NCBI GenBank assembly: GCA_001189095.1
Contig: LFCK01000001.1
Location: 253,159 to 317,158 of the forward strand
Length of the DNA: 64,000 nt
Source of the DNA: Parcubacteria bacterium C7867-001
GTDB lineage: Bacteria > Patescibacteriota > Minisyncoccia > Phycocordibacterales > Phycocordibacteraceae
Direction: 5' to 3'
Positions 1 to 64,000 of the stretch are shown piece by piece. A program made the translations under genes and the position numbers. Positions within the stretch are counted from its first letter, which is position 1, and every line of letters starts with the position of its first letter. The notes under the pieces were generated by a model. It did not search any database. It was given only the letters and a program-made list of their open reading frames with translations, and was not told the DNA's origin.

Positions 1-196
1 CCTATGACCTCACCAACATGGCAACGCTCGTTCGCTACCCACTTTTTCTTGCTGTCGTTGATATTGCTTGGGGAACCATCGCGTGGAGTATCGTTTCAGG
101 TGCTACCTACCTCGTCGCAACGCGGTTCTTCGGAATGTAATTGGTAAAGAGTAGTGCTTTTGGTATAGTCGGCCCCAGAAGAAAGGAGTTCGACCA

Positions 197-928
197 ATGA
201 GCGAACCAGAAAAGAAACCTTACCGGTTTGTGCTGACTGACCAAGCGCAATTTCAGAAGACGCTTGAAGACATCAAGGCTTCTGTGGGTGAGCGAACCGA
301 TCTTCTTGCGCAAGTCGAAAAGCTCGATGCGCGCATGAAGATGTATAACGGTGCACTCGCTCAAGCAGTGAAGGTCGGCGGACTAACCAGCGGTGATCCA
401 ATTCGGGATTTCGTTATCTCGAAAGGGCACGGCCTCAACCTCGATACTGAAAAACGCTATGCCGAGATTAACGCGGAGCTAGCTGGGAAAACTGGCGAAC
501 TCATGGCGTTCTTCCGATACCGAACGTATCGGACCTACGGTCCTAACGACAGCAACGAGACCTACGTGCAGTTCTGCATTGCGGTACTGCGCGACGATAA
601 GTTGAAAATGGCCTTAGGTACAAACTGTGCCTTGCCGATCGACTCGTATGTCATCTGCAAAGACTTTCTTCACCAGAAGGACTACGAACTGCAGCGGAGG
701 GTTCCCGAAGATGAATGGGTGACCTTCGAGGTCTTGAAAGATTGGGGCCACCCTCAGAAAGAGTGTCCGTCATTGGCGACGAACATCGCGCTCGTTGCGG
801 GGACGGACAAAGTTCGCTCCTTGTTCGCTTACGCTTATTTGACCATCGGCGAGGCCTCAAAAGCTTCAATGAAAATCGCCGAACGAGATGCGGGTTTGCT
901 CGAACTCGAAAGCGAAAAGTCAGAATGA
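197..928 (+). CDS. hypothetical protein (243 aa)
   Basis: Long ORF with protein-like composition; stop overlaps the start of the downstream aminotransferase (TGAATG). No recognisable motif. Confidence 0.45.
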   Translation: MSEPEKKPYRFVLTDQAQFQKTLEDIKASVGERTDLLAQVEKLDARMKMYNGALAQAVKVGGLTSGDPIRDFVISKGHGLNLDTEKRYAEINAELAGKTGELMAFFRYRTYRTYGPNDSNETYVQFCIAVLRDDKLKMALGTNCALPIDSYVICKDFLHQKDYELQRRVPEDEWVTFEVLKDWGHPQKECPSLATNIALVAGTDKVRSLFAYAYLTIGEASKASMKIAERDAGLLELESEKSE

Positions 929-2281
929 ATGCACGCCGCCCCGCAGGGGCGGCGTTTTCTTGCATGCTATATTTCGAAAATCATGCGCACCGAAATAGTC
1001 CATCCGGGAGCTGAAAAACTTCGTTACGAAATTCGCCAGATCGTAGCGATCGGCAAGCAAATTCAAGCGCTCGGCACCACTGTTGTCTGGGAGAATATCG
1101 GCGACCCCGTTGCAAAGGGCGAGCAAGTGCCGAGCTGGATAAAAGAGATTGTTCAGGAAACAGCAGCTGAAAACAGTAGTTTCGGTTACTCGCCGACCGC
1201 GGGACTCGACGAGACGCGCGCGTACATCGCCTACGAACGCAATTTGGAAGGCGGCATTCAGATAACTCCGGACGACATTCTCTTTTTCAACGGACTTGGT
1301 GACGGAATCAATAAGCTCTACTCGAACCTCCATCAGAACGCGCGTGTCATTGGACCAAATCCGGCATATCCGACCCACTCCTCAGCAGAGGCGGCGCACG
1401 CGGACGCCCCACACATTACCTATAAGCTCGACCCCGAGCGAAACTGGGAACCCGATCTCGAAGATCTCGAGCGGAAGGTCAAAGAAAACAAGAATATTGC
1501 GGCGATTATTATTATCAACCCCGATAACCCGACAGGGTTCGTCTATCCGCAGCAAACCCTCGCGAAAATCGTGAACATCGCACGTGAATATGGTCTTTTT
1601 GTTATCTCGGATGAGATTTATTCGAATCTTGCCTATAAAGATAGCGGTATGAAGAAACTTGCGTCGGTTATCGACGGCGTCCCCGGCATTGCGATGCGGG
1701 GCATCAGTAAAGAGTTCCCGTGGCCCGGCGCGCGCTGTGGCTGGATGGAATTCTATAATCGCGACAAAGACGAGCGTTTTGACGCGTACGCGCGCTCAAT
1801 CATCAACTCGAAGATGCTTGAGGTCTGCTCGACGACGCTTCCGCAGGCGGTCCTTCCGAAAGTAATGAAGGATGATCGCTATTATCCGTATCTTGCCGAG
1901 CGCGTAAAAGCATATGATGAAAAATCAAAGCACGCGGTAGAAACGCTTTCAAAAATTCCCGAAGTGCTCATTAATCCAGCGCGCGGTGCGTTCTACATGA
2001 CGCTCGTTTTCCGCAATGGGGCATTGAAAAACACTCAGAAGCTCGGTCTTTCGCCGGAAGCGGAAGCAGTGATCGCTCCATTCCTTGAACATGCATCGCT
2101 CGATCAACGCTTCGCGTATTACCTCCTTGCGGCGAAGGGAATCTGCGTCGTTCCGCTTTCGACCGGCTTCAATAGCGATCGAAGCGGTTTTCGCTTCACG
2201 CTTCTTGAGCCAGATCGCACGAAGTTTACTGCGTTAGTCGGAACGCTTCGCGATGCGGTTCAGGAATATTTGCGCTCATAA
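929..2281 (+). CDS. PLP-dependent aminotransferase, class I/II (alanine/aspartate aminotransferase-like)
   Basis: Translation shows aminotransferase I/II fold features and the PLP-lysine context GISKEF. An alternative ATG at 983 (MRTEIVHP...) may be the true start. Confidence 0.8.
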   Translation: MHAAPQGRRFLACYISKIMRTEIVHPGAEKLRYEIRQIVAIGKQIQALGTTVVWENIGDPVAKGEQVPSWIKEIVQETAAENSSFGYSPTAGLDETRAYIAYERNLEGGIQITPDDILFFNGLGDGINKLYSNLHQNARVIGPNPAYPTHSSAEAAHADAPHITYKLDPERNWEPDLEDLERKVKENKNIAAIIIINPDNPTGFVYPQQTLAKIVNIAREYGLFVISDEIYSNLAYKDSGMKKLASVIDGVPGIAMRGISKEFPWPGARCGWMEFYNRDKDERFDAYARSIINSKMLEVCSTTLPQAVLPKVMKDDRYYPYLAERVKAYDEKSKHAVETLSKIPEVLINPARGAFYMTLVFRNGALKNTQKLGLSPEAEAVIAPFLEHASLDQRFAYYLLAAKGICVVPLSTGFNSDRSGFRFTLLEPDRTKFTALVGTLRDAVQEYLRS

Positions 2282-2290
2282 AATATCAAA

Positions 2291-2318
2291 ACCCCCGAGC
2301 CAATGGCTCGGGGGTTTG
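2291..2318. terminator. bidirectional intrinsic terminator between convergent genes
   Basis: aaaacccccgagccaatggctcgggggtttgtt: GC hairpin flanked by A-run and T-run. Confidence 0.6.
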
Positions 2319-2319
2319 T

Positions 2320-2613
2320 TCACACGCCAGATTCAGGTTTGCGTTCTCCTGCTTTCGTTGGGTCCCCGCCAACAATGAACACATTACAGAGCTCCATGAG
2401 TTCGAGTGTAGGACAGCGACTTCCATCCCGTTTTGGAAAGTAGTGGTCCATATTCCCGCGGGTTGGCTCTAGCGAAAGGGCTGTGAGAATAAATTCCGCA
2501 TCGCTTGAGTCGAACAGGGAGGTGTCTTGTATCAGGTAGACGGTTCGCCCATGAATCCTTCGACTTATCGCCCAGCGTCCACCTTCGACTGGCATAAGGT
2601 ACTTGTCTGTCAT
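2320..2613 (-). CDS. hypothetical protein (97 aa)
   Basis: Protein-like minus-strand ORF ending exactly at the bidirectional terminator; no motif recognised. Confidence 0.35.
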   Translation of the reverse strand: MTDKYLMPVEGGRWAISRRIHGRTVYLIQDTSLFDSSDAEFILTALSLEPTRGNMDHYFPKRDGSRCPTLELMELCNVFIVGGDPTKAGERKPESGV

Positions 2614-2804
2614 CGTTCTCTCCTAAAACGAACGGAGCCCGCATCTGGCGGGCTCCGGTTCAGATATTTCTTTGAGGAGAATCATCCAAAACGCAACCCA
2701 CCACGCGGGCTCGTTAGGACGACGACATTCTGTGCGAACGAATTCATCTGCTCATTTAATCACTTCATGCACATTTGTAAACTGCTCCGCCATAGACAGG
2801 GAGA

Positions 2805-3317
2805 ATGCATAAGTGCTACGGTCAACGTATGAAAGCGAAGGAGCAGCCGACACACATTGAGCGCATTGTTGCGTGGACAGGTTCCGTACCTTCGCTCGTT
2901 GTGCATACGGTAGCGTTTGCAGGAGCGTTCGCATTCGGACTATGGGGAGCGGCGTCATGGGATACAGTGCTGCTCGTTCTTACAACTATCGTCTCGCTCG
3001 AAGCGATTTATCTTTCGCTGCTCATTCAAATTACCGTAAATCGACAAGCGCAGTCTATTAAGGAGATTGAGGAAGATATCGAAGAAGTGCAGGAAGACGT
3101 CGAGGAGATCAGCGAGGACATCGACGAGCTTCAGGAAGACGTGGAAGAAATGTCGGAAGATGTTGAAGAAATGCAGGAAGACATCGAGGAGATGACCGAG
3201 GAGGAACAAGAAGCGGACGCAATCGAAAAGCAGCACACCGCAAATCTCGAGCAGCTCACGCAGGACGTGAAAAAACTCCTGCTTGACCTTGAAGCGCTGA
3301 AAGCAGAGAAGAAATAA
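2805..3317 (+). CDS. membrane protein with two TM helices and a highly acidic heptad-repeat C-terminal tail (DUF1003-like)
   Basis: GGGAGA RBS 5 nt upstream. N-terminal hydrophobic segments, then six EDxEExQ/S repeats encoded by 21-bp tandem repeats. Confidence 0.6.
   Translation: MHKCYGQRMKAKEQPTHIERIVAWTGSVPSLVVHTVAFAGAFAFGLWGAASWDTVLLVLTTIVSLEAIYLSLLIQITVNRQAQSIKEIEEDIEEVQEDVEEISEDIDELQEDVEEMSEDVEEMQEDIEEMTEEEQEADAIEKQHTANLEQLTQDVKKLLLDLEALKAEKK
3067..3192 (+). repeat. 6 x 21-bp imperfect in-frame tandem repeat (gaagayrtcgargarrtsnns)
   Basis: Read directly: gaagatatcgaagaagtgcag / gaagacgtcgaggagatcagc / gaggacatcgacgagcttcag / gaagacgtggaagaaatgtcg / gaagatgttgaagaaatgcag / gaagacatcgaggagatgacc. 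Confidence 0.8.
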
Positions 3318-3387
3318 TCCCGCGCACGTCTTGCGAGCGAGCGCTTTTTCGTGGTATCACATAGTGTTCGAAAAGGAGAAAAGAAAA

Positions 3388-3684
3388 ATGGGAAGTCCCA
3401 TTGCAGATGCTCGGTTTCAAAGTGTTTGGTCACGGAGAAATGATCCCGTGCACCTACCGACAGCAGCCGAACGTGCGGCCGCAGAAGAGCGCAAGCTCGT
3501 CGACCGGCAAGAAGCAGCGCTTCGCACAAGCCTCAGAAGCCAGTTCGCCGTCGACGATCCGGTAACAACCATGGATGGTCGACACGGCACCATTTCCTTC
3601 ATTACGAAGAATGGCTGCGCGACCGTTCTTTTCAAAAAAGGAAAACCGGAGAGTCATTCGCTCACGGTACTCACCAAACGGTGA
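3388..3684 (+). CDS. hypothetical small protein (98 aa)
   Basis: AAAAGGAGAA RBS 7 nt upstream of ATG 3388; followed by a terminator. Confidence 0.45.
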   Translation: MGSPIADARFQSVWSRRNDPVHLPTAAERAAAEERKLVDRQEAALRTSLRSQFAVDDPVTTMDGRHGTISFITKNGCATVLFKKGKPESHSLTVLTKR

Positions 3685-3698
3685 ATTAATTCTTGAAT

Positions 3699-3735
3699 CA
3701 ACGAAGCCCGCCGAGAATCGGCGGGCTTTATTTTT
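3699..3735. terminator. bidirectional intrinsic terminator
   Basis: gaagcccgccgagaatcggcgggctttatttttcc. Confidence 0.6.
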
Positions 3736-3970
3736 CCTCGCCGCGCAAATCCTCGACGACGTCCTCGTACGCATTTTCTACGCGATCCTTTACGTCGGCG
3801 ACTTTTTCCTCGGTTTTCTCTTTAACCGATTCAAACCATTTCTCCATCTTTTTCCGTCGCTGCTGGCCTTCTGGGCCGTAGAGGAAGAAGCTGCCGATGG
3901 TTGCCGTAACAGCGGCGCCAAGAAGGAATCCGAGTGCTGTGTTCTCTCCAGAGTGGTGGTGCTTATGCAT
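3728..3970 (-). CDS. YtxH-like general stress protein (80 aa)
   Basis: MHKHHHSGENTALGFLLGAAVTATIGSFFLYGPEGQQRRKKMEKWFESVKEKTEEKVADVKDRVE: G-rich TM segment plus K/E-rich coiled tail typical of the YtxH family. Start chosen at the internal ATG 3970. Confidence 0.55.
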   Translation of the reverse strand: MHKHHHSGENTALGFLLGAAVTATIGSFFLYGPEGQQRRKKMEKWFESVKEKTEEKVADVKDRVENAYEDVVEDLRGEEK

Positions 3971-3983
3971 AAGGGTGTTTTGT

Positions 3984-4298
3984 TTATTTTCTGCCGGTAA
4001 AGAATTCACGAACAGCAATGAACGGTATCCTGCTTGCAAAACGTATGACACGCATTGCCTGCTTGCGTCCGCGGGCGAACAAGCCGATTTCCGCACGCAC
4101 TTCTTCCGCGAGACTGCGTAGCGCTTGCGCTGCTTTAATCGCGTGATACGCGACGGCAACAGAGGCGATCGTTACGACAATCACGCCTGTTGCCGTGATC
4201 GCGAAAAAAGTTTGCAAGAGATGCGAATCCGTCACAGAGGTAACTCTACCGAAGGGGTAGTGAAGGCTGCATGAGCGTCTTTCAAAGAAGATTGACAA
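3984..4298 (-). CDS. DUF948-like membrane protein (TM helix + coiled coil)
   Basis: TTG start. Single TM followed by KAAQALRSLAEEVRAEIG. Lies 13 bp upstream of the YtxH-like gene, resembling the Bacillus ytxG-ytxH arrangement. Confidence 0.4.
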   Translation of the reverse strand: MSIFFERRSCSLHYPFGRVTSVTDSHLLQTFFAITATGVIVVTIASVAVAYHAIKAAQALRSLAEEVRAEIGLFARGRKQAMRVIRFASRIPFIAVREFFTGRK

Positions 4299-4380
4299 AT
4301 ACTGAATTTATAGTTTATAATTAAACTTAGACGTTCTGCGGTTCGGATGTTCCGGACCGCAGAGCGCAGGAGGCACTCAA

Positions 4381-5217
4381 ATGCATCTTGAAGATCAACG
4401 TATTTGCTCGCATGCGAGCAAAAGTGCGCTCGGGCTCATCGAGATCCGCTACGAAGCGGGGTTATCGAAAAACCGGTTGCCGTATCACAGTCGTTGGCAT
4501 ACCGAAAGCGTGATTCGTCGCGCTGCAATGATCGCTGATGCAATTTGCGTCGACGATCGTTCAAAAATGCTCGCTCATGTCGCGGCAGCTTTCCACGACG
4601 TCGTTCACGAGCGTGGCGCACCTCAAGGCGAGAATGAATGGCAGTCGGTCGTCGACTTCCAGTTCTGGGTCCCTTCGCTTGCGCTCATTGAAGCCAAGCT
4701 TTCGGATGCCGAGCAAGCGCTCGTCAAAGAAGCGATTCTCGCGACCAGTGTGTCGTGGAGTGCTGAGCACCAGACGATCATTCAGCCAAATCTCATGCCG
4801 GACTCGGATCCGGTAGTGCGAGCGGTTGCGATGGCCGATATCGGGAGCCCCGGCATGGAGCCGGACGATTTCGAGAAAGGCAGCGATCTTCTGTTCGCAG
4901 AACGCGAGACAGATATTATGCTGGCGCTCGAACTTTCCGATGGTCAGGACTGGGTTCCGAAGCCGCTGCAGAATGAGTATATTGCCCGCTACGTGAAGTG
5001 GAAGGAAACGCAGCTTTTGTTCGCGAAGAGCCGCAAGGCACTTTTCGAAACGGAGCTCGGCAACCTTGCTGACGGCCGCAATCGAATGCGAGCGCTATTC
5101 TCCCACTTCGACGAATCGATCGATATTGCGGACAATCACGTCTTGCGTGCTCGGACGATTCGTTTCGACGAGCTCGCGGCGCTCCTTATGCCGAACAAGT
5201 TCTCGGCTGAGGCGTAA
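4381..5217 (+). CDS. HD-domain phosphohydrolase
   Basis: AGGAGG RBS 8 nt upstream; H...HD motif (YHSRWHTESV ... AAAFHDVVHE). Confidence 0.65.
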   Translation: MHLEDQRICSHASKSALGLIEIRYEAGLSKNRLPYHSRWHTESVIRRAAMIADAICVDDRSKMLAHVAAAFHDVVHERGAPQGENEWQSVVDFQFWVPSLALIEAKLSDAEQALVKEAILATSVSWSAEHQTIIQPNLMPDSDPVVRAVAMADIGSPGMEPDDFEKGSDLLFAERETDIMLALELSDGQDWVPKPLQNEYIARYVKWKETQLLFAKSRKALFETELGNLADGRNRMRALFSHFDESIDIADNHVLRARTIRFDELAALLMPNKFSAEA

Positions 5218-5233
5218 TCGTCCCGCAAGTAAA

Positions 5234-5268
5234 TGCAGAAACCCCGCGCCAAAGGCGCGGGGTTTTTC
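5234..5268. terminator. bidirectional intrinsic terminator
   Basis: gaaaccccgcgccaaaggcgcggggtttttcttt. Confidence 0.65.
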
Positions 5269-5269
5269 T

Positions 5270-6163
5270 TTATCCATACCGGTAGGCAGTCACTTTCTTG
5301 AAGCCATACCGCAGGACATGGACCATGATGTCGTAGAGAGCGTGCACGATGATCGCGACGAAGATGCCGTAGTTCACGGTCGCAAACATGAGGACGCATC
5401 CTGCGTACCATGAGTTCACGGCCCCCAAGAGGCCTTGGTATTTGTGGCCATCTCGGAACCAGGCGTTCGCCGCAAACATTCCTATGATGAGCATGGCAGG
5501 CTCTTTTCCGTAGAACACGGGATGCATGAGCTTGAGTGTCATGAAGTCCGCGATTGGATACAGGATGTTCTTGTAGATGAAGAACACCGGATCGTGGTTC
5601 AGCTTGAACACCGCCCAAACGACGAGCGCTGCGAGCCCTGTGAGGAGCAGGCGCCCGAGGAATGGTGCATCCATGTTTCGCAGGAAGAGCGAGATGAAGA
5701 AAATTACCCCGAGGCCAGCCGCAATAACGGCGACGACCCAGCCTGCAACACCCCAGAACCAATTGAAGACGACGAGCAGCAGCATGGCGTACATGACGCC
5801 GATGCCGCGGAACCACGCCTCTTCAAGGACACCTGCGCTCACCGAGCGAAACATTCCCTCGACGAGCAGTCCTTCATCTTGCGACGGACGACTGTCTGAA
5901 AGTGTATCGGGCTTGAAGATATAGATTGCGCAGGACAAGCCCGCCCCACAGGCCAACAACGGCCAGAACCGGAGCACGTCGTGCGTCCAGTCCTTCGACA
6001 GATACAGGTAGGGGTAGATGAAGAATGTCGGCCAGAAGTGATGGAGCACAAGCGCCCCAAGACCGCCGAACACGCAGAGAAGCAGCAAGAGAATTTTGAC
6101 TGCCCAAACATTCACCAGCCGCTCGGTTTCTTGATCTCCTTCGAGATCGTCTTTGACGCTCAT
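5270..6163 (-). CDS. CPBP-family intramembrane metalloprotease (CAAX protease/Abi-like)
   Basis: Multi-TM protein carrying the three CPBP motifs: EEAWFR (EExxxR), FRDGH (FxxxH) and HALYD (HxxxD). Confidence 0.75.
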   Translation of the reverse strand: MSVKDDLEGDQETERLVNVWAVKILLLLLCVFGGLGALVLHHFWPTFFIYPYLYLSKDWTHDVLRFWPLLACGAGLSCAIYIFKPDTLSDSRPSQDEGLLVEGMFRSVSAGVLEEAWFRGIGVMYAMLLLVVFNWFWGVAGWVVAVIAAGLGVIFFISLFLRNMDAPFLGRLLLTGLAALVVWAVFKLNHDPVFFIYKNILYPIADFMTLKLMHPVFYGKEPAMLIIGMFAANAWFRDGHKYQGLLGAVNSWYAGCVLMFATVNYGIFVAIIVHALYDIMVHVLRYGFKKVTAYRYG

Positions 6164-6268
6164 TGAGCACCTCCAAAAGATCAGTTGATGCTGAAAGCAT
6201 TTAAATACACTTATACTATTTGGTCAAATTCTCTGCATACTCGAGCTGTTTTATGCTACAGTTCATCC

Positions 6269-7364
<1,096 letters not shown>

Positions 7365-7386
7365 AGCACTGCTTTCTCGGTAACGT

Positions 7387-7836
7387 ATGGAATCAGTCTT
7401 AGGAGTCTTCGGCATCGACTGGCATCTCTTGTTCGCGCAAGGGGTGAACTTCCTCGTACTCGTTGCGCTTTTGACGTGGCTTCTCTATAAGCCGGTCTTG
7501 AAAATCGTCCGCGAACGCGAGGCGGTGATCGCAAAGGGCGTTGAGGATGCGGAAGCGGCGCAGGCCAAGCTCGCTGAGGCGGATACCGAGGTGCGCTCAA
7601 AACTCGTTACTGCTGAAACGGAAGCTGAGCGCGTGGTCGCAACAGCACGTGAAGCAGCGAATGAAGAAAAGGCGCGTATCGTAAGCGATGCGAATGCTCG
7701 TGCTGCTGCGGCGCTCGCCGACAGCGAGGCACGCGCAAAAGAAGCGGCAGCGAAAGCGCTTCGTGACTCTGAAAAGGAGATCGCACGTCTTTCCGTGCTT
7801 GCTGCAGAAAAAGTCCTTCGAGAGAAGGCGAAATAA
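7387..7836 (+). CDS. atpF: F0F1 ATP synthase subunit b
   Basis: N-terminal TM followed by a long A/E/K-rich coiled coil; position in the operon. Confidence 0.8.
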   Translation: MESVLGVFGIDWHLLFAQGVNFLVLVALLTWLLYKPVLKIVREREAVIAKGVEDAEAAQAKLAEADTEVRSKLVTAETEAERVVATAREAANEEKARIVSDANARAAAALADSEARAKEAAAKALRDSEKEIARLSVLAAEKVLREKAK

Positions 7837-7838
7837 TC

Positions 7839-8204
7839 ATGGAAAAGGAGTACGCGCACGCTATCGCTCGATCGCTTACGGCCGGAGCTGATGAAAAGAA
7901 GCTCTTCGATGGTCTTATGCGTCACCTGAAGAGCGTTGGTCGCGTGAAGCTCCTTCCAAGAATTCTTCGCGAGTTGAAACGAGATCTCGTTCGTGCGAGC
8001 GCACACGCGCCGCACGTCGAAGCTGCTTCTGAGGACGATGCTGCTGCAGCGAAGAAAGCAGCTGCGAGCGTTGGTATTGCCGTGAAGAAAGTCGAAGTGA
8101 ATCCATCGCTCATCATGGGCTGGCGCGCTCGTCTCGGGAGTTCGCTCGTCGATGTGTCGGCGAAACGTGCGCTCATAGATATTTATCGGAACATTACAAA
8201 CTAG
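7839..8204 (+). CDS. atpH: F0F1 ATP synthase subunit delta (short, 121 aa)
   Basis: C-terminus LIMGWRARLGSSLVDVSAKRALIDIYRNI matches the delta/OSCP C-terminal motif; position between b and alpha. Confidence 0.7.
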   Translation: MEKEYAHAIARSLTAGADEKKLFDGLMRHLKSVGRVKLLPRILRELKRDLVRASAHAPHVEAASEDDAAAAKKAAASVGIAVKKVEVNPSLIMGWRARLGSSLVDVSAKRALIDIYRNITN

Positions 8205-8206
8205 GT

Positions 8207-9754
8207 ATGGAGAGCATTATCAAGAAAATCGAAGAAGAAATCGCAGGGTTCGCACCGAAAGGCGGCAGCGAAGAAGTAGGCATCGTGCGCGCAGCTGGCG
8301 ACGGCATCGCGGAAATCGATGGCCTCGATAACGCGGTCATGAACGAAATGGTGCTGTTCGATCCGACGTTCGACCGAACGCTCGAAGAGGCGCTTAAGGA
8401 CGATACGCAGGTATACGGCCTCGTCTTGAACCTTGAAGAGGACGGTGTTCGCGCCGTCATTCTCGGTGATGCCACCAAAGTGTACGAAGGTATGCTCGTG
8501 CGCCGTCTCGGACGCTTGCTCTCCATCCCTGTCGGTGATTCGCTCATCGGACGCGTCGTCAATCCTCTCGGAGAACCGGTTGACGGAAAGGGTCCGCTCG
8601 CAAAGACGGTCTTGAAGCCGATTGAGCGCGAAGCATACGGCGTGATGGATCGTGCGCCGGTGAAGCAGCCGCTTCACACGGGCATTAAGTCAATTGACGC
8701 GATGATTCCGATTGGTCGTGGTCAGCGCGAGCTCATCATCGGTGACCGCGGAACCGGAAAGACCACCGTCGTTATCGACGCCATCATCAATCAGAAATCA
8801 GAGCCGGTAGAAACGCGCCCTATTTGCGTGTATGTCGCTATCGGCCAGAAGGAAAGCAAGACGGCGAAGCTTGTTGCCGAGCTCGAAGCGCGCGGCGCGA
8901 TGGAGTATTCCGTGGTCGTCACAGCCTCTGCGTCGAGTCCAGCAGCCTTCCAGTATCTCGCACCGTTTGCGGGTGCAACCATCGGCGAATTCTTCATGGA
9001 CGCAGGGAAGGACGCGCTCGTCGTGTACGACGACCTTTCTAAACAGGCAGTCGCGTACCGCCAGATGTCGCTCCTCCTTCGTCGCCCGCCAGGTCGTGAA
9101 GCGTATCCGGGCGATGTGTTCTACCTCCACTCCCGTCTTCTTGAGCGCGCAGCAAAGCTTTCGCCTGAAAAGGGCGGCGGCTCCTTGACCGCGCTTCCTA
9201 TTATTGAGACGCAGGACAACGATATCTCGGCGTACATTCCGACGAACGTGATTTCCATTACGGACGGTCAGATGTTCCTTGAGACGAACCTCTTTAACCA
9301 AGGCTTCCGTCCAGCTATCAACGTCGGTAACTCAGTGTCTCGCGTGGGTTCCGCAGCTCAGACCAAGGCGATGAAGAAGGTTGCTGGAAAGATTAAGCTC
9401 GAACTCGCGCAGTTCCGCGAACTCGAAGCCTTCATGCAATTTTCTTCGGACCTCGATGCAGAAACCAAAAAGCGCATCGATTCCGGTAAGCGCATGACGG
9501 AAATCTTGAAGCAGAAGAACGGCGAGCCGATTCCGTTTGAGCTTGAAGCAGCAATCATCTTCGCTGCAACGAACGGCTACTTCGATTCGTTCGCTCCGGA
9601 AAAGACAGCGGCAGAAGAGGAAAAAATGCAGGACTTCCTTCGCCGCGAAGCAAACGATGTGCTTGAAGAAATAAAGTCGTCGAAAGAAATCGGCGAGGAT
9701 ACGGAGAAGAAGCTCCGTTCTGCGCTCGAGAAGTTCGTCGCGCGCGCTTCCTAA
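8207..9754 (+). CDS. atpA: F0F1 ATP synthase subunit alpha
   Basis: Walker [10 protein letters not shown]; full-length alpha similarity. Confidence 0.95.
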
Positions 9755-9760
9755 TCAACA

Positions 9761-10669
9761 ATGGCGCTAAAAGACATTAAAAACAAAATAGCTTCGACCA
9801 ATCGCACGCATAAAGTGACGCGTGCGATGGAAGCGGTGTCGGCGGTGAAGATGCGTAATACGCAGCAGGCAGCGTTCAAAGGGCGTCCGTACGCTCGCGC
9901 AGCGCTTTCTATCCTTGCGCGTCTCTCGGGAAGTGCGGATCTCAAAAAGCATCCGCTTACGCAAGTGCGTCCAGTAAAAAAGACTGCGCTGGTCGTCATG
10001 ACGAGCGATAAGGGTCTTGCCGGTGGCCTCAACTCGGGCGTCATCAAGGCAGCACAGCGAGAAATCGGCGAGAAGAAAAAGGAAGAGGTCGTTATCTTCG
10101 CGTATGGCCGCAAAGGCGAGGAATATTTCTCGCGCCGCGGCTACACAATTGCAAAAGCGATAGAGAATAAGCGCGACGACATTCCGCTTTCGGTGATGGA
10201 AGAGCTTTCTCGCGAGCTTTCAGCGGGCTTCCTTGCGGGAGACTACGATGAAGTGAAGGCTGCTTACAGCAACTTCAAATCGACCTTCGAGCAGATTCCA
10301 ACACTCCGCCCGCTACTTCCGCTTTCGGTTGAAGCGGTTGCGGAACTCGTGAAGGATATTCAGCCTATTAAAGGAAAGTGGGCGGAGCAGGCACCTATCG
10401 AATCGCCTTCAGCGTATGAAGTCGAGCCGTCGGGTGAGGAAGTACTCGGCGTGCTCATCCCGAAGCTTGTCGCCGTATCGCTCTACCACATGCTGCTGGA
10501 AGGGAAGGCGTCTGAGCATTCAGCTCGCATGGTCGCGATGAAGAATGCGTCGGATAAATCGAAGGAGGTCGCGCATAACTTCACCCGCCTTTACAACAAG
10601 ATCCGTCAGGCCGCGATTACTCGCGAAGTGTCGGAAATTGTGTCAGGCCGCGAAGCGCTTGCTTCATAA
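9761..10669 (+). CDS. atpG: F0F1 ATP synthase subunit gamma
   Basis: N-terminus MALKDIKNKIASTNRTHKVTRAMEAVSAVKMR is the gamma signature. Confidence 0.9.
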   Translation: MALKDIKNKIASTNRTHKVTRAMEAVSAVKMRNTQQAAFKGRPYARAALSILARLSGSADLKKHPLTQVRPVKKTALVVMTSDKGLAGGLNSGVIKAAQREIGEKKKEEVVIFAYGRKGEEYFSRRGYTIAKAIENKRDDIPLSVMEELSRELSAGFLAGDYDEVKAAYSNFKSTFEQIPTLRPLLPLSVEAVAELVKDIQPIKGKWAEQAPIESPSAYEVEPSGEEVLGVLIPKLVAVSLYHMLLEGKASEHSARMVAMKNASDKSKEVAHNFTRLYNKIRQAAITREVSEIVSGREALAS

Positions 10670-10676
10670 TTAGTAA

Positions 10677-12074
<1,398 letters not shown>

Positions 12075-12076
12075 CG

Positions 12077-12325
12077 ATGAGTAAGACCTTTCATCTCACC
12101 ATTGCGCGCGTCGGAGAAAATCTCTTCGACGGGGAAGCGGTATCGGTTGAACTCCCCGGCAAGGATGGAGCGTTTACGGTACTTGCAGATCATGAAGCTT
12201 TCGTAACGCCGCTTAAGGCCGGCGAAGCCGTGGTAAAGGTCGCTGAAGGAAAGTCTGAGCGCATTTCTATTCAGGAAGGAGGCATCGCTGAAGTCTCAAA
12301 GAACCAAACGACGGTTTTGCTCTAA
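12077..12325 (+). CDS. atpC: F0F1 ATP synthase subunit epsilon (short, beta-sandwich domain only)
   Basis: 82 aa; the N-terminal domain resembles epsilon; last gene of the operon. Confidence 0.8.
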   Translation: MSKTFHLTIARVGENLFDGEAVSVELPGKDGAFTVLADHEAFVTPLKAGEAVVKVAEGKSERISIQEGGIAEVSKNQTTVLL

Positions 12326-12368
12326 TCCACACACCCACACACGGGGAGGTCTGAGCTCGTTATACTGA

Positions 12369-12800
12369 GTGCATATGTCACTCGATGAAAATTACACTCC
12401 GCCTTCGCAGGCGTTTACTCAGCGTGCGCCCATGCATTATTACGGTGATATCGTGCGCGTGCTCATGGTTGCAGCGGCGATTCTCGTATTCCTTATGGAA
12501 TTCGTCCCGCCGGGACTTCCGTACGCTACGCCGATCATCATTCTCTCGATTGTTGCGCTCGTGGTTGCTGCAGGCGTGACTAATCCTGCGCAGCTCTGGA
12601 TTCATTGGGTGAATGTCGTTCTCGCACTCATCGGTGTCGTTGCTTTTGGCAGCCTTGCCCTCGACCGGTACCACGCAACAGGCGCCTCATTCGGGCTCAT
12701 TTTGGCGACGGGAACCTCGGTCTTGTTCCTCATTCTCCTCTATTTTGCGACGAGAACGCTCCGTGGCCTCATGCTCGGCTCAGCGCCGGCAATTCGCTAG
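12369..12800 (+). CDS. hypothetical integral membrane protein (143 aa)
   Basis: Three or four hydrophobic helices; no recognisable motif. Confidence 0.5.
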   Translation: MHMSLDENYTPPSQAFTQRAPMHYYGDIVRVLMVAAAILVFLMEFVPPGLPYATPIIILSIVALVVAAGVTNPAQLWIHWVNVVLALIGVVAFGSLALDRYHATGASFGLILATGTSVLFLILLYFATRTLRGLMLGSAPAIR

Positions 12801-12894
12801 AGAAACCACCTCTCCCCACCACCTCTTTACACAATAGCCACTTTCGTGTTAGAACGAAGGTGGGTAACAACCAGCCTTAGAAAGGAGGTGTGGT

Positions 12895-13509
12895 GTGGAT
12901 CTTTTCAAATACCTAGGGAAGCTTTTCGAAAAAAAGCCGGGTAAACGGCCCTACAAACGGGTCGTAGCCGTGTTCATCGATAATCACAATGTCGAAAACG
13001 CGGAACTCGATAATGGCGTTCGGTATCTCGTGAAATGGGCCACGCTCATCTCCGATATCAAGCGGCGCTATCTCGGCTCAAATGCCCCGATCTGGGCAAG
13101 CGCGTACACGCGCGAGCACGGTTCGGAGGAAGTAGTCGAGCGCTGGAAAGAAAGCGCTTTGAAGTACTGGGCCAATCACGGCTATCAGCTGCATACCTAT
13201 CGCAAGAAGGATATCGACTCGCTAATCGTCGGTGATCTCTGGCGCTCCGCAGCTCTTGCTGCCGAAGCGAATGCTACTGATCTTCATCTCGTGCTCGTGT
13301 CGGGCGATGGCCTGTTCGCGGACACCGTGAAGAAGATCAGAGAGCAATACCAAGATCGCCTGAGGATCAAGCTGAACGTCTATTCGTGGATGCCAAGTCT
13401 CAGCTGGAAGCTCAAAGCCGAAGCTCGTAAGGGTGGGGTTCATGACCTCACCTCCCTCAAAAATCTCGTGGCCAAGAAAACCCGAGTATCTAACCGTCGC
13501 GCATCATAA
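12895..13509 (+). CDS. NYN-domain (LabA-like PIN-fold) predicted ribonuclease
   Basis: GTG start with AAAGGAGG RBS; motifs VAVFIDNHNVENA and LVSGDGLFAD match the conserved NYN acidic residues. Confidence 0.7.
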   Translation: MDLFKYLGKLFEKKPGKRPYKRVVAVFIDNHNVENAELDNGVRYLVKWATLISDIKRRYLGSNAPIWASAYTREHGSEEVVERWKESALKYWANHGYQLHTYRKKDIDSLIVGDLWRSAALAAEANATDLHLVLVSGDGLFADTVKKIREQYQDRLRIKLNVYSWMPSLSWKLKAEARKGGVHDLTSLKNLVAKKTRVSNRRAS

Positions 13510-13604
13510 TGATGACGCGGCGGTTTTGTTTACCCGAAGCAGCCTGAACTACAACACGCCAAGGTGTGCTATAGTCCAAGCAGATTTGGTACAAGGAGAC
13601 CGAC

Positions 13605-14027
13605 ATGGTCGATTTAACGAGTGAAGAGCGGCATTCCCGCCGCCTCGCGGTCGAGCGTCATCGGCGGCAACAGGAAGAAGCAGAAAAAGCGGCTTTCGGA
13701 AAAGAATCCGAAGATATGCTCTGGAACGCAATCCATGAACGCGGTGCTCAAACGCCCGCTTGGTTTCTGGGAATGCGCCGCGCCAATCATGTACAAGACA
13801 TGAATGGCACGGATTTCATTGCGGTCGTTGATGCGGTCGGCGATGTGAATATTCAGGTAAAGTCCTCGCGCAACTGGATCGACAAATTCCGGAGCAACCA
13901 TCCGGATTTCAAGGGCCTTATCTTCGTCGTGCATCGCGGAAAGACAAATAAAGATCTCCGTGGGCTCTTCTTCCACCAGCTCGGTGTGTATCGCGAACGC
14001 GAAAAAAAGAGGCGCAGCAGTCCGTAA
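13605..14027 (+). CDS. hypothetical protein with possible PD-(D/E)xK (NERD/Hjc-like) nuclease motif
   Basis: AAGGAGA RBS. Core GTDFIAVVDAVGDVNIQVKSS resembles a D...(D/E)xK nuclease motif (weak). Followed by a hairpin. Confidence 0.45.
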   Translation: MVDLTSEERHSRRLAVERHRRQQEEAEKAAFGKESEDMLWNAIHERGAQTPAWFLGMRRANHVQDMNGTDFIAVVDAVGDVNIQVKSSRNWIDKFRSNHPDFKGLIFVVHRGKTNKDLRGLFFHQLGVYREREKKRRSSP

Positions 14028-14058
14028 CGGATGCTGCGCCTTATGTTATACTCGGGCC

Positions 14059-14289
14059 ATGTCTCTACAGAGTTTTTTCCTCAAACAGGCCGCAAAATGG
14101 AAGATGAAAGATATGCCGGCTGCTCAGCGCGAGCAGTTCATCGCAATGTTCGAGAAGAATCCGGAATTGTTCAAGAAAATCGGTGAAGAAATCGAGCGCC
14201 GGAAAAAAGGCGGCGAAAACGAAATGAAAGCCTCCATCGAAGTCATGAAGAAGTACCGCGCTGAGCTCGCTGGGCTCATGCAGCGTTAA
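14059..14289 (+). CDS. hypothetical small K/E-rich protein (76 aa)
   Basis: ATG 14059 follows a TATACT -10-like element; start chosen at the internal Met. Confidence 0.4.
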   Translation: MSLQSFFLKQAAKWKMKDMPAAQREQFIAMFEKNPELFKKIGEEIERRKKGGENEMKASIEVMKKYRAELAGLMQR

Positions 14290-14297
14290 TACCACCC

Positions 14298-14810
14298 ATG
14301 TCTGCCGTCGACCTTCTCATCATTGCTTCGGCAGTTGCGTCCTTAGGGACCGCACTCGGTGCAGTTGGTCTCACGATAGGTGAAGTGTTGTATGCTCGCG
14401 CGCTTTCGGATGGAAAGCTCGAGGAGTGCGAAAAGACGTACGTACGCGCAACGTTCTGGTCGCTGCGTTCCGGTATGACGCTTTTCCTTGCTGGTAGCAT
14501 CGGCACGATTCTCATCGAATATCTTGCGTGGGATGCTCCCCATACGGCACTTACGAGCAGTTTTTGGGCAACTCTTTTGCTTGCACTGGTCATTGTAGTA
14601 AGCGGTTGGGGGCTCGTTCGTGGTGTGTTTCCGTGGACACTCGCCTCGTCCGCCGCACTTACGGCGTGGTGGACGATATTTGCGCTCTCGCTCGTGCGTG
14701 ACCTCTCGCTCACTCCTCTCTCGATTCTTCTCGGCTACGCATTATTCACAGGTGTAATCTTCGGGGCGCGAGTTATCATACATGAACACTTTCGTAGTAG
14801 TCGCGCATGA
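14298..14810 (+). CDS. hypothetical integral membrane protein (170 aa)
   Basis: Four or five TM helices; 4-bp overlap (ATGA) with the downstream flavoprotein gene. Confidence 0.5.
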   Translation: MSAVDLLIIASAVASLGTALGAVGLTIGEVLYARALSDGKLEECEKTYVRATFWSLRSGMTLFLAGSIGTILIEYLAWDAPHTALTSSFWATLLLALVIVVSGWGLVRGVFPWTLASSAALTAWWTIFALSLVRDLSLTPLSILLGYALFTGVIFGARVIIHEHFRSSRA

Positions 14811-15397
14811 AAAAGATCTTTATTCTCCTTGGTAATCCTGACGCGGACACCTTGTCCGGACAATTTGCGAGTGTGTACGAATCTGCCGCCACAGCTGCAG
14901 GGCATGAGGTAAAGCGTCTTAATATTGGTGATCTCGCCTTCGATCCGATTCTCCATAAGGGCTACAAAGTCATTCAGGAACTTGAACCGGACTTGAAGAC
15001 CGCGCAGGAATACATGAAGTGGTGCGACACGTTCGTGCTCGTATACCCATTGTGGTGGAGCTCGATGCCCGCTCTTCTGAAAGGCTTTTTTGATCGAATG
15101 TGGCTTCCCGCTTTTGCTTTTCGTTTCCATAAAAATCCAAAGACAGGGAAGGCTGGAATGTTTTGGGATCGACTCATGCGCGGCAAGCGCGCCCGTGTCA
15201 TCATGCTCTCAAAAGCAAATCCGTTTCTTATTTGGTTCATGTTCGGCGACTTCACCAATGAAATTACGCGTGCCATTCTCGCCTTTGCCGGCTTTGTTCC
15301 GCGAGTCACGGAAATCGGCAACGCTGAAATCCTTTCGGATGCGCAGAAGCGCACATGGGAAAAGCGTCTTTCAGCACTCGCGAAAAAAGGAGTGTAA
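14807..15397 (+). CDS. NAD(P)H dehydrogenase (quinone)/flavodoxin-like fold FMN reductase (Flavodoxin_2 family)
   Basis: ILLGNP ... FVLVYPLWWSSMPALLKGFFDRMW is the hallmark of the NQO/MdaB/KefF-type flavodoxin-like fold. Confidence 0.75.
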   Translation: MKKIFILLGNPDADTLSGQFASVYESAATAAGHEVKRLNIGDLAFDPILHKGYKVIQELEPDLKTAQEYMKWCDTFVLVYPLWWSSMPALLKGFFDRMWLPAFAFRFHKNPKTGKAGMFWDRLMRGKRARVIMLSKANPFLIWFMFGDFTNEITRAILAFAGFVPRVTEIGNAEILSDAQKRTWEKRLSALAKKGV

Positions 15398-15454
15398 TTT
15401 GACGCTCTAAAACTCCTCGTGCTATGAGAAGTAAGGACAAAACGGAGGTTCCTA

Positions 15455-15658
15455 ATGAAAGTCTTTGCATGTGTGGTTCTAGCGAGCATTGCACTTAGTG
15501 CCTGTTCCCCAGTATCAAACCAAATTATCCCAACTCGGGAAGATATGGAGTACTGCCGGAGTAAGGTGGCTACCGAGTCACCGGACGCTAAGCCAACCGA
15601 AGCGATTGGCAGCTATAACGCGTGTCTCGACGCGCATACCGAACAGACTGGCCCCTAG
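15455..15658 (+). CDS. small lipoprotein (67 aa)
   Basis: GGAGG RBS; signal peptide with lipobox LSAC; terminator at 15684-15712. Confidence 0.5.
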   Translation: MKVFACVVLASIALSACSPVSNQIIPTREDMEYCRSKVATESPDAKPTEAIGSYNACLDAHTEQTGP

Positions 15659-15683
15659 ACCTCTTTAGAATAACTAACATTTA

Positions 15684-15712
15684 GACCCGGCAAACATGCC
15701 GGGTCTTTTCGT
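15684..15712 (+). terminator. intrinsic terminator
   Basis: agacccggcaaacatgccgggtcttttcgt. Confidence 0.65.
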
Positions 15713-15800
15713 ACGTAAAAATCAAAAGTTTACATTCTTATTTTTTCGTGTTAAAGAGAATTAAGGCATAGTGCCTTGATTCAAGAAATGGAGAGAAGCC

Positions 15801-16307
15801 ATGGAAGCTCTTGAAGACGCGACCGTCATCCGGTCGCCGTCCTCGTTTCCAGTCTGGAAAGCTTTTTCGGTCGGTACGCGTCCGCTCTCAGAAGTGATGC
15901 GCCGTATCGGCAACTCGGACACAACCGAACACATCCGGAATCGTTACGCTCTCGAAGAAAAACCACTTGGACCCTATTTCGCTCAAGTGGCGAGCCGTAC
16001 GGTCGGCGAGCTCGGATTCGCGCAGGAGCGCGAGCCGGTGTATCTCGGCAGACTCGTGCGCTCGGCAATTCTGAACGGGTTCGAGCCGGTGTTTGCGCTC
16101 ACGGCACTCACGTTGCGAGATATCTACGTCGACCAGCCGGAAGACGAGATGCTCTATGTGCCGCTCAAAACCTGCGGCGCTGGATTCCCATTCGAAGTTC
16201 TCTACCTGACCCGCGAAAACGGCGCGCCGGTGGTTCGTCTTTCGGGAAAGCAGTTCTTCGGCCTGAACGACCGCTTCGTCTTCAAAACGCCGTTCGGCAT
16301 CCGCTAA
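15801..16307 (+). CDS. hypothetical protein (168 aa)
   Basis: RBS GGAGAG; followed by the terminator gaatccgcccatgcacctttggtgcatgggcgtttcttttt. Confidence 0.5.
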   Translation: MEALEDATVIRSPSSFPVWKAFSVGTRPLSEVMRRIGNSDTTEHIRNRYALEEKPLGPYFAQVASRTVGELGFAQEREPVYLGRLVRSAILNGFEPVFALTALTLRDIYVDQPEDEMLYVPLKTCGAGFPFEVLYLTRENGAPVVRLSGKQFFGLNDRFVFKTPFGIR

Positions 16308-16379
16308 GAGTGGAATCCGCCCATGCACCTTTGGTGCATGGGCGTTTCTTTTTATCCGTCTCTCGTGTAGTCTCAAGAA

Positions 16380-17477
16380 ATGTTGAAAATAGGAATCGTC
16401 GGATTGCCGAACGTGGGGAAGTCCACGCTTTTTAATGCACTTACGAAAGCTGCGGTACCTGCGGAAAATTACCCGTTCTGCACCATCGACCCTTCGGTCG
16501 GTGTTGTTGGTGTTCCTGATGAGCGCCTCACAAAGCTTGCTGAACTTTCGAAGTCAGAGAAGACGATCCCTGCCGCTATTGAGTTCGTCGATATCGCAGG
16601 GCTCGTGAAAGGCGCGTCCGAAGGCGAAGGTCTTGGTAACCAGTTTCTTTCTCATATTCGTGAGGTGGATGCCATTCTCGAAATGGTTCGTTTCTTCGAC
16701 GACCCAGATGTTACGCACGTGCATGGCGAAGTCGATCCAATAAAGGATATCGAGGTCATAAATCTCGAGCTCGCGCTTGCCGACAAAGAGTCAGTTGATA
16801 AACGACGCGAGCGTCTTGTGCGCGATATCAAGTCGGGCAATAAAGACGCGGCTGCAGAAGATGCCGTTCTTGCTAAGGTGGCGCAGACCCTCAACAATGG
16901 CTTGCTCGCACGACAAGCGGAACTCACTCCTGAGGAAGCGAAGCGCATTCAGTCGATGAATCTCCTCACGATGAAGCCAATCCTATACGCCTTCAACGGG
17001 AAGTCAGGTGGCCATAATCTCAATGAACTCAATGACGGGCGCGCGAAGGCGGCGTATGAACTCATGGATGCACTTAAGGCAGAATACGTACACGTGGATG
17101 CTCGCACTGAACATGAACTCAATGACGTCGCTGAAGGTGATAAGAATTCTTTCCGTCAGGAGCTCGGCGTACAGGTAGACGGCCTCGTTGACCTTATTCG
17201 CGGCGCGTATCGCACGCTTGGTCTCATTACCTTCTTTACGACGGGTCCGAAGGAAAGTCGTGCATGGACGGTACCGAACGGCGCGCTCGCGCCGGATGCG
17301 GGTGCAGCGATACACAACGATTTCAAGGATAAATTCATCCGCGCAGAAGTCATTGCATGGGACAAACTACTCGGAGACGGCTCATGGAGTGCGGCGCGCG
17401 ATAAGGGCGATATTCGTACCGAAGGAAAGACGTATCCGGTCGTCGATGGTGACGTGATGGTTTTCCTCCACAGCTAA
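16380..17477 (+). CDS. ychF: ribosome-binding ATPase YchF (Obg-family GTPase)
   Basis: G1 motif GIVGLPNVGKSTLFNALT, 365 aa, C-terminal TGS domain. Confidence 0.9.
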   Translation: MLKIGIVGLPNVGKSTLFNALTKAAVPAENYPFCTIDPSVGVVGVPDERLTKLAELSKSEKTIPAAIEFVDIAGLVKGASEGEGLGNQFLSHIREVDAILEMVRFFDDPDVTHVHGEVDPIKDIEVINLELALADKESVDKRRERLVRDIKSGNKDAAAEDAVLAKVAQTLNNGLLARQAELTPEEAKRIQSMNLLTMKPILYAFNGKSGGHNLNELNDGRAKAAYELMDALKAEYVHVDARTEHELNDVAEGDKNSFRQELGVQVDGLVDLIRGAYRTLGLITFFTTGPKESRAWTVPNGALAPDAGAAIHNDFKDKFIRAEVIAWDKLLGDGSWSAARDKGDIRTEGKTYPVVDGDVMVFLHS

Positions 17478-18439
17478 GCAGAACGTTTCTTAACTTTTGT
17501 GTCGCAGCTGTTGAGCAGCATTGCAAAGGCGTACACATTCTTTACGTAGTTCGCTGAGTGTTTGCCGTAGTCAGGCACCGGTCCACCTTTTGCTCCAGCT
17601 GCCGAAGCCATTGCTGCATACACGTCATAGTGCTTAAACGTGGGACGAACCTTTTGCTTGCTGAACCAGCGGAGCACCTGCGCCACATTACCGGGTCCTG
17701 CTTGATACGCATTTATCATGACGAGTGTCATGAACTGACGGTTGAATTCCTCGGGTGTATCGAAATAGTTAGCGCGAATGAAGTCGAGTGCGTCGCCTGC
17801 TTCGCTCCACAGGATGCTGTAGAGACTCTTGAAGAACTCACGGAGAAATACGGTGACGTTCTTAAGATATTTAATCTCCACCTCGTCGAATCCGTAGGCC
17901 TTGTGAATGTTCGGAAGAATCTGCGCAAGGCCGACCGCCTTCGCGCTGCTCACGACATCATTTTCATAACTTGATTCTTGTGCTGGAAGACCAACGATGA
18001 GAAAGGTGAGTTCTTCTCGGATTTCGTCCGGTAGCTCTTCATCGGTGACGCCCTCCATGACGTGTTTGCGTAGATAATCGATGCGAGAGAGGCGTTCGCG
18101 GTCGTCGAGTGTCTCTTGGCAACCAGCAGAAAGGGCACTTTCAAGCGGCGAAGCGATCTGATAGGTTCCCCCTTGTTCATTGGTGGCAGTGGTTCGAGAA
18201 CTGAAGCGCTTTGCTTTCTTTGTGTATTCTTCATGGAAGAGCGGCGACCGCTCGATCGCTTTGAGGCGCTCTTTCGCCACAAACGACTCTTCGCGACTCA
18301 GTAAATTACGCTCCACGCTTGCTGCGTTATCGGCATTGGTCGTGAGGATAAGAGCAATCTCGGCGGTGAGCGCCGTATTTATGAGTGCGGTCCCTCCCTC
18401 AACGAGTACATTTCGACGGGTGTAGTCTTCTCGTCGCAT
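17474..18439 (-). CDS. lytic transglycosylase (SLT) domain protein
   Basis: SLT catalytic region ENDVVSSAKAVGLAQILPNIHKAYGF. The ORF extends to a GTG at 18526; ATG 18439 is given as the conservative start. Confidence 0.55.
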   Translation of the reverse strand: MRREDYTRRNVLVEGGTALINTALTAEIALILTTNADNAASVERNLLSREESFVAKERLKAIERSPLFHEEYTKKAKRFSSRTTATNEQGGTYQIASPLESALSAGCQETLDDRERLSRIDYLRKHVMEGVTDEELPDEIREELTFLIVGLPAQESSYENDVVSSAKAVGLAQILPNIHKAYGFDEVEIKYLKNVTVFLREFFKSLYSILWSEAGDALDFIRANYFDTPEEFNRQFMTLVMINAYQAGPGNVAQVLRWFSKQKVRPTFKHYDVYAAMASAAGAKGGPVPDYGKHSANYVKNVYAFAMLLNSCDTKVKKRSA

Positions 18440-18507
18440 AGATACGCTGTATTGTACGGCACGTACGGGCGATGCAGAACCGTAATTAAGGTATATAATC
18501 CCTCCAT

Positions 18508-19044
18508 ATGGCAAACACAACCGCACCGAAGTTCGTGCGCTGGGCAGTCCTTATCGGCATCGTTATTGCGCTTAACATCTTCTTTCTTGTCGCTCGCTCG
18601 CTCGTTCTTCCCGAGCCCAAGTATGACGACTATTGCCCGACCCGTATCCAACCGGCAGCGACCGAAGATGCGTGTGTTAAACAAGATGGTGTATGGGTAG
18701 CGACACCAAACGACGCGTCTGTTACGGCAGTCACGAAGCCAAACATGGCCGGATACTGCGACCTCTATCAGAAGTGCCAACCGGTCTATGATGCTGCGCA
18801 GAAACAATTCCGTCTCTATGCGTTCATCATCGCCATCGGGCTTGGTGTGCTCTCGCTCATCGTTGGCGTACTCCCAATCGGTTCGTCCATCGTCTCGTCC
18901 GGTCTTTCCTATGGCGGCGTGCTCGCGCTTATCATCGGCGCTATTCAGTACTGGAATGACGCTTCAAGCCTTATCCAGCTCGGTATCTCCGCGCTTGCGC
19001 TCGGCGCACTCCTCTATATAGGTGTGAAGCGGTTCCGCGACTAA
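18508..19044 (+). CDS. hypothetical membrane protein (178 aa, paired cysteines in the extracytoplasmic loop)
   Basis: N-terminal TM, a Cys-containing loop, then 2-3 C-terminal TMs. Confidence 0.5.
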   Translation: MANTTAPKFVRWAVLIGIVIALNIFFLVARSLVLPEPKYDDYCPTRIQPAATEDACVKQDGVWVATPNDASVTAVTKPNMAGYCDLYQKCQPVYDAAQKQFRLYAFIIAIGLGVLSLIVGVLPIGSSIVSSGLSYGGVLALIIGAIQYWNDASSLIQLGISALALGALLYIGVKRFRD

Positions 19045-19047
19045 ACA

Positions 19048-21882
19048 ATGGGGAAGACGGGCTACGATCACAAAGCACTAGAGAAAGCCGCTCGGGAGAA
19101 ATGGGCGGAGCGTAATCTCTACGTCACTGACCTTACGGACGAATCGAAGGAGCCGTATTACCTCCTGTTCGAATTCCCGTACCCTTCTGGCGACCTCCAT
19201 ATTGGACACTGGTTCGCATTCGGGGTGACCGATATCTTTGCGCGCCTAAAGCGCATGCAAGGGAAGAACGTTCTTTTCCCTATCGGGTTCGACGCGTTCG
19301 GTCTTCCGGCAGAGAACGCGGCGATAAAGTTCGGTAAGGATCCGAAAGAGTGGACGGTCGCAAATATGGAGCGCATGACCGAGCAGTTGAAATCGATCGG
19401 TCTTTCAGTTGACTGGAGTAAGCGCATCGCCTCATGCGAACCCAAGTACTATCACTGGACCCAGTGGCTTTTCCAGAAATTCTACGAGCAGGGCCTCGCT
19501 GAGCGTCGCAACGCGCCGGTGAAGTGGTGTCCGAAGGATCAGACCGTGCTCGCGAACGAGCAGGTCGTGAATGGTGCTTGCGAACGCTGTGGCACGGAGG
19601 TCGAGGAGAAGAACCTCACACAGTGGTTCCTCAAGATTACGCAGTACGCTGAACGTCTTCTCGCAGATCTCGAGCCGCTCCCATGGCTTGAAGAAATAAA
19701 GGAGGCGCAGCGCCAGTGGATCGGAAAATCGGAGGGAGCAAAGCTGTGGTTCACCATAGAAGGAAGCGAGGAGGCTATTGAGGTATTTACGACTCGTCCA
19801 GACACGCTGTATGGCGCGACCTATGTCGTGCTCGCACCTGAGCACCCGCTCGTCAGTGCGCTTCCGGCTACAAATCGTGCAGAAGTTGATGCGTATGTTG
19901 CGCAAACGAAGCTTAAAACTGAGCGCGAACGACAGGAAAACAAAGACAAGACTGGCGTTCGGCTTGAGGGTATTACTGCCGTTAATCCCGTAACCAAGGA
20001 GTTGATTCCTGTTTTTGCAGCCGACTACGTGCTCGCAACCTACGGTACGGGCGCGGTTATGGCGGTTCCTGCGCACGACGAACGCGATTTCGCTTTCGCA
20101 AAGAAATACGATCTACCGATACGCTACGTTGTTGCACCAAAAATGATCGACACAGGAAATCCTCCTCAGGACGGGAAGCGTGTGGTGAAGCGCTACTCCA
20201 TTCTTGCGGTCGTGCACGATCCAAAGACCAAAAAATATCTTTCACTCAAATGGAAGGAGCAGGGTTGGACTACCTTCATAACCGGAGGTATCGACGCGGA
20301 TGAAGATGTTGTGGAGGCGGCGAAGCGGGAGATTCTCGAAGAAACCGGCTACAAGAATCTAAAATTCATACGCCGACTCGGCGGTCCGGTCTGGGCGGAA
20401 TTCTTCGCTGCTCACAAAGACGAGAATCGCATTGCAATAAACAGTCCGCTTCTCTTCGAGCTTGAAAACGACGAGCGCGATCCGGTTGCTCAAGCGGAAT
20501 TGGATCAGCATGAAGCGCACTGGCTCGATTTGAAAGAAATTGCTGCTGAGAAAATGCGTCATGCCGAAATAGAACAAATACTTTCACACCTCGACGGAGA
20601 GGATGGTGCCTACACCGGAGACGGCATGCTCATAAATTCAGAAGCATTCGATGGACGCGAGAACCGCGAAGCGTTGTGGGATATCGTCACGGCTGCGGAC
20701 GGCGAGAAGACGACCAACTACCGTATCCGTGACTGGCTGGTGAGTCGCCAGAGGTACTGGGGCTGCCCGATTCCGGTCGTCTACGACCCTGAGGGTAAGG
20801 TGCATCTTGTGCCAGCTGAGCATTTGCCGTGGCTCCTACCTGAGGATGTCGATTTCAAGCCGACTGGCGAAGCGCCACTCGCGTCCTCCAAAGAGTTAAA
20901 GGAGCGTGTGACGCGTATCTTCGGCGAAGGATGGACCCCCGAATACGATACACTCGACACCTTCGTTGATTCATCGTGGTACTACACGCGCTATCTTGCA
21001 GCAGATGATGATACGCAGTTCTCAAATTTTTCGTTGATGAAAAGATGGCTTCCCGTGCAGCGGTACTCAGGCGGAAGCGAGCACACCACGATGCATCTTC
21101 TGTATGCCCGATTCTTCCATAAAGCACTCTACGACCTCGCTCTTGTTCCAACGCCGGAACCATTCCATGAGCGTTTCAACCGGGCAATTATTCTTGGACC
21201 GGACGGCAATAAGATGAGCAAATCGAAGGGGAACGTGATTAACCCTGACGATATTGTCGAGAAATATGGAGCTGACGCAGTGCGCATGTATCTCGCGTTC
21301 ATTGGTCCCTACAACGAAGCGGGACACTATCCGTGGAGTCTCGATGGTGTACCAGCGATGCGTCGCTTCCTCGAGCGAGTGACCAAGCTTGTTCCGAATT
21401 TGAAGGAGGGTAGTGCCACTGAGGCGGAACGAAAGGCTCTTGCGAAAGCGACGGTGAAAGTTGCGGACGATTCCGAGCGCTTCAAGTTCAACACCGCAGT
21501 ATCAGGACTTATGGTGTGCCTTAACGAACTTGAAGCCTCCAAGAGTTGTAGCAAAGAAGCGTTCGTCGAGTTCGTAAAACTCCTTGCTCCATTCGCGCCG
21601 CATCTTACGGAGCAGCTCTGGGAAGCGGTCGGACAAGCAGGCAGCGTGCATGAAGCGCTCTGGCCGGCTGCCGACCCAAGTCTTCTGACGGAAGATACGG
21701 TCACGGTGGTCGTTCAGGTAGCAGGGAAGAAGCGGGGAGAGGTCATGCTGGCGCCAACAGCCTCAGAAGAAGAGGCACTTAAGGCTGCGCAGTCGATTCC
21801 CACCGTAGCGGAACTCCTCGCGCAGGGCACCCCAAAACGGGTGGTCTACGTGAGCGGCAAAATCCTCAATATCGTCCCCTAG
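19048..21882 (+). CDS. leuS: leucyl-tRNA synthetase with an inserted Nudix hydrolase domain
   Basis: HIGH (PYPSGDLHIGHWFAF) and KMSKS (GNKMSKSKGNVI) motifs. 944 aa, versus ~800-870 for a typical bacterial LeuRS. Confidence 0.95.
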   Translation: MGKTGYDHKALEKAAREKWAERNLYVTDLTDESKEPYYLLFEFPYPSGDLHIGHWFAFGVTDIFARLKRMQGKNVLFPIGFDAFGLPAENAAIKFGKDPKEWTVANMERMTEQLKSIGLSVDWSKRIASCEPKYYHWTQWLFQKFYEQGLAERRNAPVKWCPKDQTVLANEQVVNGACERCGTEVEEKNLTQWFLKITQYAERLLADLEPLPWLEEIKEAQRQWIGKSEGAKLWFTIEGSEEAIEVFTTRPDTLYGATYVVLAPEHPLVSALPATNRAEVDAYVAQTKLKTERERQENKDKTGVRLEGITAVNPVTKELIPVFAADYVLATYGTGAVMAVPAHDERDFAFAKKYDLPIRYVVAPKMIDTGNPPQDGKRVVKRYSILAVVHDPKTKKYLSLKWKEQGWTTFITGGIDADEDVVEAAKREILEETGYKNLKFIRRLGGPVWAEFFAAHKDENRIAINSPLLFELENDERDPVAQAELDQHEAHWLDLKEIAAEKMRHAEIEQILSHLDGEDGAYTGDGMLINSEAFDGRENREALWDIVTAADGEKTTNYRIRDWLVSRQRYWGCPIPVVYDPEGKVHLVPAEHLPWLLPEDVDFKPTGEAPLASSKELKERVTRIFGEGWTPEYDTLDTFVDSSWYYTRYLAADDDTQFSNFSLMKRWLPVQRYSGGSEHTTMHLLYARFFHKALYDLALVPTPEPFHERFNRAIILGPDGNKMSKSKGNVINPDDIVEKYGADAVRMYLAFIGPYNEAGHYPWSLDGVPAMRRFLERVTKLVPNLKEGSATEAERKALAKATVKVADDSERFKFNTAVSGLMVCLNELEASKSCSKEAFVEFVKLLAPFAPHLTEQLWEAVGQAGSVHEALWPAADPSLLTEDTVTVVVQVAGKKRGEVMLAPTASEEEALKAAQSIPTVAELLAQGTPKRVVYVSGKILNIVP

Positions 21883-21890
21883 GGGTGGAC

Positions 21891-21918
21891 TTGCCTATAA
21901 TTAGGGGTGTGGTATACT
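21891..21918 (+). promoter_or_regulatory. sigma70-like promoter TTGCCT-N16-TGgTATACT
   Basis: Read upstream of the 21946 gene; extended -10 element. Confidence 0.4.
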
Positions 21919-21945
21919 CTCTTGACAACAACTTGACACATATTT

Positions 21946-23019
21946 ATGCCTACTAAAGCTAAAAAAACCACTGCCGTGCGCGGAGCGTCGAAAATCGCGA
22001 AGCTCTCGTTCGATGATGCTGTCCTCGTAAAGCGTATGCTTACCGAGGTTTCCGACCGCGCCAAGGAGGTTCTTACCCTCCGCTTTGGCCTTGGCACTTC
22101 GCAGAAGCGCGAGACGCTTGAGGCTATCGGCGAACGCTGGGGTATTACCCGCGAGCGCGTCCGCCAGATTGAGGCAGCAGGTATCGAATCTATCCGCTCA
22201 AGCAAGGCTTTCAAGGATTCAACGGCTCCACTTGCCGAACTCTCCAACTACGTCGAATCGCTCGGCGTTATCGTCCGTGAAGAAGAGCTTCTCGCCGGCC
22301 TTGGCGCTGACGAGAAGACGCGCAACCGTTTCCGCTTCCTCCTTGTTGTGGGCAGTACCTTTTATCGCGAACGCGAAACAGATGATTTCTACGCACGCTG
22401 GCACGTTGATCACAAGACCGCAGACCGTGTTCACAAGGCACTTTCTTCGCTTTACGGCTCACTCTCCGATTCTGAAGTGCTTTCCGAAAGCGAACTCTTC
22501 AACCGTTTTCTCGACGAACTCAAGGAAGTAAACGAAGTCTATAAGAACGAGGAAATCATGAAGCGTTGGCTCGCACTCAGTAAGACGATCTCAGCAAATC
22601 CGCTCGCAGAATGGGGTCGCTCGGAAGCTGCAGGCATCAAGACCAAAGGTATCCGCGATTACGCGTACCTCGTGGTTAAGCGCGCAGGAAAGCCGATGCA
22701 CTTCACCGATGTCGCTGGCGCCATTGTCGATCTCTTCTCCAAGAATGCGCACGTCGCAACGACTCACAACGAACTCATGAAGGACCCTCGCTTCGTGCTC
22801 GTCGGCCGTGGTCTCTACGCGCTCGCAGAATGGGGCTACAGTCCGGGCGTCGTTCGCGATGTTATTCGCGACATTCTCAAGAAGAAGCCGCTCACTAAGG
22901 ACGAGCTTCTCGAAGAGGTGAAGAAAGTGCGCTACGTGAAGGACAACACGATCCTCGTGAATCTCAACGACTCCCGCTACTTCAAGAAAAATAAGAACGG
23001 CACTTACTCAGCCGCATAA
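21946..23019 (+). CDS. sigma-70 region 4 domain + C-terminal HARE-HTH domain protein
   Basis: N-terminus VLTLRFGLGTSQKRETLEAIGERWGITRERVRQIEAAGI matches sigma-70 region 4; the C-terminal KPMHFTDVAGAI...RFVLVGRGLYALAEWGY fits HARE-HTH. Confidence 0.7.
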   Translation: MPTKAKKTTAVRGASKIAKLSFDDAVLVKRMLTEVSDRAKEVLTLRFGLGTSQKRETLEAIGERWGITRERVRQIEAAGIESIRSSKAFKDSTAPLAELSNYVESLGVIVREEELLAGLGADEKTRNRFRFLLVVGSTFYRERETDDFYARWHVDHKTADRVHKALSSLYGSLSDSEVLSESELFNRFLDELKEVNEVYKNEEIMKRWLALSKTISANPLAEWGRSEAAGIKTKGIRDYAYLVVKRAGKPMHFTDVAGAIVDLFSKNAHVATTHNELMKDPRFVLVGRGLYALAEWGYSPGVVRDVIRDILKKKPLTKDELLEEVKKVRYVKDNTILVNLNDSRYFKKNKNGTYSAA

Positions 23020-23027
23020 TGAAAAAC

Positions 23028-23063
23028 GCGTAATGCCCCGAACCAAACAGGTTCGGGGCATTT
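23028..23063 (+). terminator. intrinsic terminator
   Basis: aatgccccgaaccaaacaggttcggggcattttgct. Confidence 0.6.
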
Positions 23064-23105
23064 TGCTATGCTATACCCCGTGAGATAAAGGCGCTTGTTC
23101 AAGCG

Positions 23106-24521
23106 GTGATTCTCGAAATGCGATATCTCACGGGGTATACTCTTCCTATGTCATCGGCGAGTCCGTATCCGCTCTACGACTGGAGCACGAAGCTCATTAA
23201 GGAAGCCCGCAAATCGGCCGGTCTCGTGCTGTCGGGTGAAATGTTCTGCGTCATCTACAGTGCCCTTATCTTTATTTTCTTCCTCTTTGCGCCAGCGCAA
23301 TCAGTGCAGAACTTTGAGGTGCTGATTTTCCTCTCGCCGCTCTGGTTGCCGTTTATGGTTATGGGCTTTGCGCGCGAAAAACGCCTCGAGCTTGCGCGGG
23401 CACTTTTCCATGTCACCCAGAAGAAGATTTTGCTCGAGCTGCGCGTTCCGCGCGACACACGTAAATCGCCGCAGGCGATGGAAACCTTCTTCACGAACCT
23501 CGCGCTCGCTCCGGGGGAATCAACGTGGTACAAGCGCATGATTCAAGGTCGCACGCGCCCATGGTGGTCGCTCGAGCTCGTTTCGACTGAAGGCGAAGTA
23601 CATTTCTATATTTGGACATGGGAAATCTGGCGCCGTCCGCTCGAAAGCTTCCTCTATGCGCAGTACCCCGGTGCTGAACTCATCGAAGCCACTGACTACA
23701 GCCGCCTTATCGATCCGAGTCACGAACCAAACAAGATGTGGACGGTCGAATACGCGTTCGCCGAACCCGATGCGTTCCCGATTAATTCCTACATTGACTT
23801 CGGACTTGAGAAAAATCCAAAACCAGAAGAGCAGGTTGACCCAATCGCGCAGGTTATTGAGGTGCTCAACAGCATTGGTAAAGGCGAACACATTTGGATA
23901 CAGATCATGATTCAAGGCGATAACGCGAAGAGTCCTAAGTTTGCAGGAAGAATGAACAAGAAAGGGAAGCCATACACCATCATTGACGAGGGTGAAGAGA
24001 CTATCGAAAAAATTCGCCGAAACGCGATGATGCAGTACGAGGAAGTGGACTCGATGGGCAAGAAGATAAAGAAGACACTCACGAACCCGACCAAGGGCCA
24101 GCTCGACATGATCTCCGACATTAGCCGAAAGATTTACAAGCCATGCTACGACGTTGGTATGCGCGCGATTTACTTCGCTGACAAGGAGCACTTCAAGGGA
24201 ACGACGCCGGGGGCTGTCGGTAGCATTTGGAAACCGTTTGGCGGTGCGAACAAAATTGGTGACGTTGGCGGGAGCAATGATTTCTTCGGATACCCTTGGG
24301 AGGATCCGGGTCGGAAGCGCGAAGCACACATGGAGCATCATGCGCTCCTCTCCTACCGCCGCCGTGCGTATTTTTACCCGCCGTGCGTGGGCACGTACAT
24401 GATCATGAGCGCTGAAGAGCTCGCCACAATCTTCCATATCCCATCGAGTACCGTAGCGTCAGGAGGCTTCACGCGCATCCAGAGCGCAACCTCAGGGGCG
24501 CCGGGCAATCTTCCGACGTAA
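23106..24521 (+). CDS. hypothetical membrane-anchored protein (471 aa; 2 N-terminal TMs + large soluble domain)
   Basis: Long protein-like ORF. The true start may be ATG 23148 (MSSASPYP), which would place the 16-bp inverted repeat upstream. Confidence 0.55.
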   Translation: MILEMRYLTGYTLPMSSASPYPLYDWSTKLIKEARKSAGLVLSGEMFCVIYSALIFIFFLFAPAQSVQNFEVLIFLSPLWLPFMVMGFAREKRLELARALFHVTQKKILLELRVPRDTRKSPQAMETFFTNLALAPGESTWYKRMIQGRTRPWWSLELVSTEGEVHFYIWTWEIWRRPLESFLYAQYPGAELIEATDYSRLIDPSHEPNKMWTVEYAFAEPDAFPINSYIDFGLEKNPKPEEQVDPIAQVIEVLNSIGKGEHIWIQIMIQGDNAKSPKFAGRMNKKGKPYTIIDEGEETIEKIRRNAMMQYEEVDSMGKKIKKTLTNPTKGQLDMISDISRKIYKPCYDVGMRAIYFADKEHFKGTTPGAVGSIWKPFGGANKIGDVGGSNDFFGYPWEDPGRKREAHMEHHALLSYRRRAYFYPPCVGTYMIMSAEELATIFHIPSSTVASGGFTRIQSATSGAPGNLPT

Positions 24522-24524
24522 AGC

Positions 24525-25529
24525 ATGGATATCGACCCGCGTCTCGCCCTCATTTCGGCGATTATCGAGTTCCACGTTGCGCGCCTGCGCACCTTTTATA
24601 TTTCATTCTTTCTCGCACTCGCGGTGGTTGCCGCAGCGCTCTGGTACACCCTTCTCGTCCCTCCTGCACAATTTCCTACCGGCAACATCATCACGGTTCC
24701 AAAAGACGAAACGCTCTACATGATAGCGACCGAGCTCGCGAACGAGCACGTGATCACTTCGCCGCGACTCTTCCTCGCTGTTGCGCGCGTGCTCGGCGGC
24801 GATACGCAAATTCAAGCAGGTCGCTATCTCTTCGCCGAACCGTCGGGGCTCTTCACGGTGGTTTGGCGTCTCATCAACCACGAGACGGGAATCATACCGG
24901 TACGTGTGCGACTCGTCGAAGGAATGACGGCGCGCGATATGGCGGATACGCTCAAAAAACAACTCCCGGGCTTCGACGAAGCAGCATTCCTCGCGGAAGC
25001 GGTTCCGCTTGAAGGTCATCTTTTTCCTGACACCTACGAGCTCTATCCAGGAACGACATCGCATGAGATTGTCGTCATGCTTTATGCAAATTTTGAGACA
25101 CAGCTCGCAACAATCGAAGATAAGGTAAAAGCCTTCAATAAACCGCTTCCGGACATCATCACCATGGCATCGCTTATTGAACGCGAAGGCCGAGGACTAA
25201 AAGAGAAGCAGATGATCTCGGGTGTTCTATGGAATCGCATCAAAAAGGGAATTCCGCTTCAAGTCGATGCGGTATTTGGATACATCAACAATCGCCAAAC
25301 CTACAGTCCATCGTTTGCGGATTTGAAAATAGATTCGCCCTACAACACGTATACAAATAAAGGTTTGCCACCGGGTGCTATCGCAAATCCGGGCATCGAC
25401 TCGCTCCTTGCTGCGGTCACGCCAGCGACAACGACCGCACTCTACTACCTAACGGGACGCGACGGACGCATGTATTACGCAAAAACGTTCGCAGAACATA
25501 AACGCAACCGCGCACTGTATCTTGATTGA
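24525..25529 (+). CDS. mltG: endolytic murein transglycosylase MltG (YceG family)
   Basis: N-terminal TM, YceG-like domain, conserved ASLIEREGRG region. Confidence 0.85.
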   Translation: MDIDPRLALISAIIEFHVARLRTFYISFFLALAVVAAALWYTLLVPPAQFPTGNIITVPKDETLYMIATELANEHVITSPRLFLAVARVLGGDTQIQAGRYLFAEPSGLFTVVWRLINHETGIIPVRVRLVEGMTARDMADTLKKQLPGFDEAAFLAEAVPLEGHLFPDTYELYPGTTSHEIVVMLYANFETQLATIEDKVKAFNKPLPDIITMASLIEREGRGLKEKQMISGVLWNRIKKGIPLQVDAVFGYINNRQTYSPSFADLKIDSPYNTYTNKGLPPGAIANPGIDSLLAAVTPATTTALYYLTGRDGRMYYAKTFAEHKRNRALYLD

Positions 25530-25647
25530 TTCGCATTAAAAGTATTTGGATTTTTGGGGTCCCCATTCTGATGGGGGTGAGCCGGCAGAAGACGGCAGCG
25601 AGGATGCAGCATCCGAGCGTTAGTCTTCAAAATATGCACGGCGAATA

Positions 25648-25690
25648 AAAAGAGCCGCACGCGCCGTAGCGAGATGCGGCTCTTCAAGGA
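25648..25690. terminator. bidirectional terminator
   Basis: aaaagagccgcacgcgccgtagcgagatgcggctcttcaagg. Confidence 0.5.
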
Positions 25691-25712
25691 ATTAGATTTT
25701 AGTTTGTTCGGT

Positions 25713-26060
25713 CTACGGCAACGTAAACACATCGCTCCACTCCCCGTGCACTGATTTTTTCTGAATCTCTATCGCCTCCTCGAGCCAAAGCGCTCGGAGG
25801 TCTTCATTCGAAAGCGGGTGTTCCGCTTCGGAGAAGAAAGACCAGCCATCAGTACCGGCAGGGGTAAGGAACCAGTGATTTCCGTCGTGGTTCTTTTTAT
25901 CGAACAACTTCGACAACGGGACCAGTCGAGCAAGCTTTTGATACTTGCCAGAGAGACTGGGGTCCGTCAGTTTCAATCGTACGATCCGTAGCTGGACACC
26001 AAAATCTATGTGTTTTTGGCTCTTGCAAAGAGCACACTGTGCGTACATGTATGCCTCCAT
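25713..26060 (-). CDS. hypothetical protein (115 aa)
   Basis: Protein-like ORF convergent with mltG and divergent from mnmA; start chosen at the internal ATG (MEAYMYAQC...). Confidence 0.4.
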   Translation of the reverse strand: MEAYMYAQCALCKSQKHIDFGVQLRIVRLKLTDPSLSGKYQKLARLVPLSKLFDKKNHDGNHWFLTPAGTDGWSFFSEAEHPLSNEDLRALWLEEAIEIQKKSVHGEWSDVFTLP

Positions 26061-26115
26061 GGGCAACAAAGGCTTCAAGTGCGCCTCCAAATACAGTATA
26101 TTCCTTACAACTGCT

Positions 26116-27159
26116 ATGCATGTCAATACCTCCCTTCAGGGAACCAAGATATTCGTCGGCCTTTCGGGCGGCGTAGACTCCGCTGTTACTGCAGCGCTTT
26201 TGCAGCGTGCGGGTGCCTCAGTGACCGGCGTTTTCATCAAAGGTTGGTATCCGGAAGGACTCCCGTGCACGTGGGCTGCCGACCGTCGCGACGCGATGCG
26301 TGTTGCAGCCCATCTCCATATACCGTTCGTTACGCTCGATGCTTCGAAGGAATACAAGCAAGGCGTTATAGACTATCTTCTGCGCGAATATCGAAACGGT
26401 CGGACACCAAACCCCGACATCATGTGCAACAAGGAAGTTAAGTTCGGTGCGTTCTTTGATTTTGCGATGAAGAATGGTGCGGACTATATAGCAACGGGCC
26501 ACTACGCGCGCGTAACGCACGAAGAGGACGCATCGCTCAAGCGCGGCGTTGACCCAAAGAAGGATCAAAGCTATTTCTTGTGGGCCATCCGACCAGAAGC
26601 GCTTCAAAAAACGCTTTTTCCGCTCGGCGGATTTGAGAAGCCGCACGTACGCAAACTAGCGCAGGAATTCAGTCTTCCCGTGAAAGAGAAGGCTGACAGC
26701 CAAGGTATTTGCTTCCTCGGTTCTATTTCAGTAGATGACTTCCTTCGCAATGAATTCGGTACGCGCACCGGCAAAATAGTTTCAACGGAGGGTGTGGAGG
26801 TCGGGGAACATGACAGCGTCTTGCTTTCAACTATCGGCCAGCGCATAAGCGCGCCGAACGGGCCGTGGTACGTCGTTCGGAAGGATATCGAGAAGAACGA
26901 ACTTATCGTTTCGCATGAGCACGGAGAAAAAAGCTCGGAGGCTATCGGCCTAGAGAACGTGAACTGGTTCAAAGAACCAAAATCGGATGAGACGCTTATC
27001 GCGCAGTACCGCTATCACGGCCCGATGATCATGGGAACGTATGACGCAGCTCGCGCCGTCTTTCAACCGAGCGCGCCTATGGACGAAGTGCCTGCAAGCG
27101 GTCAATCGCTCGTGCTGTATCAAGGAGATGTCTGTAGTGGAGGTGGTATTATTTCGTAA
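26116..27159 (+). CDS. mnmA: tRNA-specific 2-thiouridylase MnmA
   Basis: PP-loop FVGLSGGVDSAV, catalytic Cys context, 347 aa. Confidence 0.9.
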   Translation: MHVNTSLQGTKIFVGLSGGVDSAVTAALLQRAGASVTGVFIKGWYPEGLPCTWAADRRDAMRVAAHLHIPFVTLDASKEYKQGVIDYLLREYRNGRTPNPDIMCNKEVKFGAFFDFAMKNGADYIATGHYARVTHEEDASLKRGVDPKKDQSYFLWAIRPEALQKTLFPLGGFEKPHVRKLAQEFSLPVKEKADSQGICFLGSISVDDFLRNEFGTRTGKIVSTEGVEVGEHDSVLLSTIGQRISAPNGPWYVVRKDIEKNELIVSHEHGEKSSEAIGLENVNWFKEPKSDETLIAQYRYHGPMIMGTYDAARAVFQPSAPMDEVPASGQSLVLYQGDVCSGGGIIS

Positions 27160-28002
27160 ATGAATGCACGCAGCACTCCGGTCATCGTTAAAGCGGACGG
27201 CACCGTAGAGGCGTTCGATCCTGCAAAACTTGAAAGCTCGCTTCGACGCGCAGGCGCAGGCGACGCAACGGCGAAGCGCATCCGCACCACCATCGAAGCT
27301 TCGATGGTTAAAGGTGCTTCGACCAAAGAGATTTACACCCGTGCGTTCGCGATGCTCCGACATGAAGCGCGTCCCGTCGCCGCTCGCTACAGCCTTCGTC
27401 GAGCGCTTTTTGAATTCGGACCATCGGGACACCCCTTTGAAGATTTCGTCGCGGAACTTTTCAAGGCAGAGGGCTGGAACGTTGAGTGGCGCAAGATGAT
27501 TGGAGGGAAATGCATTTCGCACGAGGTCGATATCTATGCGACTCGGAACGGCGAATATTTAGGAGCCGAGTTGAAGTATCACAACGATCCGAACTACAAA
27601 ACGGACGTGAAAGTGGCGCTCTACGTGAAAGCTCGTTTCGATGACATATGGCAGTGCGACCCGAAGGTAAATAACAAATGTCCTGTCGACCACGGCATGC
27701 TCATTACCAACACCAAATTCACCTCGCAAGCAGTCGAATACGCCCGCTGTGCTGGCATTGAGCTCCTCGGCTGGAGCTATCCGCTGGAAGGGAATCTCTA
27801 TGACCGCATCGTTGCAGCCGGTATATACCCCATTACGGCCCTCACCAGCCTCCGAAAGGCTGAAAAACGCATGCTTATCGACGCGGGTATCGTGACCTGC
27901 AACCAGCTCAAAGACCGTCGTGACGAGCTCAGGAAGCTTTCCGTGACGCCTGAACGGGTAGGCGTTATAGTTACAGAAAGCGAGAACCTCTGCGCACAGT
28001 GA
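27160..28002 (+). CDS. ATP-cone domain + Mrr-like (restriction endonuclease-fold) nuclease domain protein
   Basis: N-terminus VIVKADGTVEAFDPAKLESSLRRAG fits an ATP-cone. The central FEDFVAELFKAEGWNVEW...HEVDIYATRNGEYLGAELKYH fits the Mrr_cat PD-(D/E)xK core. Start overlaps the mnmA stop (TAAATG). Confidence 0.65.
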   Translation: MNARSTPVIVKADGTVEAFDPAKLESSLRRAGAGDATAKRIRTTIEASMVKGASTKEIYTRAFAMLRHEARPVAARYSLRRALFEFGPSGHPFEDFVAELFKAEGWNVEWRKMIGGKCISHEVDIYATRNGEYLGAELKYHNDPNYKTDVKVALYVKARFDDIWQCDPKVNNKCPVDHGMLITNTKFTSQAVEYARCAGIELLGWSYPLEGNLYDRIVAAGIYPITALTSLRKAEKRMLIDAGIVTCNQLKDRRDELRKLSVTPERVGVIVTESENLCAQ

Positions 28003-28029
28003 TATCTGGGAGTGAGGTTATGAACAATC

Positions 28030-28554
28030 ATGAAAACCTCATCCAACACACAGCTTATGAAAGTCGAGTCCAAGAAGCGTAATCCTTTTTTCTGGGGAGT
28101 CCTCGGATTTATTGTCGGCATTGGTGCTGCAGGCATCTGGCTTCTCGGAAATTACATCCCTGAATTTTCGCTTCCAGATACCGATTCGACCGCATCGACA
28201 ACGATGACGCCCGACGGCGAACTTCCTCCAGCAAGCAATCTTATTTCCGTTGAAGATCAAAACGCCGGAACGGAAGTCATTGTGCAGAAGCTCGATGTTC
28301 CATCGCCGGGTGTATGGGCTGCAGTTCAGGAGCGAAACGGCGGGAAGCTGGGTAATGTTCTCGGCGCAGCACGCGTGACCGCTCCGGACACTGGCGTCGC
28401 TATCCCTCTTTTGCGCGCTACCGAGCCGGCGCACTCCTATGCAGTTGTTCTGTATCGAAACGACAACGGCGGGGACTTCGCGTTCGATAAGAACAGTGTG
28501 TATGTCGATTACGATACGGGGGACCGTGTGGTCGCACCGTTCAGCACCAAATAA
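28030..28554 (+). CDS. hypothetical membrane-anchored protein (174 aa)
   Basis: RBS GGGAGTGAGG; N-terminal TM; extracytoplasmic domain. Confidence 0.5.
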   Translation: MKTSSNTQLMKVESKKRNPFFWGVLGFIVGIGAAGIWLLGNYIPEFSLPDTDSTASTTMTPDGELPPASNLISVEDQNAGTEVIVQKLDVPSPGVWAAVQERNGGKLGNVLGAARVTAPDTGVAIPLLRATEPAHSYAVVLYRNDNGGDFAFDKNSVYVDYDTGDRVVAPFSTK

Positions 28555-28556
28555 TC

Positions 28557-29345
28557 ATGGCTGGCTGGAAATCAAAAACATTCGACCCGTCGTCGAAAGA
28601 ACCCTTCACCATTAGCCGCTCCAAGGTGGACATGTTCACCGAGTGCCCGCGCTGCTCGTATCTCGACCTGCGTCTTGGCGTAAAGCGTCCCTCGATGCCG
28701 GGATTTACGCTCAATATGGCGGTGGACGAGCTTTTCAAACGCGAATTCGATGTGCACCGTGCGAACGGCACTACGCATCCCTTGATGAAAGCGTATGGGC
28801 TCAATGCGGTACCGATGAAAGATGATCGCATGGACGAGTGGCGAGACGCGCTCAAGCGCGGCATAAAATTCCATCACACGGAATCGAATTTCATACTACG
28901 CGGCGGTATCGACGATGCGTGGATGTCCGCGGACGGTGAAGTTATTGTGGTTGACTACAAAGCGACCAGTAAAAAAGTGGGACCGACGACTGAAGACGAC
29001 CTCTACGATTCCTACAAGAAGCAAATGGCGGTGTATCAATGGCTCTTTCGCCAGAACGGATTCAAAGTGTCGCCGACCGGCTATTTCGTGTACGCGAACG
29101 GTGAATCGGACAAAGAAGCGTTCGACGCGAAGCTCGAGTTCAGCATCGTCCTCATCCCGTACGCAGGTTCGGACTCATGGGTCGCTCCGACGCTCATGAA
29201 GATGCGCGAGACGCTCTCAAGCGATGAGATTCCTGACTACGGTCGCGGAACCGCCTTCGGCGGCAAGGATTGCGAATATTGCACCTACCGCGACGGAGCT
29301 GGAAACGCGTTCAAACAGCTTGTTGCTGAAAGAAAAAAGAAATAA
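28557..29345 (+). CDS. PD-(D/E)xK nuclease family protein, Cas4/RecB-like with four cysteines
   Basis: GGIDDAW...VVDYKATS is a D...D/ExK core. N-terminal CPRC and C-terminal CEYC resemble the Fe-S cysteine arrangement of Cas4/AddB-type nucleases. Confidence 0.6.
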   Translation: MAGWKSKTFDPSSKEPFTISRSKVDMFTECPRCSYLDLRLGVKRPSMPGFTLNMAVDELFKREFDVHRANGTTHPLMKAYGLNAVPMKDDRMDEWRDALKRGIKFHHTESNFILRGGIDDAWMSADGEVIVVDYKATSKKVGPTTEDDLYDSYKKQMAVYQWLFRQNGFKVSPTGYFVYANGESDKEAFDAKLEFSIVLIPYAGSDSWVAPTLMKMRETLSSDEIPDYGRGTAFGGKDCEYCTYRDGAGNAFKQLVAERKKK

Positions 29346-29347
29346 CC

Positions 29348-29611
29348 GTGAACAGCTTCGCAGAAAAAGTGCGTGCGGTTGTACGGAAAATTCCCAAGGG
29401 AAAGACGATGACGTATGGCGCTGTTGCGAAAGCCGCGGGACGCACCGGCGCAGCACGCGCCGTCGGAACTATCATGAGCCACAACGACGACACAACAGTT
29501 CCATGCCATCGCGTTGTCCGCTCGGATGGGAAGCGCAGCGGCTATAACGGCCTCATGGGCGTGAGCCGCGAAGCCATCCTCGCGAAAGAGCGAGCCGAGC
29601 TCGCGGCATAA
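29348..29611 (+). CDS. methylated-DNA-protein-cysteine methyltransferase DNA-binding domain protein (Ogt C-terminal domain only, PCHR cysteine retained)
   Basis: GTG start; TYGAVAKAAG...AARAVGTIMSHN...VPCHRVV matches the MGMT active-site domain. Confidence 0.7.
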   Translation: MNSFAEKVRAVVRKIPKGKTMTYGAVAKAAGRTGAARAVGTIMSHNDDTTVPCHRVVRSDGKRSGYNGLMGVSREAILAKERAELAA

Positions 29612-29680
29612 GTTACGCACCTCGCGCGATTGCGCCCTTTCGTACAGGATTCATACTTACGCTCAGAAAGGAGGTCCTTC

Positions 29681-29806
29681 ATGCCTAAGGATCCCGTTGG
29701 TGAATACGTTCGCCTTATGTACCAACTTTCTTCCATCTGGTGGAATATGTGGCTCTCGCCTCATGAAAGCTATGGCCATTATCATCACCTGTGGAGGAAG
29801 CTTTGA
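29681..29806 (+). CDS. small Trp/His-rich peptide (41 aa)
   Basis: Perfect SD GAAAGGAGG 5 nt upstream of ATG; MPKDPVGEYVRLMYQLSSIWWNMWLSPHESYGHYHHLWRKL; a 24-aa hydrophobic mini-ORF (29826-29900) and a terminator follow. Confidence 0.4.
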   Translation: MPKDPVGEYVRLMYQLSSIWWNMWLSPHESYGHYHHLWRKL

Positions 29807-29898
29807 TCAGTGGTGAACGGGTACTGATGCTGTACCGCATCGCCCTCCTCGCTCTCGCACTCTCGCTCCGCGCTCTTTTGAGCACGTGCGTGCATGCG

Positions 29899-29930
29899 TA
29901 AAGCCGCGCGAAGAATCGCGCGGTTTTGCT
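29899..29930 (+). terminator. intrinsic terminator
   Basis: aaagccgcgcgaagaatcgcgcggttttgct. Confidence 0.6.
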
Positions 29931-29951
29931 ATTGTCGATATACTCATAGCC

Positions 29952-30620
29952 ATGGAAGTGAAAATAGAAGCTTCGTGGAAAGAGAAGCTTAAAGGCGAGT
30001 TCGAAAAACCGTATTTCAAGGAGCTCACGGAGTTCGTGAAAGACGAATATGCGAGTGCGACGGTATATCCGCCGCCGAAATTCATTTTTTGCGCGTTTGA
30101 ACTTTGTCCGTTCGACAGCGTGAAAGTGATTATCCTTGGTCAGGATCCGTACCACGGAACGGGTCAAGCGAACGGCCTCTCCTTTGCGGTGAATGACGGC
30201 GTGCGACTGCCGCCGTCGCTTCAGAATATTTACAAAGAAATAGAGAACGACATCGGCTCAACACCAAATCAAAGCGGCGACCTCTCCCGTTGGGCAAAAC
30301 AGGGAGTACTTCTTTTGAATGCAACGCTCACGGTGCGTGCGGCAACTCCCGGCTCGCATCAAAACAAAGGTTGGGAGCAGTTCACGGACGCCGTGATTCG
30401 TGCACTTTCCGACGAACGCGAAGGACTCGTCTTTATACTTTGGGGGAACTACGCACGAAACAAAGGTGCACATATCGATCGCAGCAAGCATCTCGTTATT
30501 GAATCCCCACACCCATCACCCTTTTCTGCATACAACGGATTCTTCGGCTCAAAACCGTTCAGTACGGCCAACACATACCTCGAACAAAACAAGCAAACGC
30601 CTATAGACTGGCTATCTTAA
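29952..30620 (+). CDS. ung: uracil-DNA glycosylase (family 1)
   Basis: GQDPYH water-activating motif and HPSPFS; 222 aa. Confidence 0.9.
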   Translation: MEVKIEASWKEKLKGEFEKPYFKELTEFVKDEYASATVYPPPKFIFCAFELCPFDSVKVIILGQDPYHGTGQANGLSFAVNDGVRLPPSLQNIYKEIENDIGSTPNQSGDLSRWAKQGVLLLNATLTVRAATPGSHQNKGWEQFTDAVIRALSDEREGLVFILWGNYARNKGAHIDRSKHLVIESPHPSPFSAYNGFFGSKPFSTANTYLEQNKQTPIDWLS

Positions 30621-30624
30621 TTTG

Positions 30625-32595
30625 TTACCAAACCGTCTCGCGATCTTTTGGTTCGCGCCAAAGCTTGTCGCCTTTTTTCACTCCGTACGCCTCATAAAAA
30701 GGTCCGAAGTTTGAGACTGGTCCGTTGATGCGGAATTGTCCGGGCGAATGAGGATCCGTAAGCGTAATAGTCTTCTCGTATTCCGGACGAATGTTCTCGC
30801 GTTCGAATTGAGCAAAGCCAAGGAAGAAGCGTTGCTCGGGAGTGAATCCCTTGATTGTTCTTCGTCCCGTTCGTTTAAGCGCGTGCTGAAGCGCTTCGTA
30901 TCCCATGAGAAGACCCACGGAGTCTGCTATGTTCTCACCGAGCGTCAGCTTACCGTTTACTTTGACACCGTCAGCGACTACGTATTCGTTGAATTGGCGA
31001 ACAAGGGCTTTGCCTTTCGCTTCAAAGCGTTTCTTGTCGAGCGCGGTCCACCAGTTATTCAGATTTCCGTTCTTGTCGTACTTCGCGCCTTCATCATCGA
31101 AGCCGTGAGAGATTTCGTGCGCAATGACGGCACCCATCGAGCCGTAGTTGAAGGCATCGTCTCCGTCGGGATCGAAGAACGGCGGCTGCAGAATCGCTGC
31201 CGGGAAGGCGATTTCGTTCATGTTCGGAGCGTTGTAGGCGTTCACGGTTTGCGGATACATGAACCACTCATCCCTATCAATCGGGCCGTGGAGCTTTTTC
31301 ATCTGTCGCTTGTGCTCGTACTCTGCGGTGCGTACCGCATTACCGACGAAGTCATCGGCTCGTATTTCAAGACCGCGATAGCTCTTCCATTTGTCGGGGT
31401 AGCCAATTTTCTTATTCATCGCTGCAAGCTTCTGAAGCGCCTTCTTCTTGGTCGACGGACTCATCCATGGAAGTTCCTTGATGCGTTCGCGGTATGCGAA
31501 GAAAAGATCATCAACGAGCTCATTCATGCACTTCTTCGCGTGCGCGGTGAAGTATTTCTTTACATAAATCTGCCCGATGAGTTCACCGAGATTTCCATTT
31601 ACCACCGCAAGGGTGCGGCGCCAGAGCGGCTTCATATGCTTCGTACCCGTAAGCACGGTGCCGTAGAAAGCGAAATTCTGCTTGGCTACGTTTGGCGAGA
31701 GTACTCCCGCGAAATCGTCGAGTACGCACCACTCAAGATAGATCTTCCAATCCGCAAGCGGGGTGCTCATAAGGAGTTTTGAGAGCGCAGCAAGGTAGTC
31801 CGGCTGCATTACGATAAAGTTGTTTGCTGTACCCGCGCCGATGCGCGCAAAGTAACGTTTCCAATCAATAGCCGGTGAGGATTTTTGTAGGGCCGCAAGC
31901 GAGCGTTTGTTATAGGTCTTTTCGACCTCACGGCGATCCACCTTATTCATTTGTTTCTTTGCGAGCGCTGTTTCGATTTGCATAACAACTGCCGAGCGAC
32001 GTTTTGCCTCAGCGGGCTTGTAGCCAAGAAGTGCGAGCATTGCCGCAACATGCGGCACATATGCATTGCGTACGCGCTTTGATTCAGCGTCGTCCTTGAG
32101 GTAGTAGTCGCGGTCTGGCATACCGAGTCCATCTTGGAAGACGTGAAGAATGTATTTGGTTGTATTTTTTGCATCCTGATCGATGCCCGCATTAAAGAGC
32201 GGCCCGACGCCGATTCGATGGAGGTCAGCGACCAAATCCTGAAGCTCGGTCAGTGTTTCCAGCTTTTCGATGCGCTCGCGCCATGGCGCGAGCGGTTTCG
32301 CACCGAGCTTTGTGCGTGTCTTGAGATCCATGCCCGAACGGTAGAAATCTCGAATCATCTGTTCCGGACTGCCATGAGCCGCGCGTTTGAGGCTAAGCAG
32401 ATCCGCGAGAATCATCTTTAGTTTCTTTTCCGTGTCGTAGCGAAGCATCACAAACGAGCCCCAGCGCGGCTCGGTCTTGGGGATTTTGGTTCGCGCGAGC
32501 CAGCCACCGTTCGCGTAGCGATAGAAATCGTCCTGCGGCCGCACACGTATATCCATGTCGCGCACTGAAATAGGGAGAGAAACGGTCTTCTGCAT
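30625..32595 (-). CDS. pepO: M13-family zinc metallopeptidase (PepO/neprilysin-like), no signal peptide
   Basis: HEISH (HExxH), ENIAD and NAYY motifs; 656 aa. Confidence 0.9.
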   Translation of the reverse strand: MQKTVSLPISVRDMDIRVRPQDDFYRYANGGWLARTKIPKTEPRWGSFVMLRYDTEKKLKMILADLLSLKRAAHGSPEQMIRDFYRSGMDLKTRTKLGAKPLAPWRERIEKLETLTELQDLVADLHRIGVGPLFNAGIDQDAKNTTKYILHVFQDGLGMPDRDYYLKDDAESKRVRNAYVPHVAAMLALLGYKPAEAKRRSAVVMQIETALAKKQMNKVDRREVEKTYNKRSLAALQKSSPAIDWKRYFARIGAGTANNFIVMQPDYLAALSKLLMSTPLADWKIYLEWCVLDDFAGVLSPNVAKQNFAFYGTVLTGTKHMKPLWRRTLAVVNGNLGELIGQIYVKKYFTAHAKKCMNELVDDLFFAYRERIKELPWMSPSTKKKALQKLAAMNKKIGYPDKWKSYRGLEIRADDFVGNAVRTAEYEHKRQMKKLHGPIDRDEWFMYPQTVNAYNAPNMNEIAFPAAILQPPFFDPDGDDAFNYGSMGAVIAHEISHGFDDEGAKYDKNGNLNNWWTALDKKRFEAKGKALVRQFNEYVVADGVKVNGKLTLGENIADSVGLLMGYEALQHALKRTGRRTIKGFTPEQRFFLGFAQFERENIRPEYEKTITLTDPHSPGQFRINGPVSNFGPFYEAYGVKKGDKLWREPKDRETVW

Positions 32596-32672
32596 GCGCA
32601 GCAGTATACCTCAGACGCGTTGACTCTTCATGAACTACACCCTATGGTGAGAAAAGAAGAGGAGACAAAAGT

Positions 32673-32789
32673 ATGGATACGCTTGATTCCGCCGTTGGAA
32701 CCATTCTCGCCCTCGGGCTTCTGGCCATCGGCCTCGGCCTCACAGCGCCTGTCTCGTGGCGCACGATCGTCAAATCGATCCTCCATTAA
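32673..32789 (+). CDS. small hydrophobic peptide (38 aa)
   Basis: RBS GAGGAG; promoter-like TTGACT-N17-TATGGT at 32620-32648; terminator at 32800-32836. Confidence 0.35.
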   Translation: MDTLDSAVGTILALGLLAIGLGLTAPVSWRTIVKSILH

Positions 32790-32839
32790 ATAAAGAAAAC
32801 CGTCCCGAAGCGCTGCGCGCTTCGGGACTTTTGTATTAA

Positions 32840-32868
32840 TTGACAAATTGTATTATATTAAATATAAT
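32840..32868 (+). promoter_or_regulatory. consensus sigma70 promoter TTGACA-N17-TATAAT
   Basis: Read directly: ttgacaAATTGTATTATATTAAAtataat. Confidence 0.6.
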
Positions 32869-32906
32869 ATATCTCGGCCATCAACCGACGGAAGAGGAGA
32901 CTTACT

Positions 32907-33158
32907 ATGTCGGCAGTGGGAGATCAATTCGAACAAGAATTGAAAAAAGAGTTTGACTGGGCGGAGCTCGGTCAAACCATTCTGGGGGTCTTCGGACTTG
33001 TGCTCGCGCTCGGCGGCTTCACTGTCTGCGTTTACTCGCAGCATCATGTCGTCGTGAACACGCAAGGCATCAATCAGGCGTTTGTCGACGGCATCACCGT
33101 GCTCGGCGTCGGCGTCATCATTGCCCAGAATGCTTTCGGAGCGATCCGGAAGAAATAA
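32907..33158 (+). CDS. small two-TM membrane protein (83 aa)
   Basis: RBS GAAGAGGAG; terminator cagccgccgcgcttacgcgcgcggcggcttttggtttg follows. Confidence 0.5.
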   Translation: MSAVGDQFEQELKKEFDWAELGQTILGVFGLVLALGGFTVCVYSQHHVVVNTQGINQAFVDGITVLGVGVIIAQNAFGAIRKK

Positions 33159-33216
33159 GCCTTGTTCTTGGCTCAAAATCAGCCGCCGCGCTTACGCGCG
33201 GCGGCTTTTGGTTTGT

Positions 33217-33245
33217 TTGACATAATTACTAATTTAGTATATAAT
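33217..33245 (+). promoter_or_regulatory. consensus sigma70 promoter TTGACA-N17-TATAAT
   Basis: ttgacaTAATTACTAATTTAGTAtataat; near-duplicate of the promoter at 32840. Confidence 0.6.
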
Positions 33246-33274
33246 ATAGTTTGGCAAACTGGGAGTATTGAAAG

Positions 33275-33439
33275 ATGGCGACGTTCATTCCGTTTGTAAC
33301 CCTGTTCGCGTCGGCGAGCTGTTTCGGACTTGCGACATTTAATGTCCTTTCCGGAAACCCTCTTCCGCTGCTCGCTGCAGCTGAAGTTTCCGTTGGTGTA
33401 CTCGCCTTCGGCAGCTTCCTGACCGCTCTGAAAAGCTAA
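33275..33439 (+). CDS. small hydrophobic peptide (54 aa)
   Basis: RBS GGGAG; hairpin terminator gcgcccggaccttcgtccgggcgctttgtat follows. Confidence 0.4.
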   Translation: MATFIPFVTLFASASCFGLATFNVLSGNPLPLLAAAEVSVGVLAFGSFLTALKS

Positions 33440-33505
33440 GCCCGCCCTCAAAGCCCCTTGCGCCCGGACCTTCGTCCGGGCGCTTTGTATGATATCTTCA
33501 TTCTC

Positions 33506-35449
33506 ATGACCGTTTCAGAAGTACGTAAGCGCTATCTCGCATTCATGCAATCACGCGGACACGTGATTATTCCGTCGGCTCCTATCGTGCCGGGTAACGA
33601 CCCGACGACTCTTTTTACTTCGTCCGGCATGCAACCCTTGGTTCCGTATCTCCTCGGCAAGGATCATCCGGAAGGAAAGCGTATCGCGAATTCGCAGATG
33701 AGCTTCCGCGCGGGAGACATCGAAGAAGTTGGTGACAATCGCCACACCACTTTCTTCGAAATGCTCGGCAACTGGTCGCTCGGCGACTACTTTAAGAAAG
33801 AACAGCTTCCGTGGTTCTTCGAATTCCTCACCAGCAAAGAGGAGGGGCTCGGACTCGATCCAAACAAGCTCTACGTTACGGTTTTTGCGGGAGACCCAGA
33901 GAGCGGCATGTCGGAAGACATGGAAGCAGTTGAAATCTGGAAGGAACTTTTTAAATCGAAGGGTGTGGACGCAGAATTTTCAAACATCGGTAGCGAAGTG
34001 CAGGGCTACGAAAAAGGAATGGGCGCGAATGATCGCATTTTTGCCTACGACGCAAAGAAAAACTGGTGGAGCCGTGCGGGTGTACCGAGCAAAATGCCAG
34101 CAGGCGAGCCGGGCGGTCCTGACTCAGAAGTTTTCTACGACTTCGGCCTTCCACATGACCCGAAATGGGGAGCAAACTGCCACCCGAACTGTGATTGCGG
34201 ACGCTTTGTCGAGATAGGGAACTCGGTGTTCATGCAGTTCGTGAAGAATGAGGACGGTTCGTTCTCGAATCTTCCAAAGCAGAACGTGGACTTTGGTGGA
34301 GGTCTTGAACGCCTTACGTTTGCAACCCTCGGGACACCGGATGCATTCCTTATAGATGTATTCGATGCTGCTCGCGGCGTTCTTGAGGCCCGCTCTGGGA
34401 AAACGTACGGCGAAGACGACTCCACTACCAAGGCGATGCGTATCATTCTTGACCACATGCGCGCAGCCTCTTTCATGCTTGCTGAGGGCGTTTTGCCGTC
34501 GAACACTGAAGCAGGGTATGTTCTACGCCGCCTTATTCGCCGAGCCATTGTTCAAGCAGACCGTCTTGGTATAAAAGACGCGATACTCGCCGAAGTTGCC
34601 GACGGATATGCAGCCGCGTATGTTGAGCATTATCCGCACGTTCAATCTTCTGCGGCAAAAATTCACGCGGAATTAGCGAAGGAAGAAGAGCAATTTAGAA
34701 AAACACTTGCCAATGGAATGCGCGAGTTTGAAAAATTCTTTACTGCGACAATTAACGGAGCTTTGATGGCGAAGGATTTGGATTCAGATGCTGTTTTCAA
34801 GCTTGTTACCACTGACGGTTTTCCTTTTGAACTAGTCAAAGAAGTCGCTGCTGAGCGCGGCCTTGGTGTAAATGAAATAGAATTTGAAAAGCGAATGAAA
34901 GTTCATCAAGAGACTTCACGCGCTGGCGGAGCGCAGCGCTTTGCAGGCGGACTCGCCGATCATGCAGAACAGACCGTCCGCTACCACACCACGCATCACA
35001 TTCTCCTCAAAGCACTTCAGATGGTACTTGGAGACGAAGTGAAGCAGCGCGGCTCAAACATCACCAGCGAGCGTTTGCGCATCGACTTCTCGAGTCCCGC
35101 TAAAATGACGGACGAACAGAAAGCGGATGTGGAGAAAATCGTGAACGATATTATTTATCAGGATCTTCCGGTCACACGCACCGTCATGCCGCGCACTGAA
35201 GCAGAAAAACTTGGCGCGCAGATGGAATTCGGCGTGAAATATCCCGATACGGTTTCTGTGTATTCAGTTGGACCTATCGACGCGACTGAAGCGGACCCAA
35301 AGATTCCGCAGGCATTCTCACTCGAGTTCTGTGGCGGTCCGCACGTCTCCAACACCAAAGAAATTCACGAAGGCGGAAAGAGATTCCGTATTCAAAAAGA
35401 AGAAGCCGTCGCTTCCGGCATCCGCCGCATCAAGGGAATCCTTGACTAA
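33506..35449 (+). CDS. alaS: alanyl-tRNA synthetase, short form lacking the C-terminal C-Ala/DHHA1 domain
   Basis: Class II AlaRS N-terminal catalytic domain (SAPIVPGNDPTTLFTSSGMQP, FFEMLGNWSLGDYFK) and the editing-domain HxxxH/CGGPHV motifs; 647 aa. Confidence 0.9.
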   Translation: MTVSEVRKRYLAFMQSRGHVIIPSAPIVPGNDPTTLFTSSGMQPLVPYLLGKDHPEGKRIANSQMSFRAGDIEEVGDNRHTTFFEMLGNWSLGDYFKKEQLPWFFEFLTSKEEGLGLDPNKLYVTVFAGDPESGMSEDMEAVEIWKELFKSKGVDAEFSNIGSEVQGYEKGMGANDRIFAYDAKKNWWSRAGVPSKMPAGEPGGPDSEVFYDFGLPHDPKWGANCHPNCDCGRFVEIGNSVFMQFVKNEDGSFSNLPKQNVDFGGGLERLTFATLGTPDAFLIDVFDAARGVLEARSGKTYGEDDSTTKAMRIILDHMRAASFMLAEGVLPSNTEAGYVLRRLIRRAIVQADRLGIKDAILAEVADGYAAAYVEHYPHVQSSAAKIHAELAKEEEQFRKTLANGMREFEKFFTATINGALMAKDLDSDAVFKLVTTDGFPFELVKEVAAERGLGVNEIEFEKRMKVHQETSRAGGAQRFAGGLADHAEQTVRYHTTHHILLKALQMVLGDEVKQRGSNITSERLRIDFSSPAKMTDEQKADVEKIVNDIIYQDLPVTRTVMPRTEAEKLGAQMEFGVKYPDTVSVYSVGPIDATEADPKIPQAFSLEFCGGPHVSNTKEIHEGGKRFRIQKEEAVASGIRRIKGILD

Positions 35450-35515
35450 ATAGTCAAACTGTATACTATTGCGCCCAAGCGCGTCGCTTCGACGCGTCAA
35501 ATCGGAGATCTTTCC

Positions 35516-35950
35516 ATGGCGAATAAGCCAAGCGGGTACGGATGGTTCTTCATCGCGACGTTCCTGATCTCAGGGCTCGTGATGGGGGATTTCATTCTCT
35601 CCCTCTCGAATACGTACCGCTCGCATGTTGCGATTGAATTCACGATTTTCGCGTGGATCATCACTGCCTTCGGGCTTCTCACCTACATGGTGCAGATGGC
35701 CCGTTCGCACGGGGCGCATGTCCGAACGATTACGTTTCTGACAAGCGTCGTCGCTGCGATGGGTATGTATTACCTCTTCGAGCAATTGCTCCCTGCGTCG
35801 TTCGCGAAGCAATTCGCTCCCGGTCCGGGCGGCATGATCGCACACGGACTCCTTCTGCTTATCCCGTGGTGGGGCGTGGCAGGGGCCATCTCGCTTCTCG
35901 TCCCCGCGCTCGTCGAGCGTCGGTGGAGGGTGGTTGCGATGCATTCGTAA
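35516..35950 (+). CDS. hypothetical integral membrane protein (144 aa)
   Basis: Four TM helices; terminator aaaagggccgcgcttcgcgcggccctttatctttt follows. Confidence 0.5.
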   Translation: MANKPSGYGWFFIATFLISGLVMGDFILSLSNTYRSHVAIEFTIFAWIITAFGLLTYMVQMARSHGAHVRTITFLTSVVAAMGMYYLFEQLLPASFAKQFAPGPGGMIAHGLLLLIPWWGVAGAISLLVPALVERRWRVVAMHS

Positions 35951-36011
35951 CGTAATAAAAAGGGCCGCGCTTCGCGCGGCCCTTTATCTTTTCCTATATA
36001 CTACTAGCTAC

Positions 36012-37157
36012 ATGAGTTGGCATACGTTCTTTGGTCACCCCAAACGGGAGTCGGCAGCATTGTTTGATATCGGTTCAGGCTCCGTCGGCGGCGCCTATGC
36101 TGTTTTTGAAGATGGTATGCCACCGCGCATGGTTTTCTCCCGCCGCATAGGAATTGAAAACCACGAGGGAGAATCCCTCGAAGCATCCACACTGCGCGCC
36201 TGCGCACTCGCTGCGAACGCACTTACGACCGAAGGACCAACTGTTCTCCGGCAGATAGCGGGCGACGCGCGGGTCACCTCAATTTTCGTAACTCTTTCTT
36301 CGCCATGGCAGAAAACCAGCGCGCGCACCCAAACAATCGAAGAGAAAAAGCCGTTCGTTTTCACAAAATCCCAGATGCAGGCTGCCATGAGCGCCGAAAA
36401 GCGGGATGCCGACTGGATATCGACCGGAGAATTCGTCATCGGCACCTTCCTCAACGGCTATAAAGTAGAGAACCCATTCGGGAAAAAGGTTACTCGCGTC
36501 GATATGAGCATCCTTTCCTCCGCTATTTCAGGAAAGATGCGTAAGGGAATTGAGGAAATCATCCGACACGCTTTTCATTCGCATGCCGGCAGCGTATCCG
36601 CCTTCATTCCGGTCGCGTATGAAGTCTTCCGCGATCTCTACCCGCACGAAAAGGAGTTTATGCTCATCGATGTATCGTCCGAAGCGACGGACGTCGCCTG
36701 CGTGCATGAAGGCGTTCTCGTCGACGCAGCCACAGCTCCCACCGGAATCGGCAGCATCGCGCGATCAGTTGTAGGAAATACCGGCATTCACGCGGTGGGT
36801 GGTGACCTCGTCGATCCCGCGCGCACCGTAAAGCCAACCGAGGAAGTGAAAAAGGCGCAGGACGCATGGATCACCTCGCTTCGCGACACACTCACCAAGA
36901 TGGGTGAGAGCCGCTCGCTCCCGCGCACCGTCTTCCTCCTTTCAAACAAGGACACTCGCGAATATTTAAAGAAAACACTCGAAAGCGACGCGTTCCATCC
37001 GCTCTGGCTTTCGGACGAACCGCTCAAGATTCTGCCGGTCGTCCCGTCGCACTTCACGCCGCTCGTGAAAACCATCGCGGAATCGGAGGGTGATGTCTCG
37101 CTCATGATCCTCGCGCTTTCCTACGCAAAAACCCGCGAGTCAAAAGGAGGGAAATAG
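36012..37157 (+). CDS. actin-like ATPase (ASKHA superfamily; FtsA/PilM/MreB-like)
   Basis: Phosphate-1-like LFDIGSGSVGGAYAVF and phosphate-2-like MLIDVSSEATDVACV motifs; 381 aa. Confidence 0.5.
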   Translation: MSWHTFFGHPKRESAALFDIGSGSVGGAYAVFEDGMPPRMVFSRRIGIENHEGESLEASTLRACALAANALTTEGPTVLRQIAGDARVTSIFVTLSSPWQKTSARTQTIEEKKPFVFTKSQMQAAMSAEKRDADWISTGEFVIGTFLNGYKVENPFGKKVTRVDMSILSSAISGKMRKGIEEIIRHAFHSHAGSVSAFIPVAYEVFRDLYPHEKEFMLIDVSSEATDVACVHEGVLVDAATAPTGIGSIARSVVGNTGIHAVGGDLVDPARTVKPTEEVKKAQDAWITSLRDTLTKMGESRSLPRTVFLLSNKDTREYLKKTLESDAFHPLWLSDEPLKILPVVPSHFTPLVKTIAESEGDVSLMILALSYAKTRESKGGK

Positions 37158-37224
37158 GCCCCATCCCCAATAAACAGGCGCTCGTTATAAATTGTGTATC
37201 CCGTGGGGTATACTTTCCTTACCT

Positions 37225-38466
37225 ATGGCACGAACCGTCACTGACATCATCCCGCCCTCACGCAGACGCCAGATGGAGCCTATGTCGATGCGTGAAGAAT
37301 CCCTTCCGCCTCAGCGTCCCATTGCTCCAAAACGCCCTCGCCGCGGATTCCCGTACGGAACCGCCATCATTGCACTCCTTATTGTTGCCGGCTCAGTTGC
37401 CGCACTCTTCGTCTTTTCAGGAGCAAAAGTCGAGGTGACCCCGAAGACCTTTGTTGCATCTATTTCAAGCGACTTCACCGCAACCCAAGGCGGCGGCGAC
37501 CTTCCTTTTGAAATCGTGACCGTAGAAAAAACCGGCACGAAGTCGGTGAAGGCGGAAAGCACCGTGACCGCAAATGATTCCGCACAGGGAACTATCACCA
37601 TCTACAACACGCAAGCAGCAGCACAAGCGCTCATCACCAACACCCGCTTTGAATCTCCGGAGGGTCTTATCTTCCGCATCCATGCCCCAGTCACCGTCCC
37701 AGCTGGTTCGACCGAAAATCCAGGCACCGTCTCGGCAACCGTCTTCGCCGATCAGGGTGGCGAAAAGTACAACATTCCTGCAGCAAGCTTCACGCTTCCA
37801 GGACTTAAGGGCGGGAAGTCCTTCACACAGGTGTATGCAAAATCGACAGGCGCAATGACGGGCGGATTCTCGGGCAGCCGCCCATCAGTCGGCGAAGCAA
37901 CCCGTCAGGCACAAAAAGGTCCGCTTGAGTCCGCGCTCAAAGAAGAGCTTCAGAAGTCGCTAGGAGCTCAAATGAAAGAAGGCTACATCCTCATCCCAAG
38001 CAGCGTGACGACCAGCTTCACACCAGTACCAGACACGGCCGGAGAAAACAATCAGGTGGTTATCGCAGAAAAGGGAATTATGACCGCAGTCATCTTCCCG
38101 AACGAAGCGCTTGCGAAAGCAATCGCGTTCAAGGTAGTTCCGATGTACGCCGGCGAGCCAGTCACCCTTTCTAACCCTGAAGGTCTTACGTTCGCTCCTT
38201 CCGCGTCCTCAACCCCCGCAAGCGGCAAGCCGTATACCTTCAATCTCTCAGGTTCGACCACCCTCGTCTGGACCATAGATACGGCCAAGATAGGCGGTGC
38301 TGTGGCGGGTAAGAAGCGCGAATCGGCAGAAGCTATCCTCATGGGCTTCCCAGAAATAGACAAGGCCATTCTCGTCCTTCGCCCCTTCTTTGCAACGACC
38401 TTCCCCGCAGATCCAGCTAAAATCACCATCGACGTGGTGACCCCCGCAAAAGAGGAAAAGAAGTAG
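37225..38466 (+). CDS. bitopic membrane protein with a Pro/Arg-rich cytoplasmic N-terminus and a large Thr/Ser/Gly-rich extracytoplasmic domain
   Basis: Single TM at ~aa 45-65; no recognisable domain; immediately downstream of the actin-like ATPase. Confidence 0.5.
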   Translation: MARTVTDIIPPSRRRQMEPMSMREESLPPQRPIAPKRPRRGFPYGTAIIALLIVAGSVAALFVFSGAKVEVTPKTFVASISSDFTATQGGGDLPFEIVTVEKTGTKSVKAESTVTANDSAQGTITIYNTQAAAQALITNTRFESPEGLIFRIHAPVTVPAGSTENPGTVSATVFADQGGEKYNIPAASFTLPGLKGGKSFTQVYAKSTGAMTGGFSGSRPSVGEATRQAQKGPLESALKEELQKSLGAQMKEGYILIPSSVTTSFTPVPDTAGENNQVVIAEKGIMTAVIFPNEALAKAIAFKVVPMYAGEPVTLSNPEGLTFAPSASSTPASGKPYTFNLSGSTTLVWTIDTAKIGGAVAGKKRESAEAILMGFPEIDKAILVLRPFFATTFPADPAKITIDVVTPAKEEKK

Positions 38467-38512
38467 GGTTGACGCCATTATCTGTCTCTGCTAATCTAAT
38501 CAAGCTTCACAC

Positions 38513-38728
38513 ATGGAGGGAAACAAGGAAGACGCACCAACCGGCATTGTCGAAGAAGTGCTACCAAATTCCTTGTTCCGGGTTCGTATGCCGCAGGGAG
38601 AGCTCGTGCTCGCCTACCTCGCTGGAAAAATGCGGCTGCACCGGATTCGAGTCCTTGTAGGGGACCAGGTTGAACTGGTACTAGACCCCTACGGAGGACG
38701 CGCTCGCATTGTGAGGCGTTTATCCTAA
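38513..38728 (+). CDS. infA: translation initiation factor IF-1
   Basis: S1-like OB fold: LPNSLFRVRMPQGELVLAYLAGKMRLHRIRVLVGDQVELVLDPY. Confidence 0.9.
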   Translation: MEGNKEDAPTGIVEEVLPNSLFRVRMPQGELVLAYLAGKMRLHRIRVLVGDQVELVLDPYGGRARIVRRLS

Positions 38729-38736
38729 ACCCTACG

Positions 38737-38853
38737 ATGAAAGTACGCGCTTCAATCAAGGCACAACAGCCAGGTGATATCCTCGTCCGCCGCAAAGGGC
38801 GTCTTTTTCGTATCAATAAGCTCAAGCCGCGCCGCAAGGCTCGTCAGGGCTAA
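38737..38853 (+). CDS. rpmJ: 50S ribosomal protein L36 (cysteine-less variant)
   Basis: MKVRASIK...RRKGRLFRIN...RQG matches L36, but the CxxC...CxxH zinc-ribbon residues are replaced. Confidence 0.7.
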   Translation: MKVRASIKAQQPGDILVRRKGRLFRINKLKPRRKARQG

Positions 38854-38868
38854 TTAATTTTCGTACAC

Positions 38869-39249
38869 ATGCGTATTGCCGGCGTTACCATTCCAGACGA
38901 TAAGCAGCTCGCGTACTCGTTGCCTTTGATTTACGGCATCGGCAAGACGCGCGCGCTCTCAATCCTCGCAACGGCGAAGATCGACCCGACCACGAAGGGT
39001 AAGGATCTTTCGTCTGCACAGGAAAAGGAAGTCCGCGAACTCGCCGAAGGCTTCACCATCGAAGGTGAGCTCCGCCGCGAAATCGGCCAGAACGTGAAGC
39101 GTTTGAAGGATATCGGCACGAAGCGCGGAACGCGCCATGCTCGCCGCCTTCCCGTGAAGAATCAGCGCACGAAGACCAACTCGCGCACCGTCCGCGGCAA
39201 TACGCGCAAGACCATGGGTTCGGGTCGCCGTACGCTTGAGAAGACATAA
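38869..39249 (+). CDS. rpsM: 30S ribosomal protein S13
   Basis: MRIAGVTIPDDKQLAYSLPLIYGIGKTRA. Confidence 0.95.
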   Translation: MRIAGVTIPDDKQLAYSLPLIYGIGKTRALSILATAKIDPTTKGKDLSSAQEKEVRELAEGFTIEGELRREIGQNVKRLKDIGTKRGTRHARRLPVKNQRTKTNSRTVRGNTRKTMGSGRRTLEKT

Positions 39250-39274
39250 AATTTAAGCCTTTTGTAATTTACCT

Positions 39275-39709
39275 ATGGGAAAGAAACGAATCATCAAGAA
39301 GAGCGGCAAAGGCCTCGATCAGGGACGCAAGGAGCGCGCCCTTTCGAAAATCGCAAAGAAGCGCATCGAGCGCGGTATTCTTCACGTTGAAGCAACCTTC
39401 AACAACACCAAGTGCGTCCTTACGGACGAGAAGGGCAATGCCGTCATGTCTTCTTCCGCAGGTGCGCTCGGCTTCTCTGGCGCCCGCAAGTCGACCCCGT
39501 ACGCAGCCGCTAAGGTCGGTGAACTTCTCGGCGAAAAGGCAGCAGTCATCGGCCTTAAGGAGGCTTCCGTCATCATCCGCGGCATCGGTGCTGGTCGCGA
39601 ATCAGCTCTCCGCGCATTCGCAGGAAAGGGTATCGCTATCCGCGCTATTAAGGACGCAACGCCGGTTCCGCACAACGGCCCGCGCCCACCTAAGCCTCGT
39701 CGCGTCTAA
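39275..39709 (+). CDS. rpsK: 30S ribosomal protein S11
   Basis: GILHVEATFNNTKCVLTDEKGNAV...GFSGARKSTPYAAA. Confidence 0.95.
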   Translation: MGKKRIIKKSGKGLDQGRKERALSKIAKKRIERGILHVEATFNNTKCVLTDEKGNAVMSSSAGALGFSGARKSTPYAAAKVGELLGEKAAVIGLKEASVIIRGIGAGRESALRAFAGKGIAIRAIKDATPVPHNGPRPPKPRRV

Positions 39710-39715
39710 ACTCAT

Positions 39716-40324
39716 ATGAAAATCGGACCAAAATACAAAATCGCTAAGCGCCTCGGAGCATCAGTCTTCGACAAGACGCAGTCCCAGAAATTCGCCCTCT
39801 CGCAGGAGCGCAAGTTCAAGGCGCGCCCACGCGGCCGCGGCCAGACGGAATTCGGCAAGCAGCTTCTCGAAAAGCAGAAGGTGCGCATGACCTACGGCAT
39901 TTCTGAAAAGCAGTTCGGCAACTACGTCGAGTCGGCTATGCATACGCACGGCGCAAGTCCTGTAGAAATCCTCCACCGTTCGCTCGAGATGCGTCTCGAC
40001 AACATCACCTACCGCCTCGGCCTCGCGGCAAGTCGTCGTGCTGCTCGCCAGATGGTCTCTCACGGACACATCACGGTGAACGGCATCAAGACGACGATTC
40101 CGTCGCGCGCCATCCGCATCGGGGACCGCATCGCAGTCCGCGAGGGAAGCAAGGGCTCCGCGCTCTTCACGAACTTCGGCGAGAAGTTCATGGAGCGCCC
40201 GCTTCCGTCGTGGCTTACGTGGAATCCGAAGTCGATGGAAGGCGGCGTGGCCGTCATGCCGACCGCGGAATCCGCGGATCCGGCTGGCGACCTCGTGTCG
40301 GTGCTCTCGTTCTACAGCCGTTAA
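39716..40324 (+). CDS. rpsD: 30S ribosomal protein S4
   Basis: S4 domain RRQMVSHGHITVNG. Confidence 0.95.
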   Translation: MKIGPKYKIAKRLGASVFDKTQSQKFALSQERKFKARPRGRGQTEFGKQLLEKQKVRMTYGISEKQFGNYVESAMHTHGASPVEILHRSLEMRLDNITYRLGLAASRRAARQMVSHGHITVNGIKTTIPSRAIRIGDRIAVREGSKGSALFTNFGEKFMERPLPSWLTWNPKSMEGGVAVMPTAESADPAGDLVSVLSFYSR

Positions 40325-40354
40325 TTTTTATTCAAAGGTAATTACGATTGAGTT

Positions 40355-41314
40355 ATGGAATACCACATCACGCTCCCCTCTAAGCCTCGCGTCCAATCGG
40401 AAGACGGCGTACAAGGCATTTACGAGATAGATTCGCTCTATCCGGGCTACGGCCACACCCTCGGCAACTCGCTTCGCCGCATTATCCTTTCCTCGCTTCC
40501 GGGCGCGGCCGTCACGACCGTGAAGATCGAAGACGTTCAGCATGAATTCTCGACCATCGAGGGCGTGCGCGAGTCCGTCATGGAAATTTTGCTCAACCTC
40601 AAGCGCGTCCATTTCGTGCTTCATGGCGATGAGCCACAGACCATTAAGCTCTCGGTAAAGGGCGCAAAGCAGGTGACTGCTGGCGATTTCACCCTTCCGT
40701 CGCAGGTAACTATCGCAAATCCGGAGCAGCACATCGCTGATGTTTCTGGAAAGGTTGCACTCGAACTCGAAGCAACCATCGAACGCGGCCTCGGCTACGT
40801 TCCGCGCGAAATGCTTACTAAGGAGAAAGTCGACATCGGCGTTATCGCGCTTGATGCGACCTTCACCCCGATTCGCCGCGTGAACTACGAAGTAGAAAAC
40901 ATGCGCGTCGGTGATCGCACGGACTTCAACCGCTTGAAGATCCTTATCGAGACGAACGGCACCATCTCGCCGCGCGAAGCGCTCGAGAAGTCTATCGAAA
41001 TAATGATCCATCAGCTCAAATCGATCGTTGGCTTCCAAGAGGAAGTTGAGGAGAGTGAGATCCCGACCATGATCGGCGCTGATGAAATGCCGAAGTCTTC
41101 TGCAGGGAAGGACCCGGCGAAGATGAAGCTTGAAGAACTCGAGCTCTCGACCCGCACGACTTCCGCCCTTACGGACGGTGGTGTGAAGACGGTCGCTGGC
41201 CTTATCCGCAAGACCGCCTCGGCGCTCAAGGAACTCGACGGCGTCGGCGACAAGGCTATCGAGGAAATCAGCGAAGCTCTCGATAAGCTCGGACTCGAGC
41301 TCAAGGGCGAGTAA
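40355..41314 (+). CDS. rpoA: DNA-directed RNA polymerase subunit alpha
   Basis: N-terminal dimerisation domain plus C-terminal alphaCTD (ELELSTRTTSALTDGGVKTV). Confidence 0.95.
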   Translation: MEYHITLPSKPRVQSEDGVQGIYEIDSLYPGYGHTLGNSLRRIILSSLPGAAVTTVKIEDVQHEFSTIEGVRESVMEILLNLKRVHFVLHGDEPQTIKLSVKGAKQVTAGDFTLPSQVTIANPEQHIADVSGKVALELEATIERGLGYVPREMLTKEKVDIGVIALDATFTPIRRVNYEVENMRVGDRTDFNRLKILIETNGTISPREALEKSIEIMIHQLKSIVGFQEEVEESEIPTMIGADEMPKSSAGKDPAKMKLEELELSTRTTSALTDGGVKTVAGLIRKTASALKELDGVGDKAIEEISEALDKLGLELKGE

Positions 41315-41350
41315 GTTGCTCAAATCAAGGAACACCTGTAAAACAACGGT

Positions 41351-41707
41351 ATGCGACATCACGTAAAAGGACGGAATTTCGGGCGAACCAAGGACCAGCG
41401 CACAGCGCTGCTCCGTTCGCTTGCCCGTTCACTCGTGATCCACGAGCGCATCTCGACCACCGAAGCGAAGGCTAAAGAGCTCCGCCCAATCATCGAGAAG
41501 CTCGTGACCCGCGCTCGCACCGACACGGTGGCTAACCGCCGCCTCGTCAGCGCCCGCCTCGGCGGAGACGACGCTGCAACGGTGAAGCTCTTCAATACCA
41601 TCGCGCCTCGCTTTGCAGAGCGTGCTGGCGGCTACACCCGCATCGTTAAGCGCTCGAAGATTGCGCTCGACGGCCGCAAACTCGCGTACATCGCCTTCGT
41701 CAACTAA
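41351..41707 (+). CDS. rplQ: 50S ribosomal protein L17
   Basis: MRHHVKGRNFGRTKDQRTALLRSLARSLVIHERISTT. Confidence 0.95.
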   Translation: MRHHVKGRNFGRTKDQRTALLRSLARSLVIHERISTTEAKAKELRPIIEKLVTRARTDTVANRRLVSARLGGDDAATVKLFNTIAPRFAERAGGYTRIVKRSKIALDGRKLAYIAFVN

Positions 41708-41711
41708 ACCT

Positions 41712-42116
41712 ATGCCTGCCTACAAGACCAAAACTTCAGTCGTTAAGAATCGCGTCGCTGTCATGCCGCGTATTTCGTATGCAATCGATGCATCCGGAAA
41801 AAACCTCGGCCGTGTCGCAAGCGATGCTGCTATGGCGCTCCTCGGTAAGAAGTCCGCGCATTACGAAAAGAATGCCGTGCTCAACGTCGAGGTAACCGTT
41901 TCAAACGTCTCGAAGATGGTCCTCACGGAGAAGCGCCTTCGCGACAAGAGCTACCTCCGCTACTCCGGCTATCCGGGCGCGCTCTATGAGACCAAGCTTC
42001 CAGAGATGGTTGCAAAGAAGGGTAAAGAAGAAGTTCTTCGCCGTGCTGTCATGGGCATGATCCCGCGCAACGGTCTCCGCAAGGAGCGCATGAAGCGTCT
42101 TATCCTCGTCGATTAA
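41712..42116 (+). CDS. rplM: 50S ribosomal protein L13
   Basis: Start chosen at the internal ATG (MPAYKTKT...); L13 similarity; position before rpsI. Confidence 0.9.
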   Translation: MPAYKTKTSVVKNRVAVMPRISYAIDASGKNLGRVASDAAMALLGKKSAHYEKNAVLNVEVTVSNVSKMVLTEKRLRDKSYLRYSGYPGALYETKLPEMVAKKGKEEVLRRAVMGMIPRNGLRKERMKRLILVD

Positions 42117-42121
42117 ATTAT

Positions 42122-42523
42122 ATGTCTGACACCAATTACACTCTCGCCATCGGCCGCCGCAAGACCGCAACCGCGCGCGTCCGCATCTCGCCGGCCTCAA
42201 AGACCACAATCATGGTGAACGGCATGGACGCGAAGGACTATTTCAAGACTGCAGAGCGCGCAGGCGTTCCGACGCAGGCCCTTCATGTCTTCGGTGAAGC
42301 TGCGAAGAACTACCTCGTCGAGGTAAAGGCAGCTGGAGGCGGTCTCTCGGCTCAGGCAGACGCTGTCCGCCACGGCATCGCTCGCGCGCTCACGAAGCTC
42401 GACGCAGCGAACCGCCCAGCTCTCAAGGAAGCAGGCTTCCTCACTCGCGACCCTCGCGCTGTGGAGCGCAAGAAGCCGGGTCTTCTTAAGGCCCGCAAGC
42501 GCGGAGCTTGGAGCAAGCGTTAA
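42122..42523 (+). CDS. rpsI: 30S ribosomal protein S9
   Basis: C-terminus KARKRGAWSKR. Confidence 0.95.
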   Translation: MSDTNYTLAIGRRKTATARVRISPASKTTIMVNGMDAKDYFKTAERAGVPTQALHVFGEAAKNYLVEVKAAGGGLSAQADAVRHGIARALTKLDAANRPALKEAGFLTRDPRAVERKKPGLLKARKRGAWSKR

Positions 42524-42533
42524 TACTCCAACA

Positions 42534-42564
42534 AAACCCGCCGCTGGCGGGTTTTGTTTTTACA
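42534..42564 (+). terminator. intrinsic terminator of the rplM-rpsI operon
   Basis: aaaacccgccgctggcgggttttgtttttac. Confidence 0.7.
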
Positions 42565-42593
42565 TTTACGAAACTGTGTGCAAGCATTAAAAA

Positions 42594-43109
42594 ATGCAAG
42601 AATTTCTGGCGACTCTTTCTTCAGCTGACATCATCCAGCTACTCGTCCTTCTCACTTTAGTGATTACATTTCTTTATAGCATCTTGAGAGACTTATTCTT
42701 AGCTATTATTAAAAGAAAGAGATTGAGTTTATTGAAAGCAACGCTTACTTACTACGATCTCCCGAAAGATAGAGGTTATAAAAAATATACAATACTTGAA
42801 ATCGAGGTATATAACAGTAGTCCTAATTTAATCTCGTTAAAAACGTTTAGAGTGGAGACTCTTGACGGTAACATTGTAGAAGACAATTGTGATTTATGGT
42901 CCAGTGGAGGCATGTGTGACCTCAAACCAAATTCAATTAGCCATCGAAAAGTAAGCTGGTTAGATCGTAAATTATCTAAGCAGGAAGTAAAAGAACTGAT
43001 GTTAATCGACTACTCAGAAAAAACTTATCGTTTTGATCCAAATAAACATTTAACTGAGAGAACATTGAAGGAAATACCCAGCAAAGACGAGTGGCGTCAT
43101 CGCCCTTAA
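42594..43109 (+). CDS. AT-rich (~36% GC) hypothetical membrane-anchored protein, probably horizontally acquired
   Basis: Sharp compositional shift relative to ~58% GC flanks; N-terminal TM; followed by a degenerate second copy of the rpsI terminator at 43140-43175. Confidence 0.5.
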   Translation: MQEFLATLSSADIIQLLVLLTLVITFLYSILRDLFLAIIKRKRLSLLKATLTYYDLPKDRGYKKYTILEIEVYNSSPNLISLKTFRVETLDGNIVEDNCDLWSSGGMCDLKPNSISHRKVSWLDRKLSKQEVKELMLIDYSEKTYRFDPNKHLTERTLKEIPSKDEWRHRP

Positions 43110-43322
43110 GCTCGCAAGGAGTTTAGTATTGTTCATACCGAAACAAGCCCGTCGCTGGCGGGTTCAGGGTTTTTGTGGTGATATGCACCCAGACCCTGCG
43201 TACCTTGGCAGTGTTTGGAAGGATGAAAAATGTCCGCAGGTAGAATACTGCGCGGCTAGGGGCACGAATCCCGACCCCTTTCGGTCAGGTGACCAAACCT
43301 AAGGCATACGAAAGTATCGACA

Positions 43323-44075
43323 ATGTCCATCTATCAGGACCGAATCGACACGCCATTCCAGTTTATGGAACGCGTGCTCGCCAAGAGTCTCTGCATGCCG
43401 CTCGTCGACCTTAAGGGTCGATGGGGGTCGTTCAGCCCCTTTTACAACGCCTACAACGCGTCGCTCAAAGAAAAGCGGCGAGAAGGGGCGCGCGGAGCTG
43501 CAAGCTTCCTTATGTGGATGTTTCTCGCTGGCGGCTTCTCGAGCTGGTTTGCAGACGCAAACGTAACGCATGTGGACGTGGCCATCCGACTCACATTCTT
43601 CACGAGCGCTCTGGTTTGCTTCGTGTACTGGCTGTATCTCGTTTTCCTGCGAGCGCGTCTCGCGGAAAACTACAGGACGTCTGAACTCGAATACGCGAAG
43701 AATGCGATGCAGTACATCGACAGCTACAACTGGCTGCTCCGAGAGACGGATCCGAAAAATATTCGGATCTACGACCTTTCGCTGAACCAGCTTAAGGCCG
43801 TCGCTGGAAACCTCTTGATCGAACGTGCGGAATGGGTCCTCAAGTTCGAGAAAGAGAACGAGGGCTCGCCGGAAGAGCATTGGCGGGAGGCGAAGAAGCC
43901 GCTCGTCGCCAGCTTCGAGACGGCCTATGACCACCTCTACAAGCTCGGTCTCGTCGAGGACTACCGCAAGTTCGGTCGCTACTACGACATGGCTCGAATC
44001 AAGATGAATCCGCCCAAGCCGCTCACTGGTGAAGCATCGCAAGATGCGCCGGAGCGCAAAGACCAACAAGTCTGA
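43323..44075 (+). CDS. hypothetical membrane protein (250 aa)
   Basis: Plus-strand ORF has protein-like composition and TM helices. The overlapping 256-aa minus-strand ORF is R/L/V-rich and looks like an antisense artefact. Terminator tgcgcccaccccaaaggggtgggcgctttctg follows. Confidence 0.55.
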   Translation: MSIYQDRIDTPFQFMERVLAKSLCMPLVDLKGRWGSFSPFYNAYNASLKEKRREGARGAASFLMWMFLAGGFSSWFADANVTHVDVAIRLTFFTSALVCFVYWLYLVFLRARLAENYRTSELEYAKNAMQYIDSYNWLLRETDPKNIRIYDLSLNQLKAVAGNLLIERAEWVLKFEKENEGSPEEHWREAKKPLVASFETAYDHLYKLGLVEDYRKFGRYYDMARIKMNPPKPLTGEASQDAPERKDQQV

Positions 44076-44167
44076 ATATGTGCGCCCACCCCAAAGGGGT
44101 GGGCGCTTTCTGTAACTAGCAGTTTTTGCGCTCGCAGTGTAGGGTGCAATCAGAAAAGGAGAAGGTC

Positions 44168-44485
44168 ATGCCCTCAGACGACGAAATCCACCCAATGCAC
44201 CTTGCAGCCTATAAGGAACGCTGGGACGACCCTGAAACTTCGCTTGATACCAAGCTGTACTACGGCCAAGCGTGGGCAGATTCGGTTTCCACGGACGTCT
44301 GCAACCAGTTCTATACAACCCATCGAAAACTAGCGCCGCACGTCGAACGAGTCTTCCTCATGAAGCTCGGCGCAGCTCTCACCAAGGCTCATGAGGAGAA
44401 AAAGACCGGCCAGGAAGCCGTGAAGATTCTCGTCGACGCCTGTGCCGAAGCTGGCCTCACGAAGAAAGTCCCGGAGGCAGCCTAG
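44168..44485 (+). CDS. hypothetical protein (105 aa)
   Basis: RBS AAAAGGAGAAGG; terminator atacggcccgcactttgtgcgggccgttttttg follows. Confidence 0.45.
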   Translation: MPSDDEIHPMHLAAYKERWDDPETSLDTKLYYGQAWADSVSTDVCNQFYTTHRKLAPHVERVFLMKLGAALTKAHEEKKTGQEAVKILVDACAEAGLTKKVPEAA

Positions 44486-44553
44486 GTATACGGCCCGCAC
44501 TTTGTGCGGGCCGTTTTTTGACTCCAAAATCCATTTCAGGCATAGTTGAAGCA

Positions 44554-45087
44554 ATGGATGACATCGATGATGTTCAGATAGAAGCGGATGGCTCCGAGGA
44601 ACTCGGCGGTTCTGGAGGCGATGCTGCATCGAAAGTCTCGAAGCAGAAGTCGGAAATCGAGAAGCTTCGTGCTGAAAAGCAGGAATACCTCGACGGCTGG
44701 CAGCGCGCAAAGGCGGACTATGTGAATGCGCTCAAGCGCTTCGAGGCTGAAAAGAAGGGCGCGATTGAGCTCGGTAAGGTGCTTTCGGTAAGTGCCTTCC
44801 TTCCGGTCATGGATTCTCTCGAACGCGCTGAAGGTTCAGGCGAGGTTCCCGAATCTTTTAAAGGAATCGCCAAGCAGCTCCATGACGCTGCCAACACTCT
44901 TGGCCTTAGCAAAATAGGCACAGTAGGGGAGAAGTTCGACCCAATGCTCCACGAAGCTCTTGGCCAAGACGCAGCGAAATCCTCCGAAGAGGACGATACG
45001 GTCACTGCAGTACTTGAAGCCGGCTGGAAGAGCAATGACGCCGTCATTCGCCCCGCCAAGGTCCGCGTCGCGCATTTTGAGGGGTAA
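44554..45087 (+). CDS. grpE: nucleotide exchange factor GrpE
   Basis: Coiled-coil region EIEKLRAEKQEYLDGWQRAKADYVNALKRFEAEKK. Start placed at ATG 44554 because the ORF-track start (TTG 44518) lies inside the upstream terminator. Confidence 0.85.
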   Translation: MDDIDDVQIEADGSEELGGSGGDAASKVSKQKSEIEKLRAEKQEYLDGWQRAKADYVNALKRFEAEKKGAIELGKVLSVSAFLPVMDSLERAEGSGEVPESFKGIAKQLHDAANTLGLSKIGTVGEKFDPMLHEALGQDAAKSSEEDDTVTAVLEAGWKSNDAVIRPAKVRVAHFEG

Positions 45088-45158
45088 TTGACTTTTTTAC
45101 TATCCGTTATACAACGGAGTTTGGACCGTAGTTTTCGCGGTTGTAACAGGAGGCCGTT

Positions 45159-45446
45159 ATGGCTACTGCTATCGAATACGGATTGATTGGTGCCCTCGTC
45201 ATGGTCGTCGGCATCGGCGCATGGTCGGTCACAAAGGACGAGGTGGGGTTCAGCGCAAAAGCTGAAGCCGCCGGCGTCCCGCAGGAACCGAAAGGCCCGC
45301 CGACCTTCGACGCCAACGGGGAGAAAATCTACTACTCCCTCCCGCTCGCGCAGAAAGAATGCGAGCTCGGCGTCTGGCAGCGTCAACGGCACTTCGGCAG
45401 CGCGCCGACCTACCGGTGCGTGACCGAAATCGAGGCGCCCGAGTAG
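45159..45446 (+). CDS. Flp/Fap-family (type IVb, Tad-type) pilin-like protein
   Basis: Strong RBS ACAGGAGG; N-terminus MATAIEYGLIGALVMVVGIG carries the Flp EYGLI motif. Confidence 0.55.
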   Translation: MATAIEYGLIGALVMVVGIGAWSVTKDEVGFSAKAEAAGVPQEPKGPPTFDANGEKIYYSLPLAQKECELGVWQRQRHFGSAPTYRCVTEIEAPE

Positions 45447-45464
45447 ACAATTCAGAATGAAAAC

Positions 45465-45503
45465 AACCAAACGGCCCGCGCAGAATGCGCGGGCCGTTTC
45501 TTA
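45465..45503. terminator. bidirectional terminator
   Basis: aaacggcccgcgcagaatgcgcgggccgtttcttattt. Confidence 0.6.
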
Positions 45504-45504
45504 T

Positions 45505-45711
45505 TTATTTCTTCGAGACGTCTATTGCGTACGGCCCCTTATTGCTTTCAACGATGGAGAACATGAGCTTGTCTCCTTTCTTCAAGTTCGCAAATGCGAT
45601 TTTAACCAGATCGTCGGAATGGAAGAAAAGCGGTTCCTTCACGCCGACTATTTTGATGAATCCAGAGCTGCGCTCAGTAAGTTCTACGATGGTTCCAGTG
45701 AGCGTTTTCAT
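45505..45711 (-). CDS. cold-shock protein (CspA family)
   Basis: GTIVELTERSSGFIKIVGVKEPLFFHSDDL...GPYAIDV: cold-shock domain with RNP motifs. Confidence 0.9.
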   Translation of the reverse strand: MKTLTGTIVELTERSSGFIKIVGVKEPLFFHSDDLVKIAFANLKKGDKLMFSIVESNKGPYAIDVSKK

Positions 45712-45767
45712 AGGGAGAGAGTGCGAGCAGGGAACAAAGAAGCGCCCGTTGGGGCGCTTCTTCTGAC

Positions 45768-45968
45768 TTAGATCTTCGAGACCTTTACGGCCTTCGGACC
45801 TTTGTCACCGTTTTCGACTTCGAACTCGAGCTTGTCGCCCTGTCGGAGGTCATCAAACGATACATTCACCAACTCGTTGGAATGGAAGAAGAGATCCTTC
45901 TCCTGTCCCTCGATTTTGATGAAGCCGAAGCCCTTGTCGGTAAGACCGGCTATGATTCCTTGCTGCAT
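45768..45968 (-). CDS. cold-shock protein (CspA family)
   Basis: GIIAGLTDKGFGFIKIEGQEKDLFFHSNEL...GPKAVKV; a terminator hairpin lies between the two csp genes (45740-45766). Confidence 0.9.
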   Translation of the reverse strand: MQQGIIAGLTDKGFGFIKIEGQEKDLFFHSNELVNVSFDDLRQGDKLEFEVENGDKGPKAVKVSKI

Positions 45969-46105
45969 GTTGTTTGGGTAGGATACACCTGATAAGCATC
46001 AAGTGCAGGAGGCTGGATCGCTAAGGTCGACATCCTCGTCTTCGTAGCGCTGCGTTTGATGTATTGATAATACCACATGTTTTGCTGGTGCGCTAGAACC
46101 CCTAT

Positions 46106-46134
46106 TTGACAAAATTATACACATGGTGTATAAT
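46106..46134 (+). promoter_or_regulatory. consensus sigma70 promoter TTGACA-N17-TATAAT
   Basis: ttgacaAAATTATACACATGGTGtataat. Confidence 0.55.
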
Positions 46135-46179
46135 GGTATTAACCTGCTCGCGTAGCAGTCTGGAAAGAAAGGTCTTTCG

Positions 46180-46284
46180 ATGACAAGCTTTATTGGCAAA
46201 GTCGTTCTGCCGATCGTTGGTTTGTTGAGCCTCGCGGTTCTGTACCACCTGATCAGCGCCGCCGCGTCGATTCAGCACCCTTAG
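46180..46284 (+). CDS. small hydrophobic peptide (34 aa)
   Basis: Downstream of the consensus promoter; weak RBS AAAGG; followed by a GC-rich terminator at 46320-46365. Confidence 0.3.
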   Translation: MTSFIGKVVLPIVGLLSLAVLYHLISAAASIQHP

Positions 46285-46492
46285 CGCAAGCTATGCGGAT
46301 TCACTGAACGCCGGTCAAGCGGGCCCGTTTGCTCCTCGCAAGGAGTGACGGGCCCGTTTTTTATTCTTCATACGCCGTTCACGCCTTTTTTGAGAACCTT
46401 CATGAGGACAAGCAGAAAATATTGACATGCATAGATTCGTATGCATAATGCCTTTACGGCACAACTAGGCCGTGTTGTAAGGAGACCACACA

Positions 46493-46792
46493 ATGAGATT
46501 GGTAAAGAGAGTTGCTAGCACGCTCGTGCTGACAGCCATCATTTCCATCGCGTTCTGGGGGGTCGATTTCTCAGGCATGAGTGCCCGCGCTAGCGTGCAG
46601 GCACTCCATACCACCGTGCAAGTAGTCGCTTCACGCTCCCGCACATGGGAGACCGTAGAAGCGGCGAAAGACCCGTGCTCAGCCGCTGCGGTTATCGCGG
46701 TCGTGGAGTTGGGCGAAGACGGCCAGAGCACCCGCTACGGATGCTCTGACAAGATCGCCCCTCTTCCTGCGACCGAGGAACTGGAACGCTAG
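46493..46792 (+). CDS. small secreted protein (99 aa, signal peptide, 2 Cys)
   Basis: Promoter TTGACA-N16-CATAAT at 46420-46448 with an embedded palindrome atgcata...tatgcat; RBS AAGGAGA; terminator at 46810-46846. Confidence 0.5.
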   Translation: MRLVKRVASTLVLTAIISIAFWGVDFSGMSARASVQALHTTVQVVASRSRTWETVEAAKDPCSAAAVIAVVELGEDGQSTRYGCSDKIAPLPATEELER

Positions 46793-46932
46793 CACTACAC
46801 GGACAAGCCAAAGGCCCGCGCTCAAGGAGTGCGGGCCTTTTTCCTATATTTTGGGGACTTGAATCAGGAAACGGGGAAGCGTACTATGCAGGTACTTTGT
46901 GCGCATTTACTAATCCGTAACGAATATTTCCT

Positions 46933-48834
46933 ATGGCAAAGATTCTTGGAATCGATCTTGGTACGACTAATTCAGCGATGGCAATCATGGAGGGCGGCGA
47001 GCCGCGCGTTCTCGAAAACGCGGAAGGCGCCCGCACCACTCCGTCCATCGTCGCAATCGCAAAAAACGGCGAGCGCCTTGTCGGCACCCTCGCGAAGCGT
47101 CAGGCAGTCACCAACCCAAAGAACACCATCTACGGCATCAAGCGCTTCATGGGTCACCGCTTCTCGGATGAGGCGGTCCAGAAAGACAAGGGAATTGTTC
47201 CGTACGAAATAAAGTCTGGCACCGACGGCGGTGTGCAGGTGAATCTTGGCGAGAAGGATTACCGTCCTGAAGAAGTCTCCGCGATGATCCTCGCGAAAAT
47301 GAAAGCGGACGCAGAAGCAAAGCTCGGCGAGAAAATCACTGAAGCCGTTATTACGGTCCCTGCATATTTCGACGACGCGCAGCGCGCAGCGACCAAAGCA
47401 GCCGGACAGGTGGCTGGACTCGATGTGAAGCGCATCATCAACGAGCCGACTGCAGCGGCGCTTGCCTATGGTTTCAATAAAAAGAAGGACGAGAAGATTG
47501 TCGTCTACGACTTCGGCGGCGGCACGTTCGACGTGTCCGTTCTTGAAGTGGGCGATGACGTCATCGAAGTGAAGAGTACGGACGGCGATAGCCACATGGG
47601 TGGTCGCGACATTGACCAGAAAATCGTTCGCTGGCTCGCGGACGAATTTAAGAAGCAGAGCGGCATCGACGTCTCTAAGGACCCACTCGCCCTCCAGCGC
47701 CTCGATGAGGCAGCGGAGAAAGCGAAGCTCGAACTCTCGAGCGCAAGCGAGACGGAAGTGAACATTCCGTTCATTACCGTTGACTCTGGCGGCACTCCGC
47801 AGCACCTCCTCCTGAAACTCTCCCGCGCGAGCCTTGAATCGCTCTCGGAAGAATACGTAACCCGCTCCATCGACATCACCAAGCGCGCGCTTGAGGCTGC
47901 AAACCTTAAGCCGTCTGATATCAACGAAATCGTCATGGTCGGCGGTCAGACCCGTATGCCGAAGATTCTCGAAGAAGTGAAGAAGCTTTTCGGTAAGGAG
48001 CTTCATATGGGTGTGAATCCGGACGAAGTGGTCGCTATTGGCGCCGCTATTCAGGCCGGCATTCTTCAGGGCGACGTGAAGGACATTCTCCTCGTGGATG
48101 TTATTCCGCTTTCGCTCTCGATTGAAACCATGGGCGGCGTCGCGACAAAGCTCATCGAGCGCAACACGGCGATTCCGACCTCTCGCAGCCAAGTCTTCTC
48201 GACCGCAAGCGACAACCAGACTTCCGTCGACATTCACGTGACCCAAGGCGAGCGCGCGATGAGCGGCGACAACAAATCCCTCGGTCGCTTCATGCTCGAA
48301 GGTATCCCTCCAGCGCCGCGCGGCATGCCGCAGGTGGAAGTGACGTTCGACGTCGACTCTAACGGCATCCTCACCGTCAAAGCGAAAGAGAAGACTACCG
48401 GTAAAGAGCAGTCCATTCGCATCGAAGGCTCCACGGGACTTTCAAAAGAAGACATCGAGCGCATGAAGGCAGATGCCGATGCGAACGCTTCTGAAGACGC
48501 AAAGCGCAAAGAGCTCGTTGAGGTCCGCAACATGGCCGAGCAGCTTATCTACGCAGGCGAGAAATCGATAAAGGAATTCGGTGAAAAAGCTGGGGCTGAG
48601 ATCGTGAAGGAAGTCGAGGATAAGATCGGCGACCTTCGCAAGGCAAACGAAACAGGAGACATTGCTGGTATAAAAACCGCGAGCGAAGCGCTTTCGACCG
48701 CGATGCAGAAAATAGGAGAGGTTATGGCTAAGCAAGGTGAAAACCCGCAGCCGCAGCCAGAAGGGGAAGCGGGTACTCCACCACCAGAAGCCGGAGCGAC
48801 AGACGCTGAGTATACTGAGAAACCGAAAGAATAA
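46933..48834 (+). CDS. dnaK: molecular chaperone DnaK (Hsp70)
   Basis: [25 protein letters not shown]; 633 aa. Confidence 0.97.
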
Positions 48835-48848
48835 AGAAAACTGAAAGC

Positions 48849-48883
48849 AACCGCCGGCCTCAGGCCGGCGGTTGACTTTTTTC
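48849..48883 (+). terminator. intrinsic terminator
   Basis: caaccgccggcctcaggccggcggttgactttttt. Confidence 0.7.
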
Positions 48884-48957
48884 TGTTCGGTCCTAAAGTG
48901 AAACTACTGGCGATTTCCTAGTCTCGTTTGAGGCACCGCTAGTAACAGGAGGCAGCA

Positions 48958-49071
48958 ATGTCCTTCATTTTGGAACCCAAGAACGTGACCTTTCTCGCGA
49001 ACCATCCGTTCCTCGTGGCCTTCATCGGCTTCGTCGGCGGCACGGGGCTCGTGTTTAAACTCTGGGGATAA
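48958..49071 (+). CDS. small hydrophobic peptide (37 aa)
   Basis: Strong RBS AACAGGAGG 5 nt upstream; terminator gggcggcgcacttcgtgcgccgcctttt follows. Confidence 0.35.
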   Translation: MSFILEPKNVTFLANHPFLVAFIGFVGGTGLVFKLWG

Positions 49072-49163
49072 TGGGGAATTATCCGGCAGAGCGAAATGGG
49101 CGGCGCACTTCGTGCGCCGCCTTTTGCATACCAAAATGAAGAAGCGTATAGTGATTTTTATCT

Positions 49164-50234
49164 ATGGCAAAGAACTACTACGACATTCTGGGCGTCGAAA
49201 AGAAGGCAACGCAGGACGATATCAAGAAAGCGTTCCGCAAGCTCGCACAAAAACACCATCCTGACAAAGGCGGTGACGAAGCGGTCTTCAAAGAAATCAC
49301 TGAAGCTTATTCGGTGCTTTCTGACGACAAACGCCGACGTGAATACGATTCCTACGGCCAGACGTTCGGGGGCACCGGCGCTGGTGCACGTGGTTTCGAC
49401 TTCAGCGGATTCCAAGGCTTCCAGCAGGGCGGCGTCGACTTCGACATCTCGGATCTCTTCGGAGACTTGGGCGATATCTTCAGCGCGAACATGGCAGGAG
49501 GGAATCGCCCACGACGCGGCCGCGATATTTCGATGGACGTCGAAATATCTTTCAAGGATTCCATCCTCGGCGTAAAGCGTTCGGTTCTTATCACAAAGAC
49601 CACTAAATGCGACATCTGCCGCGGCAGTGGCGCAAAAGCAGGAACAGAAATGGAGACCTGTGCGATCTGCAACGGCGCGGGCCGCATCCGCGAAGCGCGC
49701 GACTCCATCCTCGGCTCATTCACGTCAGTACGCCCGTGCGTTACCTGCGAAGGAACTGGCAAGATTCCGAAAGAGCGCTGCGTAAACTGCAAAGGTCATG
49801 GCGTCCTCCGCAAAGAAGAAGAAATCAAGCTCGATATTCCAGCAGGTATCGACAATGGCGAGATGATCCGTCTTCCAGCGCAAGGCGAAGCCGTAAAAGG
49901 CGGCGTCTCCGGCGACCTCTATGTGAAAGTGCATGTAAAGCCGCATCCAGTCTTCCACAAGGAAGGACTCAATATCGTCATGGACCTCCCAATAAAGCTC
50001 ACCGACGCTCTGCTCGGCACCACCGTTTCGATAACGACCATCGACGATAAGACGCTCGAGGTGAAAGTCCCGCCAATGACGCGCACGGAAGAACTCCTCC
50101 GCCTTCGCGGAAAGGGAATCACTCAGCAAAACATTCAGGGCGATATTCTCATCCGTCTCTCAATCGCACTTCCGAAGAAGCTCTCTGCGCACGCAAAGAA
50201 AACCTTTGAAGCCCTCAAGTCCGAAGGCCTCTAA
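49164..50234 (+). CDS. dnaJ: molecular chaperone DnaJ
   Basis: J domain with HPD (KHHPDK); G/F region; four CxxCxGxG zinc-finger repeats. Confidence 0.95.
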   Translation: MAKNYYDILGVEKKATQDDIKKAFRKLAQKHHPDKGGDEAVFKEITEAYSVLSDDKRRREYDSYGQTFGGTGAGARGFDFSGFQGFQQGGVDFDISDLFGDLGDIFSANMAGGNRPRRGRDISMDVEISFKDSILGVKRSVLITKTTKCDICRGSGAKAGTEMETCAICNGAGRIREARDSILGSFTSVRPCVTCEGTGKIPKERCVNCKGHGVLRKEEEIKLDIPAGIDNGEMIRLPAQGEAVKGGVSGDLYVKVHVKPHPVFHKEGLNIVMDLPIKLTDALLGTTVSITTIDDKTLEVKVPPMTRTEELLRLRGKGITQQNIQGDILIRLSIALPKKLSAHAKKTFEALKSEGL

Positions 50235-50296
50235 ACAACTCCTTGCACTTAGCTAACCACAAGCTGTCTGTTTTTATTGATGAAGTGCGCGTAAAA

Positions 50297-50400
50297 AATA
50301 ACTATAACTCTGGATATCCAGAGTTATAGTTATCTTGGTTTTTGAAAATCCGTTATTTCCAAGATTAACGATAATCTACAACGTTGTAGATTATCGTTAA
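50297..50400. repeat. two long perfect palindromes (32 bp and 36 bp) in an AT-rich intergenic region
   Basis: aactataactctggatatccagagttatagtt (50297-50328) and ttaacgataatctacaacgttgtagattatcgttaa (50365-50400). Confidence 0.7.
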
Positions 50401-50459
50401 TAGGGAGTTGTCCACGAAGTGAAAGCGTTTGGGGAGGGGAATGAGGCATACTAAGAGGA

Positions 50460-50978
50460 ATGGATATTGCGAATCAGGTAAGCGGCTACGCCACAACCTA
50501 CGCGCTTGATGCGTGGAGCATTGGTGGGAACTTCATCGCCTTCGGCGTGCTGACGATCGCACTTCTTCTCTTTGCGATGAAGGGCGGGCGCGGCGCAATG
50601 ATTTCGCTCATCGTCTCCATGTATGCGGGCTACGCGATATATCTCGTCTTCCCGTTCACGGATCTCGCGCTCGCCCTTGGCGGAACCGCGCTCGTTAAAG
50701 CGGTTATAAGCGTCGGACTTTTTGTGCTCGCGTCCATACTGCCGTTCCATTTCATTCATCGCATCACGAGCGCTGGATTCGGCAGTCTCACCATCATCCC
50801 GAATTTCTTTCTTGCGCTCCTTACGGCAGGATTTATTTTTGCACTTGGCTATCACTCCTTTGACGTTGCTCAGATTTACGCATTCCCTGAACCAATAAAG
50901 ACGCTTTTCGCCCCGAATGAATATTTCTTCTGGTGGTTCATCGCCCCGCTAGCGGGCCTCATTATCTTCGTGCACTAG
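50460..50978 (+). CDS. hypothetical integral membrane protein (172 aa)
   Basis: Five TM helices; RBS AAGAGGA. Confidence 0.5.
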   Translation: MDIANQVSGYATTYALDAWSIGGNFIAFGVLTIALLLFAMKGGRGAMISLIVSMYAGYAIYLVFPFTDLALALGGTALVKAVISVGLFVLASILPFHFIHRITSAGFGSLTIIPNFFLALLTAGFIFALGYHSFDVAQIYAFPEPIKTLFAPNEYFFWWFIAPLAGLIIFVH

Positions 50979-51211
50979 GCGTAGTGATCGTAGCCAGAGA
51001 GGTGCACGAGTAAATACGGAAAAAAAATTAAGGCCTCAAGTAGGATTAGTGCAAGGAAGGAGAAGGCGATCATCTCGCCGTTCACGAGCTCCCATTCGCG
51101 TTCCGTCATGCCGGAAAGAAGAGCGTGGAGAAAAAGGCCGCCCGCCCAAACGAAGGGTGCAGCGATTGAAACCCAAATCCGCATGTAGTCGCCGAATTCC
51201 TTATCACCCAT
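50975..51211 (-). CDS. hypothetical small membrane protein (78 aa; ORF extends to 51379)
   Basis: Two TM helices; start uncertain. Confidence 0.3.
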   Translation of the reverse strand: MGDKEFGDYMRIWVSIAAPFVWAGGLFLHALLSGMTEREWELVNGEMIAFSFLALILLEALIFFPYLLVHLSGYDHYA

Positions 51212-51306
51212 AGTATGGAAGGTATATACCACACCAATGCCTCCAGACCCTACGGAATAGGCCCTTGTGCGCCATACACTTGATTTTTTAGTAAATATGT
51301 GATATA

Positions 51307-51981
51307 GTGAACCCACAGCGGATTTGCCGCTTTTTGATCCTTCTAGATTGGGAGGTTCCATTGGATTTAACCGATCCATCAGTTGGCTTCGGCGTTGCGT
51401 CCGGAGTAGTGCAACTCATCGGGTACTGGATCTACAGCCAGTACTCGAGCAAAATCAACATCGGTTCGTGGATGATTTGGACGTTCGGAGCTTTCGTGGA
51501 GTTAGTCTCGTACTACTTCATGACGGAGGGTGATTTGGTAAAAATCATTCTCCCCGCAGCATGCGCTGTAGCGTGCATTCTGTGCTTCCTTACAGCGCTT
51601 GTGCGTAGACGCTTCGGGTGGCCCGACAAGGTCACTTGGTGGTTCGTCGGTGCAGATGTCGCGATCACCCTTGTCGGGCTCGCGCTTCACAATGCCACCG
51701 TAGCGAACCTGCTCTACCAGGTAAGCTTCGCACTTTCGCTCGTCCCCATGCTCCGCGGCATGATGCGAGATGAGGAACGAGAACATCCGTTCCCTTGGTT
51801 AGTTTGGTCCGTAGCATACGGACTGTTCTTGACCTCGGTCTCGCTTCGTACCGATTGGAGCGACTGGCGTCTGTGGAAAGACTGGCTCGACGTCGTGTAT
51901 CCCACGACAGGGCTCGTAACCCATTGGATCGTCTATCGCGCCGCTCAAAACTACTCCTATACTCGTCCGATCGACGACTAG
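51307..51981 (+). CDS. hypothetical integral membrane protein (~206-224 aa)
   Basis: Six or seven TM helices. GTG at 51307, or TTG at 51361 preceded by a GGGAGG RBS. Confidence 0.5.
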   Translation: MNPQRICRFLILLDWEVPLDLTDPSVGFGVASGVVQLIGYWIYSQYSSKINIGSWMIWTFGAFVELVSYYFMTEGDLVKIILPAACAVACILCFLTALVRRRFGWPDKVTWWFVGADVAITLVGLALHNATVANLLYQVSFALSLVPMLRGMMRDEEREHPFPWLVWSVAYGLFLTSVSLRTDWSDWRLWKDWLDVVYPTTGLVTHWIVYRAAQNYSYTRPIDD

Positions 51982-52081
51982 GACGTTGGGATCTTCGGCG
52001 CTTGCGCCGGAGATCCCTTTTCGTAGGGGGATAAACCCCGCATTACACAACAATTTGCTATAATTCGTCTAACGTATTGCC

Positions 52082-52558
52082 ATGAAGCATATCTATGTCG
52101 TTTCTAGCCCCATACACGGGCTTGGAGTGAATATCGGAGAACCAGCCAAGAAAGGTGAGGTTATTTCCCGTATCAAAGGCGAGATGAAATTCAAGGTGAA
52201 CCAAGACGAGCACGATGCGCTTGATAATCCGGACTGGGTAGGTGTCGCAAAGAATCAGTGGATTGATCCTGAAAAACCCTATAAATTCCTCAATCACTCC
52301 TGCAATCCTTCCGTTGGCATAAAGGGTCGCGTTACTTTGGTCGCGCTCCGCGACATGAAGGAGGGTGATGAAATTACCATCGACTACTCGACTATTGAGG
52401 GCGACCCTCGCTGGAAACTTCTTTGCGCATGCAAAGAAAAGGACTGCCGTAAGACAATTCGTTCTGTGCACTCACTTCCAGAAAAGCAATTTAAGAAGTA
52501 CCTACCCTATGTATCTACTCACTTCAAGAATGTATACTTGAAGGAACGATATGGGTAA
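52082..52558 (+). CDS. SET-domain protein (lysine methyltransferase fold)
   Basis: NHSCNPS motif, EITIDYS, and a post-SET Cys cluster CACKEKDC. Confidence 0.8.
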   Translation: MKHIYVVSSPIHGLGVNIGEPAKKGEVISRIKGEMKFKVNQDEHDALDNPDWVGVAKNQWIDPEKPYKFLNHSCNPSVGIKGRVTLVALRDMKEGDEITIDYSTIEGDPRWKLLCACKEKDCRKTIRSVHSLPEKQFKKYLPYVSTHFKNVYLKERYG

Positions 52559-52708
52559 GTCTCGGATATTCTTTATTTTTCTTTTTGTTCTGTTCATATG
52601 TTCCGTCGCAGCTACGTATTATAGATACGTGGTCTTGCAGGACTACGTGATCTTTACGAACGAAGATGATATTCCGAACGAATTTGATCCTTTGACGTAC
52701 ACAAGCAT

Positions 52709-54382
52709 ATGAACACTGAAGGAATTGGGGAATTGATACAGGCATGCGAATGGGCTCCGTCTCAATTTTTTATATTCTCAGCGAATGTATTTGACCCGCT
52801 CATTTACTATTCGCACTTCACCGCACTCCTTCTTTCTCTTGCCTTCGGTCTTTTCGTATTCATCAAAAACCGCACGAACATCGCTGCAAAGCTCCTTGTG
52901 TGGGTGCTCGTGTTCCTTTCGATATGGCTCATTGGTGACCTTATTCTGTGGGCGACGGAATACAGCCAAATAACTCTCTTCTCGTGGTCGGTTATCAATT
53001 TGGCTGAACCGTTTGTTTACGCACTCAGTCTCTACTTCGTCTATGCCTTTATCGATAAAAAGGACATTTCGTTCGGCACAAAGCTGCTGATATTCCTCCC
53101 ACTTCTTCCGACTATCCTCCTCACTCCCACGCGCGTGGCAATGCTCGGATACGATCTCGCAAACTGCGATCGTGACGCCATCGAAGGCGCTCTCGTGTAT
53201 TACGGATACTTCCTTGAAGTGCTCTATCTGCTCTGGATAGTTATCCTTGGTTTTGCGCGACACGCCAAAGCAACTCTGCGTGAACAAAAACAGCAGATCT
53301 TGCTCGTGTGCGTCGGTATTGTCCTCTTCCTCCTCTCCTTTGCATTCGGAAATATCATCGGTAGCCTCTTTGGTGACCTAGATTTCTTCGGTGACTACAG
53401 CTGGACCATCGGTCAATACGGCCTCTTCGGCGTACCAGTCTTCATCGGACTCCTCTCGTATCTCATCGTTCGATTCCGAGCCTTCAATATCGGTCTTATC
53501 GCGGTGCAAGCACTTATCGGCGCATTGTTTATCTTGCTCGCGTCGGAATTTGCATTCGTTACGACTGACTTGAATCGCATTCTCGTTTCAATCACGCTCA
53601 TCCTGACGATCGTACTTGGCTACATGCTCATCAAGAGCGTGCAGCGCGAAATAAAGCAGCGCGAACATATCGAACTTCTGGCGAAGGATTTGAGTGCGGC
53701 AAATGAGCGACAGGTTGCCCTCATCCATTTCATCACCCACCAGATCAAGGGCTTTGTGACCAAGTCGCGCAACGCGATGGCAGGAATTTTGGATGGCGAT
53801 TACGGGCAGGCTCCTGAAACGATGAAGCCACTCGTTCAGCAGGTGTTTGAGTCTGATACGCAGGGCGTGAGTACGATTCAAGAAATTTTAAACGCGTCGA
53901 ACATCAAGAGCGGTAAAGTGACCTACACCATGCAGCCGTTTGACCTCAAGGGCCTCATCGAAGAAGTAGTCGGAACACTCAAGAGCAACGCAGAAAAGAA
54001 GGGTCTCGCGCTCAACGCAAACCTCGGAGAGGCACTCACGGTGACTGGCGACCGCGCGCAGCTTATAAATGCGTACAAGAACATCGTCGATAACTCCATC
54101 AAATACACCCCGAAGGGAAGCGTGACCGTCTCGCTTGAGAAGAAAGACGGGAAGGCACTCTTCACAGTTACAGACACCGGCGTCGGAATCTCGGACGAGG
54201 ATAAGAAAAACCTCTTCACCGAAGGCGGCCATGGTAAGGAATCCACCAAAGTGAATGTCGACTCGACTGGTTTCGGCCTCTACATCGTGAAGAACATCAT
54301 CGAAGCACACAAAGGTCGCGTCTGGGCAGAATCAGACGGTCCAAACAAGGGCTCCCGCTTCTACATCGAACTTCCTGCATAG
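52709..54382 (+). CDS. sensor histidine kinase with an N-terminal multi-TM sensor region (orphan; no adjacent response regulator)
   Basis: H-box region HFITHQIKGF; HATPase_c N/G1/G2 boxes (NSIKYT, DTGVGI, GFGLYIV). Confidence 0.8.
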   Translation: MNTEGIGELIQACEWAPSQFFIFSANVFDPLIYYSHFTALLLSLAFGLFVFIKNRTNIAAKLLVWVLVFLSIWLIGDLILWATEYSQITLFSWSVINLAEPFVYALSLYFVYAFIDKKDISFGTKLLIFLPLLPTILLTPTRVAMLGYDLANCDRDAIEGALVYYGYFLEVLYLLWIVILGFARHAKATLREQKQQILLVCVGIVLFLLSFAFGNIIGSLFGDLDFFGDYSWTIGQYGLFGVPVFIGLLSYLIVRFRAFNIGLIAVQALIGALFILLASEFAFVTTDLNRILVSITLILTIVLGYMLIKSVQREIKQREHIELLAKDLSAANERQVALIHFITHQIKGFVTKSRNAMAGILDGDYGQAPETMKPLVQQVFESDTQGVSTIQEILNASNIKSGKVTYTMQPFDLKGLIEEVVGTLKSNAEKKGLALNANLGEALTVTGDRAQLINAYKNIVDNSIKYTPKGSVTVSLEKKDGKALFTVTDTGVGISDEDKKNLFTEGGHGKESTKVNVDSTGFGLYIVKNIIEAHKGRVWAESDGPNKGSRFYIELPA

Positions 54383-54415
54383 AAAAACCGGCCGCTCCGC
54401 GGCCGGTTTGCACTT
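54383..54415. terminator. bidirectional terminator
   Basis: aaaaaccggccgctccgcggccggtttgcac. Confidence 0.65.
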
Positions 54416-55115
54416 ACTTTTTGGTTTCTCTCTCGATCAGCTCCCGCTGCTCTTGCGTGAGCTTCGGGAGCTCACCTGATTCCTGATATTTTTTGAATAT
54501 CGGGAGCCAGTTTTCTCGGTGAACTTCAAGCACGACTTCGTCGACGTATGAACCGTTGTGGAAGTCATGATCTCGATGCCGCCCGCAGATGGCATATCCG
54601 CACTTGATCAGGTGTCCGATACTCGGAGCATTGAACGCCTTCACGCGGGAAATGAGCTTGCGGAGGCCCATGATGTTGAACGCGTGATGCTGGAGCCAGA
54701 GCTTTGACTCCGTTCCAACACCTTTACCACGACCTTGTTCGTCGCCAATCGCAGTTCCGGTAGTACCGAAACGATTGTGCCAATTGATGGCGTGAATGCC
54801 CGTGTGGCCGACGTACTGATAGAAAAAGTCGTCGCCTGTCGCCTGTACGCGTTTTAGAATCGCGAAGACTTCAGAATCCGTACTCCCCGGCAGCCCGCGA
54901 ACCCATTCAAGTCCGTTCGAAGGGTAGTAGGGGGCACGAATGTTCGTTGCCTCCAAACCCGACGGCAAGTTTGCCCATTTACTGAAGTCCTCGATGTAGG
55001 ACTCTTGCATGACGGCAAGCGCCATATGCTTGCCCTCATAACATACGAGATCTTTCACTGGTCTGTCCTTTCCGGTTGTCTCTCTCCATTTAGTCAGTAA
55101 AAATATATTTGTCAA
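54414..55115 (-). CDS. GNAT-family N-acetyltransferase (RimJ/RimL-like)
   Basis: Acetyl-CoA binding region IGDEQGRGKGVGTES...HAFN.MGLRKL. Confidence 0.7.
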   Translation of the reverse strand: MTNIFLLTKWRETTGKDRPVKDLVCYEGKHMALAVMQESYIEDFSKWANLPSGLEATNIRAPYYPSNGLEWVRGLPGSTDSEVFAILKRVQATGDDFFYQYVGHTGIHAINWHNRFGTTGTAIGDEQGRGKGVGTESKLWLQHHAFNIMGLRKLISRVKAFNAPSIGHLIKCGYAICGRHRDHDFHNGSYVDEVVLEVHRENWLPIFKKYQESGELPKLTQEQRELIERETKK

Positions 55116-55175
55116 GTTTTACTTGCCGAACGCCTGAAGCCTGCGTAGTGTGAACACTAGAAGAAAGGAGCTCTT

Positions 55176-55610
55176 ATGAGAGCCGTTATTTTTGATTTCA
55201 ATCGCACCCTACGGGAACACAAGGAGGAGAAACTTCTTCCTCATGCGTACGAAACACTTGTTGAGCTTAAGAAGAAAGGGTATCTACTCTATCTCCTCTC
55301 GCGCAAGGAGGGAGACCGAGCAAACCTTTTAGATTTGCTCGGTATCAACGACTTCTTCGATAAGATATTTTTCGTTGAAGATAAGAATCCGGAGACTTTT
55401 AAGGAAGTCCTTGCATGCCTTCCAGCCGGACTCGAGGAAGTGTTCGTCGTCGGTGATCATCGCCACGAAGAAATCCGCCTCGGAAACAGCTTCGGTCTCC
55501 GGACGATTTGGCTGAAACGAGGCGAGTTCGCGAATCTTCCAGAGAAGAACGCGTTCGATGCCCCGTGGAAAACCATCGTAGACCTTGAAGAAATCCGCGA
55601 GATTCTCTAA
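55176..55610 (+). CDS. small HAD-superfamily hydrolase-like protein
   Basis: Motif I-like VIFDFNRTL and motif IV-like VVGDHRHEE; terminator gcggcgcctccggcgccgctttttc follows. Confidence 0.45.
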   Translation: MRAVIFDFNRTLREHKEEKLLPHAYETLVELKKKGYLLYLLSRKEGDRANLLDLLGINDFFDKIFFVEDKNPETFKEVLACLPAGLEEVFVVGDHRHEEIRLGNSFGLRTIWLKRGEFANLPEKNAFDAPWKTIVDLEEIREIL

Positions 55611-55700
55611 CGCTAAGCGGCGCCTCCGGCGCCGCTTTTTCTTTACCTCATAGACCACTCGCACCCTGCGCCCACAGGGCGACCCAAAACTCTTTACATA

Positions 55701-57119
55701 GTGTCAAGTGACCTATACAGTGAAGGCGCAATGAAGAAACGCGTCGCGAAACGAAGCAGCGCTAAAAGCGATCCCAAGAAGTTCTGGAAGCTCGGCGTTG
55801 ACGACTTTAATACCGAACACTTTAGCGTAAACGCGGAAGGGCAGCTCATCGTGCACGAAGGAAAGCACCAGTACAACATTCTGGATGTTATTAAGAAATA
55901 CGGGACGTCTACTGAAATCGTATTTCCTACTATTATAGAAAACCGCGTACGCGATATCATCTCGACATTCGACGCCTATATAAAAATCCTTGGCTACAAG
56001 GGTAAGTACCGGTATCACTACCCGATGAAAGTGAATCAGAACAAGGAATTTGTTCTTCCTGCGGTAAATGTTGGAGCAAACGTTGACGTTTCAAGCTCCA
56101 ACGAGCTCTATATCGTAAAGCGTATGCTCGAGCAGGGCGTATTCCGGAAAAATATCCACATCATCTGCAACGGGCCAAAAACTCCGAGCTATATGGATCT
56201 TGTTGAAGAGCTCCGAGCGAAGAACCTCAACATTGTTCCTATCATTGAGGACTATGTAGAGCTCGAACGCATGAAGAAATTTAACGGCCCTGTCGGTATC
56301 CGCGTCAATTTAGACGTTAAGGTGAAAAGCCACTGGGATAAGAAGTTCAATCGTTTCGGCTTTACGGAAGCTGAACTTCTTAAGATAGGCAAGGTGCGCA
56401 ATCTTTCCATTCTTCACTACCACATCTCAAGCCAAGTGGAGACACTCGAAGGTTTTGCTGCTCCTTTGAAGCGCGCGATCGACCTCTACGCAAAAATGCG
56501 TGAGAAAAATCCTGGTCTCGATACGATCGATATTGGCGGCGGCGCTGCTATTCCGTATGAGAAGAAGCGACTCTACTCAACAAAAACCCTTATCCAACGC
56601 ATCGTTCGTACCGCGAAGACCCACGCGGACAAAATCGGAGTAAAGCACCCAAACCTGGTCAGTGAATGGGGCCGCTACGTTGCCGCGCCAGCACAGATAA
56701 CGCTCTACCGGATCATGACCGAGAAAGCCCTTGGACCCAAAGACGACCGGCGTTGGTACGTCATAGACGGAAGCTTTATGAATGACCTCCTCGATACGTG
56801 GGCCATTCATCAAAAGTGGCACGTCATCCCCGTGAACGCCCTGAACGCAAAGAAGCTCCGTCGTGTCTGGCTTGCCGGCTCATCATGCGACAGCGATGAC
56901 AAATATACCGCTGGAGGGACACACATCCTGCTTCCTGATCTCGAAACGAATAGGGAGTTGTATATCGCCGTGCTTGATACGGGCGCCTACCAAGATCCGC
57001 TCGCGTCGCATCACTGCCTCCTTTCAAGTCCTGCAAAACTTATTGCAGCAAACGGCGAGATAAAAATAGCGCGAAAACGCGAACAACCCGAGGAAGTTCG
57101 TAAACTGTTTGGGTGGTAG
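55701..57119 (+). CDS. PLP-dependent decarboxylase, Orn/DAP/Arg decarboxylase family (fold type III); diaminopimelate/arginine decarboxylase-like
   Basis: PLP-Lys motif YPMKVN; GGG loop DIGGGAAIPY; C-terminal GSSCDSDDK (the CxSxD substrate motif). Confidence 0.7.
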   Translation: MSSDLYSEGAMKKRVAKRSSAKSDPKKFWKLGVDDFNTEHFSVNAEGQLIVHEGKHQYNILDVIKKYGTSTEIVFPTIIENRVRDIISTFDAYIKILGYKGKYRYHYPMKVNQNKEFVLPAVNVGANVDVSSSNELYIVKRMLEQGVFRKNIHIICNGPKTPSYMDLVEELRAKNLNIVPIIEDYVELERMKKFNGPVGIRVNLDVKVKSHWDKKFNRFGFTEAELLKIGKVRNLSILHYHISSQVETLEGFAAPLKRAIDLYAKMREKNPGLDTIDIGGGAAIPYEKKRLYSTKTLIQRIVRTAKTHADKIGVKHPNLVSEWGRYVAAPAQITLYRIMTEKALGPKDDRRWYVIDGSFMNDLLDTWAIHQKWHVIPVNALNAKKLRRVWLAGSSCDSDDKYTAGGTHILLPDLETNRELYIAVLDTGAYQDPLASHHCLLSSPAKLIAANGEIKIARKREQPEEVRKLFGW

Positions 57120-57215
57120 GACTCGGTGCACGATAGTTGACTTTCTATATTGCTAAGGTATTGTTGCTTTAGAGGCTCTTGGATCCCCAAGAGCCCATAA
57201 CGTTGGAGTATAGAG

Positions 57216-57638
57216 ATGCCTTCGGTGTTAGAGGTTATCCGACGATCGCTCGAGCAACTCGAGCAAGAAGGGAAGTTGGCGCAAGTCGCTCCTGAAGAGG
57301 ACGCGAAAGACCATAAAATTGAATTTTTGGTTGCTCCGGTCCCGTCCTGCTACGATCAGGAACAACTGAAAGCGTTCGCGCTTCAGATGATTCCTCTCAC
57401 GACGAACTCAGTGTTCGGATTCATCCAGAACAGCTCGGTCCATTTCGGCGAACTCTACTTCTACGGCGGCAACGAGCCTGACTCTCGCCGCCATATCTCG
57501 ATTCGCGTATTTCCGAGCATCGCGGTTGCGCGCCACGTGAAGCAGACCGGACTCGGGAAAGCGCAAATGCGCACCAAGTTCGTCGCTGACTTCCAGCAAC
57601 GCGAAGATCGCGAAAAAAAACGAAAGTCCCCTCAGTGA
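57216..57638 (+). CDS. hypothetical protein (140 aa)
   Basis: Protein-like ORF preceded by a 9-bp-stem hairpin in the leader. Confidence 0.45.
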   Translation: MPSVLEVIRRSLEQLEQEGKLAQVAPEEDAKDHKIEFLVAPVPSCYDQEQLKAFALQMIPLTTNSVFGFIQNSSVHFGELYFYGGNEPDSRRHISIRVFPSIAVARHVKQTGLGKAQMRTKFVADFQQREDREKKRKSPQ

Positions 57639-57751
57639 CCAGTCACTGGAGGACGAGATTCCGCCATTTCCTAAGGAGGAGGTGGCGGACTTTTCTTTAT
57701 ATCCATACCGTGGCACACTCACTGCGGATTCCTTAGCTACAGGAGTGTTCA

Positions 57752-59509
57752 ATGAAGGAAGACCTTCTGCAGGCGAGCCTTGAAGCGTTTTCCGCGCTTC
57801 CTGAGTTTGCCCTCGCAGCACCAAAACTTAAGGTCGAAATTCCCCCTCGGGGGAAAGGCGACTACGCTCTCACCGTTATGGCATTTGCCCGAGCGCTCAA
57901 CCTGCCTCTCGAGGAGGTGGCGGCAACGATAACGGATCGACTTTCTCGCAGCTATTGGGTGACTTCAGCCGTGCATAACGGCCCGTTCCTCAATCTCGAG
58001 CTGGTCCCAAAAACGTTTTTCGAACTCGCCGTCCGCACAGCATCAAAGGGGCCGCTTGAAGCGGCAACCTGCGACAAGATCATGGTCGAGTACCTGTCGC
58101 CGAACACGAACAAACCCCTTCACTTGGGGCATGTCCGAAACGGCGTGCTGGGCACCGCGCTTTCCAACATCCTTGAAGCAGCTGGACACGACGTCGTTCG
58201 CACCAATTTGGTCAACGATCGCGGCGTCCATATCTGCAAAAGCATGCTCGGATATCTCGAATTCTTTCCCGAACGCTCTCCGGAGTCGGAAGGGAAGAAA
58301 GGCGACCACTTCGTTGGAGACTGCTACGTCGCGTATATGAAAGCGCGGAAAGCAGATCCCACGTATGACGAAGACAACGACGTCCCAGCAAAAGCCATGC
58401 TTGAACGCTGGGAAGCCGGCGACAAAGAAGTGCTCGAGCTGTGGGAGCGTATGAATCGTTGGGTCTACGACGGATTCGCCATTACCAATGAACGGTACGG
58501 ATTCTGGTTCGAGGCAACCTATCTCGAGTCAAACCTGTACCAACTTGGTAAGGACATCGTGATGGACGGGCTGGAACGCAAGGTTCTTACTCGTCTTCCC
58601 GACGGTTCAATCGTCTACCTTCTTCCCGAGGAGAAATTCGGGAGGGATCAGGAGGGTAAAATCCGCGTCGCAGGACTCCTGCGCGCGGAAGGAACCAGCC
58701 TCTACCTCACCCAAGATCTGGGTACCGCGGTAAAAAAAGTGGAGGACTACGCGCTCGATCGCTCGATTTACGTCGTCGCGACCGAGCAGGATCACCACTT
58801 CCGCGCGCTTTTCGAGATTTTGAAAGCGCTCGACTATCCGTGGGCAAATCGCTGCTACCACTTTTCCTACGGCATGGTTGAACTGCCTGACGGCAGGATG
58901 AAATCACGCGAAGGGAACGTGGTCGATGCTGATGACTTGCTCGACGAAATGACCGAGCTCGCTCGGGCAGAGATTGCGACGCGACGCGGCGATACGCTCT
59001 CCGGTGAAGAAATTCAGCGGCGCGCGAACATCATCGCTCTTGCGGCAATTCGACTCTACCTCTTGCGGTATACCCCGCACAAAAGAGTCCTCTTCGATCC
59101 GAGCCATTCGCTCTCTTTTGAAGGGGACACGGGTCCGTATTGTCTCTACGCCTACGCGCGGACAAAAAGCATCCTGCAGAAAGCGGTTCGGGAGCAGCCT
59201 CTGCTCGTAGAGCATGCGACACCCACGGCTTTTGAGAAACTCGGTACGGAAGACGAGCGTGTACTCGCTCGGTCAGTGCTGGAATTTCCGGAAGTCGTAC
59301 TGCGATCTGCCGAAAGCTACAATCCGTCGCTCGTTGCTAATGCGGTTCTCGCGCTCGCGCAGAACTTCAGTCGATTCTATCGGTCACATCCCGTGATCGG
59401 AGACGATGAAGAGCTCAGTCGGGCTCGGCTCGCGCTTGTGACGGCCGTCGGAACGATGCTTAAGCGGGGTCTTAACCTGCTTGGCATCGAGGTCCTCGAG
59501 GAGATGTAG
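57752..59509 (+). CDS. argS: arginyl-tRNA synthetase
   Basis: Class I HIGH variant PLHLGHVRNG; C-terminal DALR anticodon-binding domain; 585 aa. Confidence 0.95.
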   Translation: MKEDLLQASLEAFSALPEFALAAPKLKVEIPPRGKGDYALTVMAFARALNLPLEEVAATITDRLSRSYWVTSAVHNGPFLNLELVPKTFFELAVRTASKGPLEAATCDKIMVEYLSPNTNKPLHLGHVRNGVLGTALSNILEAAGHDVVRTNLVNDRGVHICKSMLGYLEFFPERSPESEGKKGDHFVGDCYVAYMKARKADPTYDEDNDVPAKAMLERWEAGDKEVLELWERMNRWVYDGFAITNERYGFWFEATYLESNLYQLGKDIVMDGLERKVLTRLPDGSIVYLLPEEKFGRDQEGKIRVAGLLRAEGTSLYLTQDLGTAVKKVEDYALDRSIYVVATEQDHHFRALFEILKALDYPWANRCYHFSYGMVELPDGRMKSREGNVVDADDLLDEMTELARAEIATRRGDTLSGEEIQRRANIIALAAIRLYLLRYTPHKRVLFDPSHSLSFEGDTGPYCLYAYARTKSILQKAVREQPLLVEHATPTAFEKLGTEDERVLARSVLEFPEVVLRSAESYNPSLVANAVLALAQNFSRFYRSHPVIGDDEELSRARLALVTAVGTMLKRGLNLLGIEVLEEM

Positions 59510-59518
59510 CTATCTCAT

Positions 59519-59552
59519 GTAACGCCCGGCCAACGGCCGGGCGTTTTCTTTA
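59519..59552 (+). terminator. intrinsic terminator
   Basis: taacgcccggccaacggccgggcgttttctttat. Confidence 0.7.
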
Positions 59553-59783
59553 TACACAGGACCACTTCGGCCTGCTTGCGTCCAGAGGCTGCACTTGTTA
59601 CATTGCACCCAATGCAATTTGAGCTTTACACCGAGAATGTTCGTCGTCTCCGCCGTACTATGCCGGTTAAGGCTGCCTTTGAGCGTTGGTAACACACCTC
59701 CTACGAACTCTCCAAAGCGGCCTTAACAAGGAGGCCGCTTGTTCTTTTGCACCGTAAAGAAAACATGAAAGGAGCTCGAAACC

Positions 59784-60641
59784 ATGAACAAAGCATGGGA
59801 GGAGTATCGTCAGACTCTCACGCAAGAACTCGGAGACGAGCTCGCGCATGAGTTTGCTGACAGTCTCTATCGACAATCCCGAGGCAATCCTGCTCGGGCG
59901 ACCCGCTTCTTCTACGAACTTGGTATGCAATGGGCTCCGCTCATGCAGCACTGGGGATCGTGGATAGAGCAAAATGCCAACGGAACCGTTGCGCTCATTA
60001 TGCGCGACGCCAAGCCGCTCGGTGTTCTGCCGAGGGCAAAACACTGGAAGCATCTCTACTTGAATCGGCTGGTCTGCGGAATCTCGGACGAATTGTCCGG
60101 CGATTCAACGGCACAGAAACATCCGCTGCTCGAGCGATACCTCAAGCAACAGGGGTGCGCTGAAGAATTCACCTTCGTCGATTCGGGCTGCTACGGCACA
60201 ATTGTGCTTGAGCTGCATCGCATCGGCGTGAAATTCAAACCGCTCTTCTTTTTCTCGAAGAATCCCTCAATTCCGGGATTCCTGAACGAATTAGGAGTAT
60301 CGCTCAAAGACGGCGAATTGTTGAACGATTCGCTTGAGTGCGGCTTCCCGCACCTGCATGCTCGTCCCCTAACGCTCGCAAAGCGATTCGGGAAAGTTCA
60401 GGCCGTTTTGCAGAACTCCGACGCACTGTCCGTTCGCTTCGGCAAAGCGGCAATGCGCGGCGTACAAGAAGCTCGTGACGCCCGAACGGTATCTCCCGAA
60501 CAAGCTGCAGAATCTCTGCTTCGCTTATCCGAGCGCGCCCGATGCGGTGCGTTTACGGGAATTCTCGGTCACACGTCGCCTGAATGGACAAAAAAATCCG
60601 AATTCCTCGAAAGCTGGCCCAAGGAATTGAGCTGGACATGA
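59784..60641 (+). CDS. hypothetical protein (285 aa)
   Basis: RBS AAAGGAG 9 nt upstream; no recognisable motif. Confidence 0.5.
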   Translation: MNKAWEEYRQTLTQELGDELAHEFADSLYRQSRGNPARATRFFYELGMQWAPLMQHWGSWIEQNANGTVALIMRDAKPLGVLPRAKHWKHLYLNRLVCGISDELSGDSTAQKHPLLERYLKQQGCAEEFTFVDSGCYGTIVLELHRIGVKFKPLFFFSKNPSIPGFLNELGVSLKDGELLNDSLECGFPHLHARPLTLAKRFGKVQAVLQNSDALSVRFGKAAMRGVQEARDARTVSPEQAAESLLRLSERARCGAFTGILGHTSPEWTKKSEFLESWPKELSWT

Positions 60642-60707
60642 CAAGGAACCCCTGTGGGGCTATCATCTGGTGATAGCCCCACTTTCGTATCTATGGGAAC
60701 CACACGA

Positions 60708-61478
60708 ATGAAAGAAGTCTTTGGACGCGACAAGAACATCCTCATCGGGATGATTCACTTGCCGCCGCTTCTATCTATCGAGGGATTCCCCGGCATCGAA
60801 CCGATGATCGAGGGGGCCTTGAAAGATCTTGCGGCACTTGAGGCGGCCGGATTCGACGGTGCGCTTGTTGAGAACGACAACGATCGTCCTCATACGGAAT
60901 TTGCCAACGATGCGCAGATAGCAACACTGACACGCGTTGCAGCAGAAGTAACGAAACAAGCATCGATACCGGTTGGTGTACAGATGATGCTGAACGACTG
61001 GAAAGCGTCATTCGCGATCGCGCGAGCGGTTGACGCCGCGTTTACACGCCTCGACGTCTTTGTCGACGACGTTACTTCGGAATGGGGAGAGATCCACCCT
61101 GACCCCGATCAGATCATGATGTATAAAAAGGAAATCTATCCTGAGCTCTTTCTATGCACGGATATTCAGGTGAAGTACAAGACGATGATCACTCCTCGTC
61201 CGCTTGAGGAATCGGCTCGACTTGCCCTTGAAAAAGGCTCCGACGCGCTCGTTATCACCGGAACTGCAACCGGTGTTGAAACACCGACCGAGAAATTGAT
61301 CGCAATTCGCACCGCATTTCCCGAGGTTCCGATCATAATCGGAGCTGGCCTGACTGCAGAAAACGCAGCTGAACAGCTTACGTACGCAAACGGCGCGCTA
61401 GTCGGGACCTCCATAAAAACCGGAGACCGCGTCGACGTTGAAAAGGCGCGCGCCGTACGCGCTGCAGCTTCTAAGTAA
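60708..61478 (+). CDS. BtpA/SgcQ-family TIM-barrel protein
   Basis: N-terminus KNILIGMIHLPPL is characteristic of the BtpA family; start chosen at the internal ATG. Confidence 0.7.
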   Translation: MKEVFGRDKNILIGMIHLPPLLSIEGFPGIEPMIEGALKDLAALEAAGFDGALVENDNDRPHTEFANDAQIATLTRVAAEVTKQASIPVGVQMMLNDWKASFAIARAVDAAFTRLDVFVDDVTSEWGEIHPDPDQIMMYKKEIYPELFLCTDIQVKYKTMITPRPLEESARLALEKGSDALVITGTATGVETPTEKLIAIRTAFPEVPIIIGAGLTAENAAEQLTYANGALVGTSIKTGDRVDVEKARAVRAAASK

Positions 61479-61487
61479 GAAAGACTA

Positions 61488-61522
61488 AAAAAACCCGGCC
61501 GCTCTGCGGCCGGGTTTCCGTT
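61488..61522. terminator. bidirectional terminator
   Basis: aaaaaacccggccgctctgcggccgggtttccgtt. Confidence 0.65.
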
Positions 61523-62654
61523 ATGGACGGGGAACAACGCTGGTTTCAAACGGAGCGATGATCTGCGCGGCACGATCGCCGAGCGGAACAGCTGCGTTTG
61601 CAAACAAGAGTCGCTGACCCGGTTCGAGCGCGTACAGGGTTTCGCCGTCGCGCGCCACAATGCTGCAGCGCAGTGGGACGAAATCAAGCGGTGCGTTTGT
61701 TACTGGCGCACCGTTCTCATCGAGAAACGAGAACTCATCCGAGTTCCTCACGATAGGTTTTATGCACTGCCACACGTCGAACCCTTCGGGCTCGGCGAGC
61801 AGTGTATTTCCACCGACCGCACGCGCTAGATTTTCATAGAGCTGCGGCGTAAACGTCACGTGATCAAGGTGACCGATAGTCCCTTGTTCGAACGTCGCCG
61901 CATGTGCGTGATACTCTGCGGCCATGTAGCCGGCCCACGTTGTATGCGTCACACGCATGTCGTTCAAGACTGCGCCCGCGACGATATCGCTGTAGTGCTC
62001 AAAGATCCACTTCAGCGTCTCATCGACGTTGGTGTGCGGATAGAGCATTGCGTAGGTATATTCGGTCCTGTCCCCAGTGGGGCGAACCGTACTAAGTACC
62101 GGCACCGCGAAGCTCTGATGGATATCAATCGCTTCGACACGACATCCAGACGCGATGTGCGCTGCATGCATGAGGTTGTTTGCGCGCCGCTCGGCGTAAC
62201 ACCGAGCTTCGTTAAACAAACCGCGATTAAAGCATCGATTGAGATTGGCAGTAACGCCCACCTCAGGCTCGATGCATCGTACGCCGCGACCGTCATTAGC
62301 GGCCATTGCGGCAAGATTGCCGTACATCAAAAGCAAATTTCTTCGGACCGGAATGCTCCCGTTCAGAATGTTGTGGACGAGACGATCGAGAATCACGATT
62401 CCCGCTTTCTCGTCTCCATGAATGCCACCGGTAATGACGAACAAGTCGTCGTCACCGTGTCGGCTTTCAACTTCAATGATGCCGGGCCCTCGAAGGGTCA
62501 TCCGAAGGATATCTGGATTTCGATGCTCGAGCGTGCTCGGGTAGCGCTCCTTGGTTCCTTCTGGGTCACGCATTGCGCGCGCTGAGAGGTTTTGGGGATC
62601 GTCAATATGCCACCTAGTCATAGGGGTACTCCTGCGAAACTTGACAAAGTCCAA
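61521..62654 (-). CDS. succinylglutamate desuccinylase/aspartoacylase (AstE/AspA) family zinc hydrolase
   Basis: VITGGIHGDEKAG zinc-binding motif. Confidence 0.7.
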   Translation of the reverse strand: MDFVKFRRSTPMTRWHIDDPQNLSARAMRDPEGTKERYPSTLEHRNPDILRMTLRGPGIIEVESRHGDDDLFVITGGIHGDEKAGIVILDRLVHNILNGSIPVRRNLLLMYGNLAAMAANDGRGVRCIEPEVGVTANLNRCFNRGLFNEARCYAERRANNLMHAAHIASGCRVEAIDIHQSFAVPVLSTVRPTGDRTEYTYAMLYPHTNVDETLKWIFEHYSDIVAGAVLNDMRVTHTTWAGYMAAEYHAHAATFEQGTIGHLDHVTFTPQLYENLARAVGGNTLLAEPEGFDVWQCIKPIVRNSDEFSFLDENGAPVTNAPLDFVPLRCSIVARDGETLYALEPGQRLLFANAAVPLGDRAAQIIAPFETSVVPRP

Positions 62655-62814
62655 TTGGATTTTATAGCCCGCTCTAACGGGCTTCCACCTGACCCCACTC
62701 TACTCCGTAAAAAAGACCTGACAACTCGATTATTTGACAGGCAACAGCCTTCCTATACCGTGAAGAAAGAAGGGTGTTATGTGCATCCTCGTTCGTCAAG
62801 AAAGGACGTTCTAG

Positions 62815-63684
62815 ATGTTGCTAGAGACAACGAAGTTCACCTCCATGAAGTCCGGTCCGCATCTCGTCGTATTCGGCGCGATTCACGGAGACGAAGTGTG
62901 TGGTCCTCGTGCGATACGAGGAATCATCGCTGACTTAGAAGCCGGCAACCTTACACTCGCGTCGGGCTCGGTAACGTTCGTCCCCATTTGTAACCCTGAA
63001 GCACACGCTGCAGGGAAGCGATCGATCGACGAAAACCTGAACCGCGTGTTCTGTGTGACCGATAGCCCGCAAAGCTACGAGGCGAGGCTCGCGAACGAAT
63101 TGTGTCCCCTGATGACGGGAGCCGACGTGTTCCTCGATATTCATTCGCAGAATGCGCCGGGACCCGTGAGCCTCTTCACTGATTATCCTGAAGATCCTCG
63201 CAACCGAGCGCTCGCGGCGGCGCTCCCGTCGAAATACGTACTCCTCGGTTGGCCCGCTATTTACGAAGAGACCGAACATGATTTCGGTTCATATAGCACA
63301 AACCGCTGCGCCCATGAGAATGGCGCAGCTGAGGTGCTGATCGAGTGCGGGCAGAACGAGGACCCTGAAGCGGCGGTAGTCGCTCGCGAAGTTATTCTGC
63401 GAACGCTGGCGCACCTGAACATGATCGACCCGTTGCCCGCACTTTCTAGTGACGCAGAAACGGTCAACATCCGGATGAAGCGCGTGTACGCACACGAACA
63501 TCCTGACGATCGGTTCGAAAAGGAATGGGAGCATCTTGAGCTCGTTTCCAAGGGAACCTGCATCGCAGTCCGCGCAACAGGGGAACGAATTGTGGTCGAT
63601 TGCGACAGCATCGTGATCTTCCCGAAGGTTACCGCTACTCCCGGAGAAGAGTGGTTCTATCTGGGAGAAGTCGAACCGAACTAG
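62815..63684 (+). CDS. succinylglutamate desuccinylase/aspartoacylase (AstE/AspA) family zinc hydrolase, paralog
   Basis: VVFGAIHGDEVCG and FLDIHS motifs; divergent from the paralog at 61521-62654. Confidence 0.7.
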   Translation: MLLETTKFTSMKSGPHLVVFGAIHGDEVCGPRAIRGIIADLEAGNLTLASGSVTFVPICNPEAHAAGKRSIDENLNRVFCVTDSPQSYEARLANELCPLMTGADVFLDIHSQNAPGPVSLFTDYPEDPRNRALAAALPSKYVLLGWPAIYEETEHDFGSYSTNRCAHENGAAEVLIECGQNEDPEAAVVAREVILRTLAHLNMIDPLPALSSDAETVNIRMKRVYAHEHPDDRFEKEWEHLELVSKGTCIAVRATGERIVVDCDSIVIFPKVTATPGEEWFYLGEVEPN

Positions 63685-63685
63685 T

Positions 63686-63724
63686 ACGTAAGTCCGGCCG
63701 CTCTGCGGCCGGACTTTTTTCTTT
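63686..63724 (+). terminator. intrinsic terminator
   Basis: gtccggccgctctgcggccggacttttttc. Confidence 0.7.
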
Positions 63725-64000
63725 TCCCTCAACATCTCCTTGACGCCCCTACAAACGTTCGGTAGTGTGTTTTTATGGTTCAAGGAATGTCGTATTACTT
63801 TACGTGGCACGTCTCTTCGCGAGAAGCGGGCGGTCTTTTGCGTATTTAAGTAAAAGTCCCTTAAGAAACAGCCCCGCTTCTCGAAAGAGAGCGGGGCTGT
63901 TTCTTTTTGTTCATGAACACCGTGCTGGCGGAGTCTAGAAGCCGCCAGCACGGTGCACAGGCACCATGTAGTTCTTTATAGAGAAGAGAAAGGAACAGCA

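Follow-up and report, generated by a model that had tools for sequence, protein, structure and literature searches.

The genome of Parcubacteria bacterium C7867-001 carries, between mnmA and ung, a row of four genes (here g1 to g4), at least two of which look like nuclease genes. The question raised by this row is whether the four products work together, as a nucleotide-sensing DNA repair or defence module proposed when only the letters of the DNA had been inspected (the sequence-only reading), or whether they are neighbours by descent. The locus was analysed within a window of 64 kb, the whole stretch of DNA under study, and was compared with two sets of loci: 80 close loci from related genomes and 80 distant loci in which a g1 homolog occurs.

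The gene row and its products

According to the ORF list, all four genes lie on the forward strand, as do the remaining features described below: g1 at 27160-28002 (280 aa), g2 at 28030-28554 (174 aa), g3 at 28557-29345 (262 aa) and g4 at 29348-29611 (87 aa, with a GTG start). The same four products were obtained from independent public gene calls. Upstream, the domain search located mnmA (26125-27159), encoding a tRNA 2-thiouridylase, the stop of which abuts the start of g1 (0 bp); the following gaps are 27 bp (g1-g2), 2 bp (g2-g3) and 2 bp (g3-g4). The description of four co-directional, tightly packed genes with mnmA upstream and ung downstream agreed with these coordinates exactly. The gene for family-1 uracil-DNA glycosylase, ung (29952-30620; domain search and public gene calls), has its homology-supported start at 29952, which leaves a 340-bp spacer after g4. 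This spacer holds a 41-codon ORF (29681-29806), preceded at a distance of 7 nt by a GGAGG Shine-Dalgarno sequence, and, just before the ung start, a terminator-like hairpin read from the sequence (CCGCGCG-AAGAAT-CGCGCGG followed by TTTT, 29904-29927). The small ORF, called by one public gene caller, is genome-specific and of low confidence, with no homolog in the 160 loci and no Pfam match. The hairpin was present in both MFE and centroid folds. The spacer RNA had a fold z-score of -3.1, with no Rfam match and no conservation, and a consensus scan for operon boundaries gave nothing above shuffle expectation and did not report the hairpin. We consider that ung is probably transcribed on its own. 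The antisense ORFs of the region, which had no family support, were discarded as spurious.

The g1 product is 100% identical to ABA06_01610 of the same bacterium. HMM, PDB and fold searches all supported its proposed architecture, an ATP-cone fused to an Mrr-type catalytic domain. The ATP-cone (aa 8-82, positions 27181-27405) matched PF03477 with 33.4 bits (gathering cut-off 25.8, E 6.6e-8), and Mrr_cat (PF04471) was matched with 29 bits for a cut-off of 21. A nuclease core (aa ~96-205, 27445-27774) was delimited from the match to PDB 1Y88, Foldseek and invariant columns, and it is followed by a C-terminal helical domain of the AF1548-like_C type (aa 223-276, 27826-27987), with a sub-threshold match to PF22357 (E 0.0037) that aligns to AF1548 residues ~140-194. 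As a single sequence, the cone gave only chance matches against the PDB and the family profile was needed; the N-terminal part of this profile aligned onto the ATP-cones of NrdR (E 0.02) and RNR, and Foldseek gave weak matches of the N-terminal domain to RNR cones. In the one AlphaFold model out of five that was confident (pLDDT 82, the others 55-64, with unreliable inter-domain geometry), the predicted cone consists of strands 8-10 and 16-18 and helices 21-30, 35-48 and 55-85. Residues K11, G14 and K23 show little or no variation in the family alignments. The canonical ATP-cone motif is K-R-D-G, and the Arg that follows the first Lys in NrdR and RNR cones is missing from the family motif K-[A/S/T]-x-G (K-A-D-G in g1), so that nucleotide binding is only predicted; ATP or dNTP sensing by this domain is plausible. 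In the nuclease core, H121-E122-x-D124 ... E137-x-K139 and the cysteines C118 and C197 are invariant in both family alignments, and the D...(D/E)-x-K catalytic triad (D124, E137, K139) is intact. The catalytic motif and the cone Lys and Gly residues remain invariant down to 30-40% identity. By fold, the nuclease half resembles AF1548 first, then Mrr/MspJI-type enzymes and the ligand-gated nucleases Can2 and Card1. The domain search found no DNA-modification reader domain in g1.

The third product had been taken for a Cas4/RecB-like nuclease with four cysteines, of which the RecB part stood. It matched PDDEXK_1 (PF12705) with 41.5 bits (cut-off 22, E 1.9e-10), its motifs D119/D120, D133-Y-K135 and Q156..Y160 are invariant, and its top structural matches were AdnA, RecE, Cas4 and EXO5 (TM 0.35-0.5). 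The four cysteines are also there, but in a 2+2 layout (C30-x2-C33 and C239-x2-C242) that is shared by 72 of 84 orthologs, the canonical C-terminal triple being found in only 4; in Cas4 the Fe-S pattern is C...C-x2-C-x5-C (1+3). Moreover, the Cas4 model TIGR00372 gave 36.3 bits for an equivalog cut-off of 65, and no cas genes lie nearby. That there is no CRISPR in the vicinity had been correctly stated, since no array was found in the 64-kb window and the neighbours of g3 are mnmA, g1, g2, g4 and ung. Score, cysteine pattern and context led us to reject Cas4 and to keep g3 as a RecB-family nuclease, which shares with the Fe-S members of the family (Cas4, EXO5, AddB-AdnA) the D, D-x-K and QxxxY motifs along with four conserved cysteines. 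It would be a metal-cluster nuclease of the Cas4/EXO5/AddB type, most likely a 5'-3' end-processing exonuclease.

The hydrophobic segment behind the description of g2 as membrane-anchored is present (aa ~20-40). The product is a single-pass membrane protein with a DUF7282-like, beta-rich domain (24.9 bits, just under the cut-off of 27) and is probably an extracytoplasmic protein unrelated to its neighbours. The reading of g4 as an 87-aa MGMT-domain protein retaining PCHR was confirmed by PF01035 (88.9 bits, E 1.9e-25). TIGR00589 was also matched (68.3 bits, cut-off 46.4), and the score stayed under equivalog cut-offs (NF007626, 56.8 vs 192). PCHR is found in 46 of 47 orthologs, most of them 84-91 aa long. 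The protein aligns to the catalytic C-terminal domain of Ogt and Ada-C (E 2e-13 for Mtb OGT and 8e-13 for Ada-C) and retains PCHR as well as the Tyr, Arg, Asn and Glu positions, but it lacks the N-terminal domain and covers just residues ~76-154 of Mtb OGT. ATLs carry Trp or Ala in place of the reactive Cys; g4 is a single domain like Atl1 and YbaZ but keeps this Cys, and the ATL assignment was rejected. It is probably a minimal, cysteine-retaining O6-alkylguanine alkyltransferase domain.

Probable inheritance of the block around g1

The four genes are part of a ~12 kb block with the order leuS, a sigma-like gene, an unknown gene, mltG, mnmA, g1, g2, g3, g4, ung and alaS, which is collinear as a whole in the close loci and consists of core translation genes (ychF is also among these) and cell-wall genes. 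The idea that the four genes are co-conserved held for g1 and g3, adjacent in 75 of the 80 close loci, but the whole block is collinear as well, and g2 and g4 are facultative (14 and 41 of 80, respectively, with g2 also in 7 distant block-type loci). In Parcubacteria g1 has its most constant neighbour in mnmA, found next to it in 79/80 close loci and 9 distant block-type loci; ung accompanies it in 74/80 close loci and in none of the 80 distant ones. Three close loci (L012, L016, L039) lack g3 but have g1. Among the distant loci co-conservation broke down, as around 70 of the 80 carry the g1 homolog with none of g2, g3, g4, mnmA or ung within 10 kb; in the remaining ~10, where such genes are retained, leuS, the sigma-like gene, mltG and alaS are retained too, and g1 and g3 are adjacent in 8 of these loci. 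The part of the block that persists best is mnmA-g1-(g2)-g3, and because it does so even in distant Parcubacteria, g1 and g3 may be genuinely coupled in function. Median identity across the close loci was 69.5% for g1, compared with 62% for LeuRS, 74% for AlaRS, 61% for MnmA and 73% for Ung, which places the conservation of g1 at the level of the aminoacyl-tRNA synthetases.

In our view this is probably an inherited co-directional housekeeping stretch, in which g1 would be an ATP/dATP-gated turnover or salvage nuclease with ordinary repair neighbours, and not a mobile or self-contained module. The four genes would have been passed down vertically in the core gene array of this reduced-genome member of the Parcubacteria (CPR). 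The ATP-cone of RNR and NrdR changes their oligomeric state; that of g1 most likely binds ATP/dATP with a similar shift, which would switch the AF1548/Mrr-type PD-(D/E)xK nuclease on or off. We infer from this that the most likely role of g1 is a controlled nucleic-acid turnover that feeds nucleotide salvage and is gated by the adenine-nucleotide pool, while g3, g4 and ung, which removes uracil, would act as ordinary DNA-maintenance enzymes. The gene cluster as such matters little, and g1 is the part worth attention. The cluster does show that a tightly packed, nuclease-rich row of a CPR genome can reflect an inherited order of housekeeping genes.

Gene contexts of the g1 family and alternative functions

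The g1 family is large and uncharacterised. When clustered at 50% identity it comprises at least 1,098 clusters, nearly all of them full-length at 275-290 aa, so that an architecture of ~280 aa is fixed across the family; relatives were found in no fewer than 581 species-representative genomes, and Parcubacteria, Bacteroidota and Chlamydiota all have members. None of the curated NCBIfam models matches g1, and neither a description of an ATP-cone/nuclease fusion nor an experimental study of the family was found in the literature. In Pontibacter (Bacteroidota) and Criblamydia (Chlamydiota) the homolog is the first gene of a four-gene cassette, followed by an MBL/beta-CASP hydrolase, a thymidine-phosphorylase (TP)-family protein and a ribose-phosphate pyrophosphokinase (PRS). 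The partners also occur, with the g1 homolog as first gene, in ~17 distant metagenome loci; within the distant set of 80, a beta-CASP gene lies beside the g1 homolog in 14 loci, a TP-family gene in 7 and PRS in 4, and the loci with such partners span several diverged clusters. The beta-CASP partner is of the RNase TTHA0252 type (E 8e-75) and the TP-family partner of the AMP-phosphorylase type (4GA5, E 8e-93, versus 1e-36 for true TP/PyNP). Considered at the level of the family, the gene context points to nucleic-acid or nucleotide catabolism and salvage, rather than to repair or defence. None of the three partners is present within the window or in the 80 Parcubacteria loci; as the cassette is missing there, a salvage role in this organism is an extrapolation.

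Parcubacteria are thought to depend on nucleotide salvage, and the cassette allows a broader, tentative proposal, possible although we would not expect it to hold: the g1 family could be made up of unrecognised adenine-nucleotide-gated nucleases, switched allosterically by the ATP-cone, that sense the energy charge and carry out the committed first step in breaking down nucleic acid, probably RNA. Across many phyla g1 would feed a beta-CASP exonuclease and AMP-phosphorylase-type and PRPP-synthetase-like enzymes, and in Parcubacteria g3 would have taken the place of the beta-CASP enzyme by non-orthologous displacement, to give a g1-g3 core salvage pair.

The same contexts bear on whether g1 is an ATP-gated nuclease directed to RNA, acting in tRNA/rRNA turnover or quality control, and not a DNase. 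The product of its constant upstream partner, with abutting stop and start, modifies tRNA, many genes of the block serve translation (leuS, alaS, ychF), and the commonest partner elsewhere is a TTHA0252-type RMMBL/beta-CASP ribonuclease, followed by an NMP (AMP) phosphorylase-type enzyme, in a pathway that consumes ribonucleotides. However, the closest folds are the DNA endonucleases MspJI, AspBHI, Hjc and EndoMS, plus AF1548, which has no assigned function; the C-terminal helical domain of g1 resembles DNA-binding modules, and the adjacency to mnmA may just be inherited gene order. We regard this function as unlikely.

More doubtful still is an integrated nucleotide-sensing DNA-repair operon, in which g1 would sense dNTP/ATP and nick damaged DNA, g3 would resect, and g4 and ung would remove O6-alkyl lesions and uracil, respectively, in a single co-regulated pathway. 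Gaps of 0-27 bp do suggest co-transcription of mnmA-g1-g2-g3-g4, g1 and g3 are adjacent in both sets of loci, and g3, g4 and ung all belong to DNA-maintenance families. Nevertheless, g4 is absent from half of the loci and g2 from most, g3 can be missing where g1 is kept, and ung is unlinked in the distant loci and separated here by a spacer with a terminator-like hairpin. The tRNA synthetases and mltG are equally syntenic, and in other phyla the partners of g1 homologs are genes of RNA and nucleotide catabolism and not repair genes. The sequence-only reading is supported only in part: its domain assignments stood, but neither the proposed repair module nor the defence module was sustained by these results. 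In the latter, g1 would be a type IV (Mrr-like) nuclease licensed by the change in the nucleotide pool during infection, with a Cas4-like accessory nuclease. Defence systems often contain Mrr_cat and Cas4-like domains, PADLOC gave weak matches to the ZorD nuclease domain and to Cas4 models, and MspJI, AspBHI, Can2, Card1 and Cdn1 are among the structural neighbours of g1. Yet the PADLOC matches were to generic nuclease domains only, with no match to a system; no relatives were found in IMG/VR, no match for g1 or g3 among 50,697 GenBank phage records, none for g1 in PHROG, and just 2 and 1 matches (g1/g3 searches) in 72,556 plasmid records. No CRISPR or cas genes accompany g1, there are no integrases or transposases in the block around it, GC is flat (0.51-0.57), and across the clade the gene is near-universal, with ~70% identity. 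We rejected g1 both as a type IV restriction system, given the lack of a reader domain, a PADLOC system and phage copies, and as a patchy or mobile defence gene, being a core gene in at least 581 species with a housekeeping context. The anti-phage reading, largely refuted by this distribution, is highly improbable, and it illustrates that Mrr and Cas4-like domains are not to be taken as defence without distribution data. Equally improbable is that g1 is a non-catalytic, nucleotide-responsive DNA-binding regulator reusing the nuclease fold: an ATP-cone joined to a nucleic-acid-binding domain follows the logic of NrdR, with whose cones the N-terminus of the family profile aligns best, but the invariance of H-E-x-D...E-x-K down to 30% identity argues for retained catalysis, and neither a repeated operator-like motif near g1 nor direct repeats were found.

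Relation of g1 to known systems

The gated turnover nuclease that we favour for g1 can be set against several known systems. Can2, Card1 and Cdn1 also place a sensor (CARF/SAVED) N-terminal to a nuclease of restriction-endonuclease fold, and show weak structural similarity to g1 in the nuclease half; their sensor has a different fold, with cyclic oligoadenylates as ligand instead of the presumed ATP/dATP, and they are CRISPR or CBASS defence effectors, while g1 is a core chromosomal gene without defence context. A closer relative of the nuclease half is AF1548 of Archaeoglobus fulgidus (PDB 1Y88), with which g1 aa 96-276 align (E 1.9e-25; family profile, E 7.6e-50; Foldseek E 2.9e-15, TM 0.74). 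It has no ATP-cone, and the g1 clade adds a Cys-containing loop (C166, C174). The predicted catalytic residues of AF1548, D38/E51/K53, match the D/E-x-K residues of g1, and the protein was named just as a predicted restriction endonuclease (PMC1821046).

With regard to gene context, a trio of MBL, PRS and TP-family genes, bll3115-3117, is induced by microoxia in Bradyrhizobium (PMC6515984). In other phyla a g1 homolog heads such a cassette, whereas the g1 locus studied here has the RecB-type g3 downstream instead of the beta-CASP enzyme. Finally, the N-terminal ~80 aa of g1 align with the ATP-cones of NrdR and RNR and share their logic, an adenine-nucleotide sensor fused to an effector, although the effector is a PD-(D/E)xK nuclease, where those proteins have a Zn-ribbon DNA binder or a reductase. 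If the cone of g1 does gate its nuclease, cone allostery would extend from ribonucleotide reduction and NrdR to the degradation of nucleic acids, and it would offer a handle on the control of nucleotide recycling in nucleotide-auxotrophic CPR and in stressed or hypoxic bacteria of other phyla.

Gene order around g1-g4 and its conservation

The row lies on the + strand and comprises g1 (27160-28002, 280 aa), g2 (28030-28554, 174 aa), g3 (28557-29345, 262 aa) and g4 (29348-29611, 87 aa), with gaps, counted from the mnmA stop onward, of 0, 27, 2 and 2 bp. The sequence-only reading had described four co-directional, tightly packed ORFs, an observation that is correct according to both the ORF listing and independent public gene calls, which give the same four products; its domain reading was also good, since the assignments for g1-g4 were all upheld in HMM searches. 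The + strand codes for nearly all of the 64-kb window, so that tight co-directional packing is the rule in this genome rather than a peculiarity of these four genes. Gaps of 0-27 bp suggest co-transcription from mnmA, or from further upstream, through g4. The start of ung backed by homology is at 29952, which leaves a 340-nt spacer after g4 (29612-29951). Two features lie on its + strand: a 41-codon ORF at 29681-29806, preceded by a strong GGAGG Shine-Dalgarno motif, and at 29904-29927 a hairpin resembling a terminator (a perfect 7-bp GC stem, then TTTT). The spacer folds better than its own shuffles (z = -3.1); Rfam gave no match for it, and none of the 160 related loci conserves it. A consensus promoter and terminator scan gave nothing exceeding chance, tRNA and Rfam searches of the window returned zero matches, and antisense ORFs in the region were discarded as they had no family support.

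A scan of GTDB with one genome per species identified at least 581 genomes with a relative of g1. The close set, consisting of the best 80 loci of those at least 581 genomes (60-75% identical, all from Parcubacteria/Paceibacteria-type MAGs), was searched with the proteins of the window, neighbourhood sampling being anchored on g1. The mnmA gene was directly upstream of g1 in 79/80 of these loci, and g3 was downstream of it in 75/80; ung was present in 74/80, g4 in 41/80 and g2 in 14/80. A 471-aa protein without Pfam match (68/80), a sigma70-r4/HARE-HTH protein (65/80), AlaRS (64/80) and LeuRS (46/80) were found as well, the entire block of around 12 kb being equally collinear and made up of core housekeeping genes. 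Loci lacking g3 while keeping g1 were L012, L016 (g4 directly after g1) and L039 (ung directly after g1). Median identity in the close loci was 69.5% for g1 versus 62% for LeuRS and 74% for AlaRS, i.e. g1 is conserved at the level of aminoacyl-tRNA synthetases.

The distant set comprised 80 metagenome loci with around 40% identity to g1. In about 70 of them g2, g3, g4, mnmA and ung were all absent from the 10 kb on either side of the g1 homolog; ung was linked to it in 0/80. The approximately ten distant loci with an mnmA-g1-g2-g3(-g4) arrangement also keep leuS, the sigma-like gene, the unknown gene, mltG and alaS. The linkage of g1-g4 is therefore the gene order inherited in one lineage, and not that of an independently maintained or mobile module. 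Judged by co-conservation in other genomes, the yardstick that the sequence-only reading itself had set, the proposal that the four genes constitute a nucleotide-sensing DNA repair or defence module is only weakly supported: they are collinear in the close loci, but the housekeeping genes of the block share that collinearity and the linkage is absent in most distant loci.

Several products of the block have features of their own. The LeuRS gene (19048-21882, + strand, 944 aa) has an insertion unusual for a leucyl-tRNA synthetase: immediately behind the editing domain (aa 222-367) comes a NUDIX domain (PF00293, aa 382-506, E 2.7e-13). The protein with Sigma70 region 4 and HARE-HTH domains (21946-23019, + strand, 357 aa) shows around 70% identity across the close loci where it occurs. 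The gene of the 471-aa protein (23106-24521, + strand), directly upstream of mltG/yceG, is also kept in 6 distant Parcubacteria loci and appears to be a lineage-core gene.

The evidence goes against the defence part of the proposal. PADLOC gave generic nuclease-domain similarities only (the ZorD C-terminal nuclease, E 0.002, and Cas4 models), no relatives of g1 were found in IMG/VR, and neither g1 nor g3 matched any of 50,697 phage records, while 72,556 plasmids yielded two matches for g1 and one for g3. The window has no CRISPR or tandem arrays, and GC content stays between 0.48 and 0.57 across the region, with no compositional anomaly. These searches, along with the core-gene distribution, make a defence role very unlikely. 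In place of a module, the row is best described as an inherited housekeeping order that includes a predicted ATP-cone-gated AF1548-type nuclease, a RecB/Cas4-like nuclease whose 2+2 cysteine layout is unusual, a candidate minimal alkyltransferase and an unrelated membrane protein. The cluster itself is of modest interest, and only its g1 family deserves work at the bench.

The ATP-cone nuclease family and its cassette in other phyla

The g1 product corresponds to ABA06_01610 of Parcubacteria bacterium C7867-001 (100% identity). In HMM searches its ATP-cone scored 33.4 bits (cut-off 25.8) and its Mrr_cat domain 29 bits (cut-off 21), with a sub-threshold match to an AF1548-like C-terminal domain. 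Homology to AF1548 (PDB 1Y88) covers residues 96-276 (E 1.9e-25, or 7.6e-50 with the family profile); AF1548 is a structural-genomics protein for which a restriction-type endonuclease activity, with D38/E51/K53 as catalytic residues, has been predicted (PMC1821046). The AlphaFold model of g1 (mean pLDDT 81.9, only one of five models being that confident) superposes on 1Y88 (E 2.9e-15, TM 0.74), followed by the nuclease domains of Mrr, MspJI and AspBHI and the ligand-gated nucleases Can2, Card1 and Cdn1. Ribonucleotide reductase (RNR) ATP-cones were weak structural matches, while in the family profile the N-terminus lines up precisely with the cones of NrdR (E ~0.02) and of RNRs of classes I and III.

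The family is large, with a rigid architecture. Word-indexed searching gave 3,728 hits; an exhaustive search gave at least 1,098 clusters (50% identity), of which 414 had E<=1e-30, and nearly all were full-length (275-290 aa) down to 35% identity. At 30-40% identity the invariant positions are K11 and G14 in the cone, the linker G-P-x-G-x-P-F-E, and H121-E122-x-D124, E137-x-K139, C118 and C197 in the nuclease domain. A purely regulatory, non-catalytic role for g1 is argued against by this invariance of the catalytic residues even among such distant relatives, which indicates selection on the nuclease site. No NCBIfam model, PHROG or paper covering the ATP-cone/AF1548-nuclease fusion was found. 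As judged from sequence, g1 would be an uncharacterised, widespread AF1548-type nuclease, predicted to be gated by its ATP-cone. In the Parcubacteria clade two further cysteines, C166 and C174, are invariant in a loop missing from AF1548; on top of the family-wide C118/C197 pair, they might form a metal site or disulphides.

Both plasmid matches of g1 belong to annotated genomes of different phyla. Each shows one and the same cassette, opened by the g1 homolog and continued by genes for an MBL-fold hydrolase, a thymidine-phosphorylase-family protein and a ribose-phosphate pyrophosphokinase (Pontibacter actiniarum, Bacteroidota, L161 1972-6597; Criblamydia sequanensis, Chlamydiota, L162 6995-11602). 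The Criblamydia cassette is flanked by genes for a P-type ATPase, phosphoketolase, glycogen phosphorylase and acetate kinase. The cassette was also present at the distant loci L097, L113, L118 and L130. De novo clustering of neighbours in the distant set identified an MBL/beta-CASP/RMMBL protein as the commonest one; adjacent to the g1 homolog were beta-CASP (14/80), thymidine-phosphorylase-family (7) and PRPP-synthetase-like (PRS-like; 4) proteins, in several diverged sub-clusters. For the beta-CASP partner the best match was ribonuclease TTHA0252 (E 8e-75). The 'thymidine phosphorylase' matches PDB 4GA4/5/6 with E 8e-93, whereas true thymidine and pyrimidine-nucleoside phosphorylases reach ~1e-36, and 4GA6 is an AMP phosphorylase (bioRxiv 10.1101/2021.02.22.432383). 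A contiguous MBL, PRS and thymidine-phosphorylase-family trio, bll3115-3117, is induced by microoxia in Bradyrhizobium diazoefficiens (PMC6515984). In six distant loci a protein of around 84 aa ending in CCGGH, without Pfam match, is encoded between the ATP-cone nuclease and beta-CASP genes (for instance at L112 3534-3788, position +1 after the g1 homolog).

The context of the g1 family is thus one of catabolism or salvage leading from nucleic acid to NMP and on to ribose-bisphosphate-type products, probably under energy stress, and it would be physiologically sensible for the nuclease that opens such a route to sense adenine nucleotides. Across phyla the cassette looks like an uncharacterised RNA/NMP catabolic module tied to energy stress. 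Its partners (beta-CASP, AMP-phosphorylase-type and PRS-like) are all absent from the window and from the 80 Parcubacteria loci, and a salvage role in C7867-001 is therefore one that we infer by analogy. Such a role would suit CPR bacteria, which depend on nucleotide salvage.

Comparison of g2, g3 and g4 with known families

With its hydrophobic segment at around aa 20-40 and a near-threshold DUF7282 match, g2 is a membrane protein of the single-pass type whose ectodomain is beta-rich and DUF7282-like. Among the close loci it is confined to one subclade, and it is also found in distant loci of the block type; nothing was found connecting it to nucleic acids.

HMM searches assign the g3 product to PDDEXK_1. 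Its relatives at E<=1e-3 number 6,487, and the nearest carry the automatic annotation 'PD-(D/E)XK nuclease family protein' or 'Cas4 (RecB family)'. Its confident model (pLDDT 85, pTM 0.84) matches the folds of the AdnA nuclease domain, RecE, Cas4 (I-G, I-C, SSO0001), human EXO5 and ACE1 with TM 0.35-0.5. Four cysteines are invariant, as are D119/D120, D133-Y-K135 and Q156...Y160. Whereas Cas4 has a canonical C-terminal C-x2-C-x5-C, found in just 4/84 orthologous matches of g3, the layout here is 2+2 (C30-x2-C33, C239-x2-C242) in 72/84, the rest being mostly truncated. This pattern, the score of 36 bits against the Cas4 equivalog of NCBIfam (cut-off 65) and the context rule out Cas4; g3 is a divergent RecB-family nuclease and probably a metal-cluster binder. 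Its sole plasmid homolog (L163 5962-6966, Flagellatimonas centrodinii, 44% identity) neighbours a large protein related to helicases within a run of short hypothetical genes, in phage- or mobile-element-like surroundings very unlike the Parcubacteria context.

Human AGT loses its activity when reduced to the C-terminal domain. The g4 product contains the MGMT DNA_binding_1 domain (E 1.9e-25), surpasses only the generic ogt domain model of NCBIfam, and aligns solely to the catalytic C-terminal domain of Mycobacterium tuberculosis OGT (E 2e-13) and Ada-C, with weaker matches to 2KIF and 3GVA, which are single-domain ATLs. The PCHR motif is present in 46/47 orthologs, and as most of these are 84-91 aa long, the stand-alone form is the norm of the clade and not a truncation artefact. 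We consider g4 a candidate minimal alkyltransferase, which, although single-domain like the ATLs, retains the reactive cysteine that is replaced in them.

Follow-up and report, generated by a model that had tools for sequence, protein, structure and literature searches.

A candidate array of three lineage-specific small membrane protein genes between pepO and alaS in Parcubacteria bacterium C7867-001

Introduction

What is encoded by three short transcription units that lie in tandem between two divergent genes of Parcubacteria bacterium C7867-001, a CPR bacterium: toxins, bacteriocins, regulatory RNAs or ordinary membrane proteins? The organism is thought to live on other cells (PMC4508563), its genome has a GC content of 53% (PMC4508563 Table 1), and transmembrane (TM) proteins account for 33.4% of its genes (PMC4508563 Table 3). 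The window analysed here is the whole 64,000-nucleotide stretch of contig LFCK01000001.1 that contains the units; its computed GC content is ~0.53, and the 58% given in an earlier note on the same DNA is too high.

Results

On the + strand, positions 32620-33490 hold three units, each consisting of a promoter, a Shine-Dalgarno (SD) sequence, a short open reading frame (ORF) and a GC-hairpin terminator, in this order. The three tandem cassettes of the earlier note were recovered element by element: the promoters, two of them perfect, and in each cassette an SD, a TM peptide of 38, 83 or 54 aa and a GC-hairpin terminator. The ORFs, referred to here as p38, p83 and p54, are already annotated as hypothetical proteins. 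The features of the block and its edges are as follows, with positions counted from the first letter of the window.

32603-32608, - strand: TATACT, the -10 element of pepO (our name for the divergent M13-peptidase gene), ending 7 nt 5' of its ATG (32595, - strand); left edge of the putative ancestral spacer
32620-32648, + strand: promoter P1, TTGACT-N17-TATGGT, 9/12 consensus matches; the -10 has A as its second and T as its sixth base
32659-32664, + strand: SD GAGGAG of p38, 8 nt 5' of the ATG, inside the 11-nt string GAAGAGGAGAC
32673-32789, + strand: p38 ORF (ABA06_01640), 38 aa; codon score 0.41, top of six frames
32802-32828, + strand: intrinsic terminator T1, an inverted repeat with a 12-bp stem and a T-rich tail
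32840-32868, + strand: perfect promoter P2, TTGACA-N17-TATAAT, 12/12 matches
32894-32899, + strand: SD GAGGAG of p83, 7 nt 5' of the ATG
32907-33158, + strand: p83 ORF (ABA06_01645), 83 aa; codon score 0.41, top of six frames
33181-33206, + strand: intrinsic terminator T2, 11-bp stem with 10 GC pairs, T-rich tail
33217-33245, + strand: perfect promoter P3, TTGACA-N17-TATAAT, 12/12 matches
33261-33265, + strand: SD GGGAG of p54, 9 nt 5' of the ATG
33275-33439, + strand: p54 ORF (ABA06_01650), 54 aa; codon score 0.007, still top of six frames
33460-33483, + strand: intrinsic terminator T3, between the cassettes and alaS, 10-bp stem, T-rich tail
33490-33498, + strand: extended -10 element of alaS, TGATATCTT, ending 7 nt 5' of the ATG at 33506; right edge of the putative ancestral spacer

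The distance from -10 to ATG is 24-38 nt across the cassettes, and the mRNAs from P1-P3 have predicted 5' UTRs of ~17-31 nt. In all three cassettes the terminator stem begins 12-22 nt after the stop codon. The next -35 follows 10-11 nt past each terminator stem, and the sequence thus supports the earlier description of the cassettes as independent mini-transcription units. T1 looks bidirectional, because an A-tract lies upstream (5') and a T-tract downstream (3') of its stem. The 11-nt string that includes the SD of p38 is present as an exact copy 5' of p83 as well. In P2, spacer and -10 together make up an inverted repeat of 9+1+9 nt, TATTATATT-A-AATATAATA (shuffle p=0.046).

TTGACA-N17-TATAAT with at most one mismatch occurs 3 times in the window, compared to 0.14 times in shuffled sequences, and 0 of 100 shuffles reached 3. 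Perfect promoters number four in the window, namely P2, P3, one at 4292 (5' of a 278-aa ORF) and one at 46106, and an 11/12 promoter lies at 46422. Perfect promoters, described earlier as very rare, are not confined to the block: those at 4292 and 46106 lie outside it. The spacers of P2 and P3 had also been said to resemble each other; only A/T-richness is common to them (7/17 positions identical by hand count), although the two promoters share the 10-nt core ATATAATATA around the -10. The perfect match of P2 and P3 to the consensus, together with spacers and discriminators rich in A/T, suggests strong constitutive transcription from both, and P1-P3 are all probably strong. The window has many strong terminators and small TM ORFs: GC-hairpin terminators stand 3' of most genes (~28 on the + strand), and other small TM ORFs with an SD and a terminator begin at 46180, 46493 and 48958. 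Two similar cassettes lie in tandem at 46.1-46.8 kb, between the housekeeping genes csp and dnaK.

Codon usage was scored per codon against real genes. Their in-frame windows gave 0.39 ± 0.16 and off-frame windows -0.62; p38 and p83 both scored 0.41, and p54 scored 0.007, lower than the 5th percentile of the in-frame values. The annotated frame was the best of six for p38, p83 and p54. GC3 exceeds GC2 in p38 and p83 and not in p54, whose GC1/2/3 profile is flat. By a rough estimate, the chance of a 54-codon ORF after an ATG in DNA of 53% GC is ~0.1, and lengths of 38-54 codons are not very improbable. With host-like codon usage, an SD 7-8 nt before the ATG and predicted TM helices, p38 and p83 have good coding evidence; that for p54 appears weaker than for either. 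Two minus-strand ORFs, at 32853-33176 (107 aa) and 33179-33451 (90 aa), were set aside as shadow ORFs, with codon scores of -0.04 and -0.08 and no start signals.

The peptide p38 has a single predicted TM helix, an acidic N-terminus and a basic C-terminus. For p83, the predicted structure (pLDDT 65) has helices at residues 3-15, 18-46 and 52-81, that is, a charged amphipathic N-terminal helix followed by two TM helices, with IRKK at the C-terminus; its N-terminal tryptic peptide is SAVGDQFEQELK. A two-helix TM hairpin (helices 4-26 and 31-53) is predicted for p54 (pLDDT 75), which contains 9 Ala among 54 residues. The peptides had been called Gly/Ala-rich; their TM sequences are rich in Leu, Val, Gly and Ala, and Gly+Ala make up only 21-24%.

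Homologues of p83 and p54 were sought among ~15 billion proteins (word-indexed search of 5.8 billion clusters), with self matches only. When p83 was compared exhaustively by phmmer with 1.8 billion cluster representatives, the matches were p83 itself and one other sequence (P0002), which was rejected as a 1443-aa out-of-frame tandem-repeat artefact. As p38 falls below the 40-aa minimum of the homologue search, its homologues were sought by tblastn on related loci and by cluster look-up only. Each of the three peptides is a single-member cluster at 90% identity, and none matched Pfam-A, NCBIfam, PADLOC or PHROGs above cut-off (best E = 0.011-0.6). A match of p83 to a phage tape-measure-like 841-aa ORF of two viral contigs (L164, L165), with 38% identity over 68 aa, was rejected: it was seeded by the chance 8-mer QGINQAFV, and its 36 bits are insignificant at the scale of the viral contig collection. 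No match of p54 to viral contigs was found, nor any DNA similarity of the block to phage or plasmid records. The known small subunits CydX, ATP synthase subunit c, SecG and SecE were considered and discarded, with no resemblance by eye and no Pfam match; CydX is reported missing in the C7867-001 genome (PMC4508563).

All recovered contigs with the peptides are 100% identical, with no polymorphism, and in a search for closer relatives the best AlaRS identity was 75% in genomes and 69% in metagenomes. Comparison of the three peptides with each other and with other small ORFs gave best pairs at shuffle z = 2.4-2.5, not significant after 15 comparisons. Two residual likenesses are left: a stretch of the type (V/I)LA(L/F)G common to small peptides, and the 11-nt ribosome-binding string that is repeated without change.

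The site of the block can be compared among relatives. The pepO and alaS genes are adjacent and divergent in L004, L010, L086 and L090, with a spacer of 46-83 bp, and a fifth relative has 234 bp; in C7867-001 the spacer is 910 bp. The 910 bp here against 46-83 bp in relatives argue that a block of ~830 bp was gained in the C7867-001 lineage. The syntenic site is empty of cassettes in L004, L010, L086 and L090, and by tblastn p38, p83 and p54 are absent from ~160 related loci; the search for homologous cassettes that the earlier note had proposed thus came back empty. A small two-TM protein 5' of alaS in L005 was considered as a relative of p83 and is unrelated.

Both flanking genes carry a conserved -10 close to the start codon. 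TATACT or TACACT is also present 8-9 nt 5' of the pepO ATG in L004, L010 and L086, and the pepO mRNA looks leaderless, because its -10 ends 7 nt before the ATG. Likewise, TGnTATC(T/G)T is found 7-9 nt 5' of the alaS ATG in L004, L005, L006, L010 and L086, five relatives from which the cassettes are absent; this implies a leaderless alaS mRNA made from a conserved promoter of its own, 3' of T3. The neighbours within +/-5 kb are genes for an ATP-cone protein, a PDDEXK-family protein, MGMT, UDG, the M13 peptidase, AlaRS and three proteins without significant family match. As signs of a mobile element, no integrase, tRNA gene or flanking repeats were found at the block, except for the 7-nt repeat TCTTCAT (chance ~0.1).

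Discussion

The best explanation, which we consider probable, is that the block consists of three single-gene units for strongly expressed, lineage-specific small membrane proteins. Translation signals, predicted TM helices, the lack of a detectable homologue (for p38 by tblastn on related loci and cluster look-up) and an empty syntenic site are all found for p38, p83 and p54, as would be expected of lineage-specific orphan small membrane protein genes. The predicted products are a peptide with one TM helix (p38), an amphipathic N-terminal helix joined to a two-TM hairpin (p83) and a two-TM hairpin (p54). Since each gene has its own sigma-70-type promoter, canonical SD and intrinsic terminator, the units would probably give discrete mRNAs of ~180, 340 and 240 nt that are translated efficiently. 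The block, specific to the C7867-001 lineage, sits between two divergent leaderless housekeeping genes, pepO (M13 peptidase) and alaS, where T3 would shield the conserved alaS promoter from read-through. We infer from the DNA that P1-P3 fire strongly and that the ORFs yield peptides which enter the membrane. The products would then be abundant, non-lethal membrane components rather than toxins, and might for example modulate envelope or membrane complexes of an episymbiont that has many membrane proteins.

An alternative is that the units make abundant small non-coding or dual-function RNAs with incidental ORFs, an unlikely reading that concerns mainly cassette 3. The transcripts would run ~180-340 nt from strong promoter to strong terminator and fold more stably than shuffled sequences (z = -3.0, -5.0 and -3.7), but these z-scores owe much to the terminator hairpins. 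Protein homologues were not found for p83 and p54, and p54 has a codon score near zero and flat GC1/2/3, but codon usage is gene-like in p38 and p83, clean TM helices are predicted for all three, and each SD lies 7-9 nt before the ATG of the longest ORF of its unit, which ends 12-22 nt before the terminator. In Rfam 15 no family reached its gathering score in the window; at E<=10, the matches of at least 22 bits overlap terminator hairpins and are all below gathering. The earlier suggestion of small RNAs with incidental ORFs is possible for cassette 3, with its codon score of 0.007 where genes average 0.39, and unlikely for cassettes 1 and 2.

That the block is an array of type I toxin-like peptides, membrane-damaging and restrained by antisense or trans-acting RNAs or by mRNA folding, is quite unlikely. 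Membrane type I toxins are generally shorter than 60 aa and hydrophobic, with a single TM alpha-helix and a charged C-terminus (PMC8309996). By these features p38 fits, being short and hydrophobic with one TM helix and a charged C-terminus; p54 is hydrophobic and short enough at 54 aa but has two helices; and p83, with 83 aa and two TM helices, fails on both size and topology. Tandem small hydrophobic ORFs worked as a search criterion for ZorO (PMC8309996), but p38, p83 and p54 are not demonstrable duplicates, and NCBIfam, Pfam and PADLOC gave no matches.

The control expected of such toxins was sought in the same DNA. On the minus strand the only -10-like hexamers are perfect or near-perfect ones within P2 (32857-32852, TATAAT) and P3 (33241-33236, TATACT). 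Short antisense RNAs could run from them across T1 and T2, but both lack a -35 and a TG extension, no minus-strand promoter with at least 9/12 matches lies within 32620-33460, and the rest of the 64-kb window holds no sequence complementary to the cassettes; a weakly promoted antisense RNA could escape detection by sequence alone. Transcript 3 is predicted to fold with its SD paired to the 3' UTR (probability 0.92-0.95), which would amount to a 5'-3' clamp. The SD is unpaired with probabilities of 0.32, 0.52 and 0.21 in transcripts 1-3, from a guessed transcription start site. SD accessibility is not below that of codon-shuffled controls, although the control for transcript 3 kept the 3' UTR with which the SD pairs and is uninformative there. 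The 5' UTRs of ~17-31 nt, with an optimally spaced SD, contrast with the long structured leaders of type I toxins, and three toxins on perfect consensus promoters without a visible antitoxin would be hard to tolerate. The type I toxin-like layout seen by the earlier note is therefore not supported, with no antisense-RNA gene found, short SD-bearing leaders, a p83 that is too long, two TM helices in p83 and p54, and no family match.

A more speculative view, which we regard as improbable, is that a recently born or captured array encodes very highly expressed membrane-active peptides. The episymbiont would employ them at its envelope, where it meets the host, or as toxins that limit themselves under some unconventional control. 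Perfect promoters would then specifically mark young orphan genes in this genome, as opposed to conserved leaderless housekeeping genes with a -10 only.

Secreted bacteriocin-like or host-directed peptides are very unlikely. Small hydrophobic peptides behind very strong promoters could suit the presumed life of C7867-001 on other cells (PMC4508563), and the TM segments carry GxxxG-like motifs, but no double-glycine or Sec signal leader was seen by eye, nor an LSxxELxxIxGG-like leader (p83 has ...WAELGQ). The net charges (p38 0, p83 -2, p54 0) are not cationic, the genes within +/-5 kb include neither an ABC exporter or C39 peptidase nor one for modification or immunity, and the three peptides are without family matches; the bacteriocin-like resemblance once suggested for the cassettes is unsupported by leader, charge and neighbouring genes alike. 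Since the searches above detected neither an antisense-RNA gene nor a secretion leader, and no exporter, immunity gene or described RNA family either, the type I toxin and bacteriocin readings are unsupported.

It is scarcely credible that cassette 3 is a regulatory leader controlling alaS by attenuation or read-through, because alaS keeps its own conserved leaderless promoter after T3, in the form of the extended -10 that five relatives without cassettes also have. A promoter, a short ORF that contains three Ala in a row (LLAAAEV) and a terminator, with the alaS ATG 22 nt on, would be a fitting order, and a weak match of T2 to the Rfam family Leu_leader (26 bits; gathering score 50) would fit too; but in a read-through RNA the alaS AUG would be internal and without an SD, known leader peptides do not resemble a 54-aa ORF with two TM helices, the Ala content of p54 (9/54) is ordinary for a TM peptide, and no anti-terminator alternative appeared in the MFE or centroid structures of transcript 3.

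Taken alone, the block that we read as three small membrane protein genes holds hypothetical proteins of a kind common in CPR genomes. If the peptides are made, their genes would be among the most strongly promoted of an uncultured CPR bacterium with a reduced genome, with nothing related known. The pepO-alaS locus offers a before-and-after comparison (46-83 bp against 910 bp with three genes) useful for the origin of orphan small genes and of their promoters and terminators, and if the young-gene view were true it would be a compact natural example of new small genes gaining full expression signals in a streamlined genome. It also contrasts SD-led with leaderless expression within one genome, and the block supplies compact natural promoter and terminator parts.

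Compared with known systems, the block is like the membrane type I toxins (Hok, Fst, TisB, ZorO and IbsC; PMC8309996) in having small hydrophobic alpha-helical TM peptides that are in tandem and unconserved across taxa. Unlike those, it has no detectable antitoxin RNA gene, the predicted leaders are short and appear open, where those toxins have long ones that sequester the ribosome-binding site, and the promoters of the peptide mRNAs look maximal, not restrained.

Chromosomal small membrane proteins of <100 aa, e.g. AcrZ, KdpF, CydX and MgrB of E. coli, evolve fast and frequently escape annotation or are entered as hypothetical; some are transcribed from a promoter of their own and carry an SD and a terminator as well. 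The ORFs of p38, p83 and p54 are likewise short, with one or two predicted TM helices. They differ in having no sequence relationship to any described family, in being tandem yet unrelated, with a consensus or near-consensus promoter in front of each, and in adjoining a peptidase and a tRNA synthetase gene, not a membrane complex to serve. Other cassettes of the same window (46106-46352, 34 aa; 46422-46840, 99 aa; 48958-49121, 37 aa) are without sequence similarity to the three peptides, and the 99-aa product (ORF at 46493), also an orphan with a self match only in the word-indexed search, resembles a secreted domain with a signal anchor, not a pure TM peptide. They nevertheless have the same architecture of promoter, small TM ORF and terminator, with promoters of 12/12 and 11/12 matches in the cassettes at 46106-46352 and 46422-46840.

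Three cassettes between pepO and alaS

The intergenic spacer at 32596-33505 separates pepO, a minus-strand M13 peptidase gene (30625-32595), from the alanyl-tRNA synthetase (AlaRS) gene alaS, for which the correct start codon is the ATG at 33506 (MTVSEVRKRY..., in agreement with homologues). Its plus strand carries three units of identical plan, each with a promoter, a Shine-Dalgarno sequence (SD), an ORF named by its length in amino acids, and a terminator.

Units of the pepO-alaS spacer
Unit 1 (+): promoter P1, 32620-32648, TTGACT-17-TATGGT; SD GAGGAG, 32659-32664; p38, 32673-32789; terminator T1, 32802-32828
Unit 2 (+): promoter P2, 32840-32868, TTGACA-17-TATAAT; SD GAGGAG, 32894-32899; p83, 32907-33158; terminator T2, 33181-33206
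Unit 3 (+): promoter P3, 33217-33245, TTGACA-17-TATAAT; SD GGGAG, 33261-33265; p54, 33275-33439; terminator T3, 33460-33483

The cassettes described in the earlier note are confirmed, at 32620-33483. They are tightly packed, with 12-22 nt from stop codon to terminator stem and 10-11 nt from stem end to the next -35. Consensus promoters with at most one mismatch number 3 in the window against 0.14 expected, a density for which chance is excluded. Other details of the earlier description required correction: GC content is 0.53 rather than 58% (window count; PMC4508563), Gly and Ala together make up only 21-24% of the supposedly Gly/Ala-rich peptides, the spacers of the two perfect promoters are alike in A/T-richness and in nothing beyond that, and perfect promoters, said to be very rare, recur in the window at 4292 and 46106.

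The genome of C7867-001, from the Hanford aquifer, is 812 kb with 53% GC, and TM proteins account for 33.4% of its genes (PMC4508563). The cassette locus is found, 100% identical, in independent assemblies. All three ORFs were previously known as annotated hypothetical proteins of Parcubacteria bacterium C7867-001: p38 corresponds to ABA06_01640, and the exact matches of p83 and p54 are ABA06_01645 and ABA06_01650, respectively.

Coding potential and homologue searches

A codon log-odds score was trained on 20 long window genes, for which 54-codon windows gave 0.40 ± 0.16 in-frame and -0.62 ± 0.39 off-frame. Both p38 and p83 scored 0.41 (GC at positions 1/2/3 of 0.65/0.49/0.70 and 0.65/0.33/0.67, respectively), and p54 scored 0.007 with flat positional GC; the annotated frame was the best of six for all three, and the long minus-strand ORFs overlapping cassettes 2 and 3 scored below zero. 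With an SD-to-ATG distance of 7-9 nt in every unit, SD spacing and codon score lend good support to p38 and p83 as predicted coding sequences, while for p54 this is plausible but not secure. p38 has a single hydrophobic segment. Single-sequence AlphaFold models predict three helices for p83 (3-15, 18-46, 52-81; pLDDT 65) and a helical hairpin for p54 (4-26, 31-53; pLDDT 75).

No homologue of p83 or p54 was found in the collections searched, p38 being too short for the tool used. Homologous cassettes in related genomes, a check proposed by the earlier note, were sought in ~160 alaS loci of related CPR genomes and metagenomes, and none of the three peptides was present. There was no family match in Pfam, NCBIfam, PADLOC, PHROGs or Rfam, and no DNA match to phage or plasmid records; a single viral match was rejected as a chance 8-mer seed within a tape-measure-like ORF.

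Peptide-against-peptide alignments gave z ≤ 2.4-2.5 against shuffles, and the cassettes are not demonstrably copies of one another. An identical 11-nt RBS string (GAAGAGGAGAC) precedes p38 and p83, stretches in frame with 68-76% identity encode VLALGGF, VLGVGVI and VLAFGSF, and P2 and P3 share the core ATATAATATA; such features are compatible both with an ancient tandem duplication and with convergence towards optimal signals and TM codons.

Origin of the block

In four related loci (L004, L086, L010 and L090; AlaRS identity 75%, 63%, 60% and 60%), pepO and alaS lie next to each other in divergent orientation with a gap of just 46-83 nt; in L004 and L010, as in the window, UDG is found upstream of pepO. 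The alaS extended -10, TGnTATC(T/G)T, ends 7-9 nt before the ATG (window copy TGATATCTT at 33490-33498), and the pepO -10, TATACT, ends 7 nt before its own. Such leaderless-type -10s (TGnTATCTT or TATACT), 6-9 nt before the alaS or M13 peptidase ATG and lacking an SD (33490-33506 and 32595-32608 in the window), are kept across relatives (L004, L005, L006, L010, L086, L090). Because the -10 closely precedes the ATG in each, alaS and pepO are probably leaderless, and both retain ancestral promoter-proximal sequence. About 830 bp with all three cassettes was gained in this lineage, between formerly near back-to-back promoters; even the closest relative sampled is distant, which leaves a wide range for the age of the gain. 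Host-like codon usage in p38 and p83 speaks against a foreign origin in the very recent past.

An inverted exact 9-mer (GACCGTTTC) is common to the pepO and alaS starts (32579-32596 and 33499-33516); both window proteins begin M..TVS, and relatives' pepO begins M..KGWGF. A 7-nt direct repeat, TCTTCAT, brackets the block (32625-32631 and 33494-33500). The 9-mer and TCTTCAT may have been left by the rearrangement behind the block, or may be chance (roughly 0.01 and 0.1, respectively).

In L005 and L008, pepO and alaS are not adjacent or are more widely spaced (a gap of 234 nt in L008), and small lineage-specific features lie upstream of alaS: an unrelated 84-aa two-TM ORF (L005, 5711-5965), and a hairpin and TTGACA motif within the 234-nt spacer (L008, 756-989). 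This region may be a recurrent site of small-gene turnover.

Strong promoters and gene style

Further features of the window
4292-5265: fourth perfect promoter, TTGACA-N18-TATAAT, then a hairpin in the 5' UTR and an ORF of 278 aa with no Pfam or PDB sequence match
45159-45446 (+): 95-aa ORF beginning MATAIEYGLIGALVMVV, the motif at the N-terminus of mature Flp/Fap pilins; Pfam PF04964 at E=1e-4, below cut-off; no leader peptide before the usual G/ATAIEY cleavage site
46106-46352: cassette with 12/12 promoter, 34-aa small TM ORF and terminator
46422-46840: cassette with 11/12 promoter, orphan (lacking a detectable homologue) 99-aa signal-anchored ORF and terminator
48958-49071 (+): ABA06_01765, 37-aa TM ORF between dnaK and dnaJ, a single-member cluster, with SD AGGAGG and terminator at 49099-49121

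GC-hairpin terminators follow most window genes (~28 on the plus strand), other small TM ORFs with SD and terminator recur, and the two cassettes at 46106-46840 stand in tandem, flanked by dnaK (46933) and the two cold-shock (csp) genes on the minus strand at 45505-45968. The cassette architecture is therefore the normal gene style of this genome at an extreme. Extended -10 promoters serve many conserved window genes, some leaderless; genes at 16380 and 49164 resemble the apparently leaderless alaS and M13 peptidase genes, and the leaderless-type -10s at these four suggest that this CPR genome has leaderless genes alongside SD-led ones.

The window has a perfect promoter about every 16 kb, versus one every 72 kb across 1.5 Mb of related CPR loci, where none lies upstream of a small TM ORF. 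Four of five consensus or near-consensus promoters in the window drive small TM ORFs, and p83, p54 and the 99-aa ORF, the three such products long enough for search, are all orphans.

Three of six strong promoters have an inverted repeat taking in the -10 hexamer: ATTATACAC-ATG-GTGTATAAT at 46113-46134 (shuffle p=0.0004), ATGCATA-GATTCG-TATGCAT at 46427-46446 (p=0.016) and, in P2, TATTATATT-A-AATATAATA at 32850-32868 (p=0.046). No two of them have the same sequence, which makes a common repressor unlikely; since the repeats put TATAAT on the minus strand too, these promoters may be bidirectional. The promoter at 46106 faces a csp gene ~140 nt off.

Expression and function

On balance, we think it somewhat probable that these are three small membrane-protein genes specific to this lineage, each expressed strongly and independently, with efficient terminators T1-T3 that would separate them from one another and from alaS. 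Two aspects stand out, the clean history of the insertion and the association of consensus promoters with orphan genes. As products, abundant membrane components that are not lethal seem to us likelier than toxins.

Production of sRNAs remains an alternative, mainly for cassette 3: folding z-scores are -3 to -5, partly from the terminators, and no Rfam family matched. The type I toxin likeness proposed earlier is not favoured. No antisense promoter of at least 9/12 lies within the cassettes; minus-strand -10-like hexamers occur only inside P2 and P3, and their transcripts would meet the reverse side of T1/T2. No other part of the window is complementary to the cassettes. The leaders are short, and in none of the three transcripts is the SD less accessible than in codon shuffles, uninformatively so for transcript 3 (P3 to T3), whose control kept the 3' UTR. 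In the predicted fold of that transcript the SD pairs with the 3' UTR with probability 0.92-0.95, a pairing that hinges on a guessed start site and is not relied on here. An alaS attenuator is disfavoured, as alaS retains a conserved leaderless promoter of its own between T3 and the ATG. The suggested bacteriocins are not supported, the peptides having neither leader nor positive charge and the neighbours including neither exporter nor immunity gene.

Compared with type I toxins (PMC8309996), p83 is larger and has more TM segments than usual, a further point against that assignment; the cassette proteins would fall within a known class, the orphan small membrane proteins.

Follow-up and report, generated by a model that had tools for sequence, protein, structure and literature searches.

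A moron-like single-gene islet of probable horizontal origin in the rpsI-grpE slot of Parcubacteria bacterium C7867-001

Genomic context of ORF171

A 64-kb stretch of the genome of Parcubacteria bacterium C7867-001 was analysed and is referred to here as the window. It carries the gene block rpoA-rplQ-rplM-rpsI, followed downstream by grpE, dnaK, and dnaJ, and the interval between rpsI and grpE contains three lineage-specific genes, ORF171, ORF250, and ORF105 (Table 1). An earlier reading of the window based on its letters and open reading frames (the sequence-only reading) had listed a 516-bp ORF at 42594-43109, and this ORF, which encodes 171 amino acids (aa) from an ATG start, was present as claimed. 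The genes within +/-10 kb of ORF171 were ribosomal, chaperone, and housekeeping genes, and no integrase, recombinase, transposase, phage, or plasmid gene could be found in that interval using Pfam.

Table 1. Positions of the features between rpsI and grpE, with the two border genes, in window coordinates
Feature	Position	Strand	Evidence
rpsI (ribosomal protein S9), last gene of rpoA-rplQ-rplM-rpsI	42122..42523	+	Pfam Ribosomal_S9, E 1.3e-37; ORF list
Hairpin 1, native intrinsic terminator of rpsI, left repeat copy	42530..42562	+	fold, motif match
AT-rich, putatively inserted segment of ~570 bp (31-nt leader, ORF171, 26-nt trailer)	42563..43135	+	GC; no similarity to relatives' loci
ORF171, predicted TM helix and beta-sandwich	42594..43109	+	ORF list, homologues, AF2, charge count
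Hairpin 2 and flanks, likely degenerate right copy of the rpsI terminator	43136..43174	+	stem 43146-43164, T-run 43168-43172
ORF250, lineage-specific ORFan of native GC in the rpsI-grpE gap	43323..44075	+	self match only; no family; GC3 0.725
Terminator of ORF250	44082-44106		
ORF105, second ORFan of native GC in the rpsI-grpE gap	44168..44485	+	no tblastn match in relatives
Terminator of ORF105	44490-44514		
grpE, far end of the variable slot; directly after rpsI in many relatives	44554..45087	+	Pfam GrpE; synteny

A database entry for the exact ORF171 protein already existed, under the name of a hypothetical protein from 'Parcubacteria bacterium C7867-001'. The surrounding 14-20 kb of DNA recurred with 100% identity in one JGI metagenome contig, one MAG at NCBI, and several Logan assemblies, and the ORF171 sequence was present, and identical, in at least five independent assemblies. 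Its source metagenomes include SRR29904085, SRR2043728, and JGI 3300001199. As five independent assemblies were concordant, an assembly artefact could be ruled out. The copy in the NCBI MAG (DGYL01000002.1, L002) contained ~139 and ~108 additional bases at window positions ~39281-39291 and ~50311-50320, respectively, relative to both the window and the JGI contig. Its S11 gene call was truncated and L36 was absent; thus, these length differences are probably assembly differences. At another position in the window (3059-3202), a degenerate tandem repeat with a period of 9-21 nt, rich in GAAGA/GAGGA, forms part of a coding region, where it specifies an acidic, E/D-rich repeat.

Base composition and the rpsI-grpE slot in related genomes

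Sliding-window calculation of GC and GC3 confirmed the ~36% GC given for ORF171 in the sequence-only reading and placed the gene at the lowest spot in the 64 kb. In 200-nt windows, GC was 0.315-0.375 over 42600-43099 versus 0.52-0.65 on either side. In 300-nt windows, the whole 64 kb had a mean GC of 0.532 (sd 0.039) with a minimum of 0.323 at ORF171 (~-5.4 sd), the lowest of five regions below 0.43. ORF171 itself had a GC of 0.357 and a GC3 of 0.349, while GC3 was 0.59-0.74 in rpoA, rplQ, rpsI, ORF250, ORF105, and grpE. Since the two ORFans of the same gap, ORF250 and ORF105, have a native composition (GC3 0.66-0.73 versus 0.35), ORF171 would be the youngest arrival between rpsI and grpE; ORF250 is an older occupant.

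Related loci were collected by scanning one genome per species with S9, which yielded ~30 Paceibacteria/Kaiserbacteria-like loci (S9 51-64% identical, RpoA up to 80%). None of these ~30 loci encoded ORF171, ORF250, or ORF105. In the relatives, rpsI was followed by grpE across a gap of 126 bp to 2.8 kb, with the shortest gaps (126-217 bp) in L009, L014, L032, L035, L038, and others. The shared order and the variable gap indicate that rpsI-grpE was the ancestral arrangement and that the gap is a variable slot. Low-GC cargo was also present in this slot in L013, L015 (0.27 vs 0.42), L017, L023, L029, and L031, and the cargo across the relatives was heterogeneous, including NYN, zinc-ribbon membrane proteins, LPD3, PurC, and ORFans. 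Comparison of these sequences marks the rpsI-grpE slot as a recurrent gene-gain site in related Paceibacteria.

The sequence-only reading had called ORF171 foreign, and this description agrees with the deviating composition, the absence of the gene from the ~30 relatives, and the occurrence of two homologues in other contexts; on these sequence grounds, ORF171 can be regarded as a foreign gene acquired from outside. It had further been suggested to look in related genomes for an empty site with a single terminator. In the comparison, ORF171 was missing and grpE followed rpsI in the ~30 loci, but an empty site with a single terminator could not be found. All contigs with the exact ORF171 protein were 100% identical to the window; with every strain found being identical, the search yielded no empty site. 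ORF250 was unusable as an anchor for the search because it has no homologue, its own search returning a self match only.

Several slot genes of the relatives were inspected individually. In the complete genome of Patescibacteria UBA2103 (L015:6443-7544), the slot is filled by two tandem minus-strand genes with a GC of 0.27 (0.42 for the locus), both of which encode zinc-ribbon proteins with a TM segment. The slot ORF at L017:6935-7378 (147 aa, GC 0.39 vs 0.49) encodes an N-terminal TM helix and a beta-rich domain, and its C-terminal 'FEDYGGKEYV' recalls 'IDYSEKTYRF' of ORF171. Homology of this protein to ORF171 was not accepted, as hmmsearch returned nothing and hhalign gave an E of 0.037 with 1.4% probability. 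L006 ORF167 displayed no similarity to ORF171.

Homologues and predicted structure of the ORF171 protein

When 1.84 billion cluster representatives were scanned in full with HMMER, only two relatives of ORF171 emerged, namely P0002 (168 aa, 47% identical) and P0003 (158 aa, 32% identical), and the three proteins were collinear from Met1 to the C-terminus. A word-indexed search returned the query alone and, with a profile, just the three family members; the family consists of 3 members among ~15 billion predicted proteins. No relative of ORF171 could be detected by tblastn against phages and plasmids, or in viral contigs and metagenome contigs searched with the family alignment. ORF171 was unmatched, or matched at noise level only (E > 0.02), by the Pfam, PADLOC, PHROG, and NCBIfam profiles, and a sequence profile search of the PDB returned no match.

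AlphaFold2 prediction from the three sequences (pLDDT 82) revealed a helix at residues 10-41 and a beta-sandwich at residues 44-158. ORF171 is laid out as an acidic N-terminus, a single TM helix (~residues 14-31), a KRKR stretch, and the beta-sandwich (~44-158). The sequence-only reading had described an N-terminal TM followed by an unrecognisable domain, and this could be sustained, the protein consisting of a TM and a ~130-aa domain with no family match in the searches; the remote homology search that it had proposed was carried out with profiles and gave no assignable family. Recurrence in assemblies, two full-length homologues, and a confident fold establish ORF171 as a real gene. In all three homologues, the N-terminus is acidic and no K/R occurs before the TM, which has ~18 hydrophobic residues, and 5-6 K/R occur within the next 20 residues. 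According to the positive-inside rule, positive charges mark the cytoplasmic side, so the charge distribution predicts an N-out/C-in orientation with a cytoplasmic sandwich. A protein tethered in this orientation to the inner membrane face is tentatively suggested by the charge count.

Foldseek comparison of the model with the PDB returned ApaG/DUF525, PCuAC, RbmA, and archaeal pilins with TM-scores of 0.30-0.42; the best matches, ApaG/DUF525, PCuAC, and archaeal pilins/ArlF-type, had E values of 1.6e-4 to 2e-3 at 8-16% identity. Comparison with BFVD returned small uncharacterised phage TM-plus-sandwich proteins as well as DUF4352/DUF5067 proteins, with TM-scores of 0.27-0.46. Judged from the predicted model, these matches represent a generic Ig-like sandwich resemblance. 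ApaG, PCuAC, and the pilins share the helix-plus-sandwich layout with ORF171, but their TM-scores were 0.34-0.42 and ORF171 has neither a pilin signal peptide nor copper ligands. A type IV or archaeal pilin was rejected on the N-terminus MQEFLATLSSAD, which is acidic and has no Gly-Phe junction, and on the positive charges that follow the TM. ApaG/DUF525 was rejected on Foldseek TM-scores of 0.34/0.42 at 11-13% identity and on the lack of a Pfam or PDB sequence match.

Mpr, a membrane defence protein, contains a DUF4352 domain of phage origin (PMC12596739). ORF171 resembles Mpr/DUF4352 in its membrane helix and Ig-like sandwich and in its weak Foldseek matches to phage DUF4352/DUF5067 proteins, but the TM-scores were ~0.3 and the ORF171 sandwich is predicted to be cytoplasmic. 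None of the three family members matched the Pfam DUF4352 model (PF11611) at E <= 10, and a DUF4352/Mpr-like assignment was rejected.

Hairpins flanking the AT-rich segment

In Hairpin 1 (42530-42558), a perfect stem of 13 bp is closed by a GCT loop and followed by a T-tail; its folding energy was -20.5 kcal/mol and its z -5.5. The stem of Hairpin 2 (43146-43164) is 8 bp long and includes two G-U pairs, and CAGGG lies between this stem and the T-run; the fold was no better than that of shuffles (z -1.05), and Hairpin 2 is probably a weak terminator for ORF171. The core direct repeat between the two hairpins was identical at 18/20 positions. Both hairpins have the same loop, and both differences in the stem are transitions by which pairing is kept as G-U. 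Gapped alignment of 42524-42562 with 43136-43174 scored 18, while the maximum among 2000 dinucleotide shuffles was 16 (p < 0.0005), and the copies differed at ~9/41 aligned columns (~78% identical over 41 columns).

As a stricter control, the terminator-like hairpins of the window were aligned all-against-all (348 pairs). The Hairpin 1/2 pair tied for the top score of 19, ~3.4 sd above the mean (p ~0.01). This score was reached by 3/348 pairs, two of which were unrelated pairs (44490/45469 and 61489/63690), so the repeat is real while its strength is not unique. The duplicated terminator flanks claimed by the sequence-only reading therefore survived in so far as the 18/20 core and the alignment exceeded the shuffles, but they lost their standing as a unique signature, as unrelated terminator pairs of the window are equally alike. 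Two further details could not be sustained. The insertion had been placed in the rpsI terminator itself, whereas the AT-rich segment starts just 3' of the hairpin and not within it; and it had been called recent, which the ~9/41 differing columns do not support, every strain found being 100% identical. The divergence of the copies implies that the event was not recent or that the right copy was donor-derived.

The motif A2+C1-3GCC-N3-8-GGCG1-3T2+ had six matches in 324 kb of the relatives' loci, and all six lay directly behind rpsI, 11-25 nt past the end of the S9 match. In the window, the motif occurred once, as Hairpin 1, and Hairpin 2 does not conform to it. As the motif of Hairpin 1 is confined to rpsI in the relatives, Hairpin 2 would probably be a diverged copy of Hairpin 1. 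The clade-specific stem type, together with the identical unconstrained loop and the pairing-preserving transitions, makes it likely that Hairpin 2 derives from Hairpin 1 by target duplication.

A donor search with the exact Hairpin 2 sequence gave no match in viral contigs. Rfam returned nothing at gathering thresholds and terminator-driven matches below threshold only, the 150-nt spacer at 43173-43322 folded no better than shuffles, and no sigma-70-like promoter could be recognised in the 42559-42593 leader, CPR promoters being poorly defined.

The rpsI terminator, AAAAC(C)CGCC-N3-8-GGCGG(G)TTTT, is kept in the window (42533-42555) and in L007, L012, L015, L017, L020, and L022. The S9 proteins of the genomes sharing it are only 53-64% identical, and such conservation is unusual for a plain terminator. 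Other terminator pairs of the window were also alike. An identical 19-nt hairpin core, CCGGCCGCTCTGCGGCCGG, occurs at 61495-61513 and 63694-63712, where it ends two divergently transcribed, paralogue-like genes of 377 aa (-) and 289 aa (+), both with G-x-IHGDE; since its loop has the same orientation on the + strand, it is not a simple inverted duplication. A likeness as strong as that of Hairpins 1 and 2 was also seen between the terminators at 44490-44514 and 45469-45499 (ACGGCCCGC...GCGGGCCGT), which flank grpE and ORF95. Within the window, the highest similarities are often found between neighbouring terminators separated by less than 3 kb (3 of the top 6 pairs versus 10% of all pairs).

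Flanking repeats at other loci

The gene for P0002 lies on a 746-bp contig (L085; ENA ERZ28573575 scaffold_689629) and has a GC of 0.26-0.39, while its left flank has a GC of 0.54. By eye, this flank corresponds to the 3' portion of a tRNA-Gln(UUG) gene that is truncated at the contig end, owing to which ARAGORN makes no call; the identical tRNA-Gln is present in five metagenome contigs. A 19-nt repeat brackets the P0002 gene (CCAGCCAAGTTGAGATAGG / CCAGACAATTTGAGATAGG, 17/19 identical, p = 0.005), and its left copy corresponds to the tRNA-Gln 3' end and flank that are native in the related contigs. Downstream of the tRNA-Gln, the related contigs diverge (L086/L088, L087/L089, and L090). The tRNA pattern of L085 had no match in viral contigs. 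At L086:1055-1096, and also in L088, a degenerate second tRNA-Gln end with flank occurs ~570 nt downstream of the tRNA (p = 0.003), and the repeat pair in L086 encloses a different small minus-strand ORF.

In L022, a Minisyncoccia MAG, purC (SAICAR_synt) with its own terminator lies directly behind the rpsI terminator. This unit is bracketed by a 62-nt direct repeat that is identical at 60/62 positions (L022:6431-6492 / L022:7550-7611). The repeat begins in the T-tail of the terminator; its right copy covers the start of the next ORF (ATG and first four codons), and its left copy contains the same codons followed by a stop. As read from these sequences, target sequence was unambiguously duplicated in L022, at the site that is also occupied in the window. 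Weaker repeats at the rpsI terminator were observed in L030 (p = 0.007) and L026 (p = 0.037).

Proposed origin and comparison with known elements

Taken together, these data indicate that ORF171 is probably a horizontally acquired, moron-like single-gene islet in the rpsI-grpE slot of Parcubacteria bacterium C7867-001. Integration would have duplicated ~20-40 nt of the target. It could have proceeded by a single (Campbell-type) crossover between the terminator and a short homologous stretch on a small circular DNA, linear DNA also being admissible as a donor for short-homology integration, or by a recombinase acting in trans; the homologous segment would be duplicated by either route. The element would be non-autonomous. 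After integration, the upstream copy would have been kept under selection as the rpsI terminator, and the downstream copy would have decayed so that it now ends ORF171 weakly. Other than the two hairpins, no inverted repeats could be found at either end of the AT-rich segment. Given that there is no recombinase, that terminal inverted repeats are missing, and that the repeats of 19-62 nt are locus-specific, integration by short homology or by a recombinase in trans would be most economical.

The term moron denotes a single gene whose GC deviates and which has its own terminator; such genes often encode small membrane proteins that protect the host from other phages (PMC3594210). The islet resembles phage morons such as HK97 gene 15 in that one extra gene of deviant GC, with transcription signals on both sides, lies between conserved genes: its GC is 0.36 versus 0.53 and its GC3 0.35 versus 0.59-0.74, and it has the strong Hairpin 1 upstream and the weak Hairpin 2 downstream. 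Unlike morons, it lies in a bacterial chromosome beside a ribosomal operon with no prophage, has no recognisable promoter of its own, and is flanked by repeated target sequence.

Integrase-dependent islets at tRNA ends are similar in their imperfect ~20-nt direct repeats, the left copy of which lies in the 3' end of a structured RNA, as with the 18/20 repeat at the rpsI terminator here and the 17/19 repeat at the L085 tRNA-Gln. The islet differs from them in that it is ~0.6 kb long, the sole ORF between the repeats is ORF171, which is not a recombinase, and no integrase occurs in +/-10 kb. The repeat sequences differ between the rpsI and L085 loci, and hence there is no shared att site. Campbell-type integration would account for direct repeats of 20-62 nt made from the target, most clearly in L022, but no circular intermediate or donor was seen here. 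Stretches of 12-20 perfect bases are short for RecA-dependent recombination. An IS, transposon, or MITE was rejected on the lack of terminal inverted repeats and of a transposase, and on the length of the repeat, 20-39 nt versus a target duplication of 2-14 bp. An integron cassette was also rejected, since the hairpins are ordinary terminators of 19-29 nt versus at least ~57 bp for attC, no integrase is present, and the L085 homologue has no attC-like hairpin.

CPR/Patescibacteria genomes are small and streamlined, and gene gain in them is poorly documented. The present locus provides a clean example of a single foreign gene gained at a defined site, the conserved rpsI terminator before grpE; the parallel cases in relatives suggest that this site is a hot spot, and the repeated flanks (20-62 nt) hint at short-homology integration or a recombinase in trans. 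The acquisition is of an ordinary horizontal kind and not a new system, mildly unusual in its extremely rare protein family and in flanking repeats shared with independent cases. It is quite improbable that tiny non-autonomous single-gene CPR cassettes, with ORF171 and the L085 gene as members, integrate next to RNA 3'-end structures (intrinsic terminators and tRNA 3' ends), duplicating 20-60 nt of the target, by means of a recombinase supplied in trans or of host recombination. If true, such cassettes would explain the rpsI terminator as a recurrent gene-gain site in the window, in L022, and perhaps in L026 and L030.

Alternative explanations

As the main alternative, the islet might be the relic of a larger integrated element, a prophage or island that entered site-specifically at the rpsI terminator and was reduced to one gene by internal deletions. 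Imperfect direct repeats with a perfect 10-12 nt core do resemble att cores, and a tRNA 3' end, a classic integrase target, adjoins the homologue in L085 and is repeated there; moreover, the sequence after tRNA-Gln varies among contigs and L086 carries its second tRNA end ~570 nt downstream (p = 0.003). However, decay at two independent loci would have had to stop at precisely one and the same gene, with the repeats around it intact, the +/-10 kb around ORF171 contain no integrase, phage, or plasmid gene, and neither a relative in viral contigs nor phage or plasmid matches could be found, which leaves a relic unlikely. An equally unlikely history is one with no target duplication, in which ORF171 came in, or emerged, together with an unrelated terminator of its own, the likeness of the hairpins being ordinary for GC-rich terminators in this genome. 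The equal or closer pairs 44490/45469 and 61489/63690 among the 3/348 with the same score, including a 19/19 core, speak for such a history, as does the failure of Hairpin 2 to fit the rpsI-terminator motif. It is opposed by the CCGCC/GGCGG stem type, specific to the rpsI terminator in the clade, by the identity of an unconstrained loop with similarity running into both flanks, by the position of the hairpins exactly at both composition boundaries, and by the parallel flanking repeats in L085 and L022. That ORF171 is a native, fast-evolving lineage-specific gene, its low GC being due to selection or local mutation bias, is highly improbable. Small orphan membrane proteins are common in CPR genomes, and the gap contains two further ORFans, the neighbouring ORF250 and ORF105; yet their GC3 is 0.66-0.73 against 0.35 in ORF171, the 47%-identical homologue has the same low GC in another context behind tRNA-Gln, and no relative carries ORF171 at the rpsI-grpE site.

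The sequence-only reading had noted that small AT-rich cargo next to ribosomal operons is often an abortive-infection or toxin-type gene. A defence or toxin gene (abortive infection or toxin-antitoxin) would suit a small AT-rich cargo at a hot spot; P0003 adjoins a gene for NYN, a PIN-like RNase, and the fold is weakly like that of DUF4352-type phage proteins, one of which, Mpr, is a membrane defence nuclease. Nevertheless, PADLOC, Pfam, PHROG, and NCBIfam all gave no match, the islet contains no partner or antitoxin ORF, the invariant residues include no catalytic motif, the fold is not toxin-like, and membership in DUF4352 fails by sequence. A known defence or toxin family was rejected, with 0 PADLOC families at E <= 1 and no partner ORF. 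With no toxin or defence signature, the abortive-infection or toxin reading is unsupported, and a gene of this type is quite improbable. By analogy with morons, ORF171 might have an envelope-associated exclusion or defence role, although this is unlikely; very tentatively, it may be a moron-type accessory factor, for example one that blocks phage DNA entry or acts in another envelope interaction, and not a toxin.

P0003, on a 1745-bp contig of JGI 3300071358, is encoded immediately after a gene with an NYN domain. NYN is also found in the low-GC cargo behind rpsI at L013:8532-9080, which may be a coincidence.
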